The notes under the pieces: generated by a model | What the model saw: only the letters and a program-made list of their open reading frames with translations | What the model was told of the DNA's origin: nothing | Databases searched by the model: none | NCBI GenBank assembly: GCA_907165135.1 | Contig: OU015566.1 | Span: forward strand, 1,240,001-1,304,000 | Direction: 5' to 3' | Length of the DNA stretch: 64,000 nt | From: Oikopleura dioica | Lineage: Eukaryota; Animalia; Chordata | Program-made: the position numbers and the translations under genes | Shown here: piece after piece, positions 1 to 64,000 of the stretch | Layout: each line of letters starts with the position of its first letter | Position numbering within the stretch: position 1 is the first letter of the stretch

Positions 1-146
1 CTTTTTCAATTCAAGTCCTTTTTTAATTCAATGAATTTTAGAAACAGATTTGCGACGTGTTTTTAACTAATTTTTTTCCACCGTGTTGATCAAAATTGAT
101 GTCGTGAAATAATTTTCTCCGTTCCATTCGTTAATTCCTGTTTTAG

Positions 147-1424
147 CCAAAGTCGCGCGAGCGTGCTTTAGAAAGAGCGAAGAAGCACGTTTTGAACGAA
201 TACCTCGCCATCGGAATCCTCGAAGATATTGAAAACACACTCACGTGAGTATTACACGAAAAAGATGAAATTTTATAATCAAACAGCAAGTTTTGTTTAT
301 TTTTGAAGGATTTCAAGAAAAATAGAAAAATTAGGAAATATTTTTTTTTTATTTTTATTAAATAAAAATAATAATAAATAAATAGTAAATTATTTTAAAA
401 AAATTTGAGAATTTTTATTATTCCCAAAAAAAAATTGAGAAATAATTTTTTTTTAAATTAAAAATTTAATTTGAAAAAAAAAATGGTAGAGATTTTTCTA
501 TGGTTATATAATCACGCTTCAAAATTCTTGAGGCGTTCAAGGAATTTTCAGCTGTCCCTCAGGAATCTTTATGTTGAGTCATTTCGGAATTTTTTCATTC
601 TTCGTTCTCTTTTCTCTCTGTTTCCCGTTTCCTCATTTTTAACACCGTATAATCTCATTTCCTGACTTCTTTTAGACTCTTCGAGCGAATGGTGCCAACA
701 GTTTTTCATGGAGCACCGGCGGTTTACCGTGCAATCGGGGAGACCATCACGAACCAGGTACGTTCATCCCGTTTTTAATCCCTTCTCTTGCGCGACCAGA
801 GCGCGAATTAAAAGAATTGGTTTTCTGTGACTTAACCTCTTTTTTGCGAAAATCACTGTGAAAAAGCTTATAAAAGAAGAAGGCCCTTAACCTTTTTTGG
901 CGCCCTTGGAAAGTCGCCGAATGTCGTTTAATGTCGCCTTATTTCGCTGAATGTCATCGAATGTCGCCAAATGTCGCCAAATCTTCCTTTTTCTAATAAA
1001 AATACAGACATTTGAAAACTAAGTGGCGTCATTCGGCGACATTTGGTGACATTCAGCGACATTTGGCGACATTCGGTGACATTTAGCGACATTCGGCGCT
1101 ATTCAGCGACATCCAGCGATATTTAGCGACTTTGCCAGTGTCGCCCACCTTTTTTTGATAATTTTTGGAGAACATATTTCTAGCCAATAAAAAATAAACA
1201 TTTTTTGTAGCAACCAATCAAAAATCTTCTCAAAATTTGAAAACCTCTCTTTTGCTTCTCTCATTTTAATCACGCTTCAGACTTCGACTGCTAAAAAAGA
1301 GCCCGTCTCCGCAGAAGTCCGGGAAAAGCTCGAAAAGGGCCCACTCCGCCACCAGGTCGATCTCTACAATTTGATCAAAGCGACTTATGAGCAAAAACTC
1401 CGCGATTTCGGAATCACAAAATAA
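147..1424 (+). CDS. 3' part of a heparan/uronyl 2-O-sulfotransferase-family gene (Sulfotransfer_2 type); 5' exons lie upstream of the window
   Basis: GT-AG exons 147-244, 676-757 and 1281-1424 splice in frame to PKSRERALERAKKHVLNEYLAIGILEDIENTLTLFERMVPTVFHGAP...DLYNLIKATYEQKLRDFGITK*. This matches the ALERAK..V...Y..VGILE / LE..LP.FF.GA C-terminal pattern of HS2ST/UST/Pipe enzymes. Confidence 0.75.
899..1146. mobile_element. Foldback non-autonomous DNA transposon, Mutator-like, intronic
   Basis: TIRs GGCGCCCTTGGAAAGTCGCC / GCGACTTTGCCAGTGTCGCCC; arms built of 11-nt repeats (ATGTCGCCGAA left, TTCGGCGACAT right); 9-bp direct repeat ACCTTTTTT at 890-898 and 1147-1155. Confidence 0.75.
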
Positions 1425-1748
1425 TCTGCTAAAACTAAAGAAGTAGAAATTACTCAAAACACAAAAGAAAAATTAACTGTACATTCATACAACTGTCGAT
1501 TAACTGTACATATTTCAATATTTAAAAAAATGAAAATGTTCTTGATCGGGATGCCCCGAAATGACCTGTGACATTTTTGAAAATCGTTAACCTCACGAAG
1601 AGAGGTTGTGACTCATTATTTGCCTGTATGTCTTTTTTTATACACAAACTTAATATTTATCAATAAAAAGCATTTCTTTCCTTTGGAAAGATTTCTCTGT
1701 ACAATCTTAATTTCCGCCATATTTCTTATTTTTTTATTGAATTTGCAT

Positions 1749-2141
1749 TTAAGGGGGTAGGAACAGCTTTTTCCGAAAAAGGCGATTTTTGACCGGCGCT
1801 ACAGACAAGAGAATCTTACATTTTCAAATTATCTCTTCAGGTTTAGATAGATACATCTTAGTTCTAGGAACATCTCTCTCGAAATTTGCTTTAGTCATCA
1901 AATTTTTGAGTAAACGGGCTCAGAAGCAGCTCATCTCTCCGAAATTCTCGATTTTCGCAAATTTTTAAACACGTATATCTCGAGTCCCCTGATAGTTAAA
2001 CAAATTTCATTCAGATTTTTGTGAAGCTCAACCCTTTTTCTGGGAACATTTATGAGGAAATTCCGTGAACATAAATAAATCTTATGTTTTCTTTTATGTA
2101 GCTGCAGTCCAAAATCGAGGAAGCTATTTCTACCCCCTTAA
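1749..2141. mobile_element. TTAA-flanked MITE with GG..CC termini (Kolobok-like)
   Basis: TTAA-GGGGGTAGGAACAGCTT ... AAGCTATTTCTACCCCC-TTAA; related ends and internal sequence at 20883-21593. Confidence 0.75.
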
Positions 2142-2326
2142 GAGATTTTTTTAAATTTTCGTAGTGGCTAAGACAGAAGAGTTAAGGTTAGGTTTTCCCG
2201 GAAACGACTTTTATTATTGAAAATTCGAGCAAAAATCGTTCCCTGAAAGTTGTAGCGAGCCTGTCGATCGGACACCTTCATATGACGAGGGTTATTCTTA
2301 AGCTTAGGGACGGAATTATGCAATAA

Positions 2327-2526
2327 GAATTGGTACAGGAACAATTCTTCTAAAATTTGGCCAAGATTGGTATGATAACCCTAACCCTTGATCCTTATCC
2401 AGGGGGCTACGCACCCGGGACCACCAATAGTTACTCCCAACCCCTAACCCTATCCCCTAACCGAGAAGAGGTTTGGTATAATACCCATTCTAGCTATATT
2501 ATAAAGAATTGGTCCTGTACCGATTC
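2327..2526. mobile_element. MITE with ~50-bp TIRs and a CCCTAA-rich core (copy 1 of 2)
   Basis: GAATTGGTACAGGAACAATTCTT...GATTGGTATGATA on the left, TACCCATTCTAG...AAGAATTGGTCCTGTACCGATTC on the right; same TIRs at 15856-16243. No clear TSD, so superfamily uncertain. Confidence 0.65.
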
Positions 2527-3447
2527 CAATTGGAGTGCACGCTGTTGGATTTGGTAATCCTAAGTCAGTGACATCATCAAAGTTGGGTTCAATTCCCATG
2601 CCAGGGACTTCGATGTTCACAGGATTAAAATTCCACATCAGCGCACACAACGTTTTTTGTGCTTTTTGTGCTCATGTGCTGAGAAATACGCTGGCTTTCT
2701 AGTATTTCTCATATAACGGAGAAGGACAAAAACGAGCATCTCGGAAGTTTGGACTTTCCCCTACCCTCGTCAGTTGTTTGTGCGCATTTAGCGTCTTGAC
2801 AGCGCCCGATCAAGGGGATCAAGTGGAAAAGACGTTCTCCGAGGAAATTGGCATTTTTAAAACTTGATCTGCGCTGCCGAAACTACTCAGGCGGATAAAC
2901 AGGACACATTTTCTCTCTCTTCAGACGCCGTCATAAAAATATTGCTCTTTTCAATTAAATATTTTTGGGGTTTCTCGAGTTCAGAAAAAAAGCAAAGAGT
3001 TCGGTTTTTTGAAGAAAAAATCAGTGGAAAATTACGAGAAAACGTGGTTAGCTCGTTTCAAACGAACAATTTTGGTATTATCTTCGGTCCATTTAGGGCG
3101 CGTCCAAATAATGCATCCGCTTTGTCGACAGCTTACTTAGTTCATACGTCCTAGCTCAATTCTTCTTACAGTTGTCATCCTCTCTTCCCGTTATTCTTCG
3201 ATTGACGAATTTTTAATGATACAAAATGATGAAAAAAAGATGAGAGTTCCGGTGAAGGCTTTAAATTAAGCCGGCCGCAATATTTCTTTTCGACGGAAAA
3301 TGAGCTTCTCCAGATAGTTTTGCGGTTTTCTTTGATGATTGGAGCTTGGTTTGAATGAAAATATTGATTTTGATGGGGGAGATAATCACTCATTTTGACA
3401 AATATAAGAGAAAAATTTTTATTGAATCCTTTTTTTATTTTTAAATT

Positions 3448-3493
3448 TAACCCTCACCCTAGCACTAACCCTAACCCTAACCCTAACCCTTAC
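3448..3493. repeat. Interstitial telomere-like (CCCTAA)n tract
   Basis: CACTAACCCTAACCCTAACCCTAACCCTTACC; similar tracts at 5489-5548 and near 44966-44982. Confidence 0.65.
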
Positions 3494-3971
3494 CAAAGTG
3501 TTCTTTTTTAGACGTAGTAGAAAGCTATTGTCGCAGAGTTTACCGAATCTGGCTATTATTTTCCCCGAACGGGTACTACGCATAAGCCAACATAGAAGTT
3601 ATTTTTAAGTGTGCCCGAAAAAGATAATCCAAGACCGAGATTATGAAAGATGCTTTTGATGGCACTTTTTTCATCTTTAGATAGTTTGTTCTATCAAGAT
3701 AACCAGGCGAAATGAACGAGTCTCTCTTCAGAATTGACTTCATAATTGATTTTCTTGGACGGAGAATTGCTTGTTGATCTTGATCAATTTTGATAGTCAT
3801 TTGAACTACTTGTGTAGAATGGCTGAGAATGTATAGAAATAAACTCTCACATGAATACAAACAGAGCAATAAGGTGACAGATAGACTATTAACAATTCAT
3901 TAATGAGATGATAAAAAAAGATGGCTAATTAACGATTTGAGTGTTTATTCGGAGATGACGAGTCGAGCCGA

Positions 3972-4200
3972 CAAAATTTCGGTCTAATTCTATAAATGGA
4001 AGTGAATTTTTGATTTCCAATAAGATAATGTATTTTGCCTACCCTAATAAAAAGCCTTATCCATGAAATCAGTTTCATATTTTGGTTAAACCGAAAATTT
4101 TAGGACTAAACTAATTTTCGGAAGTGAATTCTTGGATTGCCAATAAGATTGCTGTATTAAGCCTACCATCCAATCAAAACCCTTTCCATAAAAATCTGTT
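3972..4200 (-). repeat. Dimer of a dispersed ~120-bp repeat with a double ATTGG/CCAAT core
   Basis: CCAATAAGAT..GTATT..GCCTACC recurs near 4017 and 4140 (period ~121); homologous units at ~6803, ~10434, ~16703-16900, ~19775 and ~25407. Confidence 0.7.
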
Positions 4201-4894
4201 CCAAAAATTGGTTCTACCCAAATTTTACGAAATTCAAATTTTTCGAATTTTTTCGAAAATTCGGGAAACACAATCGAGTTTTTCTGCCGATTGGTGCCAC
4301 ATGCCTTAAAATTCTTAAAACAAGTATCTTTAGCCTAACCTTAACCCTTACTCAGTAAGCTTACTGTATCAAGGAATAAAAGATGATTCCATCCAATTCT
4401 TTGTTTGATCCGCATCACAGTCGCTCAAAAGAAAAATCGCCCCATCATCGTTATCTTTTTGCATATTGAAGTCATACAGTAAGATGGCGCTCTAAAGAAA
4501 CTGCGGTATAAATATTCTCGGAGAGGGCATGGTGATAAAGTGTACAAAAAAACTCCGATGAAGTGTGAAGCATTTTTCCTTCTCTTTGGATTAGGAAACA
4601 GTTTTTACGTCAAAGAGAAAAAAGAAAATGAAGATTTTTTCAAGGAAATTATTGAAAAAACGATGATTCGTTCGTTTGAAAAAATTTTCAATCACTCAAA
4701 AAGGTTGATCGAGTCCGACGAAATTTGCATCAAACCAACAATCGCTGGTATATAGGAAATGAAGAAGATTCGCTTGTTCTTCCAATGAATGAAAATGCAG
4801 AAGAAAATGATGGAGGGGAGCTGTATTTTCTTTTACTATAAAATTTTATTTTCAATATACAAAGTTTATCTATTTTTCCTGTTTTTCTACCTTG

Positions 4895-5062
4895 GGTGGG
4901 GGGTTGGTCAAGGGGGCGTAGCCCCCTTGGTAAGGGTTAGTGGCAGCTCGAATGATAACCCCGACAAACCCCCAGACTACCAAATCAGCGACCCTGGTTG
5001 AGGGTCCCGGGGGCGTGGCCCCTGGGTTAGGTTAGGGGTCGCTCGAATGATAAACCCCGACG
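4895..5062. repeat. Tandem duplicated GC hairpin plus TTAGGG-like unit
   Basis: GGGGGCGTAGCCCCC-TTGGTAAGGGTTAG..GCTCGAATGATAACCCCGAC repeated as GGGGGCGTGGCCCC-TGGGTTAGGTTAGGG..GCTCGAATGATAAACCCCGAC. Confidence 0.55.
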
Positions 5063-5288
5063 AGCAGATTAGTCGGCGAATTTTGAGCTTCAGATGGAGA
5101 CAACAAGGACATCTGAGTTGAACTTCGAGTTTTATGAAAAAGTCAATAAAGCCTCAAAATCTCGCGGCAGCGGAAAGAAATGCTCGTTGTTTGCATTACG
5201 AGCATAACTTTCTTGGTACACGACAAATATTCACTACCGCCCCAAATAAAGGAACCCCAGATTTTTTGTTTTATGAAATTTTAAAGAA

Positions 5289-8200
5289 ATGGAAGGAGAG
5301 ACAAACGACGCTTACGTCACTAGTTTTGATGATGTCGAAATTAATGATGACAGAGAAAGAGAGGGCCAAACAGGAAGTGAAACAGAGAAGATGGAAGAGG
5401 AGGATATGGATGCTTTCGAGTTCAATTTGATTACGGTAAAATTTGGCGATGAAAATTTTTTTTTTCAATAATTTTAAAAATTTTCTCAACCCTAACCCTA
5501 ACCCCAAATCTAACCCTAACCCGTATCCAAGCTCTAACCCTAACCCTAAAATACTTTTTCAGGACTATCAAAATGTCGAAAAAGAAGACAAAAATCTCAT
5601 CTTTTACCTCGTCATGCCTTTTTTGAAACTCGCCATTTTCATCAGCAATCATGCTCGTTTCTTCAAAATCGGAATCGTCCTTACCCTGATCGCTGGATTC
5701 ATCATTTACACTGGCTTTGCCCTTTCGATAAATTTCGGAGAAGCATTGATTCCTCTCGTTCTGGGCTGTCTGGCAGTCTTTTTTATTTGCTGGGACAAGT
5801 TTATGCTCAAATATGAGGACAAGATCGGCGATTGGTACACGACTTCGACGAAGAATTCGCCTACTTTTTGGCGGCTTCTGAAGATTATTTCGGGCCTAGC
5901 TGTTTGTGGAGTTCTTTTAGGTTTGGTAAGGCAATGTCTGTTATATTTTAGCAAATTCGGTAAATGATTTAGCTTGTTTACGACATTTTCTTCGCCGAGG
6001 AAAAAATCAAGGAGAAGAACTTGGTCGCCTGCGCTGGAATTCTCGTCTACTCTCTTTTATGCATTCTCATGTCACGAGCTCCGCACAAGATCAATTTCCG
6101 AACAGTCATTTGGGCCTTTGGAATTCAAATCGTTTTCGGCATCTTTGTTTTGAGAACTACAGCTGGTTTCATCGCCTTTGACGTAAGTTTCTCTCCATTG
6201 CTTCATTTTTCATCAATTTCAGTGGCTTTCGAGTCAAATTCAAAAATTCCTCGACTATTCGAAATGCGGCTCCCTCGCTGTTTTCGGCAATTCGGAAGGC
6301 GATATTTCCTCTTTCGCCTTTTCCGCCCTTCCGACAGTAATTTACTTTTCCATGGTCATCGCGGTCCTGTACTACACTGGAATCATGCCGTATTTCATCA
6401 AAAAAATCTCCTGGATAATGGAAATCACGTGCGATGTCAGCGGCCCGGAAGCGATTGTTTGCGTTGGCAATATTTTCGTCGGGCAGACAGAGTCCCCGCT
6501 GCTGATCAAGCCCTTTATCAAGAACTTAACGCAATCGGAACTTTTTGTCGTCATGGTTTCTGGACTAGGTAAGATAAGAAAAATCTCGGGGCGCCCTGGG
6601 AAAGTAGCAAAATGTCGCCGAATGCCGCCAAATGTCGCTGAATGTCGCCGAATGTCGCTACTTTTTTTGAAAACAGGCATTTTGAAAGAAAATTGAGTGG
6701 GGACATTCGGCGACATTCGGCGACAGTCAGCGACATTCGGCGACATTAGGCGACTTTCCCAATGTCGCCCAAAATGTCTGGTAGAACCAAGAGAAGGAAG
6801 TGATTTCAGGGATCTGGGTTTTGATTGGTCGGTTGCCCAAATACAGCTAGCTCATTGGTCTTCAGAAAATGCACTTCCTTTTGATGGTTCTAGCCGAAAT
6901 GTCCTCAGACTGTAGGAAAGAAAATAAACTTAATGGTAAATAAAAATCAAAAACAAGATTTTCGGATTCTTGGCTCTTGTAGAATTTGTTCTTTTTCCAC
7001 TCAATCATGCCTGTATCGCCCCGTTTCAGCTGTGTTTAGCCTCGATTGCTGGATCAGTCTTCGGCCTATTCGTAAACATGGGAATCGACTCTACCGCCCT
7101 GCTGACAGCCTGCGTTATGTCAGCCCCAGGCTCGCTTGCTATCGCAAAGATGGTTTATCCAGAAGTAAATTCGTGAAAAAAAATTTTCGTCTCAACAATT
7201 TTCAGCTTCAAAAATCGAAATTTCGCGGCAAAAACAGCAAAAGCGATGAAAAGCAAGAGCAAACAGCAAACAACGCCCTTGAAGCCGCTTCCGCCGGGAT
7301 CATTGACTCGATCCCACTCGTCGCTGCTATTGCCGCGATGCTTATTGGATTCCAGTCGCTGACCTTTTGGCTCAATGATGCAATTCATTGGATGGGAGAG
7401 TCGGTTGGATACGACAACTGGAGCTTTGACATTCTTCTCAGCTACATTTTCTACCCTTTCACGATTCTTCTCGGGCTCGAAATGTCGGAAGTTTTCTCTG
7501 GTAAGAAAGAAGCATTGCTAAGCCTAACTTAAGGTGGTAGATATCAAGAATCGCCATTTTCCGTCAGACTTTTTTCCCAAAGTTAAAATAGTAACACCCT
7601 TATTTTTCTTTGAAAACCAAAATTTTAGACCTTTATCGATTTTTTATGAAAGCCGAAATTTCAGATTTCAAAAAAATTTTTAACAAAATTTTTCGTCAAA
7701 GATTGCTAATTTTCTCAAAATCGTCATTTTTGCAACAATCGGAAGTGCCAGATTTGCATTGAAGCTTCTCAAAAACTCAATAAATCTAAATTTTTGGCTT
7801 TCATAGGAAATAGATAATTGCCTGAAATAAATTTTGAGCAGAAAAATTAAGGGGGTCACTGTACTAAAATTTTGAGAAAACACTGACAGGAAATCCGATT
7901 CGTGATGTCCACCCCGTTAAGGGTGTCAACATTTTTTTTGACGAAATCGACGTGAACACCCTTAATGGTAACGAAAATTTTAGTTGCCCTGATGGTTGGC
8001 CAAAAAACTTTCTTCACCGAAATCGTCGCCTACACAACTCTTCAAGAAAACATCGAAAACCGCGAAAAATTTCTCCCAAAGTGCGATTGCGAAGGAAATG
8101 TCATGTGGCTCTCGGAAAGGTCAGAAATCTTGACGACGTACGCGCTCTCGGGTTTTGCCAATTTCGCCAGTATTGGTATCGTCATTGGTGGTCTCTCTGG

Positions 8201-8563
8201 CATGGCGCCTCAAAGAAGGGGGATGCTGTCCAAGTAAGAGGGGGGAAATGAAAGGTTGTTGTAGTGATTTTAGGCTTGGAATGCTGGCTTTGTTGACCGC
8301 GACGATCAGTTGCATGGAACGAGCTTGTGTCGCTTCGATTCTTTACGCAGGTTTGCTCGATCTTCAGGTCAAACACCTCATTTCATTATCAAGAGGGTGA
8401 GAATCCCTTTCTCTGGGGCAGCCAAAATCTAAGAGGATGCGAATTCGTCGACAACGAACTCGGTTCCGGCTGCGGAGTCAGTTGCAATGGAGTGTTGATT
8501 AATTCGACAGAAAGTTGCGAAGTCTACGGCCCTGCGGGAGGACAAAGATCCTGCTTCGATTGA
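5289..8563 (+). CDS. SLC28A: Concentrative Na+/nucleoside cotransporter (CNT, SLC28 family)
   Basis: About 10 exons splice in frame. Family motifs: INFRTVIWAFGIQIVFGIFVLRT, FAFSALPTVIYFSMVIAVLYYTG, GNIFVGQTESPLLIKPF, ASIAGSV, ACVMSAPGSLAIAKMVYPE, TYALSGFANFASIGIVIGGL. Stop at 8563. Confidence 0.95.
6589..6770. mobile_element. Second copy of the 11-nt-repeat foldback element, in a CNT intron
   Basis: GGGCGCCCTGGGAAAGTAGC...GGCGACTTTCCCAATGTCGCCC with ATGTCGCCGAA / TTCGGCGACAT arms; TSD degenerate. Confidence 0.75.
7529..7920. mobile_element. TTAA-flanked Kolobok-like MITE in a CNT intron
   Basis: Left end TTAAGGTGGTAGATATCAAGAATCGCC; degenerate right end CCGATTCGTGATGTCCACCCCGTTAA; inverted copy of 17918-18309. 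Confidence 0.75.
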
Positions 8564-8636
8564 AAAAAAAAATATTTTTGTTAGAATAATAAATTATTGA
8601 AACGACATGTCTTTCTTATTTCTGATTGGCTGATTT

Positions 8637-9727
8637 TTATTGAATGTTTAACACATCGCTGTTTTGGCCATCGACGTAGCTGGAGTTTTTCATCAAAGTT
8701 TTTGCATCTTTCGACTCGACCCAATCGACTGAAAATTTCCATTTCATTCTGTCGGTTTTCAAAAGGGCTTACTTTGTTCGACGCCATCCAAATCATCATC
8801 ATCTCCGTCCTCGTTGCTCTTCAGGCAGACCTTGATTCTAGCGCGCATTTCTGCCGGCAATCGCGCCAATTCGGCTTTGATGATTTCTTCCTCTTCTTCA
8901 GAATCGTAGTCTGGTTCGGTGTTCTTTCCAGCTTCGGGAATAAGGCCTCGAGCTCGCTGTTCTACGTATCGGGCGCGTTTTTCTAGAGCTGATTCTTTTT
9001 TCGACCTGAAATTTTATCGAAAAACGAAACAAAACCCGCTCTTACTTTTTCTGAGCGTCTGGTTGCCAAATACCCCCAGTTCGATATGTCTTGTAATCTT
9101 CCTCCATCTCTGGCGGTTCATCATCTTCGCCATCTTCTGGTTCTTCAACGATTGGTTCGGAAATATCGACAGGCTTTGGTGGTTCTGGATTGAGAATGCC
9201 CTCGTGCTTCAATTCTGGCGGACTCGAGCCGTGAACCTTTGGCCAGGTGATTTCCCCAGCGGTTTGTTTTTTCATCGAAACTTCGACCTAAAAATGATTT
9301 TGAAAGGGAACGGACTGTTTAAATCTTGCCTTGTTAGGAGACATCGTTAGAAGTGCTGTTTCGATTTTGACTTCATCATGAAAGTCTGCGATTTTCAAGC
9401 TGACCAGTCTCTTGAACCATCCAAAACAAGCAAATATCGTCAAATCTGAGCCAGAACTCTCGGCGTACGTTAAATTTGGATCGCATGTTTTGACATAAAT
9501 CGTCACTAGAATTTAAACTAGAGAAAGCTTCCAGAATTTTTGTAGTCGAAAATTCTTTCAAAAAAGCAATCTTGAAAAAAACCTGTGATTTTTTCAGTTG
9601 ATTGAGAAAAATCCCATCTCGGCATAAAGTTCGGATGTTCTGGATTTGGCGGTGGACCGACATTTAGTCCAATTTCTTCAAGAGCTTTTCTCAAAGTTGG
9701 TGTAACTTTATCTCGAATTCGGCCCAT
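8637..9727 (-). CDS. Multi-exon protein of unknown function with an acidic/proline-rich middle
   Basis: Exons near 9727-9590, 9506-9330, 9287-9050, 9003-8774 and 8735-8637 join through GT-AG introns and one GC-AG intron (MGRIRDKVTPTLRKALEEIGLNVGPPPNPEHPNF...EPDYDSEEEEEIIKAELARLPAEMRAR...). No family recognised. Confidence 0.5.
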
Positions 9728-10086
9728 TTCTTTTTTTTTCTTTTGATTTTTTTTCTTTCTTTTGGTTTTTTGTTCGTTTTATTTTGAGCTACAGTGAGTC
9801 GTAGTGATAGTGCGTCAGCTGTGAAAATCCACAATTGCCGCGGCAGATCTCTATTTTTGGCAATTGACGCGATTTTTCGAGCTTTTTCGAGAAACAGCCC
9901 CTCTCTCGATCCAAAATACCAGCTCCAGTTCCATTTCTAAATTGAATTAGATGAGCACCACATCATCTGAAACATTTCCTTGGACACGCTTATTAATTCA
10001 AAATTCCAACTTTTAACTGGTCCACTAGCTGGCGTTTTCTCTATTTATTCATCTCAACAACCTTTTTTTCGCAAAAAAACAAAAAG

Positions 10087-12439
10087 ATGAAAAAATTTAG
10101 TATTTTGATCCTCAATTTTATCAAAAATTCAAAAGCACAAATTCAATGGGCTCCGAATTTTACGACTGAAGACATAGAAGAGAAGAGTGAATCATCAAAA
10201 ATCGTAGCAACCAAACCACTAGCGATTGAAAACTTTGTTGAAACTGTAGAAATGCTGGAGATACAACAAGAACTCTCGGAAACAGGAAGTTTTCAGGGAA
10301 TCGCCCAGTGTTGGAGATGTACAGAAGCGACTTCATACGAAGGTATGTTTTTGTTCAACAAGGGTTGCCAATTTTTGAATTTTTTTCCGAAAAATTTTCA
10401 AAAAAAATGGCGATTTTTCTCATTTTTTTTGAGAGAAAATGCACTTTTGGATTACCAATAAGATTGCTGTACTTGGCCTCACAGCCAATCAAAATCCTGA
10501 TCAGGAAAATAACTTCCATTTTTTGGTTCTACCAATTTTATTGTCAAAAAAATCATGCATTTTTATGATGAAGTTGGTTGCCGCCGGGTAAGAGTTTGTT
10601 TCCAATGAAGTCTTCTCGGCGGCGGTCGGGCTACTGGAATAATGAAATGCGCAATGATCTGGTCCAAATGCGCCATGTATCCGTTCACGGTGCCGAACTT
10701 GGTCAAGAGAGCTCGTTTTCGCGCTGCTGGGATTTCAGCATTTGCAGTTGCTATTGAATCGATCAGCTCGCAAAAATCTTGCATGCGTCTTAAAATCACG
10801 GTTCTGGAGAAATTCTAAGCGTGAACGGGTTTTTATTGAGAGCCGCGTGCGCCATAATCATCTGCAATTTCGTCGAGTAGATTTGCAAGGTCGAGGTCGT
10901 AGACGAAATCATCCCTGACTTCATAAGAGATGCCTCTCGCGACTTCAAGCGGATCTGGGCTGGGCTCGGCAACCTGTGTAGAAAACCTGAGTCAGGGTCA
11001 GAAAGATCTTTCAATTATAGATCTTTCACACCCTGACTCAGGCTTTCTACACAGGTTGCCGAGCCCAGGGTCTGGGAATGAGCTCGTATCAAGCTCATCA
11101 TTTCCGGTGTCCTGGGTTCCTTGGTCTTAAAATACAGTGTTATCCTTTTCCCTTTGAATAATCCCACCTAAAGCTTGTTCTAAAATCATCCTCGCACTTT
11201 TTTGAAGCGTCCAAGCAACTAAAAATAAAAGAGGGCAAAACTAGATCATTGCTTTTTTTAAAAGTACTTATGAATTTCTTCTTGCAAATATTCCCCTCGA
11301 TTGCAGCCGACTCAACATTCGAGAGAATCGAAGCTTGTTCCGCTCGTTCCGAAACATGAAGAATTCCGTTGTGTCCTCGGGAAAGGGTTGAACGAATCGC
11401 TTCGTGGACATTTTCGTCGCTGGTTAAAAATCGGCCCATAAAGATCAAATTCAACAGTTTTCCATCTTTTCGCAGTTTTTCGCCGACTTTTGGAAGGTTC
11501 AAAAAATCGCGATTTTGTCAACTGACCTTTTTTCTTTGCAGATTCTAGCGTCTCTGTTTCATCAAAGTCGACACTGTAACTTGCTTCAGAATCAGCTGTC
11601 AGAATTTTGAATCGAGCCATTTTTAAATTTATGACAAAGTTTCATTTTTTTCTTCTGGAGAGCAACCAACCAACGCTTCTTTATCGATTTCTAGAGCTTC
11701 AAAATCCTGTTCAGATTGCGCCACTCACGGAAAAATCGAAACATGCGCTGAAGATGCAGAATGCTACATCGAAGCAAGAATCAGATCTGCTTCTGTTCGT
11801 CGGTTTACCACCGGCTGCAAGCTGGCTAATGCATGCAACGATTTGAAGAATCAGAATTTCCGAGGGCCGAAGGTTTGGAATCAGTGCAAACCGGAAAATC
11901 ATCAGGAAGAGAGCGATGTTTTTGGAGAGTCAGTTTGTCGGCAGTGTTTTAGGAACAGAATTAAAGACATTTTTAGACATTTTTTAGACATTTTTTGACA
12001 TTAAACCGACATTTTTCAGACATTTTTGACATTTTGCCGACATTTATGAGACAAATTGGACATTTAAAGACATTTACGACATTTTCAGGCATTTTTTAGA
12101 CATTTTTAGACAATTTTTTGACATTTTCAGACAATTTTAGACATCTTCTGACATCTCAAGACATTTTGAGACATTTTGAGACATTTATAGACATTTTCTA
12201 GAAATTTTCAGACATTTTAAGACATTTAAAGATAAAATATAATTCTTTCGAAAAACCTTGATAATCCTGTGAAAAGACCATGTGTTCAAGAAAAAGACGC
12301 CTCAAGATGTTTTCAAACAACAGGAGAAAATCTCGGAATCCCCAACTGGGACGATTTTGGGACGACTTGGGATGTTTTCGGCAATACGACGCGATGGTTT
12401 TGGACTTCAAATTTGCCGAAACGACAGTCTGAAAAATAA
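10087..12439 (+). CDS. Secreted cysteine-rich-domain protein, resembling larvacean oikosin-type Cys domains
   Basis: Signal-like MKKFSILILNFI. Exon 1 ends QCWRCTEATSYE-g (10342); GT-AG intron 10343-11714; exon 2 continues DCATHGKIETC...CYIEARIRS...TGCKLANAC...QNF...QC...SVCRQCF; GA-AG intron 11953-12276; last exon RPCVQEKDASRC...*. Confidence 0.65.
10563..11620 (-). CDS. BAG6: Short BAG6/Scythe-like protein (N-terminal ubiquitin-like domain plus BAG6-type helical region), nested antisense in an intron
   Basis: UBL: MARFKILTADSEASYSVDFDETETLESAKKKVGEKLRKDGKLLNLIFMGRFLTSDENV. Downstream PAQIRL and RRMQDFCELIDSIATA...VARPPPRRLH resemble BAG6 EPRVRL and RRLQPF...LACTPPRHLH as I recall them. Far shorter than vertebrate BAG6. 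Confidence 0.6.
10960..11068. mobile_element. 109-bp hairpin element at an exon junction of the BAG6-like gene (candidate introner, copy 1)
   Basis: 50-bp arms with 3 mismatches (CTGGGCTCGGCAACCTGTGTAGAAAACCTGAGTCAGGG... / ...CCCTGACTCAGGCTTTCTACACAGGTTGCCGAGCCCAG). Carries an in-frame stop if unspliced. Homologous to 31027-31122. Confidence 0.8.
11953..12276 (+). other. Non-canonical GA-AG intron with complementary ends
   Basis: TTTAG|GAACAGAATTA ... TAATCCTGTGAAAAG|ACCA; removal gives C-F-R-P-C in frame; ACAGAATTA pairs with TAATCCTGT (8 of 9). Confidence 0.6.
11963..12228. repeat. GACATTT(T)-core minisatellite filling the GA-AG intron
   Basis: More than 20 imperfect 9-11 nt units such as TTAGACATTTT. 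Confidence 0.85.
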
Positions 12440-12548
12440 AAATTTCTTTCTACTTCTGTAAATAAAAGAAAATAATACAAGCATTTGTTGATTACTCATT
12501 CTTCGGGTCAGAGTTCATTTCCAAAATTGAGTTAAATTTATAAAGAGG

Positions 12549-13047
12549 ATGAGATTTTTCAAGGTAAGCAGAAAATGAAATCTTCAAAATGAAAGAGTTA
12601 TTTTAGCTTTTTGTTTATTTTTTCGGTGTTTCCTTGAGCCAAAATTATCAAAAAGGGCAAAAAGGGGAGAAAGGAGATCGAGGACCTCCTGGCCCTGCAG
12701 GAAATTGTCGAAATTTTCTCAAAAAAGATGAATTTTGAATTTCTTTTGACCAATCAAAAAGGCCATAAAGGCACCCAAGGAATGATGGGCGACGAAGGAG
12801 CAATCGGCCGGGATGGTGCTCCCGGATTGCCTGGTGATCCCGGAGAAAAAGGTTTCAAAGGAGAAGTCGGTCGTGAAGGACATCAAGGAAAACAAGGCCC
12901 GATCGGAAGAAAGGGAGAAAAGGGCAAGCCGGGAAAAGGAAGAGTCAAGAGAAGAGAAATCAGGGAGCTGGAGTTGCTGGTTATTGAACTGGGCTATCAA
13001 CTTGAAGGTGAGCTACATTTTTTAAAGATGGCATTCAAATGCAATAA
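12549..13047 (+). CDS. Short secreted collagen-like (Gly-X-Y) protein
   Basis: MRFFK|LFVYFFGVSLSQ signal, then an uninterrupted G-X-Y run GQKGEKGDRGPPGPA|GHKGTQGMMG...GEKGKPGK and a short C-terminal tail; 4 exons. Confidence 0.8.
12701..12761 (+). other. Non-canonical GA-AG intron with complementary ends
   Basis: GCAG|GAAATTGTCGAAA ... TTTTGACCAATCAAAAAG|GCCAT; this removal keeps the Gly-X-Y register (GPA-GHK); ~10 bp stem with one bulge and one G-U pair. Confidence 0.8.
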
Positions 13048-14065
13048 AAATTGTTTTATTAATTTTATGACAATAATAGTAAAGCAGGACTATCACATTT
13101 ATTGGTAACTGTAATTATATTGGTGCATTTCATAAATTGTCATCATATTTCAAGTCCAACATCAAAATTATTTCGTCACAATTTCTTCCCTCCAGGCATT
13201 GATGTCGTTCTTATACCGCAGTCTAAAACAGATAAGCAATTGGTATTTTATATGCTACTCTAGTTTTGAGTAAAAATATCAAGGCAGAAATTTGGAAATA
13301 ATTATTTCTTGAAGTCAGAAAAAAATTTTTTTTTTAGATTATTTTGTATAATTTATATAATACATATAATTTTTAAAAATATTAAAAAGCTTCATTCTTT
13401 ACATTTTTTTGCGGTGAATTTCCCTTTTACGAGTTTAGTTCTTGACGCTCCATTTTATCTTTTCCTTCCTCTCAATCTAAAAGATCATTTTATAATGGGT
13501 CAATATGCAAAAAAATAACTCATATCAGTTGCTAGAGAGTCGTCCAAAAAAGAGGTAGCTTTTGAATGGTTTGAGTTGGAAAAAAACAAGTTTTACGCTC
13601 GAATGAACGAACACAACTTTTTTTAGGCCCACAAGGCATTCTAGTCGAGCTAGAACAGATAAACCTATTCGGTCGTCTTACCCTCCCGTGATGGATGGCT
13701 TACTCCACATTTGAGCGCTCTTGGTCGAAAATTTTGGCGCGCGGGAGAAAAAAAGGAGGAGAGGAATTCATTTACCGCAAAGAAAATTAAAGATTCTATA
13801 AAAATTAAAATGACTTTTTAGCTCTCGGCGTTGACATCGACCCAATCGACTTCAACGAGTAACAACCGACCAAGGAAAAAATCCAACTCCTGACCAAAAA
13901 ATCGAATCGAAAATAAACTCTCACGCATTTTTTTTACTTGAGAACTCAATTAAAATCTTGCATCCGCGCTTCAGCTGCTTCCAGCTGACCAGATGAGTTT
14001 GCGGTTCGGGGGAGCATTTAAATCGCAATTTCTCACATGATTTGGCTAATTTCTATTTTTCAAAA

Positions 14066-14850
14066 ATGAGAGGATCGAATTTAAATTTATTAGTTTTTGG
14101 AAGTTTGGTCGAAGCGTTGCATGGAGGAGGTGACCGGAGTGGACTTGTCAAGAAATCGGGCTCTAGAATTAAATTGCATTTTTTCGAGCATGAAATAATT
14201 AGAGACGAGACAAACAAATTCATTTTGAAAGAAATCATACATAATTAAAAAGCCCGAGAGCAGTTTACTTCTCAAAAAGTATGTCGAAATGCGATGATGG
14301 TAATCGCAAATGACTGCTTTCGGGACTGTCCATTTGACAGCAGCTCCAATCGATGTTATGACAACTGTCTCGCCGTCTTCAAGAACGTCCTAGCAGAGAG
14401 CAACTGCGATGGAATGCATCCATCTCATCACGTCGACCCTAAGCCGCCAAGGCCGACTTATGCGCCAACAGTAAGTTAAGCTTTTTTCGACCCAAGAATA
14501 TGCAGTTATGTTTTTTTCTTTATAATGTTTTATTTTTGGCTGCCATAAGGAACGACATTTTATTGACGCAATTGTGCCTAATTCTTTGAATCGTCAATTC
14601 TCTTTTCAAAACCTAACCTTCCCTTTTCCAGATCCGACCGACGCGAACTTACCCATCTCCCCCGAAAACAACTCGACCGTCAAAATACCCGCAAGATCAG
14701 CAAGGCTGGACAACTCGCCCCGTCCACAACAACGGACCCATGCACAACAACAACCACAACAACGGCTGGTACAACAACAAGCCCTACACAACTCGGAAGC
14801 CATACTACACCCCTCCCTATACCACCAGGAAAGAGGCTCAGATCGGATAA
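14066..14850 (+). CDS. Putative small secreted protein with a Cys-rich domain and Pro/Thr/Tyr-rich tail
   Basis: ANDCFRDCPFDSSSNRCYDNCLAVFK...PKPPRPTYAPT|IRPTRTYPSPPKTTRP...YTTRKEAQIG* across GT-AG intron 14471-14630. 5' exon uncertain. Confidence 0.45.
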
Positions 14851-15099
14851 GATCGGAGAAGAATCATATTTTCGGCTCATCGATTATTCCGAATTCATCA
14901 CGTCCTAGTAAAAATACGAGGAAGTTTTTGAATTATTAAGTCGCTCAAGATCATGTTTTGTGGAACGATCGTCCTGAGTCTCTTTTTTAAAGATATCCTT
15001 ATTATACTGACATGGATGCCATGTATGGCAGAATGGACAGCCAGCAAGAAATGACGACGTTTAGGGTTCAACTAAGAATCCACTTGAAAATCTACCTGA

Positions 15100-15677
15100 A
15101 AAGTGTTCAACCCTTGCAAGACTGAAATTCACACAACAACCTCCACAGCGACAACAACGACAACAACAACAACAACGACAAGCGTGCCCCTGATCCTCTC
15201 CGGCGTCCAAACACAATTCCCGAAATCTGAACTTTCTTCTCGCGGCTTCAAAAAGGCACAGTAAAACAGACGGGACAAAAAGCTAATTTCTGACGTTAAG
15301 TATTTCTCAGCTGATTTTTCGACAGGACGTGTCGGTCAAGGACTCAAGGAGATTCCAGCGGGCGCGCAGAACATTTTCGTCGGTTGTTTCAACCAAAAAT
15401 CGGGGAATGCTGAGTTCCAGGGACGGCTCGATTGATGCTTTGTTATATTTTATTCTGCGAAAATAATGAGCCTTTAAACCAGGTTGGCGTTTTTGGCGAC
15501 GAAAGCCTTTTCTTCGCCAGAAGCTTCCCTTACCAGCAGCAGACCACAGCCATCCCCGCGAACGGATTTTACAGTTACTACTCGAACAATGAAATCCCCG
15601 GAGAGCCCTTTGGTTTCGCCGCCTCGCCCGACATTTATCTCGGACCGTTTGACTTTTTCGGATCGTGTTGCGAATAA
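15100..15677 (+). CDS. Putative protein with a Thr-rich linker and C-terminal globular domain, unknown family; 5' end uncertain
   Basis: Poly-Thr exon ~15100-15257, exon ending FVGCFNQKSGNAEFQ (15420), last exon VGVFGDESLFF...FGFAASPDIYLGPFDFFGSCCE*. Confidence 0.45.
15421..15482 (+). other. Putative GG-AG intron with complementary ends
   Basis: TTCCAG|GGACGGCTCGATT ... AATGAGCCTTTAAACCAG|GTTGGC; joins F-Q-V-G in frame; GGCTC(G)ATT pairs with AATGAGCC. Confidence 0.5.
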
Positions 15678-15855
15678 GCGTATTTTTCGTCGATATTAAT
15701 TTTGCGAATAAGGTCGATTCTTTAATTTGAATCTAATGACATTCTCCCTGATAAGGTCTTGCAGACTATCCAAGTTCAAAATAGTGACCGTCACTTTTCA
15801 AGAAGATCGGATTTCCAGAAAAATAGACTGTTGAGATTCTAGAATTTTTTGGAAG

Positions 15856-16243
15856 GAATTTGTACAGGATTAATTATTCTATAATATAAAGCTAGAATTG
15901 GTATGATACCAAACCTTTTCTCAGTTTGGGATAAGGGTTAGTGCCCCTAACTTAGGGGGCAAGGAGTACCTACTTGAGGTCCCGAGAGGCGTACCCCTTA
16001 ATTTCTTGGTCAAAACTTCTCCTTATCAGCTTTTCTTAGCGAGTTTAACCTTAGGACGCATTAAGAACAAAAAATATGGGGTTTATAGAAATTTCCATTT
16101 TTCGAAGGAAAAAGCTGACGGGGGGGGGGGTCCTTAAGGGGCTTCCCGGGGGGGGGGGCGTATCACCCTTGGTAAGGCTTTAGGGTTAGGGGTATCATAC
16201 CAATTCTAGCCAAATAATAGAAGAATTGGTCCTGTAACAATTC
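15856..16243. mobile_element. MITE copy 2, same TIRs as 2327-2526, with a G-rich/TTAGGG-rich core
   Basis: GAATTTGTACAGGA...GCTAGAATTGGTATGATACC ... GGTATCATACCAATTCTAGC...TCCTGTAACAATTC. Confidence 0.7.
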
Positions 16244-16379
16244 TTTAAAAAAACTCTTTATTCTTCAAGAATCTGTCGAAAATCTACATCCAAAAATCTT
16301 CAAATCAACTTGAGAATCTATGTATTTAGAAAGCCTCTGATTATTGGATTCCGAACTTATTGCCCCCTCTTTTCCTTTC

Positions 16380-17388
16380 AACTAATCAAGCTAGCTATTC
16401 AAACTATTCGCAACGCGCGGCTAAGACTGTCAAATTCAAGCCGGACGATGGGATTGTCCGCCCGCTCAGCTCGAGAAAAGCCGCATGTCACTTTACATGA
16501 GTAAGCAAAGTTAATCTGTCATTTGAGATTTATTTTTGAAAGACTTTCCCTACTCGTCTGGATGGCGATGTGGCTCGGACACTGCTGCTAATTACGAATC
16601 CGCCACTGCGTTTAAAAAAGACTTTGTTCTTGAAGCCTGGTACAATTGATTCTTCTGAATAAAAAAAATAGCATTATTCAAAAGAAAAAAGTGTTTCAAT
16701 CATTTTTGATTTTGATTGGCCGGTAGGCCTAATACAGCAATCTCATTGGTTATTAAAAATGGACTTCGATTTAGTCCAATTTTTCGGGTTAAACCAATTT
16801 AAAGAAGTTATTTTATGGATTCGGGTTTTGATTGCCCGGTAGGCCAAATACAGCAATCTTATTGGCTATTCAAAAATGCACCTCAATTAATTGCTTTAGC
16901 CCAATTTCTTCGTGAAAAAAATCCCGTTTACGTGGTTTCCTAAATTTTCAAAATTCTGTAAATTCAAATGGAAACATTCCTTGAACTCAGTTGTTTATTC
17001 CCCGACCTCCAGCGCCCTCTTGTCCATTTTTCAGGACAGTATAAAAACGGACTTGCATCTTGTCGTCTTCAGAAAAAGAAATATAAAAAATGAATAGACT
17101 ATTTGGACTTTTATGTCTTTTTCAACTCGCCGCTGCAAATTATCTTCCTCTTCCGCCGCCAACTTCCGACGAAATGGTAAAACTAGAGATTTTTCAAAAA
17201 AGGAGTGGGAATTTTTTAAGGCTTTCGAGGAAAGTTTGATTGATTCGATGGCTGAAAACGATCTTCGCCAGTCTGATCCGACCAAATACTACCAGGTGCG
17301 TCCTTATTATGGTCAGATAGATGATGAAGGTATTTTAGATGCTTGGAGGGTTCTTTGGAGTGTGAAAAGAAGAAGAGAAGCAATCTGA
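16380..17388 (+). CDS. Probable multi-exon gene of unknown function; exon joins unresolved
   Basis: Coding-like segments with GT donors near 16500, 16640 and 17175 and a terminal ORF KEWEFFKAFEESLIDSMAENDLRQSDPTKYYQVRPYYG...*. I could not resolve a single frame. Confidence 0.3.
16703..16900 (+). repeat. Tandem dimer of the ~120-bp double-ATTGG repeat
   Basis: TTTTGATTGGCCGGTAGGCCTAATACAGCAATCTCATTGG near 16710, repeated near 16826. Confidence 0.7.
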
Positions 17389-17917
17389 AATCCTTCTCGA
17401 ACAATGCAAATCTTATTCCTCCTCGTTCAAATAAAACTAGACAAATGAAAGTCGCTTAGATGGGTTACTTTCGTGTCAAATCTTTCCAACAAAACAGGTT
17501 TTGTTTTCAATTTTATTGAGCATTCTATTTGATTCAGTTTATGATAAAAATAATTCACACTCTTTCTAGCTCATTTTTTGTTGAGGGCAATATGTCATCA
17601 ATTAGAGTCTAATTAGACGATGAATAAATGACAAAGAGTTTATGTGTCACCAATTATGTCAAGAAACTATCGAACTTCGTTTATTATTGCAAAATATGGG
17701 TCGATTTTCCACCCTGAATTGCTTTTATTAAGCAAGATAAGAATAAAAAAATAGAGTAAAAAAATAAAAAAATGACGGCTCAAAACTCACGTGTCTAAGA
17801 AAAATTTCAATATTGCTCACAAAAAAGTTTAGTATTTGACAATTGACTGATGCTATAATTTGTTAAAAGTATCAAAAAATTTGAGCTTCAAATCATACCC
17901 TATTGATGTTGACAGCC

Positions 17918-18309
17918 TTAAGGTGGTAGATATCAAGAATCGGATTTCTTGTCAGTGTTTTCTCAAATTTTTAACATAGTGACCCCCTTATTTTTTCTGC
18001 TCAAAATTTATTTCAGACATTAATCTCTTTCCTATGGAAGCCAAAAATTAGGATTTCTTGAGCTTTCGAGGTGCTACAATGCAAATTTGACACCTCCGAT
18101 TCTCGTCAAAAAGCCCATTCTAGGAAAGTCAGCAATCTTTGACGAAAAAATTTGTACAAAATTTTTTTGAAATTCGAAATTTCGGTTTCCATAGGAAATA
18201 GATAAAGGTCTAAAGTTTTTGTTTCCAAAGTAAAATAAGGGTGTCACTATTTTAAATTTGGGAGAAAAGTCTGACAGAAAATGGCGATTCTTGATATCTA
18301 CCACCTTAA
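17918..18309. mobile_element. TTAA-flanked Kolobok-like MITE
   Basis: Perfect TIRs TTAA-GGTGGTAGATATCAAGAATCG ... CGATTCTTGATATCTACCACC-TTAA. Confidence 0.85.
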
Positions 18310-18457
18310 ATAGAAGGCTCATCAGAATCCAGCAAAACAGGAAGAATAAGCTGGCTAAAGTTATCAGCAATTGATTGAACCCCCTGATCGTTTTCAAGTC
18401 ACGTCCACAGATTCTGCCATCGGCGGGAATTACTGAAATTGAGGACTCAGCTTTTTT

Positions 18458-19217
18458 TTAAGGATATAGCCTATGAAATTGAACTTTCATAGCGACTAAA
18501 TGCGACGTCGGATCATTTTATTTCTTAAGCAATTCTATCTAAAAATGTGCGCAAAACTCGATTCTGGTACTTTTTTAAAAATTTTAATTTCAATTTTTCT
18601 CTGTAGAGCGTTTTGAAATCTTACGATCGTGATTTCTCGAAACTTTTACATTAAATCGCTAAAACCAAACCAGTGACTGTATTGACAGAATGCAAAACTA
18701 GAACATTGTGGCTGAAAAATTTTCAAACTCGGCCAAATTTTCATTCTAGTGTTTTCCTCTTTCTTGCTCTTGTTTTTCTTCCATGCGCGCTTTTTTTTGT
18801 TCAACCAATCAGAGCGCTCTTTAAAACGCGCACTTTCTCTCGGAAAAGAGGAGTCGAGAGATTGAGCACCCAGCGCAGCGCTTTTTACATTACTCACGCG
18901 CCGAGGAAGCCTCACGGAAATGGCTCTAAAATCGGTTTTTGTCGGGATAAGAGAAAACCGAACCCACAATTTTGTAGATAAGGGTCTAGAGTACCTTTCT
19001 ATCGAAAAAACTCGACCGATTTAATGTAAAAATTTCGAGAAAACGCGATCGTAAGATTTCAAAACGCTCTACAGAGAAAAATTCGAATAAAAATTTTAAA
19101 AAAAGTACCAAAATCGAGTTCTGCGCACATTGTTAGATAGGATTGCTTTTGAAAATAAATGATCCGACGTCGCATTTAGGCGCTATGAAAGCTCAATTTC
19201 ATAGGCTATATCCTTAA
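18458..19217. mobile_element. TTAA-flanked MITE with ~200-bp TIRs (Kolobok-like termini)
   Basis: TTAA-GGATATAGCCTATGAAATTGAACTTTCATAGCG... mirrored by ...CGCTATGAAAGCTCAATTTCATAGGCTATATCC-TTAA; arms stay alignable for about 200 bp. Confidence 0.9.
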
Positions 19218-20356
19218 CTTACCGTTTTCAACTGTATTTTTCAGAAGAAATAAACTTTTTTTTCCACAGAAGTTTTATATTTTTCAATTTTGTCAAAATT
19301 AAAAATAACTCCAAGCAAAAGCTGAAAAAAAAATAGATTTTTGGAAAAATGAACTCAGCAAGAAAAAGTTGAATTGATTAGAATTGTGGCCCCGCGGCGC
19401 CAAAAAACACTGAGGTTGACTGCATTCAAAATCTAGCCGCCTTGACTTATCTCCGCCGCGTCACGCGTTAATTTCTCAAGAAATGGGACATGAGTTCATC
19501 CAGTCGGTTTGTGACGCAGAGTACAAAGTAAATTTTCAAAGACGAAATTAATACAATAATAAATATATATTTCTTCGGACGTCATATTTTCGTCAATAAA
19601 TAGGAAATCATCTGTAAACTTCTTTAGTCAGAACTTTCTGCTTTTTTTACGTTTTTCGCATTTTATTCGTAAGTTATTTTTTTAATTTTTGTCGTTTTAG
19701 ATAAAATTGTATTTTTTATGGACAAAAAGAGACCTGTAACTCACTGTTTTGTTGGACGTAAACCCAAATAAAAATGAATTTTCGGATAACCAATAAGATT
19801 GCTGCATTTGGCTTCCCGGCCAATCAAAACCCTGATCCAGAAAATCACTTCCATTTATGCTTATACCCTTAAATTTTGCTTGTTGTCTCGCAGACATTCT
19901 TAAATTAATCCAAATTTCATCCTGTAATATCAATTTTATCCGCGCGATGCGAAAAAAAAGGCAAAAATAAGGGTTAACTTATTCGTAATTTTCAGCGAGT
20001 ATTCTTGTGCCGGTTTCTAAAGAAGCTGGTTTGCTCGGTGATTAGGCAAAAGAGTCGACAGCAGCATCAATCGCGAGCCCCCCGGCACCGTCTGCTCCAC
20101 TGTTAACTGCTTAGTTCAGGGGAATTGCAATTGGCGCTCAAGATACCAACTTATTCTCCCCGCTGAAGCCTGACTAGTTGACTTTTCTATCTTCGACACT
20201 GAACTTCAGAGTCATTCCAGAGAGCAGCTTCCAACTGTCAAGAATCGTTTTCAACAACTTCTTGAAAAATAATCTCAAAAAAAGAGAGAGATAACTGTAA
20301 GTTGGCTTAATTTTTAACCTTAGTACGATCTCGAAAATTTCATTTCCGAGCGAGTC

Positions 20357-20424
20357 TTAAGGGTACTACCTTCAATTTCACAGCTTAACTTGGTCATTTG
20401 GACAATCGAAGGTAGTACCCTTAA
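20357..20424. mobile_element. Minimal ~68-bp TTAA MITE
   Basis: TTAA-GGGTACTACCTTC ... GAAGGTAGTACCC-TTAA. Confidence 0.7.
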
Positions 20425-20763
20425 GTTCGTTTCCCTGAGAGTTGTTCAAATTCATTCGAATAAAACATGCTTATCAAGAGCCGGTCTTTATCAATGACAC
20501 TCATACAGTCATCCTGTATTAGGCTTGATTCTCAAGTAAAGAGACAATAGAGTCGAGCGAACTGATAGATAGGTATTTTGGTAAGATAATCTCCAAAATA
20601 GCCAATCTAGGATATAAATTATATCATATTATGGAATAGACTAAGATAAGTCCATTTAGTATTAAATAGACTTGACTTGTTTCTAATGTTTTATGTAATA
20701 ACAAATTACGACATTGACTTACAACTTGAGTACATAAAAAAAACCGCATGTGTCCGATGCGAT

Positions 20764-21873
20764 TACAGTTTGTTGCCAAATTTCCGGAGTCCAAATTTCC
20801 GGACACTTTTCAGATTTTAAGGGGTTTTAGTGGGACACTAACAAATTGACGATGACCCAAATTTCCGGACTTTTTTTTCAAATTAAGGTGGTAGAAACAG
20901 CTTTTTTGAAAAAAGCCGATTTTTGAACAGCGCCCAAGCTCAGCCAACCTTAGATTTTTAAATTCTCTCTTCGATTTTAGTTAGATCTATCTTAGATCTA
21001 AGAGCATCTGGTTTTAAAATTATTTTTTGTTTCGCCAGTTTAGCGCTAGAGAGCGAAACATCGACGCATCTCGTCGAAAGTCCCGATTTTTGCCCATTTT
21101 CAAGCACAATTATCTCGAGTCATGTGATGAACCGAGAATTTCAAATTTCATTTTTAGATAGTTCAACCCTTTTTCTAGGAGCATCTATGATGGAAATTGC
21201 CTTTTTATAAAAATTGATAATGCAATCAAAGCGTTTGAAAATCGGAAGTCGAAAATCGCGAATTCGTGAAAATCAAGGAAGAAAAATTCCTTATTTTTTC
21301 CTTATTTTAGAATATATCTACTACAAAAAAAGTCTTTTCCTTAGTTCTTTAGATTTCAAAGCTTGTTTTGCTGTCCAAATCATTTGAAAAAAGTCAAAAA
21401 ATCATAGCATGCATCAACACGCAACGCAGGATTTGATGAATTTCATTAACTAAAGTCGATTTTTTCTCGATTCTGATTGGCGAACGAAAAAAATTATAAT
21501 GAAAAGATTTGTTGTGCATGAGCTAAGCTTTCGGAATCGACAAAGAAAAATTTGTAAATCCTACATTCAAAAAAGCTGTTTCTACCCCCTTAAGAAAAAA
21601 AATTGACGGTAGCTCATATTTTTTCTTCGAAATAAGGTACAAGAGGTTTAATACATCGACTTTCTTGTGTTTATCCTTGAGTTCTCCTATCAAACCCACT
21701 TTGTCGTCGTCTTTTTTGCGCTTAGACGACTTCTACACGGGTAAGTGACCATGTTTCGAAAAATTTTAAGGATGCTTGGTGGGACATTATTTTTTCATAG
21801 GAAGGCCAAATTTCCGGACATTTTTCGGAAATCTGGGGACAAAATTAGTCCGGAAATTTGGAAACATACTGTA
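20764..21873. mobile_element. Tc1/mariner-like non-autonomous element (TA-CAG...CTG-TA)
   Basis: TA-CAGTTTGTTGCCAAATTTCCGGA ... TCCGGAAATTTGGAAACATACTG-TA; subterminal CCAAATTTCCGGAC repeats at both ends. Confidence 0.8.
20883..21593. mobile_element. Kolobok-like TTAA MITE nested in the Tc1-like element
   Basis: TTAA-GGTGGTAGAAACAGCTTTTT ... AAAAAGCTGTTTCTACCCCC-TTAA; family of 1749-2141. Confidence 0.85.
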
Positions 21874-21951
21874 TAATTGTAATCTCTAGAAAATTCATCG
21901 TCAAACGCATCAACGGAAATTAAAAATGGGAGACTGAGCTCGGCCTTGCTA

Positions 21952-22057
21952 TCTAGAGTCTAGATTCTAGAGTCTAGATAGTCTAGAACAAAGTCTAGAT
22001 TCTAGACAAATATCTAGAGTCTAGACTTTGTTAAATCTAGACATTATTTGCTCTAGA
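21952..22057. repeat. TCTAGA-palindrome minisatellite
   Basis: About 11 TCTAGA hexamers in 106 bp (TCTAGAGTCTAGATTCTAGAGTCTAGA...). Confidence 0.75.
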
Positions 22058-22903
22058 TTCCCAAAAATGGAGGTGCTCCAATTATCCAGTCTCGTTGTTT
22101 TGACCAAGCACATCTTTATTATTTTCAAGTAGAATGGGATCAATTTTGTTTTCGAACGCTTGTAGAATTTAATTGAATTTCTAGTTCACCAATGGAAGGC
22201 CTGCGAGTGAGCAAACTCTTCATTTACGATCCCGAAAAGCAGCATCATCAGGGCGTCTCTCCGCAAGGTAGCGATTCGGCCGACCATTATTATCGTTTTT
22301 ATTATTGTACTTCTCTGGTCGCTAAGACTCACTTTGTATTTCTTCTTTTTTTGTTGCCGGCGGATTTTATGACAGGCGCTTTTAGATTTAGACAGAATTT
22401 TTATGAACACATCAATCTTTATTTTTGAAGCTTTTTCTCAATATTTTCGCTATTTTTATCATTTTGATACCCTTATTTATTTTTGCTCGTGCTAATTTTT
22501 ATTTTTGAAGCGACACCCTTATTCTTGTTTCTTTTTATTTATTAATTTTCATAAAATTACTATCATAATTTTCAAAGTTTTGAATAAGGGTGTCACCAAA
22601 GAAAAAAATATTTCTTTTGAAAAAAAAAACGATTTTAGAGACTCATCCCCTTATTTTCCAGACTCTAAATTCTAAAGTTTTCAATAATTTTTAAGAAATT
22701 CCTTTTTCTATTTATTAATTTTTGGTTCGGAGGAAAATGTCAACATTCGTGTTGAGTGAAATAAGTTAATCACTGTCTGACAGATAAATTTTTGCCTCGG
22801 CAGGTCCCATAAAACAGAGAAACGCGCCCTGAACACTTGGCCGCATCCATTATTACCAAATTACAAATAACAACTCACAGAGAAATCCAAAGATCCTTTT
22901 CAA

Positions 22904-25310
22904 CAGTGTTGGAAAAAACCCGCCCGCGAACCCCGCGGGGGCGGCGGGCGGGGGCTGCGGGCGCCCGCGCCCCCCGAACCCGCAAAAAATTTCGGATTTG
23001 GCCCCCGCGCCCGCCCGCGACCGCAAACAATTTCTGATTTGGCCCCCGCGCCCGCCCGCGCCCGTACAAAATTTTTTCAACCGCCCGGGGCCCCCGGGCG
23101 TTGTTATAATTCCCTTCCCTCGCCTTGAATTGAGCTTGACGGCCCAAATTTGGTGCCTTCGGGCCGTCTCAGCCCTGTTCCATGATTTTTGAATTTAAGG
23201 GGCTTGACGGCCCTTCGGGCCGTCTCAGCCCTGTTCCATGATTTTTGAATTTAAGGGGCTTGACGGCCCTTCGGGCCGTCTCAGCCCTGTTCCATGATTT
23301 TTGAATTTAAGGGGCTTGACGGCCCTTCGGGCCGTCTCAGCCCTGTTCCATGATTTTGAATTTAAGGGCTTGACGGCCCTTCGGGCCGTCTCAGCCCTGT
23401 TCCATGATTTTTGAATTTAAGGGGCTTGACGGCCCTTCGGGCCGTCTCAGCCCTGTTCCATGATTTTGAATTTAAGGGCTTGACGGCCCTTCGGGCCGTC
23501 TCAGCCCTGTTCCATGATTTTGAATTTAAGGGGCTTGACGGCCCTTCGGGCCGTCTCAGCCCTGTTCCATGATTTTGAATTTAAGGGGCTTGACGGCCCT
23601 TCGGGCCGTCTCAGCCCTGTTCCATGATTTTGAATTTAAGGGGCTTGACGGCCCTTCGGGCCGTCTCAGCCCTGTTCCATGATTTTGAATTTAAGGGCTT
23701 GACGGCCCTTCGGGCCGTCTCAGCCCTGTTCCATGATTTTGAATTTAAGGGGCTTGACGGCCCTTCGGGCCGTCTCAGCCCTGTTCCATGATTTTGAATT
23801 TAAGGGGCTTGACGGCCCTTCGGGCCGTCTCAGCCCTGTTCCATGATTTTGAATTTAAGGGGCTTGACGGCCCTTCGGGCCGTCTCAGCCCTGTTCCATG
23901 ATTTTGAATTTAAGGGCTTGACGGCCCTTCGGGCCGTCTCAGCCCTGTTCCATGATTTTGAATTTAAGGGGCTTGACGGCCCTTCGGGCCGTCTCAGCCC
24001 TGTTCCATGATTTTGAATTTAAGGGGCTTGACGGCCCTTCGGGCCGTCTCAGCCCTGTTCCATGATTTTGAATTTAAGGGGCTTGACGGCCCTTCGGGCC
24101 GTCTCAGCCCTGTTCCATGATTTTGAATTTAAGGGGCTTGACGGCCCTTCGGGCCGTCTCAGCCCTGTTCCATGATTTTGAATTTAAGGGCTTGACGGCC
24201 CTTCGGGCCGTCTCAGCCCTGTTCCATGATTTTGAATTTAAGGGGCTTGACGGCCCTTCGGGCCGTCTCAGCCCTGTTCCATGATTTTGAATTTAAGGGG
24301 CTTGACGGCCCTTCGGGCCGTCTCAGCCCTGTTCCATGATTTTGAATTTAAGGGCTTGACGGCCCTTCGGGCCGTCTCAGCCCTGTTCCATGATTTTTGA
24401 ATTTAAGGGCTTGACGGCCCTTCGGGCCGTCTCAGCCCTGTTCCATGATTTTGAATTTAAGGGCTTGACGGCCCTTCGGGCCGTCTCAGCCCTGTTCCAT
24501 GATTTTGAATTTAAGGGGCTTGACGGCCCTTCGGGCCGTCTCAGCCCTGTTCCATGATTTTGAATTTAAGGGGCTTGACGGCCCTTCGGGCCGTCTCAGC
24601 CCTGTTCCATGATTTTGAATTTAAGGGCTTGACGGCCCTTCGGGCCGTCTCAGCCCTGTTCCATGATTTTGAATTTAAGGGGCTTGACGGCCCTTCGGGC
24701 CGTCTCAGCCCTGTTCCATGATTTTGAATTTAAGGGGCTTGACGGCCCTTCGGGCCGTCTCAGCCCTGTTCCATGATTTTGAATTTAAGGGGCTTGACGG
24801 CCCTTCGGGCCGTCTCAGCCCTGTTCCATGATTTTGAATTTAAGGGGCTTGACGGCCCTTCGGGCCGTCTCAGCCCTGTTCCATGATTTTTGAATTTAAG
24901 GGGCTTGACAATGGCTGGGAACTCTAAGTTGATCAATCTCAGTTTTGTCCCCAACCCCGCCCACACCCATCGTTTGAAAAATTCAAATTATCTTAGTTTA
25001 TCACTCTATTATGGTTTTTATCAAAAATTATTTTTTTTATTTGCTGATTTCTGAACCCGCGGGGCTTGCGGGCGCGAGGGTTACGGACGCCCTCAACCCC
25101 CCGGGCGCCCGCGGGCGCGAAAATCTGCGGGGCCCCCGCCCGCGCCCGCCCGGCCCCGCACGAAATTTTTGAGTTGGCCCCCGCGCCCGCCCGGACCCGC
25201 AGGAAATTTAGGAATCGGCCCCCGCGCCCGCCCGCAACCGCGGAAAATTTTTAAATCGGCCCCCGCGCCCGCCTGCGCCCGCGGGAAATGTTGCGGGTTT
25301 TCCAACACTG
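22904..25310. mobile_element. 2.4-kb non-autonomous hAT transposon carrying a satellite array
   Basis: TIRs CAGTGTTGGAAAA(A)ACCCGC / GCGGGTTTTCCAACACTG; perfect 8-bp TSD CTTTTCAA (22896-22903, 25311-25318); ~41-bp-spaced subterminal GGCCCCCGCGCCCGCC repeats at both ends; no transposase ORF. Confidence 0.93.
23135..24909. repeat. Tandem array of ~32 copies of a 54-56 bp hairpin unit
   Basis: Unit GGGCTTGACGGCCCTTCGGGCCGTCTCAGCCCTGTTCCATGATTTTGAATTTAAG; copies differ only in G/T homopolymer length; no unique spacers. Confidence 0.97.
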
Positions 25311-25588
25311 CTTTTCAAGGTAATCTTTCCCGGAGATTTTAAGGACGATCCTCTATTCAATTTTTTCTTGGACGCCTTCGTCAAAATTTAAGAGGCAGAA
25401 GCGAAAATAAATGATTTTCTTGATCAGGGTTTTGATTGGCCGGCAAGCCAAACACAGCAATCTTATTGGTTATCTAAAAACATTTAAATTTTTTGTTTTA
25501 GTCCAATTTAGTCCGATTTTAAGGCCAAAAAAATTCGATTTTTCAACTTTGGAAACGCTTGTTCCATAATATTTTTTTAGGAACAGTT

Positions 25589-28044
25589 ATGGAACGAAAA
25601 CAAGAAATCGCGAAAACTGAGCCAGAAGAAACCCATTTCCCCAAAACAGAGCCGGTTTCAGGAAAATTGTTAGATTTGTTCACTCAAAATTCGAAGCTCG
25701 AGTAAACTTGTAATACCGTGCTAATTCGCGTGACATTTTTCTGTGGTCGATATTAAAAATCAGCGAAATTGAAAATGAGGTTTTCTAACACTTTCAAAAG
25801 ACGAAGAATCACGAATTCAAGAAGATCAGCTGACCCCGATCGAAGCGTCGGAAATTATCCAGTCGCTGATTGAAAATCCTGGCGCAAATTTTGGCGCCAC
25901 AGCGAAAAAGTTTTCTGTAAGGTAGGGTCGGCAAAAATATTTTTCCCTCGAATCGCTCTGAAAGTATCACCATCTGATTCGCGATGGTCAAAAACCTCTC
26001 TCAGCCAAAAATTACTCATATCCGACATCATCGTCGCCAGTGAGGTCGAAATTTTCAAAAATTGGGACTTTTTCAGGGGAAGACACTTCAAAAATTCAAA
26101 TTCACTAGAAAACAGTCTTGTATTCTCAATCTGATATCAAAATATGAAAGAACAGGGTCAAAAATATATATCAGAAAAAGGAGAATATATTTGATCAGAA
26201 TTAACCGTCCATTCCGTAGGTTTATTTTGTCACATGCTCATTATATTTTATTAAAGAGTTGCCTTTGGTTCAAAATATCTCCTTCAAACTTGTCCCATTC
26301 CAAATTCCGATATGTCCAGAAACCACGTTTTCAGGCCCCCAAAGCTGACTTTTAAATGACCATTAAAATAGTTTCCCACATCGGAGAGAAAACGAAGCAT
26401 ACCATGAGAATCAGCTCGTCGAGCTCTTTCTAAAGAGATATAAATCGTCAATGGGACAAGAGGTCAAATTTTTTTGCCGACCCTACTGTAAGGAAAGTTT
26501 TGACCTAGATCTTATCTTTTAGTAGAGCATAATGAGTTAACCTTGACGATAGTCTGTCAGTCAATTTACAATAGATAAGCCTTCTTTCGAGTAGAACTGG
26601 CGCTCAGACACCGGATGATCGGAACTTTTTCTTGCCAAGTTGACCGTCAACGAGATAAAATCGTAATTACGTCACATACTTGAGCTTAAGACTTGGCCCT
26701 TTATTCTAATGAGAAATATTCTTTTGGCTCAAAACTTCATAAAACAGATTTCATAAAACAGTGACTCACTCCATGGTCTACGACATCTACCAAGACTGGT
26801 GCAAACGAGTCAACTCCTCTGCCGGATCTACTGGTAATTTTCGAATCGAAAACATCCAGAAATTAAATTTTTAGTGAGCAACGAAGATAGCACAACAAGT
26901 TGTGATTTTCAACTCGTGGACGAGCACATTTTAAAGATCTTCGACGGCTCTTCTCAAGGTTCAGAATTTTCCCCCTTTCTTCGATTTGGAATTTCATGTT
27001 CTAGAGGAGTTGACAGCTCAATTCATCCGAAATCAAGCGATGAAAATAGCGAGCCATCTTGGTTTGAGCGATTTCAACGCCTCTTCAAACTGGCTTGCTC
27101 GATTTCTAGAGCGGCACAATCGATCCTCGGAATCGTTCCTCAACGAGTTGCGCCGGAAAAGGACTGGTTCTTCTCCTTTCCTCCTTCTTTTTCGGATCGA
27201 AAAGAACCTTGAAACAGAGAAAGCCCTTTGTCCGACTTTCCTTTGGCGAGAAACACATCATCTCGAAATTCATCATCGCGAATCCAAAACTTCCAGTTCG
27301 AGCCTACGCCGAGCACTTTTCGAGTCGATTGCGCACTTTCTTGCTCGTCATCCTTCTGTAACACTTGAAGAAACTGCCAGGTAAATTTTTGAAAACAAAC
27401 AGCGATTAGATTTTGTTCAGATCTTTTCGAAGAAATGGGCAAAAAATGTGAATAGAACGCACATCGCCAGAATCAAGCAAAACTTCAAAACTGCCGAGCA
27501 GATTTTGCACGAAGACATGGTCGCTTCAATCACGGAAGATTATCATGAAAGCTCTTCAAGACCGACAATGGTTCCGCAATTCGTAAAGAAAAGCCAAAAA
27601 CTTTCTTATCAAAAAAATTCCTAGAGCCACGAAAATGATGAGCGAAAATTGGGAGTTCCGCTGACCCACTGCCCAGTAATCAAGAAAAGAAAAAATTCGC
27701 TCTTACAAGCTGATCAACCGTCAACAGTGATCCAGACGATTTCAGACGACTCCGGAGATGAACAACAAAGACCAATCTTCAAATACGGACAGCCATATTC
27801 TCAAATGGTAAGATTTGGAAAAGAAAGTCTTCTTTATTCTTTCTTCTTTCTTTATTCTTGATTTCAGGTACAAACGAGCCCTCCAATCGACCAACAAGCG
27901 GCTCAAATACTTCGCTGTCCACAGTGTTCCATCATTCTCTCCTCTCCTGAAGAATTCTGGGGGCATCTACGCGAAAACCACTATTCAATCCTTTACTCAA
28001 ACGCCTGCCAGCCTCTTCTTTCCCCGGATTCGAAAGGAATTTAA
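25589..28044 (+). CDS. Pogo/Tigger/CENP-B-derived DNA-binding protein (HTH domains plus C-terminal C2H2 finger, no DDE domain seen)
   Basis: LTPIEASEIIQSLIENPGANFGATAKKFS (CENP-B N-terminal HTH); FQLVDEHILKIF...QFIRNQAMKIASHLGLSDFNASSNWLARFLERHN (Tc5-type HTH); a further HTH-like RLSFGEKHIISKFIIANPKL; last exon CPQCSIILSSPEEFWGHLRENH. Middle exon joins unresolved. Confidence 0.7.
25662..25800 (+). other. Non-canonical GA-AG intron with complementary ends
   Basis: TTTCAG|GAAAATTGTTAGA ... TCTAACACTTTCAAAAG|ACGAA; joins V-S-D-E-E in frame from ATG 25589; ~11 bp stem with one mismatch and one bulge. Confidence 0.7.
25923..26485. mobile_element. hAT-type MITE inserted at a 5' splice site
   Basis: TIRs TAGGGTCGGCAAAAA / TTTTTGCCGACCCTA; 8-bp TSD CTGTAAGG (25915-25922, 26486-26493) contains the GTAAGG donor. 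Confidence 0.8.
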
Positions 28045-28237
28045 AACGAAATTCAAGGAAAAAGACAATCAAGAATATAGAAAAAAATCGCTGATAACTA
28101 ACACAGAATTATTTACAATTATGCAAGCAACTGCCTAAATCACTTCACTTTTTTTCTGAATCAACGCTGCTATACCTAAATTTTTAAAATAAAAAAAATT
28201 GTAAAAGTCATTATTTTTGACTACATGCATGAAGATT

Positions 28238-31200
28238 CTATTGTGAGATAAAAAATGGGATAAAAAGAAGCATAAAATTGAACACAGTTCCGATTTGAGA
28301 ACTCGTCGTTGTCTCCATCTGAATTTCAAACCGTCGCTCGGTGCATTTGTAATCGCGGATTTCCCCATCAATCACCACATTTTTACAAAACATGTCTTCG
28401 CCGCAAATGTTCGGGAAGCTATCACAAATCGATCCTTGAACGCAAATGTCTTCGACAAAAAACCAACCAGGCTGGTCACAGTGGCACTCGAAGCTTCCAT
28501 CAGTGTTTTGGCAGCTGTTTCCGAGAGGACAAGGGTTGGAGTTTTCGCATTCGTTGATGTCTTTTACGAGTTTTTCTCTTTTATCTAAATTGGCTCGTTC
28601 CTGCCTTGGAGAAAACTCAGTCCTTGGCAATGTCCACTTTCGGATTTTTTAAATCCAGCTTTACATTCACAGGTATAACTAAAAACATCATCACCCCCCT
28701 TTTTCATTTCTCAAAAAATACCTGGCTGGTCCAGTAAACAAGCACTTTTCCGTCGCAAGATTGCATGGATCATTTTTGCATCGATTAATCGCGGAGCACG
28801 AGAATCCGTCTCCTTCGAAATTCGCGTTGCAAGTGCATTTTAGCGAGCTTGCTCCGTTTTGGCACTTTGCATCAGGGTGGCATTGGTCGGGATTAATAGC
28901 GCAAAAGTCGACAAAGTCGTCGATTTCGAGGGATTCTTCGACGGCTTCGATGATGATTTGCTCCATTTCGGCGAATTGATCCGCGATGCTTTCATGAGTT
29001 TTCATGATAAGATGCATCAAAAACTTATTTAGCCAAAATTCTTGATTTTTTAAAAACTCTGGTTATTGTGTTCCGAAATATTTCTTTTGTAAGCATTTGG
29101 ATTGAATTTCATTTCTTCGTTTGATCTTGTCGGATAAACAGGCATCCAATCTTCGAGGGTGCCGGAAATGCCCTTCGTGAAGTAGTCGTAGGCTCTGATT
29201 GCCGAGGTAGATCCTTAAAACGATGCAAAAAAAAACGGATAAAAACGCTTACCAGCGACGTTGAAATAAAGCTGATCAATAGCAATTTCCGGCCTGTGAA
29301 TAAAATCCACATAAGATTTCCCCAAATCTCTGACGAAGCCGAAAGTAAAGTCATTTGCCAAATCTCGATCGTAAAAAGTATAAAGAGAAGAAGGCTGTGA
29401 CGTCCATTTTTGAAGTGGAGGATGTCGGGAAGACAAGGAATCGTGGTGGTAATCGATGTCGGTGAAAATGTGGACCTGTTTGATTGAATCGGGGTCCCAG
29501 TTGACGGCGGGATCTGTCATGGTGAAGATGATTCCGAGCAGCGGATCTAGAAATGATAATTAGACATTTTTCTGAGAAAAATGTGGAACCTTCTGGAGCA
29601 TCACCGCCGCCATACATATCGTTTATCTTCGAAAAAGCTGAATCGAAAGAGCTTCCAAATGAGTACTTATCAACTTCTTTCAAAGCCAGTCCAGCCTGAT
29701 AAACCTTGTTTGTCGACGATGTCATCTCATTTTGATTAAAAAATCGGTCGGCGAAGAATGTCATACCCATGCGAAACTCAAAATCGGCGTATTTGGGTCG
29801 TTTCTTTGAAGATTATTGAGAAATAGAACTTGATCCTTGAACGCTTTCTTTGCATCGTTTTGATATCCCGTGTAGGAGCCAGTTCCGTCGATGAGCCAGA
29901 CAATGTCGATCTTTTTCTGCTCGCAGCGAAATCCGCCTTCAGTGTTGATACAGTCTCCCGGGTTCGAGCAAGTATTCAAATCAGGATCGACGCATTCGTT
30001 GACGTCCACACAGGCCGAATCTCTGAGTTCGAAACCGTCGGCGCAAATGCAGTTGAATCCGTCGATCGTTTCTTCGCATTTGTTCAACCCATGGCCGCAG
30101 GGAGGTGGGTTTTGGAGGCAGTCGTTTTTCGATGGACACGGGTACTTGAAGTTGATCTTGACAAGATCGGCGGCGGAGAATGGCTTGTGAAGATCAACAG
30201 GAGCGAGTTGACTTGGTCGGGAAGGGTGGTGGATGTTTGGCAAACCATCGCTGTCAAATTTCAGGCTCAATATATATATATATATATTATGGTATGATAT
30301 ATATTATATATCCCTGAGCTACTACTACATATGATCGATGAGACTTTTATTTCATGATTTTATCCTCAAGTAAAATTTCCATTTTAATCGTGATCGAATG
30401 ATCTTATGGTTTCTCTAGTATAAAAAAATTGGATTTTTTTCTGATTGATTAAATTTAAATTCGTTTTGAGCCCTTATCAAGATACGCCGGGTGATGAAGA
30501 ACTGAGTGGAAATCATAATCGACGTAGATTTCCTTTTCATCAAGAGGAAATTTGTAAAACTCCGTCGTTTTCGCAAATTTCTCCGTGACGCCCATGTGAA
30601 GATCTCTGTGATATCGGCTTGATTCGTGGGTGAAGCCCAAAATGTGCATGAAAAGATGAATAACTCCAGTTCCGTTGTTCATTTTTGGACAATCTGGCCT
30701 CATTTGCAGCGTCTGATTCCCTCGTTTTCCCAAAAAAGCAAGGCAAGGAAAATCCGGTTCCAAATTTTCGCCGATTTTGAACGCGTTTGGGAATGATTCC
30801 AACTCGGATTCGGAGATTTCCAAGAATTCAATGCAGGTGTTCTCCTTGAATTCTTGCGCCTGTTTTCTTACTTCTGCGATAGCAGAGTCGCCAAAAAAGA
30901 TGTTTTCATATTCGTCGATGTACGCCGTCTCGTGGAAATTTTCCGAAAAACAAAATGGAACGATGTACTTTTTGTACTTTTCGTCCCAATGGTCATTCCA
31001 AAGAGGGATGTTTAGATGATCTAGAATTTGGCTGGGCAACCTGCTTGAAAATCTGAGTCAGGGTCCAGAAGGAGCCCGCGAAGGACCCTGAGTCAGGTTT
31101 TTAAGCAGGTTTCCGAGCCAAAAATCTGGAGTATCAGCGCAGATGACGTCACTTTTGAGCGCGGGAGGGATGGACCATCCGTTCAGCTCGAGAAATTTAG

Positions 31201-31297
31201 CTTGGCAGGGTTGAAAGAAAATGTCGTCATGGAGGACTGATGAAGGAAATTGAGCTTTGCTGGGCTTGAAAGTGACAACAATAAATAAGGTGGTCAC
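28238..31297 (-). CDS. Astacin-like (predicted inactive) - EGF - cbEGF - VWA - EGF repeats - hydrophobic C-terminus (possible GPI signal)
   Basis: Astacin features CIEF, HLFMHILGFTHESSRYHRD, YDFHSVLHH and FSAADLVKINFKYPC; CVDVNEC and CQDINEC cbEGFs; VWA IVWLIDGTGS, GGGDAPE, VHIFTD; terminal VFNFMLLFIPFFISQ*. Confidence 0.8.
28561..28622 (-). other. Non-canonical GA-AG intron with complementary ends
   Basis: TGCCAAG|GACTGAGTTTTCTC ... GAGAAAAACTCGTAAAAG|ACATC; removal creates the canonical cbEGF start C-Q-D-I-N-E-C; ~12 bp stem with two bulges. Confidence 0.8.
31027..31122. mobile_element. 96-bp hairpin element at an exon junction of the astacin-like gene (candidate introner, copy 2)
   Basis: Arms TTTGGCTGGGCAACCTGCTTGAAAATCTGAGTCAGGGTCC / GGACCCTGAGTCAGGTTTTTAAGCAGGTTTCCGAGCCAAA; homologous to 10960-11068; in-frame stop if unspliced. 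Confidence 0.8.
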
Positions 31298-31670
31298 AGA
31301 AAACTATACTAAAATTTCTCTACACTTTCTTCGATTTTTAGCCCTTCCTAAAGAAACAGCAAAAAGGAAATTTGTCGATCTCATCATTTTACTCTACTGA
31401 CAATTTTGTCAAAAAGCTTAATTTATACCCCTCTGAAGACCACTTCAGCTCCTTTTCAATCGTAAATTGAGCGGCTGAAATCTGCATGAATTGCATGGTC
31501 AATGAATTTCATCAATAGAGCTGAGCATTTTACGAGAGCTCTTGAAATACTTATTATTTCGACCAAAATAATTAACAGTAATTTTATGTTTTCACTCGAT
31601 TTTCCTTCGTGAGAAACGAACACATGGTCCTCCTTGATTCCAAAAAGCGATCATTTCAGAATAATTTAAA

Positions 31671-33173
31671 ATGAAGATTTTTTTATCTTTCGCGAGTTCA
31701 ATTTTCGCTCAGAACTGCGTTCGATATTTCGTTCCGGGCATAAAAACGACTGATGATTGTAGAGCGGTGTGTGATTTGTCAGAAATTTGCCACTGCTACT
31801 CGCTAGAGAAGTCCTATGGAAATTGCATTTTCAAGAACTCGGATTATACTGATGGATGTATTGGTAAGACAAGATGACGTAAAAAGAAGATTTTCTATAT
31901 AATAAATTATTAAATATTTTTTTTTAATTTTAAATCTTAGAAACGCTGACTTGCAGAGAAGCAGATGCTCATTTCGACTCAGAATGCTTCTACAACGGTC
32001 CTGAAGATGGGCCAATCAAACCCGGCTGGATCGGAGTCTGGGAAAACACTTACATCACTGAAGGCGACGTTCCGAAATTCGAGGAAATTTCGGCGATCGA
32101 CTCAAATTTGTTTGCAGAGTACATAGCTGTTCCGGTCGATTCAGTCGGAAAGTGCTTCGAAATTTGTCGACTTTCGTCAAGCTGCTCTTGCTACTCGTTT
32201 TTGAAGACTGGGGAGATGGAGACTGGACAGTGCTTTTTCAAAGAACAAATTCTAGAAGACCCGGAAAAGGGGTTCGAAGAAGGAAATTACATCGACGGAG
32301 CGGATTTTATCGAAAACGATGCGAGATTTATGTCCGGATGTGTCGATTTTCAGGAGCCCACAATTGGCCGAATTTCAGGTCGAAAAATCTTTCCTTTTCA
32401 TTAAATAAAAAATCAAGGGGGTGATGTTTTCTGCTCACTGACAAGCCGACCATCAGATGTTTTTGAGAAGCTGATAAGTTATCTTGATTGGATGTTCTCT
32501 CACAATGTTACTTACCAAGAGATGGTCGACTGGGCCCTCAATTACTTCAAAAATGTCGCAAATGACCGCGTTTTTCTCATCGCTGCTTACAGGTTTGATC
32601 AAAAAGGGACCACTGTTCCGAATAATTTTCAGTACAAAAGATGGTGCCAACGCAATGGTGACAAAAAACTGCAGCTTGAATCCGGACGGAAAGTGTTTTC
32701 GGCAAATTTCTCCTGATGAGAGCCAGGAATTTCTCGTCATTGATGTCGAAATGAAGAAAACTGAGGCCTCGCCAGACTGGAGAGATATTATGTGGAAGAT
32801 GAGATCTTCGGACAAGCATTTTTCCGATGAAAATGGCCTCCGAGTTGATCCAGGTAAAGCAACTTTTGAAGAACAAATTTTCAGTTTTCCAGGTTGTGAG
32901 TCGAGTCCGTTTTTCAATTCCTACTACGAAACAATCCGGGAAAAATCGACAGTCTACTCTGCTATCAGTTGGTGTGGAAGCTCGGTGAAAAATCACATGA
33001 GCGAATTCGCCATCGGTTTTACTCGTAAGACTTTTTCGTTATTTCCGCTTTTCCTTGATTTTTCAGCAAATTACTACACGATTTCGCCATATATCAACTA
33101 CGACCGAAAATCTGCCAATTTCCAAACAGTTTCTTTTTCCACATGTTGCTGGTCATTATTTGTCAGTCCTTGA
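31671..33173 (+). CDS. Secreted protein with two PAN/apple-like domains
   Basis: Signal MKIFLSFASSIFA; CRAVCDLSEICHCYSL...GNCIFK and CFEICRLSSSCSCYSF...GQCFFK fit the C-x3-C-x5-C-x2-Y/F...C-x-(F/L)-K PAN pattern; GT-AG introns keep frame. Confidence 0.6.
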
Positions 33174-33368
33174 ATAAAAACTTATAAAAAGAGGCAAAAT
33201 TATTTTCTTTTTAACTTGAGAATCTCAAGGTTATCTCATTGTTGATCATTCTGACGAATGAACCGTGCAAATATACCGGTAAATGATATTTGTTTCTTGC
33301 ACTTTCAATTTACAAAAGCTTTGAATCTATCAAAATCAGTTGTCTCTTGCGATTCCCGAAAATTGCCG

Positions 33369-33989
33369 ATGTCGTCTTCAGAGTCCGACTATTCAGCGGA
33401 AGAGTTACTCGCTGATCCGGAAAAAATTTACCAGTCTTGTAGAGAATGCGGGTAGAAAACCATTTTTGGTAATTTTTAACTTTCAATTTTAAGTGACATG
33501 CCAAGATATTTTCATGAACATCTTATCGAATCATATTACCAAGAGTTCCGCAGACACGACATTTGCTCCGTTAAATTCTGCGATCCATGTTTTCAAGAAA
33601 AAAAGGCTTTGGGATGGGATTGTGATTCTTGCAGGAATTATTTGGACGATGATTCTATATCTCAATACGTAGAAGATCCAACATACCCAGCAAGAATGAA
33701 AAGAGGAGAGGTCAATGCTAAATTTTTAGCTGTTACCAGATCTAAAAACGCAGCAGAATCAAAAATTATTTCTTTGAATAGTGAAATCGCGAGGCAACGA
33801 TCTGAGTTAGCGACACTCACGAAAAATTATAACATTTTACAAGATCTGTCCAAGAAGAATGAAAATCTGAAGACTCAGGCACAATCAACAAACCTTTCCT
33901 TGAGCACCGAAGTGAGAAGGCTAAGATCTGATATTGATGTTCTCAAAAAAGAGCAATCAACGCATCCAAGAGTTATCTACCAAGAATGA
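33369..33989 (+). CDS. Cys-cluster (possible Zn finger) plus coiled-coil protein, unknown
   Basis: Two exons: CRECG...CSVKFCDPC...CDSC followed by heptad-rich SEIARQRSELATLTKNYNILQDL... Confidence 0.5.
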
Positions 33990-34465
33990 AAAAACTCAAA
34001 ATGATGAGATATGTAAGCTTCGACAAGAAATCGACGCTCTCAGAGCAAAACAGAAAAAAGATGATGAGCAGAAGAATAAACTGAAATTTTTCGGGAAAGA
34101 ATTCGAGGAACTGTCGAAGAAATTTACAAATTTTCTTGAATAAAAAATTGAACTCGTGATTTAATTGTTTAAATTCCGAAGAATAGCCTTTGGATAGCAA
34201 TCAGCAATTAGCCTCGCAGTTAGTGAGCCATATCATTGCCTTGTGATCTACGCTTGTACGTCCAATATCTTCTCTGCCGATTGCGATCATAAAATCCTTT
34301 GAAACAGTCAATAATAGTAACTGAGCTAGAAATCAGATTTGATGAGCAGGGTATATAAGCAGACGTGATTCTCAGTCATCATCAAAAAACAAAAACCAAC
34401 AAAAAAAACACTTCCAAAAGCCAAAAAAAACTTGAACAAAGCGGAACAAGAAAAACGAAAAAAAA

Positions 34466-36177
34466 ATGACAAAAGTGCAAGGAATCCGCGCTTTAGCCGG
34501 AATGGGCCTCGAAGGCGCCAGCGTCCTCAACGAAGAAAAGAAAGCTCAAGAGCCGAAGCAATCAACCGTCGTCACCGTCGACGCAACCAATCCGGCGCAA
34601 GAGAAAAACTCCGACATCCAACTCTCTGGCACCAACTTTCTTCAACAAGCCGGGTTGCAGCCATCTGATTATCTCGGCCGCTTCAAGGAGAATTCCTGGC
34701 AATTCTGCACGACGCTGGTTCTCTTCCAGATCATTTTCATCATCCTCTTCGCGATTTTCGTCGACTACGATTCGCACGTCTACAACGATGAAACCTACAT
34801 CAAGCTTCTTCAAGGAACTCCAGCAGAACAAGCCGAAGCGAAAGAGTTCTTCAAGAAATCCGACGAGCACCTGGTCCGCGACTACGCTTGGTTCCAAGAC
34901 GTCCACGTGATGATCTTCGTCGGTTTCGGCTTCCTCATGACTTTTCTCAAGCGGTATTCCTGGAGCTCCCTTGGCTTCAATTTCCTCTTCGCAGCCTTTG
35001 CCATCCAATGGGGAATTCTCTGCCAGGGCTGGTTCTTTGAAACTTCTTCTCATACCGTCGACGCTACTGCTAACCACTGGACGAACTTGAAGAGCATTTC
35101 GATCAACATTCATTCGATGATGGAAGCGGAGTTTTCGGCGGGCACGATTTTGATTTCTTTCGGCGCTGTTTTGGGTGTTGCTTCTCCGGTTCAAGTTCTT
35201 GTGATGATCTTGTTCGAAATGGTCTTTTACAAGGTAACATTCTAGAAAAAAAAATTTTTTTTTTAAATATGAAATTGATCATTTTTTATATTTTTTTTTT
35301 GCCTCCTTCAATCTCATTTTATAGTTGAACGCATGGATTTTGCTCGATATCTTCAACGTTACAGATATTGGTGGTTCCATGGTCATCCACGCTTTTGGCG
35401 CCTACTTCGGTCTTGCTGTCGCTCGATGCCTCTTCAAACGCGGCCACATTGACAATCCAGCTGAGGGTGGCGAGTACCACTCGGATATTTTCTCCTTGGT
35501 CGGCACCGTCTTCCTCTGGATGTTCTGGCCTTCTTTCAACTCCATGCCCGGAAGCGAAGACGATCCCGGCCGATACCTCGCCGTCATGAACACTTACCTT
35601 GCTCTCTGCGGCGCTTGCATGATGACTTACGCTACTTCGATTTGGGCCACTCCTCACAAACGAATCACAATGGAGCATATTCAGAACGCTACGCTTGCTG
35701 GAGGAGTTGCTATGGGTTCTGCTGCTTCGATGCCTGTCACGCCTTTTGGAGCGATTATTATTGGCGCTGTTGCTGGTGTTGTTTCCACTTGTGGATATTC
35801 TTTCATCAAGGTAAAAAACAGCCATCAAAATAAGACTATATCATCATTTCTAGCCCGCTTTGGCCAACGCTATCAACCTCCACGACACTTGCGGCATCCA
35901 CAACCTCCACGGTATGCCAGCCATCCTCGGCGCAATCGCCTCCGTCATCCGTTGCGCTGCTGGGTACCACACAACCGACTTTGTTTCTGGAACAGAAATG
36001 GCGAATTTCCAGCTTGCCGGTCTCGCCTGCACTCTTGGAATCTCCCTCGTCGGCGGAACCATCACTGGAATGCTGATGAACATCCCGCTTTGGGAACAAC
36101 TCGAATTGGAAGAATACTTCGAGGATGGAAAGTACTGGGAAATGGAAGTCTACCAAGTCCCTCAAGAAAAAGAATAA
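34466..36177 (+). CDS. RHCG: Rhesus-family ammonium/CO2 channel (RhAG/RhBG/RhCG-like)
   Basis: Exons 34466-35232, 35326-35811 and 35854-36177. Motifs FQDVHVMIFVGFGFLMTFLKRY, GGSMVIHAFGAYFGL, GTVFLWMFWPSFNS, IQNATLAGGVAMG, HDTCGIHNLHGMP. The paralog label is approximate. Confidence 0.95.
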
Positions 36178-37041
36178 ACTCTTATTTTCCCTCATTCTCT
36201 GTTTTTTCCGACCATCTTAATTTCGAATAATAAACAAAAAATTAAACGTATTCTGAGAGTATTTATTTTTCTCAAGTTGCAATTCAATCAAGGCGTTTCT
36301 GAGTAATGAGATTATGAAAGAGAGAAAATATGAGGAGGATAAATATAAATTGGAAGAAGATTTTCATCAAGGTCAGCCAAGAATAATGAATTACATAAGT
36401 AATTAATTACGTGCTTTTTTTTAAAGTTAACGAAGTATTATTCGAATATGTATAAAGTGTGACCCATCAAATTGATGCTCAGAAGATTTTGAGTCATCTC
36501 AGTATAGATTCATTCAAAGAAACAAATCCAACCGCGGTCAAACCGATTGCCAAAACTACGAAAAAATGCATAATTTATGATTTATTTAATATTTTTTTCA
36601 GTTTTAAGCGGTTAATTTGACCGTGGCCGGGATTGATTCTTCTCTAAGATGATAGGGAATCTTCTGAGAATCAATTTGATAGGCCACAAGTTGCCCATAC
36701 TCCCAAATTTCGATAACTTCCGGCTCAAGAATCGACCGGAAGTGAAGATTTCTGGAATTTTAAAGGGTTCTTGAAATTTTCTTCTGATTCTGAAAAGGTA
36801 TGGTGTTCTGGGGTTTATACATGTAATCATAATTTATATGGCAGAAGTGGGCTGGAAAACTTCGTTAACCTTAAAAAAGCATGTCTTAGTAATCTAAAAA
36901 TAATCTCTTCGACCGACAGTCACAGTGTATTCCCAACAGTACGTTTGACTAACAATTCAAGTTAAAAAGACAGCATGATTATTTAAAATAACATTAAAAC
37001 TCAGTCTTATGGTGCCTTAAAATAACATTTTCTAGAGTTTT

Positions 37042-38172
37042 TTGAGCTCAATCTCACTTGCTTTGATCGTTGGATTATGCGCTTTTGGCGGCTATTTAAA
37101 CCGCCTTCGTGGAGGACTCTGGCCCCATCGCCCCGATGACAAGCCAGAAGACTACTGGTTCAACCACATTCTTCCTCGATTTGTGGTCGGAGCTGGAGCG
37201 AGTTTTATTTCAATTATTTATCTAGACTACAGAGTTTCTATCGCTCTTCTTTTTCAAATCTGGTTTGGCTGCTACTCGGGCTGGGGATGCTGGTTTTTCG
37301 TAAGTTCATCAAGGAAAACTAAAATGGGATGTCTGTAGATCGAGAGCACGCACCCATGCGGCCGAGCTTCAGAGTTCGACTGGCTACTCGGCCGTCAAGA
37401 TGTAGAAAACTGGACTCTTTCCAGACGAGTTGTTCTGGACTACGCGGGCATGGGAGTTCGCGGACTCCAGTGGACAGCGCCAGCTGGCTATTTCATGTGG
37501 CAGCGAGGATTCGGATCTCTTTTCCTCGTTGGTGGCTCTCTCATGGCGCCAGTTTATTTTCTCACTCAACAAGGGCCCATCGGCGGGACGGAAATTTCAG
37601 AATGGACTTGGGGTGGATTTTTATGGGCGTTTATCATTTTCGGTTATATACGAAACGTCTCCCTTTTTGGCACTCCTTCTAAATACCAACTTTCAACAGT
37701 CGAATTCAGAAGACGAGATATTCACCGAACCGCACTCGATTTCACATTCGGCCGGTTTTACAGAACCTGTCGAAGAGAGTTCAAAACCATCAGGAGAATT
37801 TACAAGGAAGGAAACAACTAAACCAAGACAAAAGAGGGAATAATTAAGTTGACTCCTCGAAAGGTTTTTAATACTACGCTTGTCTATAGTTTGTGTCTCA
37901 TTTTCACCGCTTCGACGATGTTTTACGGTCTGATTGTACAGGAGGATATGCGCAACAAGGGCCAAGTACCATTCTTACTCATTTTTCATGGCGATAATTT
38001 ATTCAGACGCTTTTTGGAATTCTTACTTCGTCGATTTTCCTTCTTGCTGTCGTGGTACACTACGAGTCAAAGGACTATTACATCAGAAAAATTCATGCAA
38101 AGATCACTCCCTCTCGCTCCAGAAGCAGTACGGACTCATCATCAGTATCCGAAAATTCTGGCGTTTCAATAA
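37042..38172 (+). CDS. Multi-pass membrane protein of unknown function; 5' start uncertain
   Basis: GGYLNRLRGGLW...WGCWFF|IESTHPC...DWLLG...DYAGMGVRG...APAG...EWTWGG, then further hydrophobic exons (37849-37975, 38027-38172). Confidence 0.6.
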
Positions 38173-38258
38173 GGACGAGGAATTTTAAGGAAAGTGGGAC
38201 GAGTATGATTCGAAGAATAGATCCAACTGCACAGGTTCATTATTCGCTTTATTTTCTA

Positions 38259-38597
38259 TCCCGAACCCAAACCAAAATCAAGCCAAAGCCAAACCTCAAC
38301 CAAAGCATCAGCCCGAACCCAAACCAGAACCCAAACAAAAACCCAAACCAAACCCATACCAAACCAAACCCAAAACCCAAAACCCGAAACCCAAAACCTA
38401 AACCCAAACCCAATCAAAACCAAAACCCAAACCCAAACCCAAACCCAAACCCAAATCCAAACCCAAACCCAAATCATTACCCGACCAGAACCCAAACCCA
38501 ATCAAAACCAAAACCCAAACCCAAATCCAAACCCAAATCCAAACCCAAACCCAAATCATTACCCGACCCGAACCCAAATCCAAACCCAAATCCTAAT
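38259..38597. repeat. Imperfect (AAACCC/CCAAAT)n hexamer repeat with an internal duplicated block
   Basis: Runs of CCAAAC/CCAAAT; the block CCCAATCAAAACCAAAACCC...AAATCATTACCCGACC occurs twice. Confidence 0.9.
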
Positions 38598-39303
38598 ACT
38601 TTCGTTAGATGTACGATACAGTCAGTTTCGCGAGTGAAGAAGAACTGATGGCTGAGCCTGTTCAAAGCGGATTCATTGTTTCCCTCCATAATTTTCTTTG
38701 GCAATGGACATTTCCTGGTGTTTTCCTCGTTTTTGAAGCTTTTCTCCGGTAATTCAATATTTGTTTGCTGATTTTTATTTTGAATTCGAATTCAGATTTG
38801 CGTCGATTGTGAATATTGTTTTGATTCTTGGGTTCACTCTGTTTTCATTCGTCAAGAATATTCATACTGATAGACTTCTCATTTCCGGCTGTCCAGCAAA
38901 ATAAAGATAAGATAAGAGGAATTCAAATGAGTCATTAAAAATGAGAGTCCCAGGCAGATATGAGTTTCCATTTTAATTTTCTAAACTAGTCCAGACAAAT
39001 AGTTCCATAATAGAAACTACTGTATAATTCAGTCTGGCTCGGCTGTCAGATTGCCTCTAGGTGCATTTACCCTCGAACAAAAGCATCTGGAAAAGCAACT
39101 ATCAATATTAACAAAAGCGCGCCCCAGAATAAGAAATTATTGAATAATTAATCTGGCGAAGATATAAATGATCATACAGTTTTTGATCTGCAGAAAATGA
39201 GATTTTTACAGTTTTTACTTTTTAATGTCGGTTTATCAAGATCTTATAATTTTGACAAGATTATGGATAGAAATATGCACAGTTCAGCAAGCTGTAAGAA
39301 TTC

Positions 39304-39421
39304 TTAAGGCGGTAGACGTCGATAAACTAAATTTTCAAGAAAATTGTTAAGGGGACACCCTTAATTCTCAAGAAAAACAAAGGCTTTAGGAAAATTGGCT
39401 TTATCGACGTCTACTCCCTAA
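39304..39421. mobile_element. Short Kolobok-like MITE
   Basis: TTAA-GGCGGTAGACGTCGATAAA ... TTTATCGACGTCTACTCC-CTAA. Confidence 0.6.
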
Positions 39422-41235
39422 GGGAGTCTCCCTTAAGATCTTTCCTCGCTCATTGCTTTAGTAAGATATCTTCTAGCAACTGGCTATTCTCCATTTGCAA
39501 TAATGATGAAACAAGGCTACCTGAAGAAGAAGCGATGAGAAATGAAAATTAGAAAAGAATTTATAATAAATGTTGTTTTATTCAATTCTTTTGCTGAACA
39601 ATTTTTTGAAGAAGCTTTTGGTTTTCTTCGTCTTGACAGTTTCCGACTTAGTTTTTTCTTCGAATAGGTTCATTTCTCGTAAAATTATTTCGTCGATCCA
39701 ATCGTCTGGTTTTCCAGCGATGGGTGTTTCCGATCTTCTTTTATTCCTTTTCTGAGCGTTTTGAATTTGCTTCCATCTTTCATTCGAGAGGGAAAGGTAA
39801 ACCCTTGGGCATTCTGCTCGCACTTGTTCTTCGAGTTCCTTTAGGGGGTAGACATCAAGATCGAGGCTTCCCAGAAGCGGAATCTCGATTTCACGTTAAC
39901 ATATCGTCGCGACACCCTTAAGGGGTGAACGAGCGTGTTTTCCTTGTGTTGCCCTCCACAAACTATCGAGCTGCAAACTGGTCAAAAAATATTTCAAAAA
40001 TCTTGAGGGGATCAATCCGATATTCTTGTTTGAAAAAAGTCAATATCACTTGACGGAGGGATTCTTAGAGAAGAAAGTAAGTGAAATTTAAGTAAGAAAA
40101 ATCATCTAAGAAATCGCGTTTTTTGATGTCAACCCCCTTGAGTCCCCAAACCTTGCCGGTTAGCAATGATTTTCTCTCCATTTTAAATGAAAAAATATCT
40201 AAAAATTCGGAAAGACCTCTCCTTTTTTCTATCTGCCACAATATCCCGCTAACCTGTTTGACATTTAAGCTAAAATACAAGCCGGGTAGAAAGCTTGTTT
40301 TCATCAAATTCATGGGCAGTATGGAAGATCAGAGTCTATGCTACAAATCCAGTTATCGAATTTTTCATCAACTCGAATAAATTAATGTCACGCGCGCCTT
40401 AATTCGATGTTGAAATTTGTGATTTTTGAAGCGTTGGTTTTCATCAGATTTTTTTGGTTTCTTGATATCGGGCTTCTCGAGATTTTCGAAAAAGAGAGAA
40501 AATATGGTTCATGCTGTGAAAAGATATTGTTTTTGCCAAAGGTACTTTATGCTGTTTTCCGCTAGGTTGATGAGTTTTTAGATGCTGTCTCCGAAGAACT
40601 CAGTGCATGGTAGGAATGGGTCCTTCATGTCTGCTAGACAAGTATTCGCGTAGGTAGAGTTTTCGACCCAAAAATAAGCTCAAATGGACAAGGCGCTGGA
40701 AGAACGAGACCCAAAAATGAGAAGAGGACCTCGACAGACTTTTTCATTCAAATGCTGTAAGTTATTCTTGTCTAGAGTCTGACAGTCATTCTTTCAGTCC
40801 ATATTCGCATAAAACTTCGGTCGAGGAGGAAAAACAGCCGCACAGGTGAACCAAAGTTTGAGTTGAAAAACATCTTCAGAAACAATGTTAATAGAAACAA
40901 CTAATCAAAAAAATATATTATCTGCTTTTTTGAACGAAAATAACAATCCTTTTCAGCGAGAAGCACAGGCCTGAGCGGAGAAATGCAACGTTTTAGCTCA
41001 AGTTTTTAGGTCCAAAATTTTGTTTTCTCATATTTTTTTTTGTTCATTTTTATTGACTCTGGACCTTTTTTCTCAGCACACGAGACGTTTCTGATATGTT
41101 ACTGTAATTCACCTGTTATTTTGATAATTCTTGGAGTAAAATCGAAATTTGAAAAAAAAAATTTAGCTTGATTTAAAATTTGAAAATAGAAAGAGACGAT
41201 GAAGACGATGACAACAGACATTTATTAAATATGAA

Positions 41236-43127
41236 TTAAAAGCTTTGGGAGTTGTAAAATTTGGCTAGACTATTTGGCAATCTTCTCATTTCGCAGATTT
41301 CGAGCGCTTTCTCCAGCACTTCATCTTCCTTCAGCGCCCCTGTTACCGGACAAAGTTCTTCAACTGGCTGACACTCTTGTTCCGTCTTAGCCTCAAAGGC
41401 CTCGTTCACGTGATCGACGATCGCATCTGCTGCAGAAATCGCACTTGAAGCTTTGACGATTTCGATTCTAGCGTAAGTTGGTCGCTCGAAGCTGACTGAA
41501 GCTGCTCGCAGGGTGGCGTTCTTTCCGGGAATCTGTTGGGCGCCGAAAAGGGGTTGAGAGTCGACAGGTTTCGCGTCGAAATAGGGGATGAATGTTCGCA
41601 TGTGTTCGATTGACCGTTGTGTTCTCTAGAAAGATTTTTATATTATATTATATTATATTATATTATATTATATTATATTATATTATATTATATTATATTA
41701 TATTATATTATATTATATTATATTATATTATATTATATTATTGACTAGTTACCTTAAAAACATCCGCTTTGGTCCAACCAGAATTGATCTTCGTTTCAAA
41801 CTTTTCATCCAACTTCGGTTGACTCGATTCTTCCGTCGACTTTACAAGTCCGTTTTTAAACAAGGTCACTTTCTCCGTCATTCCATGAATCTGAATCACC
41901 CCATCTGCATACGGCGTGTACTGGGCCATGCCGATCGGTGTTCCTCTCGGGCCGTGGAAAACGATCTCCGGCCACAATCCTGGCTGGTTCCATTGGCAAA
42001 GATAGGCGGCTTTGAATTCGACCAAGCGATCCGTTTTGACTTGACAGAAATCGTCGATGCTGCCGGTTTTGTAGCCGCAAGCGTTGATCAAATAATCCAC
42101 GTGAGTTTCCTCCTCTCCATGGGAGATGGTGTACGTCCCATCTTCGTGCGCGATGACGTCATCGACGGTGGTCGAGCAGAACACCCGGGCGGACGGTAGC
42201 TTCGACAGCGCCAAAGTAGCACTGGCAGCTTGGCGGGGAATGCTCCAGCCGAGCTCGTTCACCATGACAAGAGGGAACTTCAACTGATCTTAAATTAAAA
42301 CATTGATTATCAAGGATTTCAGGATTTGATCGACTTACCGAGATCTACATTTTTGACGACGGGAATGAGCCAATCTGTGAGATTTGCGGGCTCAATTGGT
42401 ATTTCTTCGGATCTGAGAGCTTCGCAGTCTGCTTTCGTGAAAACTTGGTAGTAGTCGCTTGGGTCTCCAAGGACCATGTTTTCGGGATCGACGTTTACGA
42501 GCTCTAGAAATATGATAAATAAGAGGGTGGCTTTGAAAAACGAACTTACTGTTGTAAAGCGTCTGAAGCATTTCCAACCGTTTTAGGATCGTCTCCGGTT
42601 GGCCAGGATCTCTCTTTGGAATCACAATACAAGTCGGTCTATGATTCAACACATGCTTGTACATTCGCACCGTTCGGATGCACTCGTGCAGGAGTTGCAC
42701 GCACTGGTCTTCTGAGATCTCGCGGTACATGTTGCCGCCCGCGTGCAGGTGGCAAAAGGGAGGGCCGTTTACCAACGATGATGACTTTTCAAAGAGCGAC
42801 ACTTTGAAGCCCTTCTCGGCGAGGCGGATCGCAGCGGTGGTGCCACCGACGCCGCCGCCGATGATGCCGATGTGTTTTTCGTTGCTGAAAAATAGTTGAA
42901 TTTTCACGTCGAAATCTTTCATAAGAGTCAAAATTTAAAAATATTTTGAAAAAAGGCAAAAAATTTTGAAAAAACGCAAAAAAATTTAAAAATATTTTGA
43001 AAAAACCGAAAAAAATTAAAAATATTTTTAAAAATGCAAAAATATTTTTAAAATTAAGGGTGTCGACCCGAAAAAAACGATTTTTGTCGAAGTCAAAAAT
43101 TCTTGCTTACCTGTTGATAATCACCAT
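41236..43127 (-). CDS. FAD-dependent oxidoreductase (DAO-like Rossmann fold) of bacterial type, with spliceosomal introns
   Basis: Five exons with GT-AG introns. HIGIIGGGVGGTTAAIRLAEKGFKVSLFEK (GxGxxG...E dinucleotide fold), then CHLHAGG, VEFKAAY, WPEIVFHGPRGTP, IQIHGMT, PLFGAQQIPG. Confidence 0.85.
41639..41742. repeat. (TTATA)n microsatellite in an intron
   Basis: About 20 perfect pentamers. Confidence 0.95.
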
Positions 43128-43636
43128 TTTTAATATAAAAAAATTTTACTTTGAAGAAATTTTTTTTTTCAAAAGTTATTTTCTGTCTCAAGATTTTCTC
43201 AAGTGAACTTTCTATCTCTTCAAGTTTTCTTTATATAGCCAAAACCGGCTCAATCTAAGTCGGTCTGGACTATTCCGTCTCTGTCCATTACGTCTGTCCT
43301 GAGCAACCCTCCGCATAGCCCAGGCCTGATTAAAAATTGAGCGAAGATTCGAGAAGAGATTTTATGTTGAAAAAAGTGAGCCCGAATGTAAAAACGGAGA
43401 AATGTTACGTCATCGTTGGCGTAAAAATCTCATACCCTCTATATTTGCCTCAGGGCTTTTTCATGGTGCGATCCGCTAAGAGGTCAAACTTATGATGAAA
43501 TCTACAGAATAGAATGTCCTGGGCAGCAGTCTGCCGAACCCATTGAACTCTAGCGGAGGGTCGTTGTAATACGAACTATTTGTTCTGTTGGAGACAGTCT
43601 TCAACAATCGTCAATGACCACAAATTTTTTCGACGG

Positions 43637-44031
43637 TACTGAATATGTAACGAATGTAACGAATGTAACGAAAACTCATAAACATGTCTTTTTCTCGTTA
43701 CATTGTCAGTAAAATTCTAGAGATTTTTTGTTTTTCTAATTTCACCCCCTTGAGTTTCCTATATTTTTACCCGCGGAGCGGGCGTTTTGAATCATTCAGA
43801 GCGGGTATGGAAAACGAATCTACCATATTTATGCTATTCTGTATCCTTTTTGGCTTTTTTTTGCTATTTTGGGTATGTTAAATTGTTGTATTTAGTAAAA
43901 TTCCCCAAGATCGCTCTTTAGAAACAGTTTCTAGAATCAGCTAATAAAAAACAACATGTCTTCGTTTTCGTTACATTGTCAGCAAACTCGTTACATTCGT
44001 TACATTCGTTACATTCGTTACATATTCAGTA
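43637..44031. mobile_element. MITE with 9-nt subterminal repeats
   Basis: TACTGAATATGTAACGA(ATGTAACGA)2 ... (TCGTTACAT)3TCGTTACATATTCAGTA; superfamily unclear. Confidence 0.75.
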
Positions 44032-45099
44032 TCGACCAATTTTTTTGCTGAACTCTCCGATAAAAAATTATCGAAATTAGCATTGTTGATTTTCTCTTAA
44101 AATCTTACCTCATGAAAACGATTCTCTACAAAAACTGCCCTCATTTTTCGTGAACGCTATTTCCGCACATTTTATACCGTGAAATAACAAAATATTTACT
44201 CGATATATATTTTCGATGGCCCCATTTTTTCAGAAGACTTCATCTGCTTATTTCCCAAAAATTATGCAATTCAGGAATTCAAGAAGCAAAAACAGCTATC
44301 CAGGCTTGAATGAAGAATCATGAACTTTGATCATCGAGAAAAAAAATACATCATATCCAAATGTACTCCAGTCATCCTGGCTCGTGATTAAAAATGAATA
44401 CTGTATCCGCAAGTGCTGCTTATTATGAAGCTATCGGGATGAAGACATGTTGATGAACAGTAGCCTTATTTTTTCATAAATATTTACTGTACAGTGGCAG
44501 GTTTCATTACACAAAGGGGAGTATATAAAGCTGGTGAAAATAAGGAGAGGGAAAAGAAATTCTTTGAAAATGCGATTTTTTAAAAATATGATTGTTCTTT
44601 CTTCCTCTCTTGTTTTTGCTCAAACAGGTTCAAGAACAAACATCCGACTCTTTACCTCATTTTAGGCGTCGACCTGTATTCCTGCCTCAGAGCCGCCAAT
44701 TTCGACCTGGAGCTTTCCAACGAGTGCTTCGACAACGCTTATAACCGAGCTAGTCCAAAAGGCAGGAAATCAAAAGATGCTAAATAGCTTACTGAAAGAG
44801 TCGAATTCAACATCTTTTTTGTAGATTTCCGACAGACGCGATTGCCTCTTTCCGTTCTTTTTAGCTCAAGAATTCTCAGATATTGAGCTGTCAAGAAATT
44901 TGATCAAAAACTGTTTCTTTTCTTTTTTAATAAAATTGTTATGAGACTCAAAATATTCATATTAACCCTAACCCTAACCCTTTCCTGTGAGAAAGATTTC
45001 CCTCTTTTTGAGCGTCGTTAAAATCCTAATCCTCTGCCATTTCAAAAGAAATCCGGCGTCTCTTTTTTTCCAGCTCAAAAGCGAGTCAAAGAGATAAAG

Positions 45100-46102
45100 A
45101 TGATTTTGTTCCTGATCCATTTTCATGCTGTTTTCTCGCTGATGAGTGAGTTTTCTTCTTTTGTAAGCAAGGTTTACTAGGGAATTTAGACGGGCGCGAT
45201 GCTTGGTTTCCTTCATCAGAAGGCTTCGGGTACGAAATCGATGAACAAGCAGGGACAATTACTTTTATCCTGGAGGATCTTGACCCGATGCCGTATTATC
45301 TTGGAATCGGATGGAATAATTACACTCACGACGAGAGCTACCACACCAAGACCATGACGGTATCTCGAAAACCTGAGTAGAAACCTGAGTGAGCTTTTTT
45401 CAGAACGCTGAGCTTATGATTTGGGATGGAGGATCAAAACATGCCGGTGAAAAATATTTGGGATCAATTTGGACCTACTTCGGAATTGAAAAAATTGGCC
45501 GTCCAAGTTACGAGTAAAAAAATCCTAAAAGAAAATAATCTAAAACCGGTATTTAGCGATGACGCGATGAGCCACTGGACAAGGACGCCCGGATCTTCGC
45601 ATCCCGACGGCAAGCCCCGCTGGAGTCGAAGTCTCAAGCGCCCCGAAGGATGCAGCAAATGCATCGAAATCAAGAAGAATCAAGAGTACTGGGTCATGTC
45701 GGCGCGGGGCAAAATTTTCGACGGCGAAGCTGAAGTACAGAAGCAAAAAGATGATCCAAAATACGCCGCTTGGTCGAACTGGCCAGGCCCAAGAGCTGGT
45801 TATCATGTTTGTTTTATCTTTTTTTTCCTACTTTTTTTGACGATTTTCAGTACGCAAAGACGCAGCGCGAAAAAGTGATCATCTGGAAAGAACATGACTT
45901 GGACGACTTGAGTAAATTGAAATTTTTATTGATGGTTTTTGATTGTTTCTTAGATCACATGACAAATCATCACCCGGACAACTGGAATCAACGAGCAAGC
46001 CAAATTGGCCAGAAAGATTTGACGAATATTCCTCAGAATTCTGCAATTATAATTTCTGTTTTTTCAAGTCTCCTGTTTTTCTTGGGAATAAATTTACTCT
46101 AG
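45100..46102 (+). CDS. Secreted or GPI-anchored DOMON-domain protein
   Basis: Signal MILFLIHFHAVFS; YYLGIGW...KTMT|NAELMIW, WSRSL, YWVMSARG, GYH|Y follow the DOMON pattern; hydrophobic C-terminus AIIISVFSSLLFFLGINLL*. Confidence 0.6.
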
Positions 46103-46303
46103 AACGCTTTAAAATTGCCTCTGATTATTTTTTTTTATTTCTGATCGTTTGCTGTATGCCGAAATATTTGCCGAAATGCTCAAAAAGATACTTACGGATG
46201 TACTAATAATCGGTCCAGATTTGGCAAGTGACATAAATTTTACGGCTTGAGTGTATTAAATATTAACTCTGTTACTAGGAGAAGTGCTAGAAGCCGTATA
46301 TAA

Positions 46304-48810
46304 ATGCGCAAATTTTCCCAGAGTCAGCATTTTTTGAGAGCAAGAAAAATGAGCTCTGTCCGCGAAATTAACTCGTGGCACGATGCTTTTATTTTTTGTG
46401 CAAAGCCGGCTTTCAAAGATGATTTGTGGATTTTTATGATTTTTGCAGCGATTCAAGTTTCGCTCGCTGGCGTGAAGCTGCTTACCTTTTTTATTAACAG
46501 AAGACTTTCGGAGGAAAACAAGGACAACGTCGGTGATGCTCCTGCTAGTGGTGGGATCTCGATTTTGGGTGTAATATCGCTTATTGCAGGTAAACGAACT
46601 CAGATGATGAAATCTTCCTCTAAGGAAAAATCTAAGGCTCCCTGATTCTCGCAGTCTACTGCGAAGATGAACCAACTGAGAAAACCTTCAACATCTTCAA
46701 AGCTGGCGTCTACATGAACCTCTTCCTTTTCGCAATTACCCTGGTCTTCATCTGCGGCTTTCTTATCGCATTTATCCTTGATATTTGCACGAGACGCCGC
46801 GGGCGCGCAATCACTTTTCGAATGTTTCTCAGTGGAACTTTGATTTTGTCGATTACGGCTGCTTTTTTTGGCGCGACTGGTTTCCTTGGCCTCAAATACG
46901 TCCAAGACGAGTGCTCCCTAGAAGTAGAGCTGTATTTTCGAAGCAATTCTACCGATATTTATCTTGACCAATCAATGCAATTCGCCGCGGAAACCCTCGA
47001 AGGCAGCTATACCAAACCGACGAAGGAAAGTCTTTACTGGAATTACCAAGACAGGATGATTGGCGAGCCATATATTTTCGTCGTCGATGATACTGAAATT
47101 TCCCACGAGCCATTTTACGTTTCCTCAGTGGTATTTAATACGACCGACTCGCGGAAGAACATCATGAATATGCTTGTTCAAATAGCTCGCTACAGAGAAG
47201 TATCGACGGGAAAAATTGATCTGGTGGTTGAGTCGACTGATACGACATGCTTGGAAACAGGCTTGACTCTGGTCGGTGGTCTTTTGGCTTGCAAGATTCG
47301 ATTTTCGACTTTTCAAAACGAAACTGCAAGATATGAAGAATCAACAAACGAAATCATTGAAATAAATAGCTGCGCTTATGAAGAATCGGAAATTTATTGC
47401 AACAAGAAATCTGCTTCCTTTCCTCTTTGCTGCGAGCAATTTGAGTCAAAATACACGGACGGTCAAGATGGAGATTGCTGGTGTATCAATAGATTTGACG
47501 ATGCCAGCTGTGGTTTTGACAAAAATCTGCCACCAAGTCAGTGCCAGTATCGCGCGAATACTCTTGATCTGGAAATTTCTGATCAAAAAAATTACTATTG
47601 TGATGTCCTTGGGCAGAGCAGAAATGGATACTGTAAAAAAGAAAACGGAGCGCTGGTTTGGGACGCTTCCTGTAAAGATGAAAAAGATCTCGATGCGAAA
47701 TACAGTAAGTAAATGCTGTTTTTTTTTGTTTGAGTCATCATTTTAGACTGTTGCAAAAATCTTGAAAGTTCCTATTCTTTCACAAGAACATGGAGAAAAT
47801 ACAACGAAAACCAAGAGACTGACATGACACCATCAACTTGCAAGCAGTTCAATAACTGCAAAACAGCAGATCAATTCTTTGGTGGATGCTGTGACAGCTC
47901 CTCCGGTGGACACTCTGATTGTAAATACTGCAAAGACGTAGATGAAACATCAAGCTCAAATCACAAGAGAGATTGTGGATATTCTCATTGTTTGACTAAC
48001 GATAAAACGGTGGAAGAGAAGAAGTCTTGCTGTCTGGAAGTTGAAAGAGTTTTCGGATTCAAATTTCGAAAAGATAGTGAGTGCGGAATCGCGTAAGTAT
48101 TTTTTCGATTTATTTTTTTTAACTATCCGATAAGAATAAATTATGACCCCTGCGTCGATGAGACAGACAGTCTAGCGTGCAAAGGAATCACAGACTATTG
48201 CAAATCAACAGACTTCTGCTTCCCTGACTGCTGCACTGGGCTAAAGTTCGACTTTGCCAACAAAGACACGATTTCTGACTCAATGAATTCCGACTGTTTC
48301 CAACTTGCTCCTGAAAGAATCGAATCCGCCAACGATGTCAAGGAATTTCTCGGGCACTACATTTACCATCACACTGGAAAATTCTATGGGCGAGAGTCTT
48401 GCAGCGCGGTAAAAGGAATCATTGATCCGAGCTGCTGCAATAGCGGATTCAGCTATCACGTCGAAGATCCGTGCTATTGTCATGGAAGGAATCCGTTAAG
48501 TTCAAGATGCGCGAGAGTTGATCCGGCTAATTGTCTTCCTGGAAATTCTGCTTACCCGCAATGCTGTTTTGAAATCGGCGCATTCTTTGCGTAAGTTCTT
48601 TATTACTTATTCTAACTGACCCTGTCTAGCCCTGATCACTTCTGCACCTGCCGACAAAATCAAGATCGATTAAGTCTTCATACTTGCAGTGATGTCCAAA
48701 CTTCTGAACCCTTTGACTTTATTGAAAAATGTCCGAACCCATGCGCAGGTTATAACGCCCTTTTGACGGACGGTTCTGGAATTTGCAAAGAACCAATCTT
48801 TACTGTTTGA
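46304..48810 (+). CDS. Membrane protein with ~4 N-terminal hydrophobic segments and a long Cys-rich C-terminal region, unknown family
   Basis: Exons ~46304-46589, 46655-47705, 47748-48093, 48133-48592 and 48630-48810 join through GT-AG introns; many CC/CxC clusters. Confidence 0.6.
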
Positions 48811-49048
48811 GAAAAACCTGAAATTCTCTGTCTTGCAGCTGATCCTTGATTTTCTACAATAAAATTTATTCTTTTATCTCTCGCTATTTGAAACAGCCTA
48901 TCTCGATTTCAAGAGTTATGTAAACGATTAAATAACGTATTGTCCAAAGTTTGGACTCCAAACCGTATTGACAAAATGAATCAAGTTATTCGGAGTCGTA
49001 AAAGTGCCTCGTAAGAAATTCGCTCTAAAAGCGCATACAAAGCAAAAA

Positions 49049-49543
49049 ATGCCGAATAACTCTTCTGAAAACCCTCTTGAAATAATTATGAGAACTATGC
49101 GACAAATAAGACAAGAAAACCAACAAACAGCGCAAAATGTTCAACAAATGCGTGAAGAAAACCGCCAAAATGTCGAATTGATAAGGCAAGAGACACGAGA
49201 GCTATCCGAAAGAATCAATAGAGTAGAGGAAGCTCAGGCAAGTATCAGAGAAGAAATAGCTCAGCTTCGCCGTGACAGAGATAGTCCGTGGAGCTCTTCA
49301 ACATTCGAACGAAATTTCAGCAGTCCGCAAAATATTCCAGACGCCGTCCCTGAAATGATTCCTGAGAACATAGAAGTTCAGTCGGTAAATCGCGCTAGGT
49401 TTGATGCTCTTGAGTTCGAAGAAGATCCAAATTTCGACCCACGAGGACAGTTCCGGCGAAGATCCGAACTCATGGATCAAGAAAATTCCGAAGACCGAAA
49501 TAATTTTTATAAATGGTCATTTTTTATCTGTTTTTTTCAATAA
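49049..49543 (+). CDS. Coiled-coil ORF family member 1
   Basis: LEIIMRTMRQIRQENQQ...LSERINRVEEAQ...EIAQLRR; FDALEFEEDPN motif shared with member 3. Confidence 0.55.
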   Translation: MPNNSSENPLEIIMRTMRQIRQENQQTAQNVQQMREENRQNVELIRQETRELSERINRVEEAQASIREEIAQLRRDRDSPWSSSTFERNFSSPQNIPDAVPEMIPENIEVQSVNRARFDALEFEEDPNFDPRGQFRRRSELMDQENSEDRNNFYKWSFFICFFQ

Positions 49544-49627
49544 ATTATTGCTAAAATTCAATGGACAAAATTTAATACAGTATTTGCTCATTCGTGACAA
49601 AAATCTTTCTCGTTTCAATTATTTACT

Positions 49628-49728
49628 TGGTTCCTGTTTCTTGAACTTAGAACTGGAACGAATTCAGTTTGAAACATGTTTTGAACGAGGATTGATAAGA
49701 ATAGCAAAATTCTAGTGTTGAAGATAGT
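49628..49728 (+). repeat. 101-bp near-identical direct repeat (partner 52525-52625) downstream of coiled-coil ORFs 1 and 3
   Basis: TGGTTCCTGTTTCTTGAACTTAGAACTGGAACGAATTCAGTTTGAAACATGT...GTTGAAGATAGT occurs at both loci. Confidence 0.85.
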
Positions 49729-49738
49729 AAGGCTTTAC

Positions 49739-51018
49739 TTAACGCGCGAGCGCACAAAATTTTTTTCCCGGTGAGCGCACGGCGGCCCGAACTCGGGGCA
49801 ACCCCCTTTTACTGTTCTAGCGCAAAATAAGGTAGTATGGAAAAATGTTTCGGTAAAACTGCCGAAATATGGTGAGCTTATTTTCTGATTAATATTTCGG
49901 TAACAGCCGAAACTTTTTTCACTTTTTTCCACTGTTGTCATAAAAATATTTCGGCAGGCTACCGAAATCAAAGAATCTAAGTTCCCCCGACCACGGGGCT
50001 TCGCCCCTTAGGTCCTAAGATGCCGGGGTCTAGTCTAGGGTTACTTAGGGTTACTTTCAGTAACCCTAACGAACCCTAGCCTATCCCCCTCGGGTAATTT
50101 GTTCCGTCATTTTTGCAGGTGCCCCCTAACCCTAACCTTTATTTTAGCAAAATTTTAGCAAGATTACGTTTTTTTATCATCGGCTTACTTCATTTTTGCG
50201 AAATAAAGAATGAACCCAGAGATGATCTTCTGAATATGAGAACAGAAAATAACTCGAGATTTTTGAGGTGAAAATTGATAAGGCACACTCATTGAATGCA
50301 CATACCAGCGCAAATCAGGATGATAATGGAAAAACCTACCGAAATTTTATTGCTCAAAAGACATCAAATTCTGATTTTTGTTTCGGCTCGTACCGAAATA
50401 TTTTTCCTAAAAACGGGTCTTATTTGTATAATTCTTTCGGCTGCCTGCCGAAATATTTATCATATTTGACCCCTCGAAAGTGATTTATATTTCGGTCGCT
50501 TTTACCGAAACATTTTTCCATACTACGCAAAATAAATCTACTCTTAAATCAAAATAACACTTAAGCAAGTACTATTAGAAACTTATAAACAATTTTTAAA
50601 GTGAAAAATAGTAATATCAAAAGTTAAGCCGACTTGAATCCGATAATAACTAAAGTATCCATTCTAAGAGTTTTATGGTTGCAAAAACTGAGAAATATAA
50701 AAACTCTTTGTAAATCTAAACTTTTGTTTCTCCGGTAAAGATTCGGGTTTTAGTAAATATAAGAGTTTGACAAGTTTTTATGAAGAAAATAAGAAAATCT
50801 TAGAATTATTGTGTGTTTTTGCCCAATGTTGACTTTTCGTCTCAATACTAAAATCAAAAATGTTCAGAAAAATTTTTTCGACCTTAAAATCGTTTTTCTC
50901 GCAAAATTTGAGCCCCATAAAGACGGGGTCTCGAAAATTATTGTTCACGAAAAGTAGGAGAAAATTGTGGATAAGGGGCTCTGCCCCGAGTTCGGGGCGC
51001 CGTGCGCTCACGCGTTAA
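49739..51018. mobile_element. TTAA-flanked element with C-starting TIRs (piggyBac-like), non-autonomous
   Basis: TTAA-CGCGCGAGCGCAC...GTGAGCGCACGGCGGCCCGAACTCGGGGCA ... TGCCCCGAGTTCGGGGCGCCGTGCGCTCACGCG-TTAA. Confidence 0.8.
49831..50526. mobile_element. Mutator-like foldback nested in the piggyBac-like element
   Basis: TIRs GTAGTATGGAAAAATGTTTCGGTAAAA / TTTTACCGAAACATTTTTCCATACTAC with repeated TTTCGG..CCGAAA units; 9-bp TSD GCAAAATAA (49822-49830, 50527-50535). Confidence 0.8.
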
Positions 51019-51251
51019 AAATATAATACTTCCTCAAAAGATTCTGAGCCGAGATATTATTAAAAGAACTATGATAAGAAATATTGACATCTACCATCAA
51101 GAGGTAGGTCGATTCGAGTAACAGAAATGAGTAGACCTTAATGATAACCTCGTGCTATGGTCATAAAAAATATTTACGATGCGAATCAGTGAAGAGAAGA
51201 CCGTTAACCTCAAGCTTTTGCCAAAGTGAAGAAATTTAAGAAAACAGCAAA

Positions 51252-51407
51252 ATGCCTGATTGGCAAGACTTAATGGATAGAATTGATGATATGCGTGGAG
51301 AAAACCTAAGCTTTCGAAGAGAAATAAGAAGCAATATAAATAATCTATCTGATAGGATCTCGGCTCTTGAACGCGATCTTCATCGGAATGATACTAATAC
51401 TTCATAA
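51252..51407 (+). CDS. Coiled-coil ORF family member 2 (51 aa; possibly a truncated paralog)
   Basis: MPDWQDLMDRIDDMRGENLSFRREIRSNINNLSDRISALERDLHRN aligns by eye with the MRQEN...ISQRITSIE motif of members 1 and 3. Confidence 0.4.
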   Translation: MPDWQDLMDRIDDMRGENLSFRREIRSNINNLSDRISALERDLHRNDTNTS

Positions 51408-51741
51408 CTGCAACCTTATTTCAAGATAACGAATATTTCTTTTGAATAAAATCCATTGATGAATCACTGCTCGTGCGATTTAACTAAGCAGGCTTGGCAA
51501 TCTTATCATAGGGTCAAGGCTCGAAAAATTTTCCTCGATATTTATTCAGTAAAACAGGTCAGAGTCAGAAATTTCACGCGTTCGTTGAAAATAGTTAATT
51601 ACGAGTTAAACCGTTTGAGAGCAATTTTCGCCCCGCGTGCTCGTGTGATAACTTCTCGTAAAAAAATTAACGATGTGCGTCAGTCAAACAGAACCGTTAA
51701 CCTTTTGCCAATGTAAAGAGATATTCAAATACTACACCAGG

Positions 51742-52305
51742 ATGTCTGAGAATTCCAATCAGTTAGAGGCCGTCATTAACAATTTAGAAGAAATGCGTCA
51801 GGAAAACCGACAATTTAAAGAAGAAACAACGCAAAATATTCAAAATATTTCTCAAAGGATAACATCCATCGAAAATGAAGTGGCTCAAATTCGCCGTAAT
51901 ACTGGTAGCCCCATTTCGTCTTTAGGTTCAACATTCCAGAGCGGCTTCTCAAGCCCAGACCCAGAGAGTTGGGTCCTTGAAAATCCCTCTGGACCTGTTC
52001 TCGAAGATATAGAAGAGGACACTGGTATGGAGGTTTCTGAAAGTTCGGTTCAGGGAAGTTTCAAGATAACTGCTTTGAAAAGTGATTGGATAATTCTGCT
52101 CTTTAAATTTTTACCTAAATTTAAGATTTGCTAACTCTAAGGAGGTCTCTTGAAGCTCCATCAGTTAGAAGCTTTCCCATTTCAACAAGACCCGAATGAT
52201 AATCCAGCAACGAGTGCAACTGGGAGCGTAGAAAATGACCGGCAACAAATAGCGGATCCGATAGAAGACGAAGACGTTATGTCAAATGATCAAGTTAATA
52301 TATAG
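51742..52305 (+). CDS. Coiled-coil ORF family member 3 (two exons, putative GA-AG intron 52055-52141)
   Basis: LEAVINNLEEMRQENRQFKEETTQNIQNISQRITSIENEVAQIRR; the spliced tail LEAFPFQQDPN matches FDALEFEEDPN of member 1. Confidence 0.55.
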
Positions 52306-53008
52306 TTAAAAAGAGCACATGATCAAATGATCAAAAAAATCGTTTTTAAATAGTTAGAACTCCGAATGGATTATAATTTATAAATCATATCAAAATTGTT
52401 CGTGGAATCCTCATAAAAAATTATCAAATTGCCCTAACCCTGCTTTACTGAATAAATTTTAGTTCCAATGCTTGTTTTTGTAAAAAACGCGTGTCTGTTT
52501 GAAATGTTGAATTCTAGTTTTATTTGGTTCCTGTTTCTTGAACTTAGAACTGGAACGAATTCAGTTTGAAACATGTCTTTAACCAGGATTGATAAGAATA
52601 GCAAAATTCTAGTGTTGAAGATAGTGAGGCAAGAAAAAGCATCTTTGAAAAACAGCTGTTGCGTTGAGATGGTCAAAGATGGCTGGATGAAACAGGGATA
52701 AGTCTAGAAGACCGTTCTTGTCGGACGAGATAGGTATCTTAAAGAGGAGTAAAGAAGGGGAGGATTGAGGGAAAGTACCTGAAGGAATATAGGAGGCACC
52801 GCGTAAATAACTTCTGAGGTATTTTTTCAACGAGGCAAAATGGTTGTCGAAAATGTCGAAAACAAAGAAAAGAATGTAGAGCAGGATAGAGAATCTGTCC
52901 ATATTTGCAACTTCCACAGGGTTGAAAAGGACCAAATACCTAGAAATACGCCCTCAAATAATGACATGATCTGCCGATTCTGTAAATGATTCAGAACTTG
53001 AACTACTT

Positions 53009-54977
<1,969 letters not shown>

Positions 54978-55991
54978 AATTACAATCTTTATTTATCCAA
55001 AACGCGCCAATGTTAGCTCATCCGATGTCTCATCTCATTTCTCACAAGAATTCAAGGCCTCTTTTGTTTTCTTCTTCTGTCTCAAACGACCATTTTCTTC
55101 GTCCGATTTCTCAATTTTTTCTTTCTAAAAAAGTTAAAAGTAATTTTTCAGAAAGAAAATTCTCTCTCGGTCGAAGATTCTAGAAAGCAATTACACAATC
55201 AGAGAACTGTTTAAAAACTCAGTTTTTCTTTGAAAAAATTTCTCTGTACTCAAAAGCCTTTTTTAGCTTTCCCTTTTTCAACTTTTTTTTTTCAATTTTC
55301 GATAAAATTGGTTCGTTCTCGAACGCGCTCACTGATTGGCCGAATTTCACTTCATTTCTTCTTTTTTCTCCGAAAATCAATTCTACCCGTTTTCAACCCT
55401 TTTCTCCCTATTGCGTAATCCCATTTTATTCAACAGTTTTTTTTCTGCAAGAGAAAAAAATTTGTCTGTTCAGAATTTTTATGACTATCTCTAGAACATT
55501 TGCTTTATTTTTATCTGCTAAAATGGGTAATTTTGTTAATTTTAATGGCAAAAGAGAAAGAAAACGGGACAAAGAAAGTCCGTAGAAGACCAAGGGGCAA
55601 AAGGGGAGGTCGAAGAAGGTCCAAATCGGGGTGGGATATTCCTGCTACAGGTACTCTAGAATTTCCCATTTATTTGAATTACAAACGCAAAGGAGCATTT
55701 TTATTATTTGAATTTCAAAAATTAGTGGTATGGGGTCTTTTTCCTGGCCAAAATAGTTGAAATAAGAGTTAACCAATCAAATATCTCGATGAGAATGTTT
55801 GTTATCAGCTGGACCCACTGTAGTGCTTTGATTATTAGTCTAAGTTAGGGTACCGAAGGAGGTTTATCGAAAATCCACTCTGAATAGCTTTATATCCGAA
55901 TCGTTGGGACTCCCAACTTGGGAGGCCGTTTTTCATAGAAAAACTACTTCGTTTATGACGGTATGAATTCTCGTTTTTAGATGTCGGAAGG

Positions 55992-58900
55992 ATGAGTGAC
56001 TCGACGCTTTATGGGGAAGACTTATCATTTGCTGATCAATTGTCACGGTCCAAAATTGTTTTCGTTAAATATGATATTTAAATTATCCTTCCATGATCCT
56101 TTTTTGACCTACTAAAGCTAGTTGGAGAAACTAATCGAGTTTGAAAAACGCGATAAAAGTCACCCCGAAGATGCCCTCGTTCTAGAGCCTTCTAGCGGCT
56201 GGCATCGATACATCGTCCACCAGGTACCTTCCTCATCCGCTTCAATTTCTACATCTTCCAAAGGCCGTGCTGCTTTTCGCGAAATTATGCTCGTTCTCGG
56301 TCGGAGAGGGCGCTAGAAGACGCCCTGTGATCTGCTTCGCCGCGAAATTCAAGAACAACGGCCAAGAAAATGGACACTCCAACTCGGCAAGCTCAAGAAG
56401 AAGGCCGAATTATGCACCGCCGAGTTCAAGGAACAGTTTTGAATGATCTTTTGCGCCTGAAACCGCCGTTTTTCTAGCTTTTTCGACCAGTCAAAAAACT
56501 CATTCAAAGAGCTGAAGCAAAAAAGCCGGTCGACGAGCGGCTCGCAGCACAGCTTACTTCGCGGAAAAACTTGCTTACGGCGTATTCGCGAGTTCCCGAG
56601 CTCAATCCCCACGCCCCTTCCTTTGTTCCCGTAAGTTTTTGACGCCGTTGATTGCTTTTGAGGCTAAATTCTTCAGGTTTTCAACACCAACACAAACAGC
56701 TCCCCACATGTTCCCATAATGCCCGTTCCACAGCTAAACAATCTTCTCAATCTACAGGTAACAGCTTCCTAACGTTTAAATAGGTATTAAATTTTCAGGC
56801 ATCTTCTTTCACTCCTCGTCTGCCGTTCCCGCCGGAGCTGCTCAGTCAACTGCTGCCCAACACGATAAATTCACTTCCTGCGCCTAGTCCCGTCGCCCTC
56901 TCTTCAAGCCCAACTGTCCCGATTCAAAGGTAAAACAATTTATTTACAGTCAAACACAAAGAGCTCTGCAGCTATTTACACGTAGACAGGTTCGTGATCC
57001 TCAACATGAGCCTCATTTTGATGGTTCGCGAATTTTTGATAATCTTCTTGTGGCAGATTAAAGCGTACATGTTTTTCAAATTGAATTTTTTCAGTTTTAA
57101 TCCCTCTACAAATCGGTTGAATCGCGAGTTTTTGATTCGCTTCTTCAATCTTGAATCCCTTCTCAATCCTTTGAGAAGTTCTAGGGCTCAATTGCACGTT
57201 GTTTATGACGTTTTTTGGGTTGTGGTAGTAGTGAAGATTTTGGGTAAAACGCTCTAGTGCTTCCAAAGTATCATCAAAAGCTGTTTTTCTCGTGTTTTTC
57301 GGCGAGGAAAGTATTCTTTTTCGCTTTTCTTTTGGGCTTTTCTTCTTATCTGCGCCCTTTTTCCGAGGAAGATCTTTTGAAGTCGGCATTTTTTGTACAA
57401 TTTTATTGGTTTTTAAACGTCTCAAGGAACACGTCTTGTTTTTATAATGCAAAGTTTACCCCCGACCTTGATTTTTAGGAGTTCTTATTTGACTCTTGTG
57501 GCTTTTTTATGGAAAATTGTCACCTTGACATTTTGCTTGACGTGTATTTTCGAATGAACCTCGAGAAAACCCGCGTGAGGCAAACTTTCCGCGGTATTTT
57601 TCAGATTTGTTCTAATGAAGTAAGCAAAAAAACCTCTTTTAGAAGCACGGACCTGTCGCAATTCGTGAGTACGTTCAAAGAATTCGTCCCACTCTCGGAG
57701 CGAAAAGAGAGCTTCTCGCCGCCGGATAGCATTGATGAGGCGCCCTACTCGCCACCTTCTCAAGTTCAATCTCCATCTTCACAAACCGACTCCAAGCCTA
57801 AAGTACAGAGACCTGCGTATGTACCGCCGCATCTCAGAAATCGCAAGGTAACGAACAAGATGCCCAACTTCCTTTACCCTTTTTTATTAAGCCTGAACAA
57901 CCGAAACCTGACCAAAAGCGTGACCTAACCGAGGACGAAAAAGATCGTCAAAAGGTAATTTTCCTCTCTTTTGAAAAATGACTGTTCAGTTGGACCCTTT
58001 CTAGGTTAGGGGCTAGGGTAAGGAGACAGGTAGTAGTTACTTGGGGTTCCCGGGGGGCGAAGCCCCCTCTGTTCCGTCTTAGGGAGCTCCCGGAGGCCCC
58101 GGGCTGCCCCCTACTACCGACTTGGATATTAACATTTGTGAACCTGGAAAATTTCCAATAGTAACCCGTTCTTTAGAATCGAGAGAGAAAAGAAAAAGCG
58201 ATGGCGTTGAAAAATGAAGAAGAAAGACCTGCTTACAGTAGCTTCAAGCAGGATCGAAAGACAAGAAGAAATAGGTCAGGACGTCTCTTAGTCGGTCCTT
58301 TACTTCCGCTTCATTTCAGCTTCACGAAAAATCCCCAATCAAGGATGGATATGCCGCGCGAGCGCTCCCCAGTTCGATCTGAAACGCCTCCATCCAAGCC
58401 ATTCACACTCGCCGACGATTACGAGTTTACTTCTGACGAGGATTTGGATAGAGACTGGGCAGATGATGAGATAGAGGACTCCGTTCTTGAGGAGATCTCT
58501 ATTCTAGGGCTTAATTTGAAACGTTCTTACGGTCGGTAGATCATAAAGGATGGTCGTTGACTTTGATTTAGATATCGTGATACCGAATTATATGCTGGAA
58601 ATATACGACTTTCCGAAATCAGTGAGGACAAGAGATCTTATTGCGGTACGTTTCATTTTACATACTGCATGATAACGTTAATTTTCAAGGCATTTTCTAC
58701 GACATACGATGGCTTCAGCGTTAGATGGATTGATGATACTCATGCATTGGCGATCTTTAGATCTAAAAATCAGGTAGAAATCTTTCTCATCTCCTTTTTC
58801 ACCCGATTCTAGTGCGAAGAAGCTCTCGCTCGAGGCGGGAGCGGCGAGTTCCGTGTCCGAGAACTGTCAAAATCTTCGGATGTTTCTCGAAGAAAAGCCG

Positions 58901-59243
58901 CTAGTGTCGCTAAAGAGCAGCGATGGGAAGCATCTTCTAATGCCGGTTTGAACCAGCATTTCTTCGCTGTCGTTTTAACAAAAAAATCTAGTGAGGCCAG
59001 AGATGAATCCCACGGTGGCGAAGCGAATGATCGCCGCCAACTTGGACTCGGTGATAGCGAAGCAGATCAGATCTGCGGAGCGAGAAGAAAGAGCGCTCAA
59101 GGTGAGCTTCATTTGAGACATCTTTTTGAAGAGTATTTTAGGGTGAATCATCTTCTCCTGTTCAACAAAAACCTAGTCGATCTACTAGCAGTCATTTCGT
59201 TCACAATCCGCTTACTGTAGGCCCGGGTCGATTTACTACGTAA
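55992..59243 (+). CDS. R3HCC1L: R3H-domain plus RRM protein (R3HCC1/R3HCC1L-like)
   Basis: R3H: LVLEPSSGWHRYIVHQ...SFSVGEGARRRPVI. RRM region MLEIYDFPKSVRTRDLIAAF...FSVRWIDDTHALAIF and RPEMNPTVAKRMIAANL match my recollection of the family. First exon join uncertain. Confidence 0.8.
56976..57452 (-). CDS. Intronless basic ORF nested antisense in an R3HCC1-like intron
   Basis: 158-codon ORF (internal MPTSKDLPRKKGADKKKSPKEKRKRIL...) wholly inside intron ~56930-57645; no family recognised. Confidence 0.4.
   Translation of the reverse strand: MHYKNKTCSLRRLKTNKIVQKMPTSKDLPRKKGADKKKSPKEKRKRILSSPKNTRKTAFDDTLEALERFTQNLHYYHNPKNVINNVQLSPRTSQRIEKGFKIEEANQKLAIQPICRGIKTEKIQFEKHVRFNLPQEDYQKFANHQNEAHVEDHEPVYV
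58003..58115. repeat. TTAGGG-like plus GGGGGCGAAGCCCCC hairpin segment, intronic
   Basis: GGTTAGGGGCTAGGGTAAGG...GGGGGGCGAAGCCCCC; same motif combination at ~4900, ~16150 and ~49990. Confidence 0.5.
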
Positions 59244-59627
59244 AAACTCTGACAACCAAGTATTAAGAGGTTCTTACTGGGCTTTTCGACATCTTTTAAA
59301 TCTTTTTAAAATCGACCCAAGACTCAGGTGGACCACAAAGCTAACGAAGGATAAATTCTTGTGAAAAAACACTCTTTCTATTACTGAAAATAACTTAAAG
59401 TTGAACTGTTCTCTCAACTTCTTGACCTTGCTTATTGAACTTCGAAAAAATCAACGAGGAAAATCGCTCCAAGCGAAGGATTTCCAAGTTTCTTTTTCGA
59501 ATATTTCTGTTTCTTACGAGCGTGTTTCTTTCAAAGATCCGCTTTTTATTATTCTGAAAAAATATTCAAAATATAGAAAAAATCAGAATTGAATTAAGAA
59601 GTTTATTGGTTTATTTCTTCAGTTTTA

Positions 59628-61693
59628 TTAAATTTCATCAAAGAGCGAATCCAGTTGGGCCTTAAGTTCTTCAGTTTCTTTTTTCTTCTCCGCGTGGCTC
59701 TTCCATTTGTAGTTGCTCTTGGTTTCTACCTCTGGTTCCGCCGCTTCCATGACGACTCCCATTTCCTCCTCGGTCAGGCCGTCTTGCATTTCAACGAGCG
59801 ACTTGAGGCGGTTGTCTTCTTCTTCCAGCAGTCGGCGGACTAGGTTCCAGGTAAAAAGAGGATAGAAAAGGGGGGATTTACCGAGAGCAATTTGGTCGCG
59901 ATATCGCATGTCGTTGAAGCCCTTGCATTCCTCGCAGTCTTCAGGAGCTTTTCCGGCCTCGAGATCTTCGTACATCTATAAATTTATTGAAGAAACCCTC
60001 TTTTTAGAGCTTGTCTGGAAAAAAATGACCCAAAGTCCGTCTTTACCTTGTTTTCCAGCGATTTGATAGTCTTTGCTTTTCTCATAATAAGCGACGACTT
60101 CGCAACTGGTCCCTTGATCTTCTTAACCATATCCGCAATTTCCCCCTCCATTTTTCTGATCCAAGTTCTCGTCTCCTTGTGGTATTCGTCCAACCATTCT
60201 TTATACTTTGGAAAGTTTTCATCAGCTTTAGCCAGTTTTTCTTGGAGTTCTTTGTAGTTTTTCTCGAGAGATTCTACTTGCTCGAGGTCGATATCGTCCA
60301 TGGAATCCATGCAGATGGGCTTGTAGTCGTTGATTTTCGCTTGAATTACAATTTTGTCACTTTGAATTTGAGTTGACAAAATTACCTGTGATATCCTTGA
60401 GCTCGTTTCTAGCCTTCAAGTTCAGCACTTTCTCGATCTTCGCCGCCTGGAGTCTCAAATCGGCGAAATGTTGGGGGCCGATCAACTTTTTCACCCGTTC
60501 CACTGAAGAAAAACGTTAATTGCCAAATTGTTTAGTGTCAACTTACTGTAAGTATGCGGCGCAGAAGAAATGAGCTCGGCCTTTTCAGCAAGATCGACGA
60601 CTTCGTCCACTTTTGGCTTGAGTTCCTTGAGGTAGACATCGATTTCATCAAGCTGCTCTTTGATCAAGTCAAAGTCCAGGGGCTCTCCAGCTTGTGCTTT
60701 TTCGACTCGAAGAAGTCCATAGAAAACTGCTTCGGCCCTGGTTTTCAGCTCCTCTGCCGTTCCATTTACCCGCTGCATTTCTTCTTTATGATAGTCGAGT
60801 GCGCCATCAAACCAGAAGTTTTTCACTTGCGCCGCGACTTTTGTAATTCGCTCCATTCCAACTTTGAAGAGCTGCTCATCATTGGCCATTTCACCGGCGT
60901 ATTTGATCGCAGCAAAAGCTTTGTCTTGCTCAAGAATTTGATGACGAAGATTGCTTTTTTTGGTCTATAATTTTTAAAACTCAACTTGTTAAATTGTCCA
61001 AAATAATGGCTTTTGAACTGAAACAGGTTAATTTTTTTTTAACCAAGCCTGAATTTTGACTTCGTTTCTGACAATTTCTTCAGCGCCTTATCAACCAAAT
61101 CATTATTTTCCGCTTGAGATCCGTCTTCTTTGATGACTTGGTACTTCCCCGGCTGCTTGATTAAATTCCCCTCCTCGTCGTACTGCGTTTCAAAGCTGAA
61201 AATCGGCTTGTCATTTCGCAGCGCGTCAAGAGCGCTGATCATCAAATCCTTCGCTTCCAGTGCGTATTTTTTCCCTTCTTTTAGTTGTTCGCGAATTTCG
61301 AGTGCTTCTGGCCCGGTTAGGTTGCCTGTTAGTTCTTGGGACCAAAGCGTGGTTGTTTCGAGCATTTTCTCGGCAAATGCTGCTTTTTCAGCGTTCCAGT
61401 GAGAATAGATGAAATTGGTGTGATCTTCGAGGACGTCCATTTGATCCTAGAATCATTCTTTTTTGGGAAAAAAGGAGCAAACCTACCTTTGCTTTTGTCA
61501 ACCCTTCTTTTGCACAACTCATCACGCCGTAAAACAGCGCAATATTGAAAATTATCAAGCCAAAAAAGCCCCAATAGTCGAATTTTTCAATGATTTCAAC
61601 TTCCTCATCTGTTTTCTTATTCGTTTTTACTTCTTTTGGCTTTTCCTCTTTTTGCTTTTCTGGTGCCGAATCTGCGGCTTTTTTCTTTCCCAT
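59628..61693 (-). CDS. Type II-like membrane protein with a long alpha-helical/coiled-coil domain, unknown
   Basis: Basic N-terminus, single hydrophobic segment YWGFFGLIIFNIALFYGV, then six helical E/K/L-rich exons joined by GT-AG introns. Confidence 0.65.
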
Positions 61694-61842
61694 CTTCGAA
61701 AATTATTGAAAAAACTCGGAATACCGGTTGTGAGGCGAAATCATGCCGGTATGACGCAGCGCCGAAGCACTGGTGATTTTTTGACCCGGAGAAAAAATGA
61801 CTCCAACGATATATTTTTGTGATCTTTGTTTATTGTAAAGTG

Positions 61843-62422
61843 CTAGTCAAAATTTTGTCGGCATGCAAATGGCTGCTGTCGTTCGCAATTCATATCATTG
61901 AGCACTTCTTTCTCCCAGCCAAAAGTCGTGTACAAAGCGACGCATTCTTCCTTTTCGTTGACGAATTTTCCTGAAGGCTCGTATTTTCCCCAAGGAGGGA
62001 TGAACGCACCCTGAAAATCATGAAAATAAGGCAAAAAGAGAAAAACAGACCTTGAATTTGTAGTCTTTTGATTCTCGACCTTGGCTTGTACCGTCAATCC
62101 ATCGTTGTTGAATCTCCTCTGGTGTTTTTTCTCGAGACATTTGCAGATATTTCTCAAAGTCCTTTTGGGAATTAAAATAGGCAAGGGACATTCCGTCAGA
62201 ATCGCAATACTCAGCAGCGTCATTCCATTTTAAATTCTTAACATGTTTCTGATTTTCTTCCTTTTTATATTTTCAAACCTGATTCACAAAATGAAAGGTG
62301 AAATTTTGCTCGATTTCTTCAATTGGTTCCGTAGATCTAAAATTTTCAAAAATTGCCCGTTTGACATTCTACCTTTTGAAACAACCCAAGCTCAGGCCAA
62401 AAAATGATGTGGCAAGCTTCAT
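61843..62422 (-). CDS. Secreted C-type lectin, paralog A (EPS motif)
   Basis: Signal MKLATSFFGLSLG; NDAAEYC...LAYF...RWIDG...WGKYEPSG...EECV...LNDMNCERQQPFAC. Confidence 0.75.
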
Positions 62423-62648
62423 TTCTCGATTTTTTTTTGCTGGAAATGGAGCTGAAACTGTATTTGCTCGCTTCAAGTCCTGATTGTTTGCGAATTTTCG
62501 TTGTTTTTTTTATAGACGTCTGATACGATACTTCTCCGGGGCAGAGCACTATCACGTACCGACCTGCAATTTTGACAACTGGACAGATATGAGTCATATC
62601 ATATGACTAGTAAAAAATATGAGAGATCATTATTTTATTCGAGTTTTT

Positions 62649-63505
62649 TTAATCAAAATTTTGTCGGCATGCAAACGGCTGCTTTCGCTCGCAGTTCATA
62701 TCATTCAGCACTTCTTTCTCCCAGCCAAAAGTCGTGTACAACGCGACACACTCTTCTTTTTCACTGCCGTAGTAGCCAGTTGGCTGGTAATCGCCCCACG
62801 GAGCGGCGAATTTTCCCTTGAAAAGAGTAAAAGAGGCGGTCGATTTCGGCAAACCTGGAATTTGTAGTTTCTTGATCGTCGACCCTGGCTGGTTCCGTCG
62901 ACCCATCGTTGTTGGATTTCTCCTGGAGTTACTTCTCGAGACATTTGCAGATATTTCTCGAAGTCATCTCTCGAGTCGAAATAAGCAAGAGACATTCCGA
63001 AGGATTCGCAATACTCAGCTGCATCATTCCATTTTAGGTACTAGAATCCCCGTTTTTTCAATCGGAAACTTGACGATTTCAAACCTTGTTGATAAAATGA
63101 AAAGTAAAGGAGTCCTCTTCATCTGGCATTTCTGGCCATGGTTCGGCTCCAGATCCTTCACTCGGCAACAAGCCGCCCATGAGCGTTTTGTAGGCTCCGA
63201 AATCTCCTTCTCTTGCTTCGATAAGCGCGAATACTAACGCGTCAATCGTCTCTTTTTGCTCCGCGATCTGTTCGGTCAGCGAGCTAAGTTGTTAAAAAAT
63301 GCATAAAAATGATGTTTTACTTAATAATTTCAGGATATTCATGAGGCAGCGGGCCATCAATCGAGATTTCAGGAAGCTGGAAATTGTTTTCTTCGATCAA
63401 TTCGACGTCCCTCATCATAATTTATGCGCAAAGAAAATTTTCTTACATGTTATCAGTCGGCATGCACGCCAAGCCAAAGCCAAAAAATGACAAACCAAGC
63501 TTCAT
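62649..63505 (-). CDS. Secreted C-type lectin, paralog B (QPT motif) with a longer helical neck
   Basis: Signal MKLGLSFFGFGLA; WNDAAEYC...RWVDG...WGDYQPTG...EECV...LNDMNCERKQPFAC; last two exons nearly identical to paralog A. Confidence 0.75.
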
Positions 63506-63791
63506 TTTCAAGTACTTTTTCACTCAGAATGGAACTTAAACTGTATCTGCCGGCTTTTAGCGATACCCATTTGTTTATTTTCATCACATGATTTATTGAA
63601 AACTTCCAGGTTGATTTTGACCCGAGAGATGGGTCAGGCAAAAGAACTCAAAAATCGGAATGGTTCGATTACGAACGAACTGACTTTTGAGTTTCTAATC
63701 GATTTTTTGGTTTTATGGTTGGCCCTAAATCGAAAAGCAGAGATTCAAAATTTTGTATTTAGCGAGAAAAATGAAAAAGAAGGTTTTTTTA

Positions 63792-64000
63792 AAGGAAGCT
63801 TGCAAAATATGCGGCAAACTCCTCAATGCCAACAATCTCAAGAGACACGAGATGATACATACAGGCGAAAAACCATTCAGTGTAAATTCACTTCCCCAAG
63901 CATTTTAAATATTATGATAATTTAGTGTGATCTTTGCGACTACAAAGCTAACCAAAGAGCTTCCATTGAGAAACATTTGAGACATGTTCATAAAAAGATG
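63792..64000 (+). CDS. C2H2 zinc-finger gene, partial (runs off the window)
   Basis: CKICGKLLNANNLKRHEMIHTGEKPFS|CDLCDYKANQRASIEKHLRHVH with a TGEKP linker. Confidence 0.85.

Follow-up and report, generated by a model that had tools for sequence, protein, structure and literature searches.

A palindromic MITE inserted in a coding exon of Okinawan Oikopleura dioica is a candidate newborn intron with putative element-borne splice sites

The origin of new spliceosomal introns is a long-standing question, and transposon-derived introners are the best-documented route by which such introns arise. To our knowledge, nearly all documented introner cases are found in protists and algae. The chordate Oikopleura dioica can be kept in culture and shows extreme intron turnover; its non-GT/AG introns are reportedly mostly of the G*-AG type.

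Algae, dinoflagellates and the larvacean Fritillaria borealis all provide established examples of introns that derive from MITEs (PMC11282704). In Aureococcus anophagefferens the spliced product of an introner insertion retains 4 nt of the element along with the 8 nt of the duplication, so that the protein is longer by four amino acids (Huff et al. 2016; Gozashti et al. 2022, PMC9860276). In Micromonas, Polarella/Symbiodinium and Amoebophrya, introners are present in many copies, carry terminal repeats, are flanked by target-site duplications and contribute one or both of the splice sites (PMC11282704, PMC7789003). For F. borealis, the account of Henriet et al. 2019 given in PMC11282704 describes MITE-derived introns with terminal inverted repeats, target-site duplications, lineage-specific positions and a permissive U2 spliceosome. 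Intron gains by transposon insertion are also listed for O. dioica itself (Denoeud et al. 2010, as tabulated in PMC3443670); to the extent of that table, they share with the present case both the species complex and the proposed route of intron gain. The text of the introner survey PMC9860276 makes no mention of Oikopleura or tunicates.

The element described here lies in what is probably the OKI2018_I69 assembly of Okinawan O. dioica (64.3 Mbp in 19 scaffolds, with a median intron of 49 bp and 11% non-GT/AG introns; PMC8008620). Like the introners of Aureococcus, it is a short non-autonomous DNA transposon that makes an 8-bp duplication and has inserted in coding sequence. It differs from them in being a near-perfect palindrome that offers the same signals in both orientations and in having a chordate host, and while splicing in Aureococcus is documented by RNA, that of the Oikopleura element is predicted from sequence. 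The introners of Micromonas, Polarella/Symbiodinium and Amoebophrya make 3-5 bp duplications in protist hosts, and several of their boundaries, unlike those proposed here, are known from RNA. Fritillaria is, like Oikopleura, a larvacean tunicate. As reported in PMC11282704, its introns mostly have AG-AC/AG-AT boundaries and a short TAC-type target, in contrast to the 8-bp duplication of the Oikopleura element. The features of the locus are given below, with positions counted along the window, i.e. the whole 64-kb stretch of DNA that was analysed.

Ending at 11126, minus strand: predicted GT-AG intron before the upstream part of the exon, with the end ttttaag
11069-11125, minus strand: interrupted exon, upstream part, ...QGTQDTGNDELDTSSFPDP; kept as GDELDSRALPDP in the orthologous contigs L030 and L031
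11069-11076, no strand: target-site duplication, upstream copy in the gene, GGTCTGGG on the plus strand and CCCAGACC in gene sense
10960-11068, no strand: palindromic MITE copy of 109 nt, with arms at 10960-11009 and 11019-11068 and a 9-nt loop
10998-11000, minus strand: TGA, the first in-frame stop reached on reading from the exon into the element
10952-10959, no strand: target-site duplication, downstream copy in the gene, GATCTGGG on the plus strand and CCCAGATC in gene sense
10851-10951, minus strand: interrupted exon, downstream part, LEVARGISYEVRDDFVYDLDLANLLDEIADDYG; aligns without gaps to L030 and L031
10815-10850, minus strand: predicted 36-nt GC-AG intron after ...DDYG, placed by frame and orthologue; L030 has GT there
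10566-10814, minus strand: next exon, NFSRTVILRRMQDFCELIDS...ARPPPRRLHWKQ, whose ORF led to the orthologous contigs
31026-31122, no strand: diverged family copy 2, inside an exon of a minus-strand astacin-family gene
31018-31025 and 31123-31130: target-site duplications of copy 2, GATCTAGA and AATCTGGA, matching at 6 of 8 bases

The hairpin of 109 bases belongs to a family of palindromic cut-and-paste MITEs without coding capacity, which has about 900 copies in the genome and generates 8-bp target-site duplications. Its arms, of 50 nt each, are 94% complementary. Folded as RNA, the element pairs over its whole length, from first base to last, at -95.5 kcal/mol, whereas 200 shuffled sequences had a mean of -37.7 (z = -14.1) and none of them (0/200) was as stable, in agreement with the near-perfect 109-bp hairpin described in the earlier note. 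A 32-nt core of the terminal repeat, allowing up to 3 mismatches, occurs 879 times in forward and 874 times in reverse orientation in the 64.3 Mb, compared to 0 occurrences of the reversed control pattern; as each copy has two arms, these matches correspond to about 900 copies. A genome BLAST with the element yielded 87 scored matches out of 1409 first-look candidates. Copies range from 93 to 339 nt and fall into classes of approximately 105-120, 170-200 and 230-250 nt, and among 74 paired copies the 8-bp duplication is perfect in 17 and carries one mismatch in 16. The element thus combines the terminal inverted repeats, fixed-length duplication, small size, non-coding nature and high copy number of a MITE.

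Alignment of 28 full copies gave a family consensus with the ends CTGGGCTCGG ... CCGAGCCCAG (the start is also given as CTGGGCTCGGCAACCTGTGTAGAAAACCTGAGTCAGGGTC...). The CTG/CAG bases, previously read as inverted repeats specific to the site, lie within these consensus ends as part of the terminal repeat and therefore belong to the element itself. Just outside them stands a direct duplication of 8 bp, the kind of repeat that had been thought absent: GATCTGGG and GGTCTGGG match at 7 of 8 bases, the duplicated site is CCCAGA(C/T)C and the one mismatch is a synonymous GAC/GAT difference. The description of this copy as young is doubtful, as one of the 8 positions of its duplication and 3 of the 50 in its arms are mismatched, and the nearest copy among the 87 scored BLAST matches is 91% identical. 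Divergence from the consensus was rejected as a means of dating it: because the loop differs among subfamilies, even copies whose duplications are perfect diverge from the consensus by 10-15%.

An 8-bp duplication and a weakly palindromic target (C/T at position 2 and A/G at position 7, each in 26 of 33) are compatible with the hAT superfamily. The terminal motif 5'-YARNG is frequent in hAT elements, though not universal, and the termini of this family instead read 5'-CTGGG. On contig 3, a degraded-looking element (L099) gave a match to Dimer_Tnp_hAT at 28 bits, and a solo terminus, ...ACACAGGTTGCCGAGCCCAG, identical to the last 20 nt of the family, is located about 290 nt downstream of this dimerisation-domain fragment. 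Since the CTGGG terminus departs from YARNG and only one end was recovered beside the fragment, the family appears hAT-like, not proven hAT.

The gene that hosts the element is read on the minus strand in the order ...GNDELDTSSFPDP, element, LEVARGISYEVRDDFVYDLDLANLLDEIADDYG, and the insertion splits a codon behind its first base. Translation continued from the exon into the element meets the TGA at 11000-10998 and a second in-frame stop two codons further on, so the in-frame stop claimed in the earlier note stands, as does its statement that the upstream exon part (11125-11069) contains no GT. The orthologous gene was reached from the next exon downstream in the gene (10566-10799, minus strand) through a 75-aa metagenome protein and its cluster mate, which led to L030 and L031, metagenome contigs from related Oikopleura lineages. 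Both contigs encode one uninterrupted peptide, GDELDSRALPDPLEVGEAINYEVRD, also given as GDELDSRALPDPLEVGEAINYEVRDGIVYDLDFANLLDEVAEDYG, and the window minus the element and one duplication (109 + 8 = 117 nt) aligns to both without a gap across the junction. The element therefore lies within a coding exon and not in an older intron. Both flanks are coding, as had been proposed, and the comparison with orthologues that had been suggested as a check finds L030 and L031 empty at the copy 1 site, which supports the view of a mobile element inserted within coding sequence. By this comparison the insertion is specific to the Okinawan O. dioica lineage, with the exon kept whole in related lineages. A phmmer search with the next exon against 1.84 billion representatives matched only metagenome orthologues and no protein from the Okinawan lineage, word-index protein searches with three pieces gave orthologues at 60-80% identity or none, and two metagenome scans (with the upstream exon and with the terminal-repeat core) gave no matches. 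Seven exon-sized ORFs, each compared singly with Pfam and PDB, likewise had no match and lend no support to the name 'BAG6-like' once given to this gene.

Orthologues also settle the reading frame. Downstream of the junction it is PDPLEVARGISYEV..., i.e. ...PDP followed by LEVARG, and the previously proposed D-P-A-Q-I-R-L is open yet wrong. Three splice choices put forward with that frame remove 106, 91 and 79 nt; measured against the 117-nt insertion, all three are frameshifting. As the element carries in-frame stops, protein is made only if the element leaves the RNA. It is probable that the MITE, having inserted in the exon between ...SFPDP and LEVARG..., is spliced out as a newborn intron using element-borne sites. 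The spliceosome would take the last two bases of the element, AG (10961-10960), as the acceptor, and the donor would be either GT at element bases 17-18 (11052; 93 nt removed) or GC at 5-6 (11064; 105 nt removed). The mRNA would then retain 16 + 8 = 24 nt with the GT donor or 4 + 8 = 12 nt with the GC donor, i.e. 8 or 4 extra codons, and the GC option would repeat the arithmetic of the 4 + 8 nt left behind in Aureococcus. Because of the 8-bp duplication, the number of element bases left must be 1 modulo 3 for an in-frame product. A leftover of 24 or 12 nt would thus be in frame at any insertion phase, and as the element is palindromic, the same arithmetic would apply in either orientation. In addition, the 50-bp stem in the RNA would draw both intron ends together.

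The candidate sites recur among the 11 exon-interrupting copies that were examined. Terminal AG is found in all 11, base 17 starts a GT in nine, a GG in one and a GA in one, and GC is present at base 5 in 10. Wherever the donor dinucleotide is present, the GT(17) and GC(5) pairings to the terminal AG are stop-free and in frame, and every one of the 11 copies has candidate in-frame G*-AG pairs. Further in-frame pairs use the internal TTTTCTACACAG acceptor with GG at base 3 (11066 to 10974, +24 nt) or GG at base 9 (11060 to 10974, +30 nt). The most canonical-looking pair, GT(17) to internal TTTTCTACACAG (11052 to 10974, 79 nt removed), leaves 38 nt and shifts the frame, which counts against in-frame splicing. 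The neighbouring intron of the same gene is itself predicted to be GC-AG.

The proposed sites are buried in a very stable stem, which likewise counts against splicing, and an insertion of 4 or 8 residues might not be tolerated in conserved domains such as GT14.

The window contains two copies of the family, and both are within exons. The earlier note had pointed to a homologous element at the same phase in an unrelated gene; this is the diverged copy 2, which likewise splits a codon behind its first base, in an astacin gene unrelated to the gene of copy 1. An astacin orthologue (P0008) is uninterrupted at that site. Copy 2 has lost the terminal AG and the GT, and a 1-nt indel brings the internal acceptor in frame with GC donors.

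Exon interruption across the genome was assessed in 79 loci picked blind to location, 19 from BLAST matches and 60 around perfect arm matches, in which 41 copies had a clear duplication (at most 2 mismatches). A copy was counted as interrupting if, after its virtual excision, the reading frame stayed open for 150 codons or more, with no fewer than 40 of them to either side of the site. Using ORF length in this way as a proxy for exons in a sample of 41 copies, nine (22%) were interrupting, compared to 11.8% of 2440 control positions from the same loci (binomial p = 0.047 for the excess), and depletion was not seen. The absence of depletion from long ORFs is what would be expected of an intron-generating element. 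Interrupting copies are not younger than other copies as judged by duplication mismatches: 3, 3 and 3 of them have 0, 1 and 2 mismatches, compared to 14, 13 and 5 of the others.

At least 12 genes are interrupted, namely the two in the window and those at L013, L021, L024, L026, L034, L035, L036, L048, L051 and L058. The gene at L021 is a GT14 Branch-domain gene in which the Pfam profile is contiguous over the junction, the one at L035 has three uninterrupted orthologues of the same length once the element is exactly excised, and other interrupted genes encode a Sulfotransfer_2 protein and ELP2 (Elongator protein 2). As in introner families, copies are found in many unrelated genes, and insertion-free orthologues are at hand for copies 1 and 2 and for L035. 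The persistence of insertions in long intact ORFs of conserved genes argues for removal of the element from the RNA. These patterns may tentatively be extended to a live intron-birth system in a chordate that is tractable in the laboratory, in which the element could enter any exon at any phase and in either orientation, leave a scar of 4 or 8 residues and, through hundreds of copies, seed introns in Okinawan O. dioica; we regard this wider proposal as possible and considerably less secure than splicing at the locus itself.

Alternatively, the insertion could be a disruptive allele, a possibility that we consider rather unlikely. The MITE would be retained in the mRNA, or splicing from GT(17) to the internal AG would cause a frameshift followed by nonsense-mediated decay, and the gene on this haplotype would have lost some or all of its function, whether the allele still segregates or is decaying into a pseudogene. 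Such an allele would fit with the fact that no G-starting donor and AG acceptor are available for exact removal, which needs CC-AG or AC-AG, that the best-looking internal pair frameshifts and that the assembly comes from one male with its haplotypes merged (PMC8008620). However, the duplication has already diverged to 7/8, so that the insertion is not brand new, and the flanking exons are still open and conserved. Across the family, exon-interrupting copies are at least as frequent as random positions and not younger, and the genes they interrupt are conserved and have long intact ORFs.

An exact removal of all 117 nt by hairpin-guided non-canonical splicing, as CC-AG (11076 to 10960) or AC-AG (11071 to 10955), is less plausible still, and we consider it improbable. 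Comparable cases would be the non-canonical introns that MITEs have formed in Fritillaria borealis, another larvacean, where they are documented (review PMC11282704, with reference to Henriet et al. 2019), and the nonconventional introns of euglenids. The stem begins and stops exactly at the ends of the element, and exact excision gives a gapless alignment with orthologues in every case examined. Nevertheless, the boundaries that this would require (CC-AG, AC-AG and others) vary from copy to copy with no common dinucleotide rule, and only the terminal AG recurs; only 2 of the 11 copies have G as the first base of the duplication, and the AG-AC/AG-AT boundaries typical of Fritillaria are not seen. 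The non-GT/AG introns of O. dioica are moreover reportedly mostly G*-AG; introns of this non-GT/AG class make up about 11% of the total (PMC8008620).

A reading of the hairpin as a gene for a structured RNA, for instance a microRNA precursor, in place of a transposon is very improbable. Rfam gave weak matches to several microRNA precursor models, of which the best, MIR859, reached 53.9 bits where the gathering score is 130, and this identity was rejected: all matches were far under their gathering scores and spread over many unrelated models, as for any long hairpin, and a family of some 900 copies bearing target-site duplications is the mark of a mobile element. Small RNAs may still arise from the element as a by-product. 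The view of the element as a mere passenger, carried in a larger and older intron with 11125-11069 then not exonic, is refuted by the gapless alignment to L030 and L031, in which both flanks are protein-conserved and contiguous with no intron between them, and retains almost no probability.

With splicing as a newborn intron as the favoured reading, a high-copy element in exons of conserved genes, together with empty sites in sister lineages, would permit direct tests of intron birth, and the same tests would reveal how a permissive spliceosome handles hairpin-forming insertions. If the insertions are instead left unspliced, the Okinawan O. dioica genome would carry a notable burden of transposon alleles that disrupt exons.

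Directly downstream of the exon interrupted by copy 1 (the 109-nt element in the minus-strand gene) lies a short segment that appears to be an intron:

Window 10815-10850, minus strand: apparent 36-nt GC-AG intron

The flanking residues would be ...DDYG before the donor (gcacgc...) and NFSRT after the acceptor (...cttag), and the donor position reads GC in the window and GT in L030, a metagenome contig from a related Oikopleura lineage. Immediately upstream of the copy 1 gene, on the opposite strand, is an ORF containing collagen-like Gly-X-Y repeats (window 12728-13108, plus strand).

A second member of the palindromic MITE family lies within an exon of another gene, which encodes an astacin-family metalloprotease:

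Window 31018-31130, minus strand: copy 2 with its duplications

Copy 2 is an older family member than copy 1; its duplications match at 6/8 bases, one end of the element carries a 1-nt indel, and neither the terminal AG nor the internal GT is retained. The metagenome orthologue P0008 is uninterrupted at this site, and exact excision of copy 2 gives the astacin-family gene the same length.

Across loci L032-L091, elements bounded by the same terminal repeat measure about 105-120, 170-200 or 230-250 nt, which makes the 109-nt form the shortest among several subfamilies with common ends. At one locus, copies lie close together:

L023:1508-1883 (G000:C4:3561474-3561849): three family copies, head to tail

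With a spacing of ~130 nt and poor duplications, this trio has the look of a small tandem array and not of three separate insertion events.

Matches to the hAT dimerisation domain fall into two settings:

G000:C1:636914, 641782, 732634, 737494; C5:13847453; C4:380299, 393172: seven matches
L099:1501-1971 (G000:C3:1859826-1860296): domain fragment and solo end

The seven are nearly identical, each within a 177-aa open frame, and their hAT family may be active. As none (0/7) has a MITE family terminus within 1.5 kb, they probably represent a separate hAT family. In L099 a subterminal stretch rich in CCTGTC/CCTGTG comes after the fragment, and beyond it lies the solo end, identical to the last 20 nt of the MITE family; this locus is a possible degraded autonomous parent of the family.
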